From: Candidatus Stammera capleta
GTDB taxonomy: Bacteria; Pseudomonadota; Gammaproteobacteria; Enterobacterales; Enterobacteriaceae
Length of the DNA stretch: 64,000 nucleotides
Reading direction: 5' to 3'
Assembly: GCA_036689515.1 (NCBI GenBank)
Contig: CP144846.1
Location: forward strand, 166,081 to 230,080
The position numbers and the translations under genes were made by a program. Within the stretch, counting starts at the first letter, position 1. Each line of letters starts with the position of its first letter. Positions 1 through 64,000 of the stretch are shown here, piece after piece. The notes under the pieces were generated by a model. It had not been told where the DNA came from. It ran no database searches and saw only the letters and a program-made list of their open reading frames with translations.

Positions 1-2242
1 TATTTTTATATTTACTTTTTTTATATTTTATAAAATTAAAATTTTTAATTTTATAAGTATTATTTATATTTAAATTAATATTTAAAAAATTTCTAATATA
101 ATAAATAAAATTATCTAATAATATAGATGGATAACATACAGAAAAATTTATAAAAGAAAAATTTATATAACTAATATAGAATTTATGTCTTACAGACATA
201 CAATACTCTAGAAATAAATATTTTTCTTTATCTATTTTATTTCTATCACCTAATCTAGGATATAAATTCATTAAATCAAAATTACAAATTTGAAAATTTT
301 TAGGATATACATTTGAATTCATACCTATTAAACAAATTACTTTAAAAGGAATAGACCTTAAAGGTAATGTTGAACAAAAATTAATATGATTAATAGAATA
401 TTGTTTTATATATTTTTTGTTTATTAAAAAAATATTTATTATTTTAATAAATAATTCTATAGATATTTTATTTTTAAATTTACTAAATTTAACACTATGT
501 AATAATTTTTTCCAATTTTGTATATTTAAAAATTTAGAATTCAATATAATATTTTCAGGAAAAAAATCATACATTACTAATTCACAAATATTTATTCAAC
601 TAGTTATAGTATTTTTAAAATAAAATACATTTTTTCAATAAAAAAATTTAAATATAAAATCAGATAATTTAGCAATTAATTCATGAAAAAAATTATTATC
701 TATTGTAATATAAGGATATATTTTATTTCATACACAAAATTTTTTATTAATTGCATATCCTAATAAAATATTCTTAATTTTATTAATTATACTATCATTA
801 TATATTTTATTATATTTTTTATTTTTAATAAATATATTAGATATATCTGATATATTACCAAAAGAATTAATTATATTTAATAAACTTTGAAATTCATCAT
901 TACTAATATTAAAACGTTCTAAAATAATTTCATTATTTAATAAATTTAATATTTCATTAAAATTACAATTTATATCATTTAAATTTAATATTTTAATAAA
1001 TAAATTAAATAACATATCATCATATAATATATTTTCATCCATAATAAAAATTGGTAAAATTTTTTTATATTTAATATCTAAAAAAATAGATTCTATATAT
1101 GGATAATAAATTTTAATATCAGATACTACTACAATAATATCACATACTTTATAATTTAATTCTTTTATTAAATACAATAAATAATTTCTTAATTCAATAA
1201 TTTCATTTATATAACCATAACTACATTTTATAGTTATAGAATTATCAAATTTTTTTATATATTTATCTTTTTTATATAAATCATCAAAAAACAATATATT
1301 ATTTTTAATAATATTTATTATATTATTATTAGATCTCTTATAAAAAAAATCTAAAAAATTAATGTTATAACTATTAAGTAAATATAAATATTCAGCTAAA
1401 ATTTTTCCATAATATAATAAATTTATATTAATATTTATAAATTCTAAATCATTAAAATATAATAAATTTTTAATATTTTTTTTAAGATAAAAAATATCAT
1501 ATCAATATTCTTTACAAGGATTTATTAAAAAATAATGAACATCTATATAATTAGATATACTATTAAAAATATTTAAATATAAAGGAGGTAAAAATAAAAC
1601 ATTAAATATAAAAATATCATTTAATTTATTTTTAAATATATTTTTATATTTTAATAAATCTAAAACTTTAAAATAAAGATTTGATCTATTTAATTTATAT
1701 TTAAAATTTAAATTAATAAAATTAATAATATTTTTTCATAAAATTGATTGCCATATTTGATTTATATTATTAATATTTTTAATTAATTTTCCTTTTTCTC
1801 ATTCTTTTAATCAATCTAATCTATAAACTAAATATTTATCATATAATTCAGCAATTTTATTAGATAAACTAAATAATTTCAAACTATTTTTATCATTATA
1901 TAAATAATTTTTAAAAATAAAAAACTCTTTTTTATTTAATAATGTAGGTAATATTTTTATAATTATTAATATTAAATTTTCTTTACTTAAAAATTTTTTA
2001 CTAACACTTTCATTAAAAAAACTTTTATATATATTTCAAATAAAATTAATAGGTAAAATAAATTTTATATTACAACAAATACCAAAATTTTTAGCTATTA
2101 ACATCTTTAGTTTAAAAGCCAAATTATTATTTGGAATTAAAATATTTAATTTTAAATTATTATTTTTATTTTTCTTTTTTAAAATATATAAAAATATATT
2201 TTCTAATATTATAAAATCATTAGATTGATATAATTTAAACAT
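1..2242 (-). CDS. recC: RecBCD exonuclease V subunit RecC, 5' portion only (3' end lies beyond the window start)
   Basis: N-terminus MFKLYQSNDFIILENIF...NIKFILPINFI aligns with the E. coli RecC N-terminus (MLRVYHSNRLDVL...DFPLPASFIW). Track ORFs 2036..2242 and 728..1294 share one frame and end in TGA. The frame stayed open where I hand-translated 600..730. Confidence 0.8.
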
Positions 2243-2249
2243 AAAACAT

Positions 2250-2780
2250 TATATTAAATAAAAAATTTTTAATTATATTCAATAAATATAATATTCATTT
2301 TAAAAATATTATATTAAATAATAAAAATACACAAAAATAATACTCAAAAAATTTATTTTTAAATAAAAAATATATAGGAAATCTAAAATTTAAATTTAAA
2401 GGTCATAATAATTTAATACCTCTATATGTAAACATATCAGCTAAAATATGACTTAAACAACCTATTATAATTCCATATTTTGTATTTAAACTTAACATAA
2501 ATAAATCATTAATATTAAATAATAAAAAATATAATAATATTATAAAAAATAAACTATGAGTTAATTTTCTATGACCTAAATAATTATAAATAAAAACAGA
2601 AACATATTTTATTTTATTACCTAAAAAAGATTTATAATGATCTATATCAGGTAATAAAGAAAATAAAAAACTAATAGTTATAATATGAATAAGATTCATA
2701 TTATTGAAATTTATATTATAACTTTTAATATAAAAAATACTAAAAAAAATAGAAAATATCAAATGATTTTTAAAACACAT
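2250..2780 (-). CDS. ydjM: YdjM-family inner-membrane metal-dependent hydrolase (DUF457)
   Basis: GHLIFSI, LLPDIDHYKSFLG, GHRKLTHSL and LSHILADMFTYRGIKLL-W-P match E. coli YdjM along its length. Track ORF 2403..2780 stops at a TGA on the conserved LLWP Trp, and the frame continues to TAA at 2250. Confidence 0.8.
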
Positions 2781-2848
2781 ATTTTAATTATATACTAATT
2801 AACATTATAATAAAAAGAATAAAATAAATATTAATAATATATTATATA

Positions 2849-4072
2849 ATGAAAAAATATAAACATAATGATCATAGATCAATAAATAAATATATAAATA
2901 TTTTCCATATAAATAAACAATCACCTGGAATGATTTTTTGAAATTCAAATGGTTTAATAATAATAAAAAAAATAAAAAAATTAATAAGAATAAAATTAAA
3001 AAAATATAAATATAAAGAAGTACAAACAGCATTTTTAATAAATAAAAAAATGTGAATAAAAAGTGGACATTGAAAAAATTATAAAAAATCTATTTTTACT
3101 ATATCAGATAATAATAAATCTTTATGCATTAAACCAATGAATTGTTTAGGACATATAGAATTATATAAATTAAAAAATAAATCTTATAAAGAATTACCTA
3201 TACGATTTGCAGAATTTGGAATATGTCATAGAAATGAACCTTCAGGATCTTTACAAGGATTAATGAGAACTAGATCTTTTATACAAGATGATGCACATAT
3301 ATTTTGTACAAAAAAACAAATAAAAAAAGAAATTATAAACTGTATAAATTTAATTAAAGAAATATATTCTATTTTTAAATTTAAAAATATAAATATAAAT
3401 ATTTCTACAAGACCTAAAAAATTTATAGGAAATAAAATTAATTGAATTAAATCAGAAAATAAACTCATAAAAATATTAAATGAAAATAAAATAAAATTTA
3501 AAATAAAATATGGAGATGGAGCTTTTTATGGTCCTAAAATAGAATTTATACTAAAAGATAATTTAAATAGAAAATGACAATGTGGTACAATACAATTAGA
3601 TTTTAATTTATCTAATAAATTTAATTTATCATTTAAAAATAAAAAAAACTATAATAAAAAACCTATAATAATACATAGAGCAATTTTAGGATCATTAGAA
3701 AGATTCATTGCTATATTAATAGAACAAAATAATGGTTGATTACCAATATGATTAACTCCTATACAAATAGTTATATTAAATATATCTAAAAAACATATAA
3801 AATATTCAATAAAAATTTTTAAAAAATTAAATAAATATAATTTTATTAGAATAAAAAGTGATTTTAGAAATAAAAAAATAAATTTTAAAATTAGAGAATA
3901 TACTTTACAAAAAATTCCTTATATGATAGTATGCGGCGATAAAGAAAAATTTTTAAATAAAATTAATGTTAGATTTACTAAAAAAAATAAATTTAAACAA
4001 ATACACATTAATAAAATAATCAAAATAATAAAACATAAAACTAAAAAAATATTTAAAGGAGATAATTATTAA
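2849..4072 (+). CDS. thrS: Threonyl-tRNA synthetase with catalytic and anticodon-binding domains only (no TGS or editing domain)
   Basis: Track ORF 3137..3445 ([12 protein letters not shown]...[31 protein letters not shown]) is the class II ThrRS core. The same frame extends through TGA codons from ATG 2849 (in-frame TAA at 2825) to TAA 4070. The N-terminus [25 protein letters not shown] aligns with about residue 240 of E. coli ThrRS. Confidence 0.85.
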
Positions 4073-4595
4073 AATACATAAAAAAAACATTAAAATATAT
4101 AAATATAATATAAATAATAATATTAAATCTTCAATTATAAGATTAACTGGTAAAAATTTCAAAAAATCAAAAATTATTAATATTGATAAAGCACTACAAA
4201 TAGCTAAAAATTTAAACATGGATTTAGTAGAAATTAATCCAAATATTAATCCACCAATATGTAAAATATTAAATTATTATAAATTTTTATATAAAAAAAA
4301 AAAATACTCTAAAAAAAACAAAAATAAAATTTTAATAACTAAAGAAATTAAATTTAGACCTAATACAAATTTACATGATTATAAAACAAAAATAAAAAAA
4401 ATAAAGTTATTTATAAAAAAAAAATATAAAGTTAAAATTATTCTAACATTTAGAGGAAGAGAAATAATACATAAAAATATAGCTATAAACATGTTAAATA
4501 AAATTAAAAATGATCTAAATAAATACGCAAAATTAGATTTTTTTAATAATAAAATAGAAAATAAACAAATGAATATGATTTTTATACCTATTTAA
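4068..4595 (+). CDS. infC: Translation initiation factor IF-3, with an inferred ATT start overlapping the thrS stop
   Basis: Track ORF 4218..4595 (MDLVEINPNINPPICKILNYYKFLY...) is the C-terminal two thirds of IF3. The same frame is open upstream and encodes INNNIKSSIIRLTGKNFKKSKIINIDKALQIAKNLN, the IF3 N-domain. There is no ATG/GTG/TTG upstream. ATT at 4068 gives the same spacing to the INxxI[KR] motif as the E. coli AUU start. Confidence 0.8.
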   Translation: MKIHKKNIKIYKYNINNNIKSSIIRLTGKNFKKSKIINIDKALQIAKNLNMDLVEINPNINPPICKILNYYKFLYKKKKYSKKNKNKILITKEIKFRPNTNLHDYKTKIKKIKLFIKKKYKVKIILTFRGREIIHKNIAINMLNKIKNDLNKYAKLDFFNNKIENKQMNMIFIPI

Positions 4596-4610
4596 AATAT
4601 ATAAACTAAT

Positions 4611-4802
4611 ATGATTAAAATAAAAACTATTAAATCTATTAAAAAAAGAATAAAATTAACTAAATTTAAAAAATTAAAATATAAAAATTCTAATGTAAAT
4701 CATATTTTAACTAAAAAATCAAAAAAAAGAAAAAGACAACTTAAAAAAAAAAAATTTGTAAATAAAATCAATAAAAATAAAATACTTAAATGTATAATTT
4801 AA
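4611..4802 (+). CDS. rpmI: 50S ribosomal protein L35
   Basis: MIKIKTIKSIKKRIKLT...NHILTKKSKKRKRQL matches L35 (E. coli MPKIKTVRGAAKRFKKT..RHILTKKATKRKRHL). It sits in infC-rpmI-rplT order. Confidence 0.9.
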   Translation: MIKIKTIKSIKKRIKLTKFKKLKYKNSNVNHILTKKSKKRKRQLKKKKFVNKINKNKILKCII

Positions 4803-4814
4803 AAATTAAAATAT

Positions 4815-5168
4815 ATGATAAGAATTAAAAGAGGAACAACAACTAAAAAACGCCATAAAAAAATATTAAAATTAGCAAAAGGATATTATGGAGCAAGATC
4901 TAAATGTTACAAAACAGCAAAACAAGCAGTAATCAAAGCAGGTCAATATTCTTACAGAGATAGAAAAATTAAAAAAAGATATTTTAGAAAATTATGAATA
5001 AAACAAATAAATTCAGCAGTACGTAATTATGGATTAACATATAACTATTTTATTAATAAATTAAACAAATTATCTATTAAAATAAACAGAAAAATGTTAT
5101 CTAATTTAATAACTAAAAAAATAAATTTATTTGAAAATTTAATTTCAATAGTTAAAAATACAAAATAA
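4815..5168 (+). CDS. rplT: 50S ribosomal protein L20
   Basis: [30 protein letters not shown]...YFRKL-W(TGA 4995)[13 protein letters not shown] matches L20. The gene ends at TAA 5166. Confidence 0.9.
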
Positions 5169-5196
5169 AATATTTATATTAATAATTTGATTTAAA

Positions 5197-6171
5197 ATGT
5201 TAAATTTAATTAAAAACATTAAAAAAATTAAAAATAAAATATATAAATTAAAAAATAAAAAATCATTAGAACAATTTCGTATTAAATATTTAAGTAAAAA
5301 TGGATACTTAAAAAAAATTATGAAAATGTTTCAAAATTTACCTAAAAATATAAAACCTAAAATAGGTAAAATTATTAATAAATTTAAAAAAAAAATTTTA
5401 ATTTTATTTAATAATCAATATAAAATAATAAAATTAAATACTGAAAAAAATAATAATTATACAGATATATCACTACCAGGAAGAATAAATTTATTATATG
5501 GTAATAAACATCCAATAACACTCACTTTAAATAAAATCACAAAAATTTTTAATAAATTAGGATTTAATAATATAAGTAGTTCAGAAATAGTAAATAAAAA
5601 ATATAATTTTAGTTTATTAAATATACATAAATATCATCCATCAATAAACAAAAATGATACATTTTGAATTAACAAACATTTGTTATTAAGAACACAAACT
5701 TCATGTATACAAATAAAATATATGAAATATAACAAACCACCATTTAAAATTATAACATCAGGTTGTGTTTTCAGAAAAGATTATGACAAAACACATACTC
5801 CAATGTTTCATCAAACAGAAATATTTATAGTTGATAAAAATATAAATTTTAGTAATTTATTATATATAATAAAAAATTTTTTAAATTTATTTTTTAATAA
5901 AAATATAAAATTTAAAATAATACCATCATATTTTCCATTTACAGAACCATCATTAGAAATATTTATAAAAACAAAACAAAATAAATGAATAGAAATATTA
6001 GGATGTGGATTAATTCATCCTAAAATTTTTAAAAATATAAATATTGATTTTAATAAATATTCTGGATTAGCTTTAGGTTTAGGAATAGAAAGATTAACAA
6101 TGATAAAATACAATATATCTAATATTAATAAATTATATTTAAATAATATAAAATTTTTAGATCAATTTTAA
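5197..6171 (+). CDS. pheS: Phenylalanyl-tRNA synthetase alpha subunit
   Basis: Track ORFs 5197..5667 and 5680..5988 are in one frame. [36 protein letters not shown] and GLGIERLTM are PheS motifs. The gene ends at TAA 6169. Confidence 0.9.
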
Positions 6172-6175
6172 TAAT

Positions 6176-8452
6176 ATGAAATTTTATGAATATTGAATTA
6201 AAAAATATATAAATATTAAATTAAATTTAAATAAAATACATAAATTATTAAATTTATATGGATTTGAAAATAAAAAAAAATTTATAATTAATAATTTTAT
6301 TAAATTAAAAATTTTTAATATTAAAAAAAATAATGAAATTTATATATTTTTTTTTAAAAAAAAAAAAATAAATTTTAAAGTTAATATTTTAAATAAATAT
6401 AAAAATAAAATAAAATATTTATTTATAAATAAACTTTTTATTGAAAATAAATATAAAAAAAATAAAATATTTAATATATTTAAAATTAAAATTAATAATA
6501 AAAAATATTATATATTAAAACATAAAAAAAATATTATTTGTAAAGTTATTAAATTTTTAAATATTAGTTTACCTTATAATAGAATTGATTGTAATAATAT
6601 TATTAATATTTCTAAAGAAATATGTATTTTACTTAAAAAAAAATTTATATACAAAAATATAAAACTAAATATAAAAAACAAAAAAAATATTAAATTTAAT
6701 TTAAAAATTAAATCATTTAATAATATTAATTATTTTCATAACTATAAATATATAATTATTAATAAAATAAATTTTAATAACTTTAAAACACCAAATTATA
6801 TTATAAAAACCTTAAAATATATGGACATTAAAATTAATAATAATATTTTAGATATTATAAATTATTTCATAATCAAATTTGGTCAATTAATTATATGTTT
6901 AGATTTTAAAAAAATTAAAAACAATAGATTATATTTAAATATTAAAAAAAAAAAATTTATTTTAAAATATAAAAAAAAAAATATATTAAATAATTTTATT
7001 TATTATAATAATTTTTTTTTACCTAGTAAAAATACTAAAAAAATTATTTTAATATCTATATTATTTACAACTAATTTTATTAAAAAATATTTTATAAAAA
7101 AAAAATCAAATTCAATTATACAATATATAAATAATATAAATAAAAAAAACCAAGATATATCTTTAAAAGAGATATCTTTATTATTAAAATCAACATATAA
7201 AAGTAAAATAATATTATTTAAAACTAAAAAAAATAAAAATTTTAAAAAACAAAATAAAATTAAATTAGAATATTATTTTATATATAAAAAAATAGGTTTA
7301 AATATTAAAAAAAATATTATTTTAAATATATTAAAAAATATACAATATAAAATTATAAAAAAAAAAAAATATGTTTTATTATATAAACATAAATATAGAC
7401 ATGATTTAAATATTAAAGAAGATATAATAGAAGAAATTGTTAAATTCTATGGATATAATAAAATACCTAATTTACCAATTATTAATAAATTAATAATTAA
7501 AAAAAATAATAATAAATTTGACAAAATAAATAATATTAAAACTTTTTTAGTAAATATAGGATATAAAGAAGTAATAAATTTTCATTTAACAAATAAAAAA
7601 AATGAAAATATTATATTAACAAACAAAAAACATATAAAATTAATAAACCCATTATCAAAAAAAATATCTATTTTAAGAACATCTTTAATCCCAGGAATAA
7701 TAAATAATATTAATTATAATATTAAAAGACAAAATAATAATATAAAATTTTTCGAAATAGGTACATGCTATAATTTAATTAAAAATATAATAATACAAAA
7801 AACAAAAATTACAGCTATAATTTGTGGATTTAAATATTTTAATAATTGAAATATAAAAAATACTTATTTTGATTTTTATGATTTAAAAGGTGATTTAGAA
7901 TTATTATTTAAAAAACAAAAAAAATCAAAATTTATAGAATTTAAAAAAAGTAACTATTTATTTTTAGATAAACAACAAAACTCTAATATTTTTTTTAAAA
8001 ATAAAAAAATAGGATTTATAGGAAAATTAAATAATATAAAAACTAATATAGATATTAAATATCCTATTTTTCTATTTGAATTAAATATTGATAAAATATT
8101 ATATCCCAAAAAAACTAAAATATTTAATATATCTAAATATCCTGAAAATAAAAGAGATATTACATTAATTATTAATAATAATATTTCTATAAACAAAATA
8201 ATAAAAAAATGTATAAATATAAATAAAAATATAATAAAAAAAATAAATATAATTAATATTTATACTAATAAACTATTACAACATAATAATAAAAAAAATA
8301 TAACATTAAGTTTAATAATACAAAGCAATAAAAAAACTTTAAATGAAAAAGAAATAAATAAAATAATTTTACAATGTAAAAAATTATTAAAATCAAAATT
8401 TAATGCTTTAATAGATGAACAAATAAAAATATTTATGACTAAAAAAAATTAA
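6176..8452 (+). CDS. pheT: Phenylalanyl-tRNA synthetase beta subunit
   Basis: MKFYEY-W-IKKYIN matches E. coli MKFSELWLREWVN. I hand-translated 6176..6600 and found no TAA or TAG. LPYNRIDCNNIINISKEI matches PheT. Track ORF 6821..7849 is in the same frame, and the gene directly follows pheS. Confidence 0.85.
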
Positions 8453-8504
8453 AATAAATATTTTAAAACAGTTAAATTTTAAATTAAATTATTATAATAT
8501 ATAA

Positions 8505-9239
8505 ATGAAAATAAATATTAAAAAAAAAAATATATTTATAAAAACACAAGATAATAAAAAATTACCAATATATATTACATATAATAAATATTATAAAAAT
8601 ATATATAAAAAAAGAATCATTATCGTAATAGAAGAAATTTTTGGATTAAATAATAATATTAAATACATATGTAAATATTTGGCAAAACATAAATATATTG
8701 CAATAGCTCCAGAATTATTTTTTAGAATTCCAAATTTAAATTTCAATACATCTATTGATATACTTAGACATAAAATAAACAAATTATCAGATAAAAAAGT
8801 TATATCTGATTTAAATACACTAATATCTTGATCAAAACATAAATTTAAATCAAATAATATAGCTATGACAGGATTAAGTTGAGGAGGAAGAATAACATGA
8901 TTATATTCATATTTTAATGAAGAAAATATTAAAACATCAATAATATGATATGGTAGAATATATAATTTAATTAAATCAAAAAATAAAATTAATCCTATAA
9001 ATATTATAAATAAAATTAAAATACCAATTTTATGTATTTATGGATTAAAAGATAACATAATACCTAAAAAAGATATAAAAATAATTTCACAAAAACTTGA
9101 TTTAAAAAAAAATAAAATTATCACGTATAAAAATGCTAAACATAGTTTTTTAAATAAAAAAAACTTAAATTATAATAAAAAAATAAAAAAAAAATCTCTT
9201 AAAGAAATGTTAAATTGATTAAAATTACATTTAAAATAA
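8505..9239 (+). CDS. ysgA: Dienelactone hydrolase family protein (YsgA-like)
   Basis: RIIIVIEEIFGLNNNIKYICKYLAKHKYIAIAPELFFR and MTGLSWGGRITWLY align with E. coli YsgA ([37 protein letters not shown] and ITGFCWGGRITWLY). Track ORF 8505..8831 was extended through TGA codons. Confidence 0.75.
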
Positions 9240-9259
9240 TTTAAAATAGGAAAAATATA

Positions 9260-10006
9260 ATGAATAAATATAATAATAATTATAAAAATAATAATATTAA
9301 TAATAATATGTTATATACATATATAAGCAATGTATACACTTGAATGTCTTTAGGATTATTAATAACATCTTTAACATCACTATATACCACTAAAATAAAC
9401 TTTTTACTTAAATTAATATTATTTAATAAATTTTTTATATTTATATTATTATCATTACAATTAATAATTGTTTTTATATTATCTAACTCTATAAATAAAT
9501 TAACATCAAATACAGCTATAATTTTATTTATTACGTATTCATTAATTACAGGAATGTCTATTTCTAGTATATTTTTAATATATAAATTTTCTTCAATATA
9601 TATAAGTTTTTTAGTAACTAGTATGATATTTATTTTAATGAGTATATGAGGATATATAACAAAACAAGATTTAACTAAAACAGGAAATTTAGCATTAATG
9701 TTTTTAGTAGGTATATTATTATCAACAATAATAAACTTTTGATTAAAAAGTAAATATTTAATATGAATAACAACATATTTGGGTATCATTATATTTACTA
9801 TATTAATAGCTTGAGATACACAAAAATTAAAAGAAATAGGTAATAATATAATTTTAAAACATAATGAACAATTAATTAAATATTCAATATTAGGAGCATT
9901 AATGTTATATCTAGATTTTATTAATTTATATATATTAATATTAAAAATAACAGGAGTAAAAATAAATAAAAAAAACAATAATAAAAATACAGAAGAAGAG
10001 GATTAA
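9260..10006 (+). CDS. ybhL: BAX inhibitor-1/YccA family inner-membrane protein (YbhL-like)
   Basis: YISNVYT-W-MSLGLLITS, LFITYSLITGMSISSIF, GYITKQDLTKTGN, AWDTQKLK and KYSILGALMLYLDFINL align along the whole of E. coli YbhL. The gene runs from ATG 9260 to TAA 10004. Confidence 0.85.
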
Positions 10007-10018
10007 TATATAATCCTC
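9998..10018. terminator. GC-containing hairpin between convergent ybhL and ppa (candidate bidirectional terminator)
   Basis: gaggatta-atata-taatcctc is a perfect 8-bp stem. It overlaps the ybhL stop and lies 22 nt from the ppa stop. It is one of very few G/C clusters outside coding or tRNA sequence. Confidence 0.5.
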
Positions 10019-10039
10019 CTTTAATTAAAAAAAATAATA

Positions 10040-10585
10040 TTATTTTTTATCTTTTTTTAGTTTTAAAAAATTATTAATTGAATTTAAAATACACTTTTTA
10101 GCACAATTTATATCATATCAATCATAAATTTTTACTCATTTTTTATTATCTAATATTTTATAATTTTCAAAAAAAAAATAAATTTTATTTAATAAATTTT
10201 TTGAAACATCACAAATATCTTGAATATTATCATATTTATTAGATACACAATAATTAGGAACAGCTAATATTTTATTATCATAACCTGATTCATCCTTCAT
10301 TTTTAATAAACCTATAGGTCTACAATTAATTACACTTCCAGGAATTAATTTATAATTACAAATTAATATAACATCTAAACAATCTCCATCATTATATAAA
10401 GTTTTATTTATAAATCCGTAATTAAAAGGATAAACTAAAGGAGATTTTATAAATCTATCTACAGAAATTAAATTGAATTTATTATTAAATTCATATTTAA
10501 CATATGAAGATCCATAAGAAATTTCAATTATGATATAAATATCATGAGGTATATTATTACCACATGGAACTTTTTTTAATAACAT
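10040..10585 (-). CDS. ppa: Inorganic pyrophosphatase
   Basis: IEISYGS..KYEF, VDRF..SPLVYPFNYGFI, DGDCLDVIL and DESGYDNKILAVP are family I PPase motifs. Track ORF 10136..10585 ends at a TGA on the conserved KW-VK Trp and continues to TAA at 10040. Confidence 0.9.
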
Positions 10586-10663
10586 TATATTTACCTAAAA
10601 ATAATTATAAAAATAATTAAATATTATATATATTATATAATATATTATATTATAATTTAAAAT

Positions 10664-12010
10664 ATGAAAATTAAAAAACTAATAAAAACTTATAAACATA
10701 AAATTATTAAAATATATAATTTTTTATATAAACATACTAAAACATATATACAAATAAATATTAAAATAAATTACACAAAAGAAATAAAAATTAAAAATAA
10801 AAATATAGAAAATATAGAAATAAAAAATAATGAATTTATATATATAACTTTTTTTAAAAAAAAAAAAAAATGTACTATTTTATGTAATAATTATAAAAAA
10901 AAAACATTATTAAAATGTATTAATTATTATAAAAAAAATATAAATCAAATATCTAAAGATAAATATAATATTCTACCCTCAATAAATTTATTTAAAAAAA
11001 AATATAAAAAAAATTTAGGTATTTTTTTTAATGATTATATAAATAATATAAATATTATTAATTTATGTAAAAATATTGAATATAATACTATTAATTATAA
11101 TAATAAAATATTTAGTGATGGAGTAAATTTTCAAGAAAATATATATATAAATTTTATATTTAATACTTTTAATTATATGAAATATTATATTAATAAATAT
11201 TATATTATTATTAATAATTCATATATAAAATTACCAAATAATAATATGGAATATATAAGCAAATATATTATCAACCACAAATTACTAGATTTAATACAAA
11301 ATTCATTTAATTTACCAAAAAATACATGTAATGAATTATTAAATATGAAAAAAATAAAACATATAAAAACACAAAAATGTTCAATAATATTTAATAATGA
11401 AACTAGTACAGAAATATTTAATTACTTAAAAATATCTTTAAAAGGACATAATATATATCATAATATATCTTTTATGTCTAAAAAATTAAATAAAAAAATA
11501 TTACCAAATTGATTAAGCATAATAGATAATCCAAATTTATTTAAAGGAATAGGATCTAAACCTTTTGATAAAGAAGGATTAAATACTTATAAATATACAT
11601 TAATTAAAAATGGAATTTTAAAAACTTGAATATTAAATTCTAAATATTCTAAAAAACTAAATATAAAAAATACATTTAATTCAGGAGGTATACATAATTG
11701 ATTATTTATAAAAAATAAAAAACAAATCAATTTAAATGAATTAATTAAAAAAATGAATAATGGATTATATATTAATAAACTATTAGGACAAGGAATAAAT
11801 ATAAATAATGGATTATTTTCTAAAGGTGTATCAGGATATTGAATTAAAAATGGTAAAATAAAATTTTATACTAATGAAATTACAATATCAGGTAATTTAA
11901 TTAATTTATTTAAAAATATTAAAAACATGAGTGATGACTATAACACAAATTCTAAAATAATGTCTGGATCTATATTAGTTAATAACATACAAATAACAAG
12001 TAACAATTAA
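10664..12010 (+). CDS. pmbA: Metalloprotease PmbA (TldE)
   Basis: The C-terminal half, [35 protein letters not shown]...SGGIHNW...GQGINI..G.FS.GVSGYWIKNGKI...EITISGNL, aligns with E. coli PmbA. The N-terminal half is highly degenerate. Confidence 0.8.
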
Positions 12011-12062
12011 TAAAAAAAAAAAATTATATTATTTATTATTTATTTTTAAAAATTAATAATTA

Positions 12063-13157
12063 TTAATTTTTTAATAAATTAATACAATTAAATATTTTAA
12101 AAATATTTTTAAGATATTTAATTATAGATTTTTTACTATATGTCATTCATGATCTAGGATCATAAAACTTTTTATTAGGATTATTAATTCCTTCAGGATT
12201 ACCTATTTGGTTATATAAAAAATATTTATATTTTTTATAATACTTTAAAATACCTTTTCATGAAGATCATTGTATATCAGTATCTAAATTAATTTTAATT
12301 ACACCATAATTAATAGATTCATTTATAATTTTAATTTCTGTTCCAGAACCACCATGAAAAACAAAATTTAAAATATTAATTTCTTTATTAACTATATTTA
12401 ACTTATTATTTATTAGTAATTGAGCTTGTTTTAATATATTAGGTTTTAAAATAACATTACCAGGATTATATACACCATGTACATTTCCAAAAGAAGCAGC
12501 AATAGTAAAATTATCACTTATTTTAATTAAGTGCTTATATGCATATAATATGCTACTAGGATTAGTATATAATTTACTTTTTTCTATATTAATATTATCT
12601 AAACCATCTTCTTCTCCTCCAACACATCCTAATTCAATTTCTAAACCTAAATTAAAATTTTTCATTTTATTCAAATAATAACAAGAAATATCTATATTTT
12701 CTTTCAATGAACAATTAGATAAATCTATCATATGAGATGTAAATAAAGATTTACCATATGATAAAAAAAAATCTTTATTATATTCTAATAAAGAATCAAT
12801 TCACTGTAAATTATTTTTAATACAATGATCAGTATGTAAAATTACAGGTACTTTATAAAATAAAGAAGCTTCATGAATATATTTAGCAGCTAATATTGAT
12901 CCTAAAACAGAAGATTTAAATACATTTTTATCAACTTTATTTTTACCTATAAAAAAACTAGATCCTGAAAATGAAAATTGAATTATTACAATTGTATTAT
13001 ACTTATTAGCAGCTTCTAAAACAGAATTAATAGAATTATTATCTATACAATTTATAGCTGCTAAAGCTATTTTTTTTTTTTTTAAAAAAGAAAATATTTT
13101 AATTAACTTATCACCACTTATTACACCATAATTAATAAATTTAAATAAATTATTCAT
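12063..13157 (-). CDS. fbaA: Fructose-bisphosphate aldolase, class II
   Basis: Track ORFs 12801..13157 and 12267..12731 are in one frame. VPVILHTDHC, LFTSHMIDLS, LEIELGCVGGEEDG, FTIAASFGNVHGVY, FVFHGGSG and LDTDIQ-W are near-identical to E. coli FbaA blocks. Confidence 0.92.
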
Positions 13158-13169
13158 AATCTATACTTT

Positions 13170-14315
13170 TTATTTAGTTAATAATTTAAAAATAGGTAAT
13201 TCTTTATTTTCAATAAATTTTAAAAATGCTCCACCACCAGTAGATATATAAGAAATTTTATCTTCTATTTTTAATAATTCTATTGCAGCTATAGTATCAC
13301 CACCACCAACAATTGAAAAAGCTTTACTATTAATTATAGATTTAGATATTATTTCAGTACCTCTTCTGAAATTAACAAATTCAAATACTCCTACAGGTCC
13401 ATTTCATAATATAGTTTTAGATTTTAAAATTATATTAGACAATAACTTTAAAGTTTTATCTCCTAAATCCATTATTTCTTCATCATATTCTATATCAAAT
13501 AACTCTTTATTTCATGATAATGCGTTTTTTGTAAAATCTTTTCCTACTCTACAATCTACAGGGAAAGGAATATTATATTTTTTTAACATTTCATTTGCTA
13601 CATCCAAAAAAGTTGGTTCATATAATGATTTACCAACATTAAATTTTGTAGCTATAAAAGTATTAGAAATACCACCCCCTAAAACTAAAGTATCAGATAT
13701 TTTAGCTAAAGAATTTAAAAAATTTAATTTAGTAGATATTTTTGCTCCTCCTATTATAGAAACCATAGGTCTTTTGGGTTTATCTATAATTTTAGATAAG
13801 TTTTTTATTTCAGATAAAAACAACAAACCTAAACAAGATAAATTAACAAATTTACAAATACCATATGTCGAAGAATGTTTACGATGTGATGTAGCAAAAG
13901 CATCCATTATAAATATATCACATAATTCAGAATATCTTTTAGATAATTTATCATCATTAGATATTTCACCTATATTAAATCTAACATTTTCTAACATAAT
14001 AATTTCATCATTACCTATAATAATATTATTATATAAATAATCAGAAACTAATCTAACTTTATATTTTAATATATATTCTAATTTTTTAGCAATAGGTAAT
14101 AATGAATAATTTTCATCATAAACACCCTCTTTAGGTCTACCCAAATGAGATGCTAAAATTAATTTAGCTCCTTTTAACATTAATTTTTTTATTGTAGGTA
14201 AAACAGAAATAATTCTTTTATCAGATAAAATAGTCTTTCCATTAATTGGAACATTAAAATCTACTCTTAAAAATACTCTTTTATTAAATAATTGCAAATC
14301 ATTAATATTTATCAT
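13170..14315 (-). CDS. pgk: Phosphoglycerate kinase
   Basis: RVDFNVP, ASHLGRP, MLENVRF and MDAFATSHR appear, then after [13 protein letters not shown] and [10 protein letters not shown]. The pgk-fbaA order is as in E. coli. Confidence 0.92.
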
Positions 14316-14417
14316 TTAAATTTAAATTTCTATAAAATATATTTATATTATTATATCAAATTATAAAACAATAAAAATTAATATTTTTAAAAAATTATTA
14401 TAATTTAAATTTAAAAA

Positions 14418-14945
14418 TTATAATTTAAATATTTCTACCATTAAATAAGATATTCATTTATTAACTTTATTTATATTTTCTATATTACTACTATTTTCAT
14501 CTAATAATAAACCTAAAGAATAATTTTTATTTAATAATGTTTTAGAATAAAAAAAATTATAATTACTTAAATATCAATTACCTAATACAATAAAATTATT
14601 ATTATTTTTTAATAAAGAAATATATAATTTATATACACCATCACAAAAAACATTACTATAAATAAATTGATTATCTATTCCAAAAAATGCTACTATTTTA
14701 CTTTTCAAAATAAATGATTTATTTTTAACAAAAAATCCTTTTCAATCTTTTTGAAGATTTCCATAATATGAAGTATATGTACCTAAAATTAATATATCAA
14801 ATTTATTTAAATCATATATTTCAGATTTTGATATATTAAAAATTTTTGAATAAAAATATCTTTTAATTTTCTTATAAATAAAATTAGAAAAATAACGAAC
14901 ATTTCCTATATCACAACCATAAAAAATACCTATTTTTTTAATCAT
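14418..14945 (-). CDS. fldA: Flavodoxin
   Basis: IGIFYGCDIGN, FDILILGTYTSYYGNLQKD-W and VAFFGIDNQ align with E. coli FldA ([39 protein letters not shown]). The protein is about 175 aa. Confidence 0.85.
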
Positions 14946-15072
14946 ATAATTTTATAATTAACAATTTAATTTTAATATACTTATTAATAATTAATATATT
15001 TATATATATCATATGATTTAAATAATTTATTATTAAATTATTTAATTAATATAAAATTTCATTAAAATTATA

Positions 15073-15987
15073 TTATATTTTATAAATTAAAAAATCATAC
15101 GCTAAAATTGTATATTTAAATATATCTCTACTTTTTTTTAACATTGTTGATAAATCATTATATTTATATCTATTACTAAAATGAGTAATAATTAAATTTT
15201 TTACATTATATTTTTTTGCTAATAATGCTGCTTGTATATTAGTTGAATGTCCTCTAATATTAGCAATATATTTTAATTCATCACTCAAAGTTGCTTCATG
15301 TATTAAAATATCCGCATTAAATAAAATATCTAAATTAAAATTTAAAGGTGCTGTATCACCTAAAATAAAAATTTTTTTACTTCTAATTTTTTTACCTATA
15401 TATTTTTTACAATTAATAATTTTATTATTATTTAATAATATACTTTTATTAAATTTAATTTTTTTATAAATTGGACCTGGATAAATTCCATCTTTAATTA
15501 ACTTTTCAGTTTTTAATGAACCAGTTTTACTAAATTTTTTTATATAATAACCTAAACATTTAATATTATGATTTAAATTAAAACTAGTAACTTTATATAT
15601 ACCATTATTAAATATTTCACCATCATCTATTTCATAAATCTTAAATGAAAAACTAATATAAGAATTAGTAATTTTTAATGAATTTAAAATATAATCTTTA
15701 ATACCTTTAACACCATAAATTTCTAATGAATATTTTATAAAATTTATAGACATAGAAGTTAATAAACCTATTAAACCAAATATATGATCACCATGTAAAT
15801 GAGTAATAAAAATTTTTTTAATTTTAGTTAATTTTAAAGAAGTTTTTAATATTTGATGCTGAGTAGCTTCTCCACAATCAAATAATCAAATTTCATAACT
15901 AGGTACATCTAAAATTAAAGCAATACTTGTAACATTTCTATTAAATGTAGGAGATCCAGCACTTGTACCTAAAAATTGAATAAACAT
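15073..15987 (-). CDS. rbn: Ribonuclease Z / RNase BN (metallo-beta-lactamase fold)
   Basis: N-terminus MFIQFLGTSAGSPTFNRNVTSIAL...W-LFDCGEATQHQIL...ITHLHGDHIFGL matches E. coli Rbn (LGTSAGVPTRTRNVTA..LWLFDCGEGTQHQLL..ISHLHGDHLFGL). The C-terminal part has HEATL, GHST and ITHFSNRY. Confidence 0.85.
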
Positions 15988-16140
15988 TTTTTTTAAAACT
16001 ATTTATTAAAATTTAATAATATATTAATATTATATAAAAAAATATATAAATATTAATATATTTTAATAAAATTAAATATTATTTTTAATATAAATAATTA
16101 TAAAATTAAATTTTAAAATAAATAAAAAAAATAAAAATAT

Positions 16141-17094
16141 ATGATTAAAAAAATAGGTATTTTAACAAGTGGAGGAGATGCTCCAGGAATGAATACTGTT
16201 ATAAATAGTATAGTATTAAATTCAATAAAAAACAAAATAAAAGTATATGGAATATATAATGGATATTATGGATTATTTAATAATAAATTTAAATTATTAA
16301 ATAAAAAACATATTTTAAATATTAATAATAAAGGTGGAACTATATTAGGTTCTTCAAGATTTAATTTATTAAAAACAAATAACATTAATAAAAAAATAAT
16401 TAAAAAAATAAAATCAAAAATAGATATTTTAATAATTATAGGTGGTGAAGGATCATATAAAGGTGCACTAAAATTAAATAATTTAAAATTACCTTGTATT
16501 ACAATACCAGGTACTATAGATAATGATATATATGGAACTGACTATACTATAGGATTTTCTACTTCATTAGAAAATATTACAAAATATATTGACAATATTA
16601 AATATACTATAGAATCTCATAATAGAATTATGTTAATAGAAGTTATGGGTAAAAAATGTGGAGATTTAGCTATATTTTCATCTATAGCAAGTAATTGTAA
16701 ATATTTTATTATTCCTGAAATTAATTATGATATTAACAATATTATTTTTAATATAAACAAAAAAAAAAATAAAAATTATATTATAATAATTACCGAAAAT
16801 ATTGTTAATATAAAAAAATTATCTATTAAAATAGAAAATCTTACTAATAAAGAAACTAGATATACTTCACTTGGATATATCCAAAGAGGAGGAATACCAA
16901 ATACATTTGATAGAATTCTTGCACATAGAATAGGATTTTATACAATTAATAAATTAATAAAGAAAAATATTACAGGAATATGTGTAGGAATAAAAAAAAA
17001 TAAAATAATACATTATAAACTAAAAAATTTTAAACAAAAAAAAAATAAAAAATTAAATAAAGAATTTTTAAAAATTGTTAAAAATTTAAATTAA
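16141..17094 (+). CDS. pfkA: ATP-dependent 6-phosphofructokinase
   Basis: This is a single intact track ORF. GILTSGGDAPGMN, IGGEGSY, IPGTIDND and MGKKCGDLA are PfkA motifs. Confidence 0.92.
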   Translation: MIKKIGILTSGGDAPGMNTVINSIVLNSIKNKIKVYGIYNGYYGLFNNKFKLLNKKHILNINNKGGTILGSSRFNLLKTNNINKKIIKKIKSKIDILIIIGGEGSYKGALKLNNLKLPCITIPGTIDNDIYGTDYTIGFSTSLENITKYIDNIKYTIESHNRIMLIEVMGKKCGDLAIFSSIASNCKYFIIPEINYDINNIIFNINKKKNKNYIIIITENIVNIKKLSIKIENLTNKETRYTSLGYIQRGGIPNTFDRILAHRIGFYTINKLIKKNITGICVGIKKNKIIHYKLKNFKQKKNKKLNKEFLKIVKNLN

Positions 17095-17118
17095 TTATTA
17101 AAATATTTTTCAATAAAT

Positions 17119-18747
17119 ATGATATTTATTAAAAATAAAAATTTTATTTATAATATTATAAATAAAGATTTAAAAAATAAAAAATATAAAAATATTATTA
17201 CCAGATTTGCTCCAGAACCCAATGGTTATTTACATATAGGACATATTAAATCTATATATTTAAATTATAAAATTTCAAAAGATTATAAAGGAAAATTTTA
17301 TTTAAGATTTGATGATACTAATCCTGAAACATCAAAAAATAAATATATTAAATCTATTATAAAAAATATAAAATGATTAGGATTTAATTGAAATGGAAAA
17401 ATAAAATATGCTTCCGATTATTTTGAATTATATTATAAATATGCTAAAAATTTAATTATTAATGGATGAGCATATGTTGATCAACTTACTAAAAAAGAAA
17501 TTAAATTAACAAAAGGTACATTAACAACTTTAGGAATTAATAGTCCTTATAGAAATAGAACTATTGAAAAAAATCTAGAATTATTTAATAAAATGAAAAA
17601 TGGTGTATTTAAAAAAGGCAATATATGTTTAAGAGCCAAAATAAATATGAAATCACCAAATTTAATTTTACGAGATCCAGTATTATATAGAATAAAATAT
17701 TATATACACCATAGAACAAAAAATAAATGATGTATATATCCAACATATGATTTTGCTCATTGTATAGCTGATTCAATAGAAAAAATATCACATTCTATTT
17801 GCACTTTAGAATTCATAAATAATAATATTTTATATAAATGAATACTTAAAAAAATAAATTCTAAACATATACCTACACAATGTGAATTTTCAAAATTAAA
17901 TTTAACATTTAATGTAACTTCTAAAAGAAAAATTAAATATTTAATAAAAAAAAAAATAATAAAAAAATGAAATGATCCAAGATTATTAACAATATCTGGA
18001 TTAAAAAATAGAGGTTATACACCTACAATTATAATAAATTTTTGTAAATCTTTAGGTATAAGTAAACAAGAAAATATATTAGATATTTCTATATTAGAAA
18101 AACAATTAAAAAAAAAATTAAATAAAAATCTAGAAAGAAGAATAGCAATAATTAATCCTATTAAAATTTATATTTTAAATATAAAAAATAAATATACTTT
18201 TAATATACTTAAACATCCTTTAAATCCAACTTTAGGTACTAGAAAAATTACACTTTATTCAAAAATATTTATTGATAAATATGATTTTAAAAAAATATAC
18301 AATGAAAAATTAAATATTAAAAAAAAAATAAAACTTAAATATGCTGGAATATTAAAAATAATAAAAGTAAAAAAAAATACTAATAAAAAAATTGTATTTA
18401 TACAATGTAAATATATTAAATTTAATAATTTTAAAAGAAATAATAAATTAAAAATAATTCATTGAATATCAATTAAAAATTCTATTTCTACTAAATTTAG
18501 ATTATTTAATAAATTATTTAATACAAAATATATAAATAAAAAAAAAAATTTAATAAAAAATATAAATTTAAATTCAATAATAATTAAAAAAGGTTATATA
18601 GAAAAAAACATCATTAAAGAAAAAAACAAAATTTTTCAATTTGAAAGAGAAGGTTATTTTAAGTATAATAAAAAATTAAGTAATAAATATAAATATATTA
18701 TATTTGATAGAATTATAGAATTAAGTAATAATAATAAATTTAAATAA
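17119..18747 (+). CDS. glnS: Glutaminyl-tRNA synthetase
   Basis: [15 protein letters not shown] (HIGH motif), [19 protein letters not shown] and VTSKRK (KMSKS-like) are present. Track ORF 17119..17376 extends in frame through TGA codons to TAA 18745. Confidence 0.9.
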
Positions 18748-18774
18748 TATTAATTAATAAAAAAAAGGTAAATA

Positions 18775-19215
18775 ATGAAAATAAAACAAAAAAAAAATTT
18801 TTTTTTAAATATATTATCTTTAGCTGGAGTTAAACCATATAAAATAAAAAAAAATGAAAAATATATGAATATTAATCAAATTAATCATTTTAAAAAAATA
18901 TTATTAGCAATATATTATCAATTAACTAATAATAATAAAAAAAATTTATTTAATAATAAAGAAACAATTAATTTTCCTGATCCAATAGATAGAGCAGTTC
19001 AAGAAGAAGAATTCACTACTAATTTAATTAACAAACATAGACAAAATAAATTAATAAATAAAATAGAAAAAACAATTAAAAAAATTAAAGAAAATAATTT
19101 TGGTTATTGTAATACATGTGGAACAGAAATAGGAATTAAAAGACTAGAAGCACAACCCACTGCTAGTTTATGTATAGATTGTAAAATGTTATCTGAAATA
19201 AAGAAAAAAAAATAA
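18775..19215 (+). CDS. dksA: RNA polymerase-binding transcription factor DksA
   Basis: [15 protein letters not shown] and [30 protein letters not shown] (four-Cys zinc finger) are nearly identical to E. coli DksA. Confidence 0.9.
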
Positions 19216-19272
19216 AATAATTAATAAATAATACAATATATTATTTATTTTAAAAATATATTTATAATTTAA

Positions 19273-19992
19273 ATGTTAAAATTATATAAATTTAATAATT
19301 TAAATAAAAATATAAACATATGTTTATACAATATTTATTATATTAATAATATAATAGAATTTAAAAAATATAATCAATATATTAATAATATATTAAATTC
19401 AAAAAAAATTATTAAAATTTTAAATAAAATATGTAAATCAATAAATTGTAAAATTATATATATAAATAAAAAAAAATATTGTAATGGAATAAATATTTAT
19501 ATATTAATAAATGATAATATAAATAATAAAATAACAATATCATATAATATAAATTATATTTATTTTAATATATATACATATAATTATAACAATATTTATT
19601 TTTTTAAAATAGATATTAATATATATACATGCAGCATAAAAAATCCATTAAAAAGTATTAATTATATAATTAACAAATTTAAATCTAATATAATTGTTAT
19701 AGACTATAAAATTAGAGGTTATAATTTAGATATAAATAATAAAAAAATTTTTTTAGACCATAAAATTAATTCCATACAAAATTTTATTAGTAAAAATATA
19801 AAAAAAAAATATGACATTATAGATATTAATATTTATCAAGAAAATATTTTTTATACAAAAATGATTTCTAAATATATAAAAAAAAATTTCTTAAAATTTA
19901 AATTTAACATTAAAAATAAAATAAATAAAAAAAAATTATATTTAATATTACAAGAAATATATGAAATTTACTATTCTAAAAATATTAATTAA
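19273..19992 (+). CDS. speD: S-adenosylmethionine decarboxylase proenzyme
   Basis: LKLYKFNNLNKNINICLYNIYYI, YTCS..NPLKSINYIINKFKSNIIVIDYKIRGYNLDINNKKIFLDHKINSIQNF and DINIYQENIFYTKM align with E. coli SpeD. Confidence 0.8.
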   Translation: MLKLYKFNNLNKNINICLYNIYYINNIIEFKKYNQYINNILNSKKIIKILNKICKSINCKIIYINKKKYCNGINIYILINDNINNKITISYNINYIYFNIYTYNYNNIYFFKIDINIYTCSIKNPLKSINYIINKFKSNIIVIDYKIRGYNLDINNKKIFLDHKINSIQNFISKNIKKKYDIIDINIYQENIFYTKMISKYIKKNFLKFKFNIKNKINKKKLYLILQEIYEIYYSKNIN

Positions 19993-20744
19993 TCAAATAA
20001 AGTTAATATCTTATAACCTGTATTAGTTACTAATATAGTATATTCATACTGAGCTGATAAAGATTTATCTACAGTTTTTACTGTTCAACCATCTTTCATT
20101 AACTTAGTTTTATTACTTCCTAAATTTATCATAGGTTCAATAGTAAAAATCATACCAGGTATAAATTTTATATTGCATTTATTTTTATAATGCAAAATTT
20201 GAGGTTCTTCATGAAGATTCATACCTATACCATGTCCACAATAATATTTTACTACAGAATAACCAAAAGATTCTACATATTCTTGTATAATATTACCAAT
20301 AATATTAATTTTATAACCTGGCTTAACATAATTTAAAGCTTTAAATATACTATTTTTAGTTACTTTACATAATTTTATTGCATTTAAATTAGGTTTTCCA
20401 ACAAAAAACATTTTAGATGCATCAGAATAATAATTATTTTTACAAATACTAATATCAATATTTATAATGTCACCATCTTTTAAATATTGATTATAACTAG
20501 GTATCCCATGACATACTACATCATTTATAGACGTACAAATTGATTTAGGATAATTCATATAACCTAAAGAAGCAGGTAAAGCTTTATAAAAATTTATTAT
20601 TCTATTATTACAAATATCATCTATTTCTCCTGTAGAAATACCAGGTTTAACAAAATGTTTAATATAATTTAACATTTTACATACTATACGTGAAACTGAA
20701 ATTATATTTTTAATATCTTTTAATGTTTTAATATTTATATACAT
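19989..20744 (-). CDS. map: Methionine aminopeptidase, type I
   Basis: ICTSINDVVCHGIP, GDIINIDIS, YCGHGIG and FTIEPM are present, then TGA at G-W-TVKT. It lies divergent from rpsB as in E. coli. Its 3' end overlaps the speD stop by 4 nt. Confidence 0.9.
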
Positions 20745-20835
20745 AAATTTATATTTAAATTAATAATATATTTTATTAAATAATAATATATATTATATAT
20801 ATAATATAATAGTTTGATTACTAATTTTTAAAATA

Positions 20836-21525
20836 ATGATTAATTTAAAATTATCAATTAAAGAAATGATAAAAGCAAATATACATTTTGGGCATCAAAC
20901 AAAATTTTGAAATCCTAAAATGAAAAAATATATTTATACAAAATTCAATAAAATACATATTATAAACTTAGAAAAAACATCATATTTTTTTAAAATAGCT
21001 TTATATGAATTATACTTAATGTTTAAAAATAAACAAAAAATTTTATTTATTGGAACTAAAAAAAATTCATATAAACAAATAAAAAATACAGCTATATATT
21101 GCAAACAATTTTACGTTAATAAAAGATGACTAGGAGGAATGTTAACAAATTGAAATACAGTAAAAAAATCAATTAAATATTTAAAAAATTTAGAATCAGA
21201 ACTTAAAAGTGGAATATGAAAAAAATTAACTAAGAAAGAATATTTATATAAACAAAAATTACTTAAAAAATTAAATAATAATTTAGGAGGAATAAAAAAT
21301 ATAAATACATTACCAGATGCTATATTTGTTATAGATGCTAAACATGAAAATTTAGCTATACAAGAAGCTAAAAAACTAAAAATTAAAATTTTTTCAATAG
21401 TTGATACTAATACTAATCCAGATGGAATAGACTATATTATTCCTGGAAATGATGATTCTATAAAATCTATAAATTGATATTTAAATCAAATTAATAAAAT
21501 TTATATATCAACTAAAAATAATTAA
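20836..21525 (+). CDS. rpsB: 30S ribosomal protein S2
   Basis: [35 protein letters not shown] and [17 protein letters not shown] match S2. Track ORF 20920..21129 is an internal fragment of it. Confidence 0.9.
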
Positions 21526-21526
21526 T

Positions 21527-22291
21527 ATGAATAATAAAATAAATCTTATTAAAAAAATAAGAAATATTACACAAATTAGTATTTTAAAATGTAAAAATGC
21601 ATTAATTAAAAATAATTTTGATTTAAATAAAACTTTAAAATACTTAAAAAACAAAAAATTTAATTTTACAAAAAATTCAAATTATGAATTTATTAATACA
21701 AAAACAAAAAAAAATAAAGCAGTAATAATTAAATTTTCATGTGAAACAGATTTTGTAAGTAAAACATATGAATTTAAAATATTTTCTAAAAATGTTATTA
21801 ATTTTATTTTAAATAATAAAAATATTACATTAAATTATATTAATAATATTTTTGAAAAAGAAAAAAATTATTTAATTTCAAAATTTAATGAAAATATTAT
21901 TATAAAAAAAATTTTTTATTTAAAAAATAAATACGTTAGTTCATATAATCATCTAAATAAAATAGGAGTTATATTATCTGCTAATAAAATAAATAATAAA
22001 AAAAAAATTAATAAAAAAAAATTAAAAAAAATAGCAGTTCATATAGCTTCAACAAAAACAAAATTTATTAATTTATCAAATATACCTAATTCAATATATA
22101 CTAAAACAAAAAATAAATTAATAAAATTAAAACTTAATAAATATAATTATAAAAAAAACATTAAAAATAAATTAAAAGAAATATGTCTTTTAAATCAATA
22201 TTTTTTATATAATAATAATATAAAAATAAAAAAATATTTAAACAAAAATAATATTAATATACTTAATTTTTATAAAATACAAATAAAATAA
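21527..22291 (+). CDS. tsf: Elongation factor Ts
   Basis: N-terminal IKKIRNITQISILKCKNALIKNNFDLNKTLKYLK matches the EF-Ts N-terminal domain. It directly follows rpsB. The remainder is very divergent. Confidence 0.8.
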   Translation: MNNKINLIKKIRNITQISILKCKNALIKNNFDLNKTLKYLKNKKFNFTKNSNYEFINTKTKKNKAVIIKFSCETDFVSKTYEFKIFSKNVINFILNNKNITLNYINNIFEKEKNYLISKFNENIIIKKIFYLKNKYVSSYNHLNKIGVILSANKINNKKKINKKKLKKIAVHIASTKTKFINLSNIPNSIYTKTKNKLIKLKLNKYNYKKNIKNKLKEICLLNQYFLYNNNIKIKKYLNKNNINILNFYKIQIK

Positions 22292-22316
22292 TATATAATA
22301 ATATATATAATTAATA

Positions 22317-22400
22317 GGAGGTATGGCCGAGAGGTTTATGGCAACGGTCTTGAAAACCGTCAACGATTATCGTTCGGGAGTTCGAATCTCTCTACCTCCG
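22317..22400 (+). tRNA. tRNA-Ser (anticodon UGA), no encoded CCA
   Basis: Acceptor GGAGGTA/TACCTCC with discriminator G. Anticodon stem ACGGT/ACCGT with loop CTTGAAA. It has a long variable arm (class II) and T-loop TTCGAAT. The next bases are TAT. Confidence 0.85.
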
Positions 22401-22412
22401 TATAAATTCATA

Positions 22413-23168
22413 ATGAAAAATATAAAATTAGAAAACTTTATTAATAAATATTTAAATAACAAAAAAATAAAAGATAAATCTATAAATGGATTACAAATAA
22501 TAGGTAAAAATAATATAAAAAAAATTTTATTTAGTGTAACTTTAAACTTACAATTAATTAAAACAGCTATTTTAAATAAATATGATAGCATTATTGTACA
22601 TCATGGAATGATGTGAAATAAAAATAAAATTAATATATATAATATTAAAAATAATAATTTTAAATTAATTAAAAAAAATAAAATTAATATATATACTTGA
22701 CATTTACCTTTAGATATACATCCTAAAATCGGTAATAATGTACTATTAGCAAAAAAATTAAATATTAAAATTAATATTTTCCCAAATAATAACAAACCTT
22801 ATTTAATAGGACAAATAAAAAATTTTAATTTAATTAATAAAATTAAATATAAATTTAAATATTTTATTTCTTATATAAGTAAAAAAAAAAAAATCAACAA
22901 AATATGTTTATGTACAGGTAATGGATCAAATTTTATAGAAAAAACTATATTAAAATATAATATCGATACATATATTACAGGTGAAATAACAGAAAATTCT
23001 TTATTTTTAATAAAAGAATATGATATTAATTTATTTGTAATAGGTCATCAACAATCAGAAATATATGGTATAAAAAAATTATGTAAATTAATAAAAAAAA
23101 AATTAAATATTAAAACAAAATATATTAATATAAAAAATTCATTGTTTAAACTAATTAATAAAAATTAG
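22413..23168 (+). CDS. ybgI: Nif3-family metal-binding protein YbgI
   Basis: MKNIKLENFINKYLN...INGLQIIGK...IIVHHGMM-W...NIYT-W-HLPLDIHPKIGNN...CTGNGSNFI...ITGEI align with E. coli YbgI. The gene ends at TAG 23166. Confidence 0.85.
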
Positions 23169-23209
23169 TTTATAACTATTATTTTATTATAAAAATAAAA
23201 TTTATAATT

Positions 23210-24934
23210 ATGAGTTTAAATAAAATTAAAAAAAAAATTATAAAATTAAAAAAAAAAATTATAAAATATTCATATTTTTATTTTAATAAAAATAAAAATT
23301 TAATTAATAATGAAAAATATGATACACTATTAAAAAAATTACAAAATTTAGAAAAATTATATCCTAAATATAAAATAAATAGTCCCACTAATAAAATAAA
23401 TTATATTTTATGTAAAAAATTTAAAAAAAAAAAACATAAAATACCTATGTTATCTATTAAAAGTTTATATACATTTAAAGAATTAAATAAATTTATTAAC
23501 ATAAATATAAAAAAATATTCTAATATAAATTTTTGTTGTGAATTAAAAATAGATGGAATAGCTGTAAGTTTAATTTATAAAAAAAATATTTTAAAATATT
23601 CATTAACAAGAGGAAATGGTATATATGGAGAAAATATTATTAACAATGTTAAAGAAATAAAATATATACCTAAAATTTTAAAAAATAAAAATAAAATAAA
23701 TAAAATAGAAATTAGAGGAGAAATATTTATTACTAAAAAAAATTTTTTATATGTAAATAAAAATAAAAAATTTTCAAATTGTAGGAATTTAACATCTGCT
23801 ACTATTAGACAATTAAATCCTTACGTAACTAAAAAAAGAAAATTATCATTTATAGCATATGATATTATTATAAATAATAATAGAAATATATTTAACAATC
23901 AATTTAATTCTTTAAATTATATTAAAAAATTAGGTTTTAAAATCAATAAATATACAAAAATATGTAATTCATTAAAAGATATTAAAAAATATTTTAATAA
24001 TATAAAAAAAAAAAGAAATAATTTAAATTATGATATAGATGGAATAGTAATAAAAATAAATAATAAATTAATACAAGAAACATTAAATTATAATAATAAT
24101 TATATAAAATGAGCTGTATCATTAAAATTTTATTCATTAACTAAAATTTCAAAAGTAAAAAATATAAAATTTAATGTAGGACAAAGTGGTATAATAGTAC
24201 CTATTATTTATATTAAAAAAATATATTTATCATGTTCTAAAATTAAAAAAATAAATATATATAATTTAAAAATATATAAAAAAATGAATATTTGTATAAA
24301 TGATAAAGTACTAATTACAAAACAAGGTGACATAATTCCTAAAATAATAAAAGTAATAAAATCTAAAAACAATAAAAAATTTTTATTACCTAATAAATGT
24401 CCTTCTTGTAAAAAAAATTTAAATTTAAATACAAAAATAATAAAATGTAATAATAATTTAAATTGTAATTCTAAATTATTAAATAAAATAATAATATTTG
24501 TATCTAATAAAGGTTTTAATATTCTAGGTTTAGGTAAAAAAACTATTTATTTATTAATAAAATATAAAATTATAACAAACATTATAGATTTATTTTATTT
24601 AAATATTACAAAATTAATTACATTACCTTTAATAAAATATAAAAAAGCAAAAAATATTTTAACAAATATAAATAATTCTATTAAAAAAGTAAAATTATAC
24701 AATATTTTATATTCATTATGTATTCCTAAAATAGGTTTATCAACATCTATTTATATATCCAATAAACTTAAAAAATTAGACAATTTTATAAATATTAAAA
24801 AATACAATTTATATTACAAAATACATAAAATAGGTAAATTAAAAATTAAATCAATTAAAAATTATATTAATAATAAAACATTTTATAAAAATTTAAAATC
24901 TTTAAATAAAATAATTAAAAAAAAAATTAAATAA
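23210..24934 (+). CDS. ligA: NAD-dependent DNA ligase (no BRCT domain)
   Basis: CELKIDGIAVSLIY is the KxDG adenylation motif. There is a CPSC...C..NC zinc finger and HhH-like repeats. Track ORFs 23210..24112 and 24284..24934 are in one frame. At about 574 aa it ends after the HhH region. Confidence 0.88.
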
Positions 24935-24946
24935 TAATAATTTATT

Positions 24947-26335
24947 TTATATATTATAAAATCTTTTTAATCTATATAAAACCTCATTTTTTTTTAAAAT
25001 AAAAATCAAAAAATTAACTGATAATCCCATTTCTATTCCAATTAAATATATACGTAATATTTTATAAATCATAAATTTATTAAAACAAATTAAATCATTA
25101 AAAGATTGTTTAATAACATTATTAATATTTTGAAAACTTCAAAAACTAACTTTAAACAACTTATCTAAAAAATAATCTATTATTTTTTTTATATCAATAT
25201 ATTTATATTTATGAAATATATCTTTTGAGATATTAAATTTACGTTGTAATAAAATATAAAAATCAACTATTTCTTTTAAAACATAAATTCTATTAATTAT
25301 AACAAATATAATTTCATTAATATTTTTAATTTTATTTAAATCCAAATTATTTTTAATAAATAAAGGTTTTAAATAAAAAATTAACTTTTCATAAGAAATT
25401 TTATTAATATATTGTTTATTAATTCATATAAGTTTTTTTTTGTTAATAATACATGGTGAATTATTAATATACTTTAAATCAAATATTTTAATAATATCTT
25501 TACAATTAATTAATTCAATATTTTTATAAGATCAACCTAACCTTAATAAACCATTTATTAATGATTCAGGTAAAAAACCTTCTTTTATATAATTATTAAT
25601 ATCATAATTACAATTTCTTTTAGATAACTTTTTTTTATTTTTATTTAAAATAATAGGTAAATGTACATATTTAGGTTTTTTGAAATTTAAAGAATTAATA
25701 AGATTAATTTGTCTAGGAGTATTATTTATATGATCAGCACCTCTAATAACATGTGAAATCAACATAATACTATCATCTATAACAGAACAAAAATTATATG
25801 TTGGCATACCATTTTTTCTTAATATTATAAAATCATCTAATTCTTTATTTCAAAATTTAATGTTATTAAAAATAATATCATTAAATATAATTTTACCTTT
25901 TAAAGGATTTTTAAATCTTATAACATATGATTTATAATTATTATTATTTATTATATTTCTACAAAAACCATCATATTTAGGTTTTTTTTTTTTATTTAAA
26001 CATAATTTACGAATTTCATTTAATCTTTCATTTGAACAATAACATTTATAAGCTAAATTATTAACTAACAAATAATTAATTTTATCTTTATATAAATCAA
26101 TATTTTTTGATTGATAATAAGGCTCTTTATCTCAATATAATCCTAATCAATCTAATACAAAAAAAATATTATCAATAAATTTTTTTTTGCTTCTTTTTAA
26201 ATCTGTATCTTCTATTCTTAATAAAAATTCACCATTATTACTTCTTGCAAACAATCATGCATATAAAGCAGTACGTAAATTACCTAAATGCAAATAACCA
26301 GTAGGACTAGGAGCAAATCTTGTAACAATATTCAT
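24947..26335 (-). CDS. gltX: Glutamyl-tRNA synthetase
   Basis: [25 protein letters not shown] (HIGH motif), [28 protein letters not shown] and KLSKR are present. Five track fragments lie in one frame. The real start is ATG 26335; the track's longer start at 26449 overlaps lepA. Confidence 0.88.
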
Positions 26336-26421
26336 ATTTAACGAAGCAAATAAAATAATTAATATTATAAATATAATATCATATAATATATAAATTATAT
26401 TATTTTTATAATTCACTAAAT

Positions 26422-28215
26422 ATGGATAAATATATAAGAAATATTTCAATTATAGCACATATTGATCATGGTAAATCAACATTTTCAGATAGAATTATTG
26501 AAATATGTAATAAAAAAAAATTTAAAAAAAACGAACAAAGAATATTAGATAATATGGAATTAGAACAAGAAAAAGGAATAACAATAAAAGCTCAAACTGT
26601 ATGTTTAAATTATAAATTAAATAATATAAACTATAAAATAAATTTAATAGATACACCTGGACACATAGATTTTACATATGAAGTTACTAAATCTTTATAT
26701 GCATGTGAAGGAGCTTTATTATTAATAGATATCACAAAAGGAATACAAGCACAAACAGTAGCAAATTTAAATATAGCTAATAAATTAAATATTAAAATTA
26801 TACCAATAATAAATAAAATAGACATTCCTAATATAAATATTAAAAAATTAAAATTAAAAATTAAAAATAAATTACATATACATAAAAAAATATTACTTTG
26901 TTCAGCAAAAACAGGAATAGGAATAAAATCTGTAATGAATGAAATTATTAAAAAAATACCATATCCTAATGGAAATATTAACAATAAATTACAAGCTTTA
27001 ATTATAGATTCATATTTTAATAATTATTTAGGTACATATTTCTTAATTAAAATTAATAACGGAATAATAAATATAAATGACAAAATAAGAATAATTGATA
27101 AAAAAAAATACATATGTAAAATAAAATATATTATTATATATGTACCTGAAAAAAAATATATTAAAACATTAAAATGTGGAGAAGTTGGATGAATCATATG
27201 TAATATAAAAAATATAAATAGACATTTTATTGGAAAAACTATTACTAATTTTGATAACTTACAAACAAATTATATTATTAAAAAATTTAATAAAATCACT
27301 CCTCAAATATTCGCTGGAATATATCCTGAAAAAAATAATAACTTTGAAAATCTAAAAAAATCTTTACATAAACTTAGTATAAATGATTCTTCTTTAACAT
27401 TTAAACCAGAAAATTCTATTTTATTAGGATTAGGATTTAAATGTGGATTTTTAGGAAAATTACATATTGATATTATAAAAGAAAGATTAAAAAGAGAATA
27501 TAATATAAATATTATTATTTTAAATCCAAGTGTTACATTTAAAATAATTGATAACTATAAAAAAAAATTATATGTTAATAATTATTCTAAATTACCTAAA
27601 TTAAATAATATAAAAAAAATACAAGAACCTATATCATTATGTAAAATTAATTCACCTAAAAAATATTTAGGTAAAATTATAAATTTATGTGTTTCAAAAA
27701 GAGGAAAATTTATATCTTTAAAATATATAAATAATAATATTTATATCAAATATAATATACCTCTTTGTGAAATCATAACAGATTTTAATGATAAATTAAA
27801 ATCAATTACAAAAGGATATGCTTCATTAAATTATAAATTTATAAAATATCAAACATCTAACATAGTAACATTACAAGCTATAATTAATAATATAATTATT
27901 AAAGGATTATCTAAATTAATTCATAAAAGTCAAATTAAAATAGAAAGTCTAAATATGCTTGATATTATTAAAAATAATATTAAAAAACATCAATTTGATA
28001 TAATTATACAAATTTCATGTAATAATAAAATCATAGCTAAAACCCATATAAAAGCATTAAGGAAAAATGTTACATCTAAATGTTACGGAGGAGATATTAC
28101 AAGAAAGAAAAAATTAATAAAAAAACAAAAAATAGGAAAAAAAAGAATGAAAAAAATAGGTAATGTATCATTATCTAATAAATTATTTAATAATATATTA
28201 AATAAAAAAAAATAA
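26422..28215 (+). CDS. lepA: Elongation factor 4 (LepA)
   Basis: [24 protein letters not shown] and NKID are the GTPase motifs. The C-terminal [11 protein letters not shown] is typical of LepA. The lepA-lepB-rnc-era order is conserved. Confidence 0.9.
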
Positions 28216-28233
28216 CAATTTTTATATATAATC

Positions 28234-29145
28234 ATGTATATTAAATATCATTTAATTTTATTAACATCATTATTAACATTATTAATATTTATATTAATAA
28301 CATCATTTTATAAAAAAAATAATTTTATAAAAAAAAATAATTTAATAAAAAATTTTAGTAATATATTTTTTATTTTATTAATTGTATTTATTTTAAGAAC
28401 ATTTATTTATGAACCATATTTTATTCCATCCTCATCTATGATGCCTACATTGTTAATAGGAGATTTTATATTAGTTAATAAATTATATTATAATATTAAA
28501 AATCCATTAAATAATAAAATTTTATTTAAAATAAATAATCCTAAATATGGAGATATAATAGTTTTTAAATATCCTCGTAATAATAATATTATTTATATTA
28601 AAAGAATAATTGGTATTCCAGGAGATAAAATAATATACAATACAATATTAAAAAAAATTAAAATTTATAAAAATAATTCAATTAATAATAAAAAATACTA
28701 TATTTTAAAAAAAATTAAATATTCCAAAAAAAAAATTAGTTCTTATATTGAACAAATAATAATAAATAAAAAAAAAAAATTAATTGAATATTTTTGAAAT
28801 AAAAATATTAATTTTAATAATTTTAATAAAAATTCTAAACTAATAATTCTATTTGAAAGAAATGAAATATTTAATAATATTAAACATAAAATATTAATAA
28901 TTCCAAATTTTTATTTAAAACCAAAATATATATATAAAAATAAAATTAAAACTTGAATTATACCTAAAAATATGTATTTCGTAATGGGAGATTATAGAGA
29001 TAACAGTAAAGATAGTAGATATTGAGGTTTATTACATAAAAATTTAATTATAGGTAAAGCTCAATATATATGAATGAGTATAGAAAAACAAGAAAATAAT
29101 TGACCTACAAATATTAGATTAAATAGAATAGGGAAAATTAATTAA
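28234..29145 (+). CDS. lepB: Signal peptidase I
   Basis: IPSSSMMPTLLIGDFILVNK (catalytic Ser box), GDIIVFKYP, YIKRIIGIPGD, and after TGA codons FVMGDYRDNSKDSRY-W are present. Confidence 0.85.
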
Positions 29146-29162
29146 ATGTTTAATAATAAATA

Positions 29163-29819
29163 ATGAAAAAATTAGAAAATAAACTTAAATATAATTTTAT
29201 CAATAAAAATATTTTATTAACCTGTTTAACACATAGAAGTTTTAGTAAAAATAATAATGAAAAATTAGAATTTTTAGGTGATTCAATATTAAATTTTATT
29301 ATTACTAAAACAATATATACAAAATATTCTTATGAAAAAGAAGGATATATGACTAGAATAAGATCTAATTTAGTAAATAAAAAAAATTTATTTCAAATTG
29401 CTAAAAAATTAAATTTAAATAAATATATTTTATTAGGACAATGTGAATTAAAAATGAATGGACAATTAAAAAAATCTATATTAGCTAATACATTAGAAGC
29501 AATTTTAGGTGGCATATTTTTGGATAGTAAAAATATACATATATTACAAAATATAATTAATAATCTATTTTTTAAAAATAAAATATTTATTACTAAAAAT
29601 ATTAAAGATCCTAAAACTATATTACAAGAATATTTACAAAAATATAAAATATCATTACCTAAATATTATATTTTTAATAAAAGAGGTAAAGATCATGAAC
29701 AAATTTTTACAGTACACTGTAAAATTAATAATAAAATTACTCAAGGAATAGGAAAAAATAAAAAAAAAGCAGAACAAATAGCTGCAAAAAAAGCTTTATT
29801 AAATTTAGGATTAATTTAA
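29163..29819 (+). CDS. rnc: Ribonuclease III
   Basis: NEKLEFLGDSILNF is the RNase III signature. LANTLEAILGGIFLD is present, and the C-terminal part is a dsRBD (PKTILQEYLQK...FTVHC). Confidence 0.9.
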   Translation: MKKLENKLKYNFINKNILLTCLTHRSFSKNNNEKLEFLGDSILNFIITKTIYTKYSYEKEGYMTRIRSNLVNKKNLFQIAKKLNLNKYILLGQCELKMNGQLKKSILANTLEAILGGIFLDSKNIHILQNIINNLFFKNKIFITKNIKDPKTILQEYLQKYKISLPKYYIFNKRGKDHEQIFTVHCKINNKITQGIGKNKKKAEQIAAKKALLNLGLI

Positions 29820-29823
29820 CATT

Positions 29824-30684
29824 ATGAATACAAAAACTAAATTAAAATGTACAATTATTCCTATAATAGGAAGATATAATGTAGGTAAATCAACATTATT
29901 TAATAAATTAATCAAAAAAAAATTATCAATAACTAGCAAAAAAAAAAATACTACATTACATAATATTATAGGTGTAAAATATAAAAATAATAAACAATTT
30001 ATTTATATTGATACTCCAGGATTAAAATATTCAGATAATAATTTTATTTATATAAAAAATATTTTAAATTATATAAAAAAAAAATTTAATATTAATAAAA
30101 ATAATTTATTTATATTAATTACAGAAAATACAATAAATATTAAAGAAATAAATTTAATTAAAACTATTAACAAATTTAAAATACCTATATTATTATTAAT
30201 AAATAAAATTGATAAATTAACTAACAAATCATTGATTTTAAAAACAATACAAAATATAAAAAATTTAAATTTTGTAAATATTATTCCTACAAACTTAAAA
30301 AAAAAAAAATATATTAATTTAATAAATAAAATAACAAAAAAATTTTTATTTCATTCAAATCATTTTCATTTCATAAATAAAATAACAAATAAAAAAAATA
30401 AATATATTATATCTGAAATTATAAGAGAAAAAACTATAAGATTAACAGGTGATGAAATACCATATAATTTACAATTTAAAATAGAAAAAATAATTAATGA
30501 AAATAATTTTTTATATATATGATCAATAATATTTACTAATAAAAAAAGATATATAAAAATGTTAATAGGTAAAAATGGTAAAAAAATTAAAAAAATAATT
30601 TATTTATCAATTAAAAGTATAAAAAAATATTTAAATATTATTAAAAAAATCAAACTTTATATAAATTTTAAAATCAAATTTTAA
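29824..30684 (+). CDS. era: GTPase Era
   Basis: IIGRYNVGKSTLFNKL (G1), DTPG (G3) and NKID (G4) are present. A KH-like tail follows the TGA at 30520. It follows rnc as in E. coli. Confidence 0.85.
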
Positions 30685-31232
30685 TTATTATTAAATTATA
30701 TTTGTATATAATAATATTTATATTTTTAACAATTAATATTATTTAAATTTTTATTTTTAAAAATAAATTTTTTATTTAAAATCATATTAAAATTATTTAT
30801 ATTAATAATTTTTTTATCTTATATATTATTTATACTTTAAAAAATTTTTTTTTTAAAATAATTAAATAATAATAAAATATTATAAATTAATTTATATTTT
30901 TAATATAAAATTTACTAAAAAAATATTAATTATATAAATTTATATAACATGTAAAAATATTAAATTTTATTTATTATAAAAATAATATATTTAAATATTA
31001 AAAAATAAAATAAATATTTTTATTATTAAATATTTTATTAAATAATTTTAATAAAAAAAAAATATAATATCTTTAATTTAATAAATTAAATAATAAAATA
31101 TACATAATAATATAATTTATTTTAAAGTAATATAAAAATATTAATATAAAAAATATTTTAAAAACATTAATTTAAAAATATAAATTAAAATAATATAATA
31201 ATTATAAAATAATATTATTTTATTATAAACAA
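30685..31232. other. Long, almost pure A+T non-coding spacer
   Basis: The track has no ORF of 60 aa or more in any frame here. I count roughly a dozen G/C bases in 548 bp. It is far longer than any other spacer in the window. Confidence 0.6.
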
Positions 31233-31883
31233 ATGATTACATGAAAAAAAATTATTAACAATGAAAAAAAAAAAAAATATTTTAAAAAAATGATAAAAAT
31301 TTTAAAATATGAATATAAAAATAAAAATATTTTTCCTAAAAAAGAAAATATATTCGAAGCTTTTAAATGAACTAAATTTAAAAATATAAAAGTTATAATT
31401 TTAGCTCAAGATCCATATTTTAAAATTAATCAATCTCATGGAATAGCATTTTCTGTTTTACCTAATATTAAAATTCCTAAATCTGTTATAAATATTTATA
31501 AAGAAATAAAAAATGAATATTTAAATTTTACCCCCCCTAATCACGGATGTTTATTAAAATGATGTAAACAAGGAGTATTACTACTAAATAGTATTTTAAC
31601 TGTAGAAGAATATAAACCATTATCACATAAAAATATAGGATGAATAACTTTTACTAATAATATAATTAAATATATAAATAAATATTTAAACAAAATAATA
31701 TTTTTATTATGAGGTAAATTAGCTCAAAAAAAAATTAAAATAATTGACTCTAAAAAACATATTATATTATGTACATCACATCCATCATCTTTATCAGCTA
31801 ATAAAGGATTTTTAGGTTGTAATCATTTTAAATTAACAAATAAAATTTTAAAAAAAAATAATAAATCTATTATTAAATGATAA
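31233..31883 (+). CDS. ung: Uracil-DNA glycosylase
   Basis: [49 protein letters not shown] and [15 protein letters not shown] align with E. coli Ung. It is not in the track because several TGA codons fragment it. Confidence 0.85.
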
Positions 31884-31884
31884 A

Positions 31885-32874
31885 TTAAATTAAATTTAAT
31901 AAATTAAATAATTTTGTAATTTTATTTTTAGCTATTTTTTTTGCTTTTTTTTTACCTTTATATAAAATTTTTTTAAGATAAATTTCATTATTTCGATAAA
32001 ATAAATATTTTTTTTGTAATTTAGAAACAAATTTAGATAATTCATATGAAACAATTTCCTTAAAAGATGAATAAGAAAAATTAATAAATTTATTTTCTAA
32101 TTCATTAATAGAAATATTTTTAATTCCAGATAATATATTTAATAAATTAGATATTCCAGGTTTATTAATTACATCAAATTTTATTCTAGATGGATTATCA
32201 GAATCAGTTTTACTATTATTAATCTTGTATTTAATTAAATCTGGTGTATCTAATAAAAAAATAATATTATTTTTATTTAAATCAGATTTAGACATTTTTT
32301 TATTAACATTTATCAATGACATAATTTTAGAATATCTAATATTTAAAATATATTTAGGTATAACAAAAATTTTCTTTTTATAAATTTTATTAAATCTTTT
32401 AGATATTTTCCTAACTAATTCTATATGTTGAATTTGATCAAATCCAATACATACATTATTTATATTATAAAGTAAAATATCAGCAGCCATCAATAATGGA
32501 TAACTAAATAATGATAAATTATTATTATGATTTTTTGATTTATCTTTAAATTGTGTCATTCTATTTAATTCACCTATATATGAATAACAACTTAATATTC
32601 AATATAATTGAATATGTTCTACTATATCTGATTGTAAAAAAATAATACATTTTAATGGATCTATTCCAGTTGCTAAAAATAAAGATAATAAATCCAAACA
32701 ATTTGAATATATTAAATTATTTTTATTAGGTATAGTTAAAGAATGTAAATTAGCTATACAATAAAAACAATTATTATTATTTTGTAATTCTTTTCATAAT
32801 TTTAATACACCCAAATAATGACCTATAGTTAATTGACCTGTAGGTTGTATAGCACTAAAAATATTTTTATACAT
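31885..32874 (-). CDS. trpS: Tryptophanyl-tRNA synthetase
   Basis: N-terminus [34 protein letters not shown] and KMSKS are present. Track ORF 31885..32559 was extended 5' through TGA codons to ATG 32874. Confidence 0.9.
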
Positions 32875-32905
32875 AAAATTAACAAATTAAATTTAATATT
32901 TTTAA

Positions 32906-37099
<4,194 letters not shown>

Positions 37100-37153
37100 T
37101 TAATTATTCCTAATATAATTTAATTAATAAAAATATATAATTATTAAATATAT

Positions 37154-41170
<4,017 letters not shown>

Positions 41171-41201
41171 ATTATTTTAATTATTTTTTATTAAAAATTA
41201 T

Positions 41202-41570
41202 TTATTTTATTTCTACTGAAGCACCAACTTCTTCTAAAGATTTTTTTAATTCATCTAAATCTTTTTTATTAATTTTTTCTTTAATTAATACTGGACAAGA
41301 TTCAACTAAATCTTTTGCATCTTTTAATCCTAAATTTAAAAAATTACGAATAATTTTTATAACTGATATTTTATTATTACCAATACTATTTAAATATAAA
41401 TCAAACTCAGTTTTATTTTGTATATCATTTGTAACTTGTACACTACTTTCATTATTATAATCACTAGCACAAATACCAAATTTTTTTTCTATTGACTCTA
41501 TTAATTCAATAATTTCAATTAATGACATAGATGATATTAATTCTAATAAATTTTCTTTATTAACTTTCAT
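41202..41570 (-). CDS. rplL: 50S ribosomal protein L7/L12
   Basis: This is an intact track ORF. The C-terminal domain KISVIKIIRNFLNLGLKDAKDLVE...EVGASVEIK matches L7/L12. Confidence 0.92.
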   Translation of the reverse strand: MKVNKENLLELISSMSLIEIIELIESIEKKFGICASDYNNESSVQVTNDIQNKTEFDLYLNSIGNNKISVIKIIRNFLNLGLKDAKDLVESCPVLIKEKINKKDLDELKKSLEEVGASVEIK

Positions 41571-41599
41571 TATAATTACCCTTACAAAAAATTTATAAA

Positions 41600-42085
41600 T
41601 TATTTATTTTTTTTAACAATCTTTAATATATTTAATAATCTTAAAATACTTATTTTCCTTAAATAATATATAAAATATAAAACAGCTTTTTTTTTATTAT
41701 TAAAATAAGATAATTTTTTATTTAATTCCAAAGAAATTAACTTTTTATTAATAAATACATGTTTTAAAATAAAAGTTTCATTATTAATAAAAGGTAATAA
41801 AATTTTAGAAAGTATACTTATACTGTTCAATGAATAACATATAATAGTAGGACCTGATAAAAATTTAATTAAAATTTTTAATTTAGTATCTTTTACTGAT
41901 AATTTTAATAAATTATTTTTTATTACTTTAATAAAAGAATTATTTTTATTAATTATTTTTCTTAAATTATTTAAATTATTAGAAGATAAATTATTAAAAT
42001 TAAAAACTAATATAGATAAAGATTTATTTAATTGTTTTTTAAGATTTAAAACTAACTTTTTTTTATTTTTAAAATTTAATAACAT
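41600..42085 (-). CDS. rplJ: 50S ribosomal protein L10
   Basis: The call rests on its position between rplA and rplL, its size (161 aa) and weak L10-like similarity. The sequence is very divergent. Confidence 0.8.
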   Translation of the reverse strand: MLLNFKNKKKLVLNLKKQLNKSLSILVFNFNNLSSNNLNNLRKIINKNNSFIKVIKNNLLKLSVKDTKLKILIKFLSGPTIICYSLNSISILSKILLPFINNETFILKHVFINKKLISLELNKKLSYFNNKKKAVLYFIYYLRKISILRLLNILKIVKKNK

Positions 42086-42108
42086 TAAAAAATACCTATT
42101 ATTTTAAT

Positions 42109-42771
42109 TTATAAATTAACTATATAACTATTACTCATAGTACTTGATATATAAATTTTATTAATAAAATTTATATTTTTAACAAATTTAGGTTTATTTG
42201 ATTTTATTGATTCTATCAAAGTTAATAAATTTATTGATAATTTTCTACTACTAAAATTTATTCTTCCTATAGAAGCATTAATTATACCAAATTTATCATT
42301 TTTATAAATAATTTGTCCTTTCAAAAAATTTTTTATTGTTTTTTTTAAATTAGATGTTACTGTACCAAATTTTATATTAGGCATTAATTTTTTAGGACCT
42401 AAAATATGAGATATTTTATTAACTAATTTAATAGAATCTAATGTAGCTATAACTAAATTAAAATTACATTTTTTATTTTTCAAAATATTATTAACTAAAT
42501 CTTCCATTCCTACTAAATAAGCACCTCATGAATAAATTAATTCTTTACTATTAATATTATCAAAAACAGCTATTTTATATACTTTACCTGATCCATAAGG
42601 TAATAAAACATATCCATATATATATTGATTTATATCTTTTGTATTTATATTTAAATTTATAGATACATCTACAGATTCTATAAAATTTCTTTTATATTCG
42701 TTTTTCAATAAATCAAATACTGATTTAATTTTACTTAAAATAAAATCATTAACTTGAATATTATTTTTCAT
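42109..42771 (-). CDS. rplA: 50S ribosomal protein L1
   Basis: Track ORFs 42526..42771 and 42109..42507 are in one frame. FIESVDVSINLNI, LPYGSGK, LGPKKLMPN.KFGTVT and KNDKFGIINASIGR are present. Confidence 0.88.
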
Positions 42772-42792
42772 TTTTAATATAATTTTTAAATA

Positions 42793-43227
42793 TTAAACAT
42801 TGTTATTAATAGATATTCCCATTGAACGTGCTGAACCTATAATAGATTTAACTACTGAATCAATTTTATTAGTATTAGTATCAATTAATTTAATTTTAGC
42901 TATATCAAAAATTAATTTTTTATCAATTTCAAATAAAATATTTGATCCAGGATTAGAAGAACCTTTTTTTAAAGATGAAAATTTTTTTAATAAATATGTT
43001 ACTGTAGGACTTTTAATTATAAAATCAAATGTACGATCAGAATAAACTGTTATAATAACAGGTAAAGGAATTCCTTTTTCTACATTAGAAGTTTTTTCAT
43101 TAAAAGATTTACAAAAATTCATTATATTTAATCCTCTTTGTCCTAAAATAGGACCTATAGGAGGACTTGGATTTGCCATTCCTGATAAAACGTGTATTTT
43201 TATATAATATTTAATTTTTTTTGACAT
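42793..43227 (-). CDS. rplK: 50S ribosomal protein L11
   Basis: ANPSPPIGPILGQRGLNIMNFCKSFNEKT is the L11 signature. This is an intact track ORF. Confidence 0.92.
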   Translation of the reverse strand: MSKKIKYYIKIHVLSGMANPSPPIGPILGQRGLNIMNFCKSFNEKTSNVEKGIPLPVIITVYSDRTFDFIIKSPTVTYLLKKFSSLKKGSSNPGSNILFEIDKKLIFDIAKIKLIDTNTNKIDSVVKSIIGSARSMGISINNNV

Positions 43228-43243
43228 ATTTTATATTTTTAAT

Positions 43244-43798
43244 TTAATAATTCTTTTCTACTTGTGAAAAATCTAATTCAACTGGAGTAGATCTACCAAA
43301 TATTAAAACAGATACTTTTAATCTATTTTTATCATAATCTACTTCTTCTACTGTACCACTAAATTCCGAAAAAGGACCTGAATTTACTCTTATTAATTCC
43401 CCTAATTCAAATAATATCTTCGGAATAGGTTTTCCATTTATTTTATTTAACCTATTTTTAATAATATTAATCTCATTTATATTAATAGGTAAAGGATTAT
43501 CAGAATTTCCTCCTATAAATCCAATTAAACGAGGTATACTTCTAATTAAATATCAATTTTTTTCATTCATAACCATATTAATTAAAAAATATCCTGGATA
43601 AAATTTACGATTACTTTTTTTTTTTATACCATTTTTTATTTCTATAACTTCTTCTGTAGGAATTAATATATCCCCAAAATCACTTTCTAAATGATTCAAA
43701 ATAATATATTTTTTAAGCTTATTTACAACTTTATTTTCAAAACCAGAAAAAACTTGTATTACATATCAATTCTTTTTATTCATTACATTATTTAACAT
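43244..43798 (-). CDS. nusG: Transcription termination/antitermination factor NusG
   Basis: [45 protein letters not shown], and [50 protein letters not shown] are near-identical to the E. coli C-terminus. Confidence 0.88.
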
Positions 43799-43801
43799 AA
43801 T

Positions 43802-44167
43802 TTATAACCTTAAATTTATAATTAAAGTAATCATATATGAAATAATAACATCAAAAAATCATATTATAATTGAAGTAAAAAAACTTATACTAAAAATTGT
43901 AAAAACTATTTTAAAAATTTCAGACAAATTTGGTCAATAAATTTTAACAACTTCAATTTTAGATTTTTTAAAATAAAAAATTATATTTTTAAGTCAAGAT
44001 AAAGATACAACAATAAAAAATAAAAAAAAATATAATAAAAAAATATATATTAATTTAAATATTAAAGAAAAATTTTGAATATAAAAATTTTTTAATATTA
44101 TTAAAAATGATAATATTGTAATAAAAAATAATTTATATAAATTTTGTATTAAAGTTATAATATACAT
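43802..44167 (-). CDS. secE: Preprotein translocase subunit SecE
   Basis: The C-terminal segment KSKIEVVKIY-W-PNLSEIFKIVFTIFSISFFTSIII-W-FFDVII matches SecE (E. coli VRKVVWPTRQETLHTT..LILWGLDGIL). It lies directly upstream of nusG. Confidence 0.75.
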
Positions 44168-44261
44168 TATATAAAATTTAACTATAATAATTTTTTGAAA
44201 TTTAAAATGCTAAATATTAATTATATAATAAAATATATTATAAATCAATATTTTATTAAAA

Positions 44262-44666
44262 CTATCAAACTAAATTTAATAAAAAATATTCTAAAAATTT
44301 CATTTTTTTATAATTAATATAATTTATATGATTATATCCTAAAATATGTAAAAATCCATGTATTAAAAGATGTGAAAAATAATATAAATAATCTATATTA
44401 TTAATTAACGATTCATTTCAAATTACTTTAGGAGACATTATAATTTCACCTAAAATATATGAATAATTGTTTTTAAAAACTAAATTATTATTAAAAGATA
44501 AAATATTAGTAGATTTATTAATATTTTTAAATTTTAAATTAATATTTAATATACTAATTTCATTCATTAATATAATATTTACTTTATTTTTAATTTTTAA
44601 AAATTTATTTAAAATATAAAATCATTTAAATAAAAAATATTCATTAGGATAAAAAAAAAAAATCAT
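44262..44666 (-). CDS. ybeY: Endoribonuclease YbeY (conservative ORF from the ATG at the homopolymer; see finding)
   Basis: NKSTNILSF and HLLIHGFLHILGYNH (zinc-binding H..H.....H) are present. The spacing from the FKW Trp to LSF is identical to E. coli YbeY. The gene ends at TAG 44262. miaB lies upstream as in E. coli. Confidence 0.75.
44651..44662. repeat. A12 homopolymer (T12 in the ybeY mRNA) at the ybeY 5' frame break
   Basis: I read one full block of ten a plus two more, flanked by ggat and tcatcaca. The length should be confirmed computationally. Confidence 0.5.
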
Positions 44667-44805
44667 CACATAAATTAATAATGTTAATTAATTTACTATT
44701 TAAACATAAACTATTATTTTTTTTCATAATATTTTAATACATTAATAAAAAAATATTTTAATATTAACTTAATTATATTAAATAAATATAATATAAAAAA
44801 ATTAT

Positions 44806-46137
44806 TTATTTTATTAAATTACCATATAAATAATTTATTTCCATTTTAGTTATTCTAACTTTCACTAATTTTCCTAAAATAGAATGAGAATTATATAAAA
44901 AATATACCTTTCTATTATTTTCTGTTCTTCCAAATAAATAACTACTATTTTTCTTAGATACACCTTCTACTAAAATTATTAATTTTTTATTTAAAAATGT
45001 TTTATTTCAATAAATAATATTTTTATTTATTAATTTTTTTACTTCATAAAATCTTCTTTTTTTTTCTAATAAACTAATATTATCTTTCATTAAAAAAGAT
45101 TTAGTACCAGGTCTAGGAGAATATATAAATATATAACTATGATCAAACTTTAATTCTTTTATTAAATCTAAAGTTAATAAAAAATCTTTTTCTGTTTCAC
45201 CAGGAAAACCAATTATAAAATCAGTACTAAAAATCATTTTAGGTCTAACATCCAAAATTTTATTAATTAATTCTTTATAATATTCTATGCAATATTTTCT
45301 ATTCATTAACTTTAATATTTTATTTGAACCACTTTGTACAGGTAAATGTAAATAATTAACAATTTTAGGAATTACTTTATAAGTATATATAATATCATCA
45401 TTAAAATCTATTGGATGACTAGTAGTAAATCTTATTCTTTTAATATTATTTATATATGATATTTTTTTTAATAAAGAAGAAAAATTACATAATTTACCAT
45501 TTAATCAAAAACTTTTATATGAAATTACATTTTGACCTAATAAATTAATTTCATTAATATTATATTTAGATAAATAATTAATTTCTTTAATAATATTATC
45601 AGGTAATCTACTAATTTCTCTACCACGCACAAAAGGTACTATGCAATATGAACAAAATTTATTACATCCTTCCATAATTGGAACATATGTACTTAATCTA
45701 ATATTTTCATTATTATTGTTTTTATTTAAAAAAAAATTTTTTTCTAAATTAAAAGATTTAATATCAATAATTTTTTTTTTAAATCGTAAATATTCCAATA
45801 TTAAATAATATAATTTATATATAGATTGAGGACCACAAATTATATTAACTATATCATTATATAAAAATAATTCATTACCTTTCTGTGAAGCTACACAACC
45901 ACAAACACATAATATCGATTTTTTAACTCTATTTTTTTCTATTTTATTAATAAAATTTAATAATTTATTTTCTGATTTTTGTCTTATAGAACAACCATTT
46001 AAAACAATTAAATCAGCTATTTTATAATCTATTATTTGTTTATAATCACCTAATGTTTCTAATAAATTAATTATTTTACTAGAATCATATTCATTAATTT
46101 GACAACCTCATGTTTTAATATAAAATGTTTTATTCAT
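44806..46137 (-). CDS. miaB: tRNA-i6A37 methylthiotransferase MiaB
   Basis: MNKTFYIKT-W-GCQINEYDS, MEGCNKFCSYCIVPFVRGRE (radical SAM CxxxCxxC), RFTTSHP, LHLPVQSGS, GFPGET and FIYSPRPGT are present. Track fragments lie in one frame. Confidence 0.9.
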
Positions 46138-46171
46138 ACTAATTTTATATACCAAAAAACAAAAATATAAA

Positions 46172-46247
46172 ACTAGCTACGATAGGATTTGAACCTATGA
46201 CCTCAGCGTTATGAATGCTGTGCTCTTACCTACTGAGCTACGTAGCC
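46172..46247 (-). tRNA. tRNA-Met (anticodon CAU, elongator type), no encoded CCA
   Basis: The reverse complement GGCTACGTAGCTCAGTAGGTAAGAGCACAGCATTCATAACGCTG...GGTTCAAATCCTATCGTAGCTA folds as a tRNA. Its first 15 nt are identical to E. coli elongator tRNA-Met. The anticodon loop is TTCATAA. Confidence 0.85.
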
Positions 46248-46271
46248 TAATTTAAATAATTATTAATTAAA

Positions 46272-46342
46272 CAGGGATACCAGGATTCGAACCTGGGATC
46301 ACGGGATCAAAACCCGTTGCCTTACCACTTGGCTATATCCCA
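46272..46342 (-). tRNA. tRNA-Gln (anticodon UUG), no encoded CCA
   Basis: The reverse complement TGGGATATAGCCAAGTGGTAAGGCAACGGGTTTTGATCCCGT...CCAGGTTCGAATCCTGGTATCCCTG resembles E. coli tRNA-Gln. The anticodon stem is ACGGG/CCCGT and the loop is TTTTGAT. Confidence 0.85.
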
Positions 46343-46362
46343 ATATTATAAATATTTTATTA

Positions 46363-46448
46363 TACGGAAGACGAGATTTGAACTCGTACACTATAAATTT
46401 AGTACTAGATTCTAATTCTAGTGCGTATACCAATTTCGCCACTTCCGT
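46363..46448 (-). tRNA. tRNA-Leu (anticodon UAG), class II, no encoded CCA
   Basis: Acceptor ACGGAAG/CTTCCGT with A73. Anticodon stem CTAGA/TCTAG with loop ATTAGAA. It has a long variable arm and T-arm ACGAG-TTCAAAT-CTCGT. Confidence 0.8.
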
Positions 46449-46501
46449 TTATATATATTTTTATAAAAAAATCACTATATTAATAGTATAATATCATTCA
46501 T

Positions 46502-47380
46502 ATGAAAAATAAATTATTATTTAAAATTTTTAATTATTGTATAAAATTATTTAAAAATAACAAATTATATTTTGGACATAATACTTATAATGCATATTCA
46601 GAAACTATACATTTAATTTATTCAATACTTAAATTAAACTTAAATGAAAAACTTAATAAAATATCAATTAATAAATATCAATTTTATAAAATAAAAAAAT
46701 TAGCTATTAAAAGAATAAAATATAAAATTCCAATAGCATATTTAACTAATAATACATGATTTTGTAATAAAAAATTTTATATTAATAAAAATGTTATGAT
46801 ACCAAGATCACCTATATCAGAAATTATAAATAATAAATTTAAATGTATAAATAAAAAATTTAATCCTAAAAAAATATTAGATTTATGTACAGGAAGTGCA
46901 TGTATTGCTATAAGTTGTTCATACATTTTTCCTAAATCTAAAATTTATGCTGTTGATATTTCACATAAAGCTTTATTAATAGCTAAAAAAAATGTTAAAT
47001 TACATAATAAAACTAAACAAATTATTATTAAACAATCTAATTTATTTAATAATTTAAAAAAAAAAAAATATGATTTAATAATAACAAATCCACCTTATAT
47101 AAATAAAAAACATATAAAATTTTTACCTAAAGAATATTCATATGAACCTTTAATATCTTTAATAACTAAAGATAATGGATTATTTATTATTAAACAAATA
47201 ATAAATAATTCATATAAATATTTAAATAAAAAAGGAATATTAATATGTGAAGTTGGATATCAAAAAAAAAAAATTAAAAAAAAAATACATATTAATTTAA
47301 AATGAATAAAAACAATAAATAAAAAAAACAATATATTTTATATTAAAAAAAAATATTTAAAAAATATTTTTTTTAAATAA
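46502..47380 (+). CDS. prmB: Ribosomal protein L3 glutamine N5-methyltransferase
   Basis: [60 protein letters not shown] and GILICEVG align with E. coli PrmB. Track ORFs 46502..46759 and 46796..47305 are in one frame. Confidence 0.85.
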
Positions 47381-48145
47381 ATATAAAAAATTATTATATA
47401 AATTATTAACCAAATTATTATAATTTATTTTTTTTAATTTACTTATTAAATTTAATATTAAAATAATATTATATGGTGTATTAATTTTATTTCTATAAGG
47501 TTCAGGGGTTAAAAAAGGAGAATCTGTTTCAACCAATAATCTATCTAATGGAATATATTTTATAATATCACGTAAATTAATAAAATTTTTAAAAGTTATT
47601 AAACCAGATAAAGAAATATATACTCCTAAATTTAAAAATTTATATAATTTTTGTTTATTTCCATAACTAAAACTATGTATAATTACTCCAAAATTTAATA
47701 TTGAAAATTTTTTTAAAATATTTAATGTATCATTAAATGCAAATCTACTATGTATAATAATAGGTTTATTATATTTATTAGCATAATATAAATGATAATA
47801 AAAATAATAATATTGTGATTTTTTTAATTCATAATCAACATTTAAATAATCCAAACCAGTTTCACCAATAGCAATAACTTTTTTATAATTAATAAATTTT
47901 TCAATATATCAAAATTTTTTTTTATTAATTGTATTAATATAATTAGGATGAACACCACAAGAAAAAAAAATATTATTAAAATTAGAAAATCTATTAAAAA
48001 TATTTATAAAATTATTAATATTAACAGAAATAGATAACAAATATTTTATTTTATATTTTTTACATAAAAAAATTATTTTTTCTATATTATATATTTTTTT
48101 ATCCAATAATATATCTAAATGACAATGAGAATCTATTAAATACAT
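47357..48145 (-). CDS. ycfH: TatD-family metal-dependent hydrolase YcfH
   Basis: MYLIDSHCHLD, VIAIGETGLDY, PIIIHSR and LLVETDSPFLTPEPYR are present. Track ORFs 47909..48145 and 47357..47854 are in one frame. It follows holB as in E. coli. Confidence 0.85.
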
Positions 48146-48159
48146 TTTATTAAATAATT

Positions 48160-49146
48160 TTAAATTAAATTAATAATATAATATATATCATATATTAACT
48201 TATACAATAAAATTTTTTTATTTAAATTTAAATTATTATTAATATTATTTAAAAATTTTATTAATTTATTTATTATTAATATAATTTTATTAGATTTTAT
48301 CTTTTTACTTAATATATTAAGTAATTCTATAGAATCAAAATTATAAAAATATTTATTATATTTTAATTTAATTTTAAGAATATCAACAAATATATAAAAT
48401 AATCAATATATATTATATTTTAATGAACTATTATTAATTAATAAAAATATTTTATTAATATTATTTTCAAAAAAATATTTAATATTTAATAAAAAATTAC
48501 ATCTAATTTTCCATAATTTATTTAAAAATATTATTGAATATAATGGAGAATAATTACTTAATCTTATAGAAGTTAATAATTCTTTATTATTTCAAATATT
48601 TTTTTTATTTAATTTTTTAATAATTCAATCTAAAGTACATTTTTCTTTAGGAACACATATTTCATATTTATAACATCTACTTAGTATAGTAGGAGGGATA
48701 ATAACATTATTAAAACACGAAAAAATAATAATTAATTTATAACCAGGTTCTTCTAATACTTTTAATAAAAAATTATTAACAAATTTATTATCAAAACTAA
48801 AATTATTAAAATAAATTATTTTATAATTAGATATATATAAATTATTATTAAAAATAGAATAAATTTCTCTTACCTTATTAATATTTATTTCATTTAATTT
48901 ATTAAATAAAAAAAAATTAGGATGATTTTTTTTATTTAATAAACGACAATTTAAACATTTGTTACAACTATAATAATTATTTTTATATATACAAAACATT
49001 CATTTAATTATATTAAAAACTAATATATCTACTCCTAATTCACAACTTGAATTAATTATTAATCCAAAATGATATTTATAAACAATATTTGAACTAATTA
49101 TTTTTTTATATATATTTTTTAATCACGGATATAATTTATATTTCAT
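48160..49146 (-). CDS. holB: DNA polymerase III delta' subunit
   Basis: MKYKLYP-W-LKNIYKKII matches E. coli MRWYPWLRPDFEKLV. CNKCLNCRLL is the zinc module. LLKVLEEPGYKLIIIFSCFNNVIIPPTILSRCYKY is present. I hand-translated to TAA 48160. Confidence 0.75.
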
Positions 49147-49281
49147 AACTAAATATCTATTAATAAATATTTTTAAAATTAATTAATATAATAATATAAA
49201 TTTTAAATATATAAAAATATTGTATTATAAATATTTTAAATGTTAATATATTATATTATTTAATAACAATAGGTTTTATTA

Positions 49282-49884
49282 ATGTCATTAATTACTAAAA
49301 AAGCACCTAATTTTATTACACAAGCAGTATCTAAAAATAATAAAATAATTGAAAATTTTAATTTTAAAAAAAAAATAAAAAATAAAAATTGTATATTATT
49401 TTTTTGACCTATGGATTTTACATTTATATGTCCATCTGAAATATTAGCATTTAATTATAAATATAAAGAGTTTAAAAAAAAAAATACAATTTTAATTGGA
49501 TCATCAATAGATTCAGTATATACACATTTAGCTTGAAAACACACTTCAATTGAAAATGGAGGAATAGGAAATATTAAATTTAATATAATATCAGATATTA
49601 CAAGAAAAATACAAAATTTATATAAAGTAGAATATAATAATAGTTTTTCATTAAGAGCTACATTTTTAATTGATAAAAATAGAATAATTAGACATATATC
49701 TATAAACGATCTACCTTTTGGACGAAATATAGATGAAATATTAAGATTAATAGATGCATTAAATTTTTACTCTGAAAATAAACAATTATGTCCAGCTCAA
49801 TGGAATATAAATAAAAAAGCAATTAATCCTACAAAAAAAGGATTAAAAAAATATTTTAAATATAATTTAAAAGATTTATCTTAA
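49282..49884 (+). CDS. ahpC: Peroxiredoxin, AhpC/Tsa family (2-Cys)
   Basis: [15 protein letters not shown] carries the peroxidatic Cys. RATFLID..RIIRH is present, and LCPAQWN carries the resolving Cys, with the Trp encoded here by TGG at 49801. It is absent from the track because of internal TGA codons. Confidence 0.88.
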
Positions 49885-49887
49885 ATA

Positions 49888-49934
49888 AAAACAATTTTTC
49901 TTCTTTAAGAATAAATAAGAAGAAAAATTGTTTT
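49888..49934. terminator. Perfect 17-bp-stem hairpin between convergent ahpC and rpmG (candidate bidirectional terminator)
   Basis: aaaacaatttttcttct (49888..49904) pairs perfectly with agaagaaaaattgtttt (49918..49934). It is followed by a T run on the plus strand and an A run on the other side. It overlaps the rpmG stop codon. Confidence 0.6.
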
Positions 49935-50094
49935 ATATTTTTTTTTCATTAAAAATTATATGTTTTTTAATTAAAGGATCATATTTTTTAATATTAATCT
50001 TTTTAACTGTATTAATTTTATTTTTAGTAGTTGTATAAAAATAACTACTTTTTGAAGATATTAACTTAATAATTATTCTTTTACTTTTTGCCAT
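49933..50094 (-). CDS. rpmG: 50S ribosomal protein L33
   Basis: [53 protein letters not shown] matches E. coli L33 ([29 protein letters not shown]...KFDPVVRQHVIYKEAKIK). Confidence 0.9.
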
Positions 50095-50100
50095 ATTAAA

Positions 50101-50316
50101 TTATTTTTTATTAATAAAATATTCAATTCCTTTTTTATCTATTATTCTAATAGCTTTAGAAGTTACTCTTAACTTTATAAATTTTTTTTTACTTTCTATT
50201 CAAAAACGATGATTATGTAAATTAGGAAAAAATTTTCTTCTATTAGCATTCATTGAATAAGATCTTATATTACCAAATTTAACCTTTTTACCTGTTATTA
50301 AACATTTTTTAGACAT
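50101..50316 (-). CDS. rpmB: 50S ribosomal protein L28
   Basis: MSKKCLITGKKVKFGNIRSYSMNANRRKFFPNLHNHRF-W-IESKKKFIKLRVTSKAIRIIDKKGI matches E. coli L28. The rpmB-rpmG order is conserved. Confidence 0.9.
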
Positions 50317-50394
50317 AATTAATATAATTTTAATATATTATTAATTTAATAATTTTTAAATATAACACATATATACATTTTATTAAAATAAAAT

Positions 50395-53300
50395 TTAATT
50401 ATATTTTTTAAAAAAAATAATATTTTTAAATATAAAACAATTTTTATAACCATAAATATTATTTTTAAATATTCCAAATATAATAATTATATTATTAATC
50501 TTAAATAATTTTTTATTTTTTAAATATAAATATTCAGAAATTATAATTTCAAATATACCCGTATAATCATTAATGTAAAATATATATATTTTATCTTTAT
50601 TTTTTGTAAAAAAAATTTTTTTCATAATTATCAAACCAAAAATATAAATTTTATTTATACCTTTTAAAAAATAAATATTTTTAATATCAATAATATTAAA
50701 TTTTTTTTTTACTAATTTAATATATTTATTAATAGGATGATTTGTTACATATAAACCTAATACTTCAAATTCTTTTTTAAATAAAAAAGATGTTTTATTA
50801 TTATAATTTATATTTTTATATAAATTAATTTCTTTAATAAAATCATCTTTTAAAAAACTTCTTTGTTTAAATAAACTATTTCTATTTTTAATAGAAGCAA
50901 TATTTAATACATATTTTATATTTTTATATAAAACATATCTATTAATTTTAAATAAATCAAAAGATCCAGAAAATATTAAACTTTCTAAAACTAATTTATT
51001 AATTTTAGAAGAAAAAGTTAAAATACAAAATTCTATAAAATTTTTAAAAATTTTATTTTTTGACCTTATTTTTAAAATATATTTTATCGAACTTTTACCT
51101 ATCCCTTTAATAGCACCCAAACCATAAATAATATTACCTTGATTATCTATTTTAAAATAATAATCACTAATATTAATATTTGGAAATATAATTTTTATAT
51201 TATGTTTCTTAGCTTCATAAATCATTATTTTAATTTTATTAAAATCATTAATATACGAATTCATTACAGAAACTATAAATTCAATAAAATAATTAGATTT
51301 CAATCATAAAGTTTGATATGCTATATATGCATATGAAACAGAATGAGATTTATTAAAACCATAACCAGAAGATTTTTCTATTAAAGAAAATATTTTTGAT
51401 GATAAATCAACATTTATACCTAACTTTTTTGAACCTTTTTTAAAAATTTTTCTATGATATTTAATATCGTTTTTGTTTTTTGAACTTATAGATCTCCTTA
51501 ATATATCAGCTAATCCTAAATCATAATTTGCTAATACTTTAGCAATTTCCATTATTTGTTCTTGATATAAAATAATACCATAAGTACATTTTAATATAGG
51601 CTTTAATAATTTATGTTGAATATTTTTATGAGGATAATATATCTTTTCATAACCATGTTTACGTTTAATATAATTATCAACCATACCTGATTTTAACGGA
51701 CCAGGCCTAAATAAAGCTAATAAAGCTATTATATCCTCAAATTTATCTGGTTTTAATTTTTGTATTAATAACCTCATACCTTTAGATTCTAATTGAAATA
51801 TAGCTACAGTATCTGCTTGTTTCAAACATCTAAAACTATTTTTATCTTTTAAAGATAAATTATTAATATTTATTATTTTTTTTTTATTCTTAAAAATTAA
51901 TTTTAATGTTTTATCTATAATAGTTAATGTTCTTAAACCTAATAAATCAAATTTAATTAAACCTACATATTCTATATCTTTTTTATCTAATTGAGTAATA
52001 ATTTTATTATCATTAAAATCAAAAAAAATAGGACAATAATCATCTACTAAACTAGGTGAAATAACTATTCCACCAGCATGTTTACCTAAACCTTTAATAA
52101 ATCCTTCTAATTTAGAAGCTATATATATTAATTTTTTTACTTCAATATTATTTTTATATAAATGAAGTAATTTATGTTCCATAATTAAAGCTTTTTTTAA
52201 TGTTATTCCTATATTAAAAGGAATTAATTTTGCTATATAATCAATAAAATTATAAGAATATCCTAATACTCTTCCTACATCTCTTATAACAGATTTTGCT
52301 GTTAATTTATTAAATGTAACAATTTGAGCAACTGATTGTTTACCATATAAATTTTCTATATGAGACAAAACTTTATCTCTTTGTAACATACAAAAATCTA
52401 TATCAAAATCAGGTATAGAAATTCTTTCTAAATTTATAAATCTTTCAAAAATTAAATCAAATTTTAAAGGATCTATATCAGTAATATATAAAACATATGC
52501 TACTAAAGATCCTGCACCAGATCCTCTTCCTGGACCTACAGGAATATTATGTTTTTTAGCTCATTGTACAAATTCCATTACAATTAAAAAATAATTAGCC
52601 AAAAACATTTTATTTATAATATTTAATTCATTTTCTAAACGTAATAAATATTTTTCTTTTTTAAATAAATTATTTTTATTAAAAATTATTCTTTTATATA
52701 AATTTTTATATGATAATTTTACTATATATTTTTCAGGTTTTTCATTATTTTTAATTTTAAAATTTGGTAATACAATATCCATTTTATTTAAAATAAAATT
52801 ACATCTTTGTGTAATTTGTACACTATTATACAATGCTTCTGGGATATCAGAAAACAAACAACACATTTCATATTCATTCTTTAAATATTGTTGTTCAGTA
52901 TAATTTATATATTTATAAATATTATTTAAATTACAATTATAATATATAGATGAACGTATTTTATTAAGAAAATAATCTTTTTTTTTAAAAAATAAAACTC
53001 TATTTGTAGCTACTACAGGAATTTTAGTTTCATATGACAAATTCATAATATTATTAATATAAATATTTTCATCAATATTTAATACTCTATATATATTTAA
53101 ATAAATTCTATTATTTAATATTTTTTTTCAAAATAAAAGTTTATCTTTTATTAAAATAAAATCTTTAAATATATATAATTTACCTAAACAACTAAATTTA
53201 TCAAAAGAAAATAAAAAAATTAATCCTTCATTAAAATCTAAAATATGTTTAAAATACAATGATATTGTATCTAAAGAAGATTTATTATTTAAATAAGCTA

Positions 53301-53613
53301 AAGAAATTAATTTAACTAAATTTTTAAATCCTTGTAAATTCATTACTAATATAGTAATTAAATGAGATTCATTACCTCAACTAATATAATTATCATAATG
53401 TATATAAATATCAATACCTATAACAGGTTTTATACCTTCAATATAACATTTATTAAAAAATTTTATTGATGCAGATAAATTTGTAAAATCTGTTAATGCT
53501 ATTGATGGCATTTTTATTTTTAATAAATTTTTAATTAATTTATTTATTTTACATAAACCATCTTTAAAAGAATAATCACTATGAACATTTAAATGTATAA
53601 ATTTAGGATCCAT
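50395..53613 (-). CDS. dnaE: DNA polymerase III alpha subunit
   Basis: Five track fragments lie in one frame. The PHP N-terminus is [49 protein letters not shown] and [11 protein letters not shown] are present. The protein is about 1072 aa. Confidence 0.93.
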
Positions 53614-53719
53614 TATTTATTAAATAATTAAATATTTATAAATTAATTATAACATTATAATAATTTATGTTTATTAAAAAAAAGAAATTATTTAAAATAT
53701 TTATTTAAAAATTTTTTTT

Positions 53720-56104
53720 TTATTCTAAATAAAATTGAAAATTATTTATTAAATCGTTTTTATATTTTTTTAATGGAAAACCATAAGAAATATTCAATTT
53801 ACCTATAGGAATTTTAAGTTTTAAAGATATACCATAAGAAATTCTAAATATTTGATTATAATTGTCAATATTATATTTTTTAAAATTTACATTATTTATT
53901 CATCTATTATCCCAAATAATACCTGTATCTAAAAATATATAAGAATTAATATATTGATTAATAAATTTATTTTTTATAAATAAATTTGAAAAATTTAATT
54001 CTGTATTAAAAAATATTAAAGAATTACTTCCTAAAGTATTATCAAATAAACAAAAATACTTATTTTTACTACATTTAAAATTATTTGAATTAATATAAAT
54101 TATTTTAGGTAAAATATTATTTAAATCAAAACTTCTTAAAACATTTTTATAAACATTAAAATTTTCATAAAATGGTACATTAGTTTTATTTAATCCATTT
54201 AAATAACCTAAATAAAAATGAAATGATAAAATAATATTATTATTTTTAAATAATGATAAATATTTATGAAACATAAAAAAAATTTTATAATATAAATTAT
54301 TTCAAATTGAAATCCCTATTTTAGTATTTAAACTTATATAATATCCATTCTTATGAAAAAAATTATTATCTAAATTATTTAATGACAATTTATTTTCTAA
54401 AATAAAATCATTAAAAATAAATCATTTATAATATAAATTATTTATATTTATATTTTTTTTTATAGAATTAAAATATTTTAATATAAAAAATTGAGGTCTT
54501 ATATAAGAAAATTTATTATTAATAAAATTAAAACTAATTTTATATTTTAAAATTTTATTTAAATAAAAAATTAAATTATTTTTTTGACCATATTTAAAAT
54601 TTAAATAATTTAAATTATTATTTAAATATTTAACAAAATAAAATTTATTTATAATTTTAATTTTATTGAATTTATTTAATAACTTAATTAAAGATAAATT
54701 TATTAATTTATAATCAATATTTTTATGTATATTAATTAATAATTTATTATATAAATTAAAAACATTTCTTTTATAAAACATTAAATTATAATTAAATTTT
54801 GTTTTTTTATTAAAACTAAAACCAAAATTTAATTTATATATTTTTTTTTCTATTAATTTATAAATAATATCAATTTTATTATAAAAAAATTTATTTTTTT
54901 TATAAAAAATATTAATATCTTTAAAAAAATGTGTATCAAGTAAATTTTTTAATCCTTTATTAATCAAATATTCATTATATTTTAAATTTTTCATATTAGG
55001 AATTAATTTATATAATAAATTATTTTTATAATTTTTATTACCAATTAATAAAATATCATTTATATAAAAAATATTATTAAATTTTATATTAAAATATAAA
55101 ATTAATTTATTTTTTAAAAAATTTTTATATTTTATATTAGTATCTATATTTAAATATCCTAATTTTTTAAAATATTTATTAATTTTAATAATAAAAAATT
55201 TAATTTTCTTTAAATTTAAATATTCATTTTTATTAAAAAAATGTATTTTAATTTTATCTATAATTATTTTATTTTTTAATAAATCACTAAATGTAAAAAT
55301 ATTAAATATTTTATATCTATTATTTTCATTTAAATATAAATAAATATTCAATAATCCTTTATTATTAAATTTAATAAAAATATTTTTAAAACTAAAATTA
55401 ATATAACCATTATTAAAATATTTGTTTTTAATTAAATTTATATCTTTATTAAAAATACGAGGTATAAATAAATAATCAAATAAATATTTAAAATATATAT
55501 TTAATTTTTTAGTTAATAAAAAAGAAAAAATATTTTTATTACTAAAAAATTTATTACCAAAAATATAAATTTTATTAACATATTTATTATATTTTTTATC
55601 TATATAAAATTTCAAAATTAAATTATTATTGATAATTTGTTTTTTAATTAAAAAATTAATATTAATAATACCTTTACTAAAATAAAAATTTTTTATATAA
55701 TTTTTAAAATTTAAAATAGATATATTATTTAAATATACACCATTTTTTAAATTAAATTTCTTTAAAATACTTAATATATCATTTTTTATAAAATATAAAT
55801 AATAATTATTTGATAAATAAATTTTTTTAATAATTTTTTTTTTATTTTTTATTAAAAATATGTTATTTATATTATTAAATTTAATAATATTTAAATATCT
55901 TAAATAATAATTTTTAAATAATAAATTAATTAATTCATATACCTTTAATAAATTATAATAATTTAAATTTTTAAATTTATTTTTATATAAAAAAAAATTA
56001 TTTTTAATAATATTAGAATTAAAATTTAAATTATTTAATTTACAAGATAAACAACTAAAATTATAAAAAAAAAACATAAATAATAAAAATATAAACTTAT
56101 TCAT
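53720..56104 (-). CDS. bamA: Outer-membrane protein assembly factor BamA
   Basis: Three track fragments lie in one frame, giving about 795 aa. The N-terminus MNKFIFLLFMFFFYNFS looks like a signal peptide. The barrel end has FLDTGIIWDNR-W and ISYGFPLKKYKNDLINNFQFYLE, which matches E. coli [26 protein letters not shown]. The track start at 56128 is TTG, and I prefer the ATG at 56104. Confidence 0.8.
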
Positions 56105-56200
56105 ACAATTAAATTGTAAAATTTTCAATAAAATATTATAATTTAAAAATTTAAAATATATTAAAATTATAAATATTATTATAAAATAATTTTTTAAAAA

Positions 56201-56761
56201 TTAATTATTTAATATAATTTTTTTCTTATTATTAAATATAATATTTATTAAATTAATATAATTATTAGTAAAAATCTGTATCTTTTTATTAAATAATTTA
56301 AATTGATCTTCATTAATATATTTATTTAATCATAAATTTTTATTTTTAATATTAAAAAATTTACGTATATTTCTAATATTTACCTTATATTTTTCAAAAT
56401 CATATTTTAATTTATTAAATATATTTTTTCTATAATTTTCTGTAATAGGAGGTAAATTAATTAAAATATTATTATTATCTATATTAGTTGATACATTTAA
56501 ATTAGAAGTTTCTATAACTTTTCTTACATTATTTTTAATATTTTTATCAAATAAAGATATTTTTATTAAATTATTATTTATTATAACTATATTAGACAAT
56601 TTACCTAAATTAATATTTTCTCCAAAATAATTTATAATTAAATCCGAAAATATATTTATATTAATTTTATTAACATTATAATTAGAAATTTTCTTTTTAA
56701 AAGATGAAACACATTCATCCATTTTTTTTTTAATATCACTATCTTCTATTAAATATAACAT
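56201..56761 (-). CDS. frr: Ribosome recycling factor
   Basis: MDECVSSFKKKIS, INLPPITENYRKNI and VNIRNIRK align with E. coli Frr (MDKCVEAFKTQIS, VPLPPLTEERRKDL, VAVRNVRR). Track ORF 56330..56761 was extended through TGA to TAA 56201, giving about 186 aa. Confidence 0.85.
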
Positions 56762-56827
56762 AATATTTATTAAATTAAATTAAAATTAATAATTAAAAAT
56801 TTACTTATAAATAAAATAAATAAATTA

Positions 56828-58564
56828 TTAATCATCTAAGAAACTACGTAGTATTTGAGATCTACTTGGATGACGTAATTTACGTAATGCTTTAGCTTCT
56901 ATTTGTCTTATTCTTTCTCTAGTTACATCAAATTTTTTTCCTACTTCTTCTAATGTATGATCACTATTCATATCAATACCAAAACGCATTCTCAAAACAG
57001 TAGCTTCTCTAGGAGTTAAACTTGATAATATACTATTAGTAACTGATTTTAAACTATCTGTAGTAGCAGAATCTAAAGGTAATTCTAAAGAAGTATCTTC
57101 TATAAAATCACCTATATGTAAATCATCATCTTCACCAATAGGTGTTTCCATAGAAATAGGTTCTTTTGCTATTTTTAATATTTTTCTTATCTTATCTTCA
57201 GATATTAACAAACGTTTAGATAATTCTTCAGGAGTAGGTTCTCTACCTATTTCTTGTAATATTTGTCGAGAAATTCTATTTAATTTATTTATAGTCTCTA
57301 TCATATGTACTGGAATTCTTATAGTTCTAGCTTGATCTGCTATTGATCTTGTAATGGCTTGACGTATTCATCATGTAGCATATGTAGAAAATTTATAACC
57401 ACGTTTATATTCAAATTTATCAACTGCTTTCATCAAACCTATATTACCTTCTTGTATTAAATCTAAAAATTGTAATCCTCTATTAGTATATTTTTTTGCT
57501 ATAGATATAACTAATCTTAAATTAGCTTTAACCATTTTTTGCTTAGATTTATTTATTTTATTTTCATATTCTAATATAGAATTATAAATTTTTTTAAAAT
57601 ATTTAATATTTACACAAATATTATTTTCTATTAAATATAATTTATTAATTAATTTTATTATTTTATCTTTTTTTTTAATTAAATTTAAACATCAAAATTT
57701 ATTCATATTTATAGCTAATTTAAATCAATTTTTTTTGTTAAAAAATAAATAAATAAAAATATTTTTAGGCATATTACATTTATAAACACATAAATACTTA
57801 ATTTTTTTTTCTATAAAATCAATCTTTCTTATAATATTTTTAATATTTAAAACTAATATATTAAAATATTTAGGATTTAATTTAAATTTCATAAAAATAT
57901 TAACTAATTTAGTTAATTCACATTTAGTATAAGGATGATTTATACTATATTTTTTTATAAAATTTTTTAAAACTAAATATTGATTTTCTAAATATTTTAC
58001 CTTATTTTTTATAAGTATATTATCTACAAAATAATTAATATTTGATTCAAAAAAACCATCTAAATAACTAATTTTATTAATTATATTAACATTATTATTT
58101 ATTAAAAAATAATAATCTATATTATAATCTATATATCCAATTATTAAATCACATAAACGTAATTTTCCTAATTTTACAAGATCATATTGATCTAAAAAAT
58201 ATTTTATAGAAATAAAATATTTACCAATATTTAATTGAATACTATTAATACTATCTTCAATACATTTTGCTATATTAATTTCTCCTTCTCTAGTTAATAA
58301 ATTTATATTACCCATTTCTTTCATATACATACGTATAGAATCTGTATTTTTATTATTTTCTAAATTATTTTTAGATAAATTATCTTTATTTTTAATAATA
58401 GGTATATTTAAATTATTAATTACCTTTATAATTTTATTATATTTAAATAAATTATTTTTCTTTAAAAAATAAAATTCTTTTTTAATTTTAGAATAATTAA
58501 TATAACCATGTTTTTTAGCTTTATTAATTAATAAATTTAATTTTAATTTAATTTTTTTGTCCAT
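56828..58564 (-). CDS. rpoD: RNA polymerase sigma-70 factor
   Basis: [92 protein letters not shown] and [33 protein letters not shown] are near-identical to E. coli RpoD. Confidence 0.93.
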
Positions 58565-58614
58565 ATTATTAACTATAATTTATTTTTTATAAATAATATT
58601 TTAAAATATAAAAT

Positions 58615-60363
58615 TTAATTTTTACTTAAATTTTTTAATTTTATTAATTCTCACATTTTTTTTTTCTGATTTAAATTTAAACCATATAAACTATCTATTA
58701 TTTTCATATTTTTTAATTTATATTCTATAATATAAATTTTTAATTTCATCAAAGCATCATTAAATATTAAATTATAATTTATATTATTAGGAAAATAATT
58801 TCATAAAAATAAATATTTTAAATAATTCTTAATTTTAATTTCATTAAATTTATTTATTATACTAAAAACATCGATAGAATTATTATTTATACAAAAATTT
58901 ACTATATCAAAAAATAAAAATAAATCTGGAATATCTATATTAATATTAATAAATAATTTATCATACAAATCTACATTTTTAGCCAAAATAGGATATTTTA
59001 AAATTAAACTTATTAAACATTTTAAAATAGTAAATTTAACTTTATTAGTTTTAATTTTATTATTTTTTAACAAATAAATATTTAAATTATTAAAATTATA
59101 AAAACCTATTTTATTATTAATTTTTTTTTTTAAAAACAATTTAATTATAGGAGATTTAATTTTATTAATAATAGGAATTAAATAATTTAAAAAATTAATT
59201 TTTCCTTCATTAGTAAATAAATTTTCACCTAACATTGCAAATTTAAATAAAACATCAAAAATAGATAATGCATTATTAATTCTTTTTTTAAATTTTAATT
59301 TTCCTTCCTTTTGAATTAAAGAATCAGGATCTTCACCACGTGGCAAAAAAACAAAAAAAGACATTTTATTTTTGCTAATATATCCAACAACTAAATTAAT
59401 AACTCTTTTTATAGATAAAATACCTGCTTTATCACCATCAAAACAAAAAATTATTTTATTGGTATAAAAAAATAATAATTTTATTTGATAATCACAGATA
59501 TTTGAACCTAATAATGCTACTGAATAAGTTATATTAAATTTATATAACATAATTACATCTATATAACCTTCAACTATTAATATCTTTTTTACAATCAAAT
59601 TATTTTTAACTACATTAAATAAATTATATAAACATTTTTTTTTACTAAAAAAATAATTTGTAGGAGTATTTATATATTTATATATATTAAATTTATATAA
59701 ACATCTACTTCCAAAAGCTACTATATTACCAAATAAATTATATATAGGAAAAGTAATTCTATTATATAATCTATCATATAAATAACCTTTTTTATCTTTT
59801 AAAAAAAAACCTAACTTAAATAACATATTTTTTTTTTTATTATTTAATGTAGTTAAAAATTCTTTAATTAAACAATCATAAGAATATCCAATAGAAAAAA
59901 ATTTAATTATTTGTAAATTAAAATTACGATATAAAAAAAAATTTTTAATTTTTCCAACATTTAAATTTATAAATAAAGATTTAACATAAATTAAATTTAA
60001 AGAATACATTAAATCAAAAAATAATTTTTCATTAAAATGTTTTTTTGATAATATTTTAATATTATTTTCAAATTTTATTGGTATATTACTAATATTACAT
60101 AATTCCTTAACTGCTTCTATAAAATTTAAATTATTAAATTTTATTAAAAAATCTATTATATTTCCATAACATTTACATCCAAAACAATAAAAAAATTGTT
60201 TATTTCTATTAACAAAAAAAGAAGGATTTTTTTCTTTATGAAAAGGACAAAATGATTTGTAATAATTACCAATTTTCTTTAAATTTATTTTTGATGATAT
60301 AATATCTATAATATCATTTTGTAACAATAATTTATTAATTAATAATTTAGAAATATAACTCAT
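58615..60363 (-). CDS. dnaG: DNA primase
   Basis: The zinc ribbon is FCPFHKEKNPSFFVN...FYCFGCKCYGN. The TOPRIM region has ILIVEGYIDV and FDGDKAG. Track ORF 58801..60363 ends at TGA, and I hand-translated 61 further open codons to TAA 58615. Confidence 0.88.
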
Positions 60364-60389
60364 ATATTAATAAAAAAATAAAATAAATA

Positions 60390-60614
60390 TTATTTATATT
60401 GTTTTGATTTAATAAAATTAAAATTGATACGATAATTTTGTTTTATACGTCTTTTAATAGCAGAAGCTTTAGCTTTTTTTCTTTCAGTAGTAGGTTTTTC
60501 ATAAAATTCTCTTCTACGCATTTCTGTTAAAATACCAGATTTTTCACATAATCTTTTAAATCTTCTTAAAGCAACATCAAATGGTTCATTTTCTTTAATT
60601 ATTATAAATGGCAT
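60390..60614 (-). CDS. rpsU: 30S ribosomal protein S21
   Basis: [45 protein letters not shown] is near-identical to E. coli S21. The rpsU-dnaG-rpoD operon order is conserved. Confidence 0.93.
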
Positions 60615-60695
60615 AATATATCCTATATAATTTAAAATATTTTTTAAAATATTATATAATACTATTATATTATAATAATGATAAAAATCAAAAAT

Positions 60696-61697
60696 ATGTT
60701 TGTATTAGGTATAGAAACATCATGTGATGAAACAGCAATAAGTATTTATAATTCAAAAAAAGGTATAATTATTAATAAATTATTCAGTCAAATCAACATA
60801 CATAATAAATTCGGAGGAATAATACCAGAAATTGCTTCTAAAAATCATGTTAAAAAAATAATACCTTTATTAAATAAAGTATTTAAATCAATTAATTTTA
60901 ATATTAAAAAAATAGATTTAATAGCATATACAGCTGGACCAGGATTACCTAATTCATTATTAATAGGAACTACATTAGCTAAATGTATATCATTTTTATT
61001 TAAAAAACCTTCAATTCCTATTAATCATTTAGAAGCGCATATTTTATCTATTATGTTATTAAAAAAAAAACCTAAATTTCCTTTTGTTTGTTTAATAACT
61101 TCTGGTATTAATACATTATTATATATAGTTAAAAATTATGAAAAATATAAAATAATAGGAAAAACATTAGACAATTCAGCTGGAGAAACATTTGATAAAA
61201 TTGCTAAAATTTTAAAACTAAATTTACCAGGAGGGAAAAATATATCTAAATTAGCAATTTATGCAAATAAAAACTTAAATTTTCCAAAACCATTAATTAA
61301 TAAAAAAAATTTAAATTTTAGTTTTTCAGGTCTTAAAACACATATTTTATATTTTATAAAAAATAAAAAATTAAATTTTCAAACTAAAGCAAATATAGCT
61401 TACTCCTTAGAAAAAAGTATAATAAATATTTTAATTAAAAAAACTATATTAGCATCAAATAAATTTAATATTAAAAATATATCAATTGTAGGTGGTGTTA
61501 GTTTAAATAAAAAATTAAGAAAAAAAATGATTAATAAATGTAAATCATTAAATAAAAATATATTTTTTGCTAAAAAAGAATATTGTACAGATAATGCTGC
61601 TATGATAGCATATACAGGTTTTATAAAACATAAATTAAAAAATTTTAATTTAAAAATAAAAATAAAACCTACATGAAATATTAATGAAATATTTTAA
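60696..61697 (+). CDS. tsaD: tRNA N6-adenosine threonylcarbamoyltransferase TsaD
   Basis: [18 protein letters not shown] matches E. coli [37 protein letters not shown] and [10 protein letters not shown] are present. The track start at 60678 is six codons upstream. The gene extends past TGA 61674 to TAA 61695. It lies divergent from rpsU as in E. coli. Confidence 0.88.
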
Positions 61698-62901
61698 ATT
61701 TTTTTATTATATTAAATTTTTTAAATAAAAATTTAATTTTTTTTAATCTTATTAAAAAAATTTTTTTTTTAATATCTTTACCTTTATAACCTAATTTAAT
61801 AATATTTTGTACATTAATTTTATTTAAATATATATATATATTTATAATATTTTCATTTAAAATTATAAATAAATATTTATTTTTTAATGGTAAATGTTTC
61901 AAAATATTTGTTAAATTTAACAAATTAAAAATCATTTTATCATTTCTTCATATATCTAATTTATCTAATAAATTAATTATAAATAAATATATATTTTCTT
62001 TTTTATAAAAATATACTTTATATAAAAAATAATATATTTTTTTAAAAAAAAAAAATAATTTATTTGATATATGTAACCTTTTACAAAATAATTTAACAAC
62101 ATTAATAATAAATTTTTTATTTAAAAAATATTCTTTAGAAAAAATAGTACAATTAAAAAAAAAACATAAACATACAAAATTTAAATTAATATCAAAATTA
62201 TTTACGTATAGTTTATTAAAAATAAAAACAAAATAATAAAAAAATTTATTGTTTTTAAAAAAATAATATAATTCAGGAAAAATAAATTTTAATGCATGAC
62301 ATTTATATAATATATAAAAATATATAAATATATTTTTATCACCAAAAACTTTTTCAGTTTCCATTCAAATTCTTTCCGGTGTTATATTAAATAATTCTCC
62401 AGAATAAGAAATATTTTTCATTAAAACAAATGTTTTATCACTAATTACAAATTTAAATTTAAAAAAACGGGTATAAAAACGAGCAACTCTAAGTAATCTA
62501 ATAGGATCATCTAAAAAATAAATAGAAACATGTCTAATAATTCTATTTTTAATATCATCTAAACCTCCAAAAGGATCATAATATTTTTTATTATTATCCA
62601 TAGCAATAGCATTTATAGTAATATCTCTTCTAAATAAATCATCTTTTAATGATATACAAGAAGAACAATTAACATCAAAACCTTTATAACCAACTCCATT
62701 TTTAGTTTCTTTTCTAGCTAAAGCATATTCTTCTTTAGTTTTAGGATGAATAAAAACAGGAAATGAATTACCTACCGGTTTAAATCCTAAACTAATCATT
62801 TCATTATAAGAAGATCCTACTACAACTCAATCTTTATCTCTTATATTTTTATAACCTAATAATTTATCTCTTATAGCTCCACCTACTAAATATATTTTCA
62901 T
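61681..62901 (-). CDS. cca: CCA-adding tRNA nucleotidyltransferase with a degenerate HD domain
   Basis: [67 protein letters not shown] and ITPERI-W align with E. coli Cca. Three track fragments lie in one frame. Confidence 0.85.
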
Positions 62902-62915
62902 AATATTTAATATAC

Positions 62916-63128
62916 TTAAAATTTTAAATCAAATTTATTCAAAATTTTTTTATCAAACATATTATTTTCTATTTCTTTTAAAGCTATTAAAATAGGTTTA
63001 TCTTTATTTTTATATAATAATTCTTTAGAATATAATTGTATTTGTCTAGCACGATAAGAAGCAATTAAAACTAAATCAAAACGATTACCAATAATATTTA
63101 CAGCTTTTTGTATTGTCAAATAAACCAT
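62916..63128 (-). CDS. rpoZ: RNA polymerase omega subunit
   Basis: [26 protein letters not shown] matches E. coli [26 protein letters not shown]. Confidence 0.85.
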   Translation of the reverse strand: [70 protein letters not shown]

Positions 63129-63184
63129 AATAACATTTAATTAATTTTTAATATTAATAAATTATATATTAATTAATAAATAAT

Positions 63185-64000
63185 TTAAATATTTAAATTA
63201 TATAAATTTATTTTAGAATAAATATTTTTATATTTTAATATTTTATGATTAAGTAAAGGTACTTTTAAATTAGATCAAACTAATTTAGTTTGTAAAAATT
63301 TTTCTATTTTATTTGTTATAGAAGGTATAATTGGACATAAATAAATAGATATAATTTTAAATATATTTAAAATAGTAGTACAAAACATATGTAATTCTAA
63401 TCTATATTTTTTATCTTTAATTTTTACTCAAGGTTTATAATCATTAATATATTTATTTACATTATCTAATAAATTATTAACTAATAAAATTACTTTAGAA
63501 TAATTAAAATTTAAAAAAAATTTTTTAATTAAAACAGATTTATAAATAAAATAATTATAAAAATTAATATTAAATAATTTTTTAGATAAAAAATCATTAT
63601 AAAAATTATTTATAAAATATGATATTCTAGATGCTATATTTACATATCTATTAACTATATCAGAATTTATTTTATTAACAAAATCTTTAATAGATAAATT
63701 AATATCATTTATACCATCATCTAAATAACTAGCAAAATAATATCTAATACTATCAATATCATAAAATTCTAATCATTTATTTAAACTAATAAAATAATTA
63801 TTTGATTTTGACATTTTACTATTATTAAATAATAAATGACCATGAACAATTAATCCTGAAGGTTTTCTAAAATTTAAACAATCTAAAATTATAGGTCATA
63901 ATATTGAATGAAAATATAATATATCCTTACCTATAAAATGATATATTTCATAATTACTATCTGTATTTCAAAATTCATTAAATAAAAATAATAATTTTTT
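63185..64000 (-). CDS. metG: Methionyl-tRNA synthetase, 3' portion only (5' end lies beyond the window)
   Basis: The reverse-strand translation gives HFIGKDILYFHSIL-W-P..L....RKPSGLIVHGHLLFNNSKMSKSNNYFI (KMSKS motif), SIRYYFAS, INSDIVNRYVNIASR and KP-W-V. It aligns with E. coli MetRS residues about 290..545 and ends at TAA 63185. Confidence 0.8.

Follow-up and report, generated by a model that had tools for sequence, protein, structure and literature searches.

Reading frames of the rpoD gene described here are broken under the standard bacterial code by two adjacent TGA triplets, and the question raised by this locus is whether these triplets stop translation, mark a decaying gene or are read as an amino acid. 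We addressed this question over the whole stretch of DNA that contains the gene (64 kb, hereafter the window). Our answer, which rests on comparative sequence evidence, is that the window is almost certainly a segment of the chromosome of Candidatus Stammera capleta and that UGA would be decoded as tryptophan throughout that genome (translation table 4). UGA is real as a tryptophan codon here, and it is already known as such, having been published since 2017.

Tandem TGA codons in rpoD

The letters TCATCA on the plus strand at 57368-57373 correspond to TGA TGA on the minus strand and fall inside rpoD:

56828..58564, minus strand: rpoD, encoding 578 aa when read with table 4; four TGA and no TGG codons
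57368..57373, minus strand: tandem TGA TGA, corresponding to W398-W399 of RpoD, the WW of sigma-70 region 2.3

Table 11 splits the gene into collinear open reading frames of 279, 54 and 158 aa. A preliminary description of this DNA had placed the tandem on the WW of region 2.3, and this assignment is correct: both triplets are in frame and stand opposite tryptophan of E. coli K-12. The exact table-4 product is already present in an NCBI-derived protein set (P0010). At the WW motif, TGA TGA is used in the window and in the Stammera genome CP024013, and TGG TGG in E. coli and in three further Stammera genomes (CP144774, CP144787 and CP144790). Relative to the deep-branching strains, all four tryptophan codons of rpoD have been changed to TGA.

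Codon use across the window

The window has a GC content of 15.1% and holds at least 57 protein genes, all of which are read with table 4. For counting we used a set of 52 genes, obtained as simple table-4 calls and covering 89% of the 64-kb window. In this set 129 in-frame TGA codons occur against 5 TGG codons, with at least one TGA in 43 of the 52 genes. Once rpmI, rpmB, rpmG, rpsU, rpoZ and a large gene that runs off the window on the left are included, and rpoC and metG are extended to their true 5' ends, approximately 12 further TGA are gained. This brings the total to about 140 in-frame TGA in the window, with a maximum of seven in one essential gene. Beyond the left edge, the flank of the window carries recC and one more large gene, which is not assigned to any family. 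The individual sites and genes to which we refer are the following:

2235..2780, minus strand: ydjM; TGA at 2403-2405 is Trp (LLWP)
4815..5168, plus strand: rplT; TGA at 4995-4997 is Trp (FRKLW)
5197..6171, plus strand: pheS; TGA at 5665-5667 is Trp (DTFW)
10040..10585, minus strand: ppa; TGA at 10136-10138 is Trp (KWVK)
12063..13157, minus strand: fbaA; TGA at 12801-12803 and 12267-12269, both opposite E. coli Trp
23166..23168, plus strand: ybgI (NIF3 family) ends here in TAG, as does one other gene
32906..37099, minus strand: rpoC; open frame of about 1397 codons under table 4, with seven in-frame TGA
37154..41170, minus strand: rpoB; TGA at 37355-37357 is W1272 (GEMEVWALEAYGA)
44262..44264, minus strand: TAG stop of ybeY, preceded by a TGA codon
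48511..48513, minus strand: residual TGG Trp codon in holB
49801..49803, plus strand: residual TGG Trp codon in ahpC

Gene prediction with the two tables, a comparison that had been proposed earlier, yields 25 open reading frames of at least 300 aa when TGA is taken as sense (table 4) against 12 under table 11. With TGA as sense, rpoB becomes an open frame of 1341 codons and rpoC one of about 1398 codons. Taking TAG as sense leaves the open reading frame lengths in the window unchanged. The expectation that long genes would be chopped at TGA into collinear, in-frame pieces, and would pass for false pseudogenes in a table-11 annotation, is thus borne out on a large scale: table-11 pipelines would break up 43 genes out of 52.

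Which residue TGA stands for was assessed by blastp of the window proteins against 14 regions of E. coli K-12 MG1655. Every TGA was masked as X beforehand, which makes the test for alignment to tryptophan unbiased, and one paralogous match was removed. Tabulated in this way, 69 of the 91 aligned TGA (76%) are opposite an E. coli tryptophan, against a tryptophan background of 0.83% of the aligned residues (binomial P ~1e-123). All nine TGA named in the preliminary description as tryptophan positions (57368, 57371, 37355, 12801, 12267, 10136, 4995, 5665 and 2403) are in frame and opposite tryptophan of E. coli K-12 with TGA masked, and its reading of TGA as tryptophan stands. In the other 22 aligned cases E. 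coli has mostly F, Y, L or S, and the positions are poorly conserved. Such sites are compatible with ordinary substitution, and the residue that would be inserted there is not proven by the alignment. Among the 91 aligned TGA none faces G or C of E. coli. Seen from the reverse side, E. coli tryptophan positions correspond to TGA 71 times and to TGG 5 times in the window.

The residual TGG codons behave in the same way. That TGG is still occasionally used had been pointed out for ahpC and holB; both codons are confirmed, and all five TGG codons in the window are opposite E. coli tryptophan.

As to gene ends, the earlier observation of TAA as the stop codon, with TAG at 23166 and 44262, agrees with our count of 50 TAA and 2 TAG over the 52 table-4 genes. 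The C-termini predicted with table 4 coincide with those of E. coli, and none of the window genes requires a TGA stop. In ung and ybeY the stop (TAA or TAG) directly follows a TGA codon. The base 3' of TGA is the same as after other codons, without any special bias.

Placement within Stammera

Stammera is an extracellular, pectinolytic symbiont of cassidine leaf beetles and belongs to the Enterobacterales. The closest homologues of the window genes and their order are those of Enterobacterales as well, and the four gene orders reported before (thrS-infC-rpmI-rplT-pheST, secE-nusG-rplKAJL-rpoBC, lepA-lepB-rnc-era and rpsU-dnaG-rpoD) were all found. A betaproteobacterial origin (Zinderia or Nasuia), suspected from the GC content, was considered and rejected, given that the best homologues are from Enterobacterales.

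A search with RpoD gives, next to the exact match, some 35 NCBI genomes (245-314 kb) with an identity of 60-71%. After these tiny genomes follow proteins of Buchnera, Sodalis-like bacteria, Pantoea and Arsenophonus at 52-58%. A neighbour-joining tree of RpoD, built from distances of this one protein and lacking support values, nests the window among approximately 37 genomes of 245-314 kb, including CP024013 and GCA_036689315.1, and places it adjoining the CP024013 subclade. Two of these relatives carry published names: CP024013 (CP024013.1, 271,175 bp) is named Candidatus Stammera capleta in PMC9543054, and GCA_036689315.1 is named Stammera capleta in the gTranslate preprint.

Gene order points to the same group. 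Collinearity with CP024013 holds for the part of the window from 46.7 to 64 kb (~17 kb), where nucleotide identity is ~73% and the common order is metG-rpoZ-cca-tsaD-rpsU-dnaG-rpoD-frr-bamA-dnaE-rpmBG-ahpC-holB. Within this order the junctions of rpoD-frr-bamA-dnaE-rpmB-rpmG-ahpC-holB are absent from E. coli and common to the window and CP024013. Between the two sequences 22 TGA codons are matched by TGA. Because RpoD nests in this clade, the collinearity includes derived junctions and the relatives are named, we assign the window to Stammera capleta.

A sister strain (CP144848.1, GCA_036689525.1) shows 95.9% DNA identity over 17.2 kb. Two Logan assembly contigs of the SRA run SRR23946953 match the window at 100% identity. 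Window proteins without TGA are found verbatim in a public protein collection, on an NCBI contig of 252,963 bp that also encodes the exact table-4 RpoD; a strain almost identical to it is represented by a contig of 252,913 bp. For PfkA no exact record was found. The genome of the strain measures ~253 kb (252,963 bp). Both this size and the GC content of the window lie inside the published range for 49 Stammera genomes (0.22-0.34 Mb and 13.9-20.4% GC; PMC13462651 Table 2). A genome-collection scan with RpoD gave, among the matches listed, other Gammaproteobacteria and not the source genome. This is explained by the omission of known code-4 symbiont genomes from GTDB for having too few marker genes (PMC13462651; gTranslate preprint).

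The preliminary description had noted that this code is known from only a few extremely reduced symbionts, and the window indeed belongs to one of them. Code 4 was reportedly described in Stammera by Salem et al. in 2017 (as cited in PMC10540940, PMC8629427 and PMC13462651). UGA as tryptophan in Stammera is listed as established in PMC8629427, PMC10540940, PMC13462651 and the gTranslate preprint. The case is not new, since code 4 in Stammera was published in 2017 and has been used in its annotation. The reassignment itself has no discovery value, being in the literature and applied in published genomes annotated with genetic code 4.

Replacement of TGG by TGA within Stammera

More can be learned from the comparison with other Stammera strains. 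We counted codons in the called genes of the rpoD neighbourhood (an orthologous region of ~20 kb) in CP024013 and four further Stammera genomes:

CP144774: 0 in-frame TGA, 50 TGG, 3 TGA stops
CP144787: 0 in-frame TGA, 44 TGG, 1 TGA stop
CP144790: 1 in-frame TGA, 43 TGG, 0 TGA stops
CP024013: 39 in-frame TGA, 4 TGG, 0 TGA stops
CP144848 (sister strain): 44 in-frame TGA, 2 TGG, 0 TGA stops

Of the deep-branching strains, CP144774 and CP144787 have the standard code and CP144790 an incipient code 4; all three have the clade and the rpoD synteny in common with the window. They differ from it by keeping TGG for tryptophan (43 to 50 TGG against 0 to 1 in-frame TGA) and by larger genomes (292-314 kb) of higher GC content; moreover, CP144774 and CP144787 have genes that still end in TGA. 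In the window the replacement of TGG is nearly complete, with 129 TGA against 5 TGG.

The replacement of TGG by TGA took place within Stammera. The lineage contains a series from the standard code over an incipient stage (1 TGA to 43 TGG) to a near-complete one (129 to 5). This series matches the classical order of codon capture under AT pressure, in which TGA stops vanish first and TGG is turned into TGA next.

Alternative explanations

Given that 43 of the 52 genes are fragmented under table 11 and that reduced symbionts do accumulate pseudogenes, the TGA codons could be taken for nonsense mutations in a decaying genome, with the collinear fragments as relics. However, the interruptions are exclusively TGA and never TAA or TAG, and 76% of the aligned TGA fall on E. 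coli tryptophan positions. The sites are furthermore kept in CP024013 at ~73% nucleotide identity (22 TGA-TGA matches, as well as the WW of rpoD), and rpoB, rpoC, rpoD, dnaE and the aminoacyl-tRNA synthetases would all have to be dead. Because the interruptions are TGA only, lie on tryptophan positions and are conserved across strains, we regard pseudogenisation as effectively excluded. The probability that UGA encodes another amino acid, namely glycine (table 25), cysteine or selenocysteine, is likewise close to nil. Recodings of UGA to glycine and to selenocysteine do exist in other bacteria (PMC13462651), but in the window TGA is opposite W 69 times and never opposite G or C. Also, TGA and TGG swap at the same sites between strains, and neither tRNA-Sec nor selB is present in Stammera (PMC13462651).

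An origin in a different symbiont lineage (such as Zinderia, Nasuia or a gammaproteobacterium yet to be described) with an independently evolved code would make this a new case, and a GC content of 15% and a genome size like those of Zinderia and Nasuia might suggest as much. We consider this extremely unlikely, as the best non-self homologues are from Enterobacterales, RpoD falls inside the Stammera clade rather than beside it, and rearranged junctions as well as TGA positions are common with CP024013. The accession of the sister strain also belongs to the same GCA_0366892xx-5xx series as the Stammera genome of the gTranslate preprint. Somewhat more weight, though still little, can be given to ambiguous or incomplete decoding, in which RF2 would be retained, UGA would be read through inefficiently as tryptophan and some UGA would still terminate. 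Such a transitional state is known from the leech symbiont Providencia siddallii (PMC10540940). Points that would suit it are prfB in 15 of 49 Stammera assemblies with tRNA-Trp(UCA) in none, and the terminal TGA codons of ung and ybeY mentioned above. Against it stand the ~140 in-frame TGA, with up to seven per essential gene: even with a readthrough of 50% at each site, RpoC would be abolished. TGA is not required as a stop by any gene of the window, and in the TGG-to-TGA series the strain stands at the far end, with a small genome (253 kb) compared to ~313 kb in the code-11 strains examined. Full reading of UGA as tryptophan is therefore our preferred interpretation.

Decoding of UGA in Stammera

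Published surveys set the frame for the decoding mechanism. Among 49 Stammera genomes tRNA-Trp(CCA) is found in all and tRNA-Trp(UCA) in none, and UAA accounts for 88-97% of the stops (PMC13462651 Table 2). The release factor gene prfB is kept in 15 of the 49 and absent from 34 (PMC13462651 Table 2; preprint 10.64898/2026.05.24.727570). According to the gTranslate preprint, five basal genomes have retained both code 11 and prfB, and prfB occurs in some code-4 strains as well; code 11 is reported only for these five among the 15 prfB-bearing genomes.

Two expectations of the preliminary description do not hold against these surveys. It had anticipated a tRNA-Trp with anticodon UCA, but only CCA is found; with UCA in 0 of 49 genomes, this anticodon is not required for membership in code 4. 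It had also proposed that an intact prfB together with a CCA-only tRNA-Trp would speak against recoding. This rule is unsafe and would wrongly reject a real reassignment, since all 49 genomes are CCA-only, 15 have prfB and only five of these use code 11. The usual genomic markers of code 4 (presence of tRNA-Trp(UCA), absence of prfB) consequently fail in Stammera, and alignment-based evidence is the reliable test.

Within the 64-kb window we found no tRNA-Trp, prfA or prfB; its four tRNA genes are Ser-UGA, Met, Gln and Leu. An rRNA or pectinase gene was not found in the window either, and prmB is present. Two genes are related to the charging and modification of tRNA-Trp:

31885..32874, minus strand: trpS, tryptophanyl-tRNA synthetase, predicted to charge the tRNA that reads UGG and UGA
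44806..46137, minus strand: miaB, ms2i6A37 tRNA methylthiotransferase, retained

The substrates of MiaB include tRNA-Trp, and we can only infer a link between the retention of miaB and the reading of UGA. In relatives, tRNA-Trp adjoins tRNA-Ile(GAU) between hinT and pepA, and we located it in two of them:

16388-16463 of segment L103: tRNA-Trp(CCA) of CP024013 (code 4)
6577-6651 of segment L105: tRNA-Trp(CCA) of CP144774 (code 11)

In both genes the anticodon is CCA, A9 is unchanged and the anticodon stem has 5 bp. In these two relatives the D stem contains the pair U11-A24, whereas E. coli trpT has U11-G24. These assignments rest on Rfam covariance-model alignments, because minimum-free-energy folding of the AT-rich tRNAs yielded no cloverleaves. 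The Hirsh mutation G24A lets E. coli tRNA-Trp(CCA) read UGA. This effect is cited in PMC13092985, where A9C and/or G24A are said to occur commonly in those bacterial tRNA-Trp(CCA) genes whose anticodon stem has 4 bp.

A24 is found in the code-4 strain CP024013 and also in the code-11 strain CP144774. It is thus not the switch, since the code-11 strain has it too. It could be a pre-adaptation that makes the loss of RF2 tolerable, or equally the result of AT drift.

Taking these elements together, a mechanism can be sketched. UGA would no longer act as a terminator in the Stammera lineage and would be read as tryptophan. As the published surveys and the two relatives suggest, there would be no cognate tRNA-Trp(UCA), and a single tRNA-Trp with anticodon CCA would have to read UGA, with C34 mispaired to A in the third position of the codon. 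On the same grounds, RF2 (prfB) would be lost or weakened, by which competing termination would be removed. Extreme AT mutational pressure (15% GC) would then have turned TGG into TGA. The U11-A24 pair seen in the relatives' tRNA-Trp(CCA), as in the Hirsh mutant G24A, may provide the decoding capacity. Since A24 occurs in both the code-11 and the code-4 strain, it would be the pre-adaptation and RF2 loss, without a change in the tRNA, would be the switch. That Stammera decodes UGA in this way, by a natural Hirsh-type tRNA-Trp(CCA), is a tentative proposal which we rate as possible but rather doubtful.

In a full-text search of our paper library, 'Hirsh suppressor' or G24A was found in only one of the papers that discuss the code of Stammera (PMC13092985). 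That paper's treatment of G24A is general, and Stammera comes up in it a single time, on account of the 5-bp anticodon stem. A Hirsh-type A24 in the CCA tRNA-Trp of Stammera may accordingly be new. In view of the series within the lineage, Stammera is well suited to studying how a tRNA with anticodon CCA gains the reading of UGA.

Comparison with known systems

The closest system is CP024013, the Candidatus Stammera capleta reference and symbiont of Cassida rubiginosa. Like the window it uses code 4 (39 TGA and 4 TGG in the common region), shows the derived gene order and has TGA TGA at the WW of rpoD, with a similar GC content (14%) and size (271 kb) and with proteins that are 54-69% identical. 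It is nonetheless a separate strain lineage: nucleotide identity to the window is ~73%. Between bamA and dnaE, the gene skp has been lost from the window strain, whose RpoD is also shorter (578 aa against 604 aa).

Outside Stammera, Candidatus Zinderia insecticola (a betaproteobacterial spittlebug symbiont with code 4) resembles it in the tiny genome, in the low GC content (13.5%), in UGA as tryptophan and in having tRNA-Trp(CCA) only; prfB is absent from it. Zinderia belongs to a different class. The anticodon stem of its tRNA-Trp(CCA) counts 4 bp and has been proposed as a device for reading UGA (PMC13092985), whereas in the Stammera tRNAs analysed here this stem counts 5 bp. UGA is read as tryptophan also in Mycoplasmatales and in the insect symbionts Hodgkinia and Nasuia (code 4), where RF2 is lost and UAA is the dominant stop, but they decode UGA by a cognate tRNA-Trp(UCA), in contrast to Stammera without UCA.

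Candidatus Providencia siddallii PSAC, the leech symbiont, is like Stammera a member of the Enterobacterales that reads UGA as tryptophan with tRNA-Trp(CCA). Unlike Stammera, it is at an early stage: UGA occurs in ~20% of its genes, some UGA stops are kept, and its prfB is retained with an internal UGA. Finally, the E. coli Hirsh UGA suppressor (tRNA-Trp CCA with G24A) has the same configuration of CCA and A24-U11 as the two Stammera tRNA-Trp genes. The suppressor is a laboratory mutation of E. coli that acts against RF2, whereas A24 is the native state in Stammera and is present in a code-11 strain as well.

tRNA-Trp locus and code change

In Stammera, tRNA-Ile(GAU) adjoins tRNA-Trp(CCA) between hinT and pepA, as seen in the reference genome CP024013 (code 4) and the deep-branching strain CP144774 (code 11):

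CP024013, L103 16302-16463: tRNA-Ile(GAU) and tRNA-Trp(CCA)
CP144774, L105 6488-6651: tRNA-Ile(GAU) and tRNA-Trp(CCA)

The usual place of tRNA-Ile(GAU) is the rRNA operon spacer; no rRNA gene was found near it in the DNA examined around the locus in either genome. In E. coli trpT comes after rrfC-aspT (L109, the DNA around trpT). Between tRNA-Trp and pepA, CP144774 retains efp together with genes for a histidine kinase and a response regulator (L105 6663-9806); in CP024013 this interval is just ~500 nt and non-coding (L103 16464-16974). The branch on which the code changed is also the branch on which the regulatory genes disappeared.

Gene boundaries under the altered code

Two genes in the window, ung and ybeY, have TGA as their final sense codon, immediately followed by TAA or TAG. 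These codons may be former stops, with readthrough adding one codon. A further boundary concerns ybgI (NIF3): the 5' end of the ORF called with TGA as sense (22323-23168) is overlapped by a tRNA-Ser gene, and the ATG at ~22413 is the true start codon.

31881-31883 region: terminal TGA of ung
44265-44267: terminal TGA of ybeY
22317-22400, plus strand: tRNA-Ser (anticodon UGA)

Shortened and missing genes

2849-4072, plus strand: thrS, 407 aa product
56828-58564, minus strand: rpoD, 578 aa product
L084 14986-15519, DNA of a relative: skp locus

The alignment of ThrS to E. coli ThrRS begins only at residue ~243, so that the N-terminal TGS and editing domains (~240 aa) are lacking. Because just 68 nt separate thrS from the divergently transcribed ydjM, there is no space for these domains upstream. 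RpoD is likewise short in the window and the sister strain CP144848.1, at 578 aa, whereas most Stammera strains have an RpoD of 593-612 aa; its N-terminal linker is reduced in the window, where PF03979, the Pfam model for region 1.1, no longer gives a match.

Between bamA and dnaE, skp is present in CP024013 and two deep strains and missing in the window (53613-53720) and the sister strain. Between frr and bamA, uppS (ispU) is present in the deep strains and missing in the window and CP024013. No ORF was found in the 548 bp between era and ung (30685-31232), whereas in E. coli recO, pdxJ and acpS come after era; for this reason the stretch may be a decayed remnant.

Composition and gene order

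GC content is 22% in the rpoB-rpoC block (32000-40000) against 11-15% in the rest of the window, and the block contains two of the five remaining TGG codons.

44262-46448, minus strand: tRNA-Leu/Gln/Met-miaB-ybeY-secE-nusG junction

Here the miaB and secE regions adjoin, whereas in E. coli they are distant (~0.69 Mb and ~4.18 Mb, respectively); the tRNA cluster next to miaB corresponds to the E. coli leuW-glnU-metU neighbourhood.
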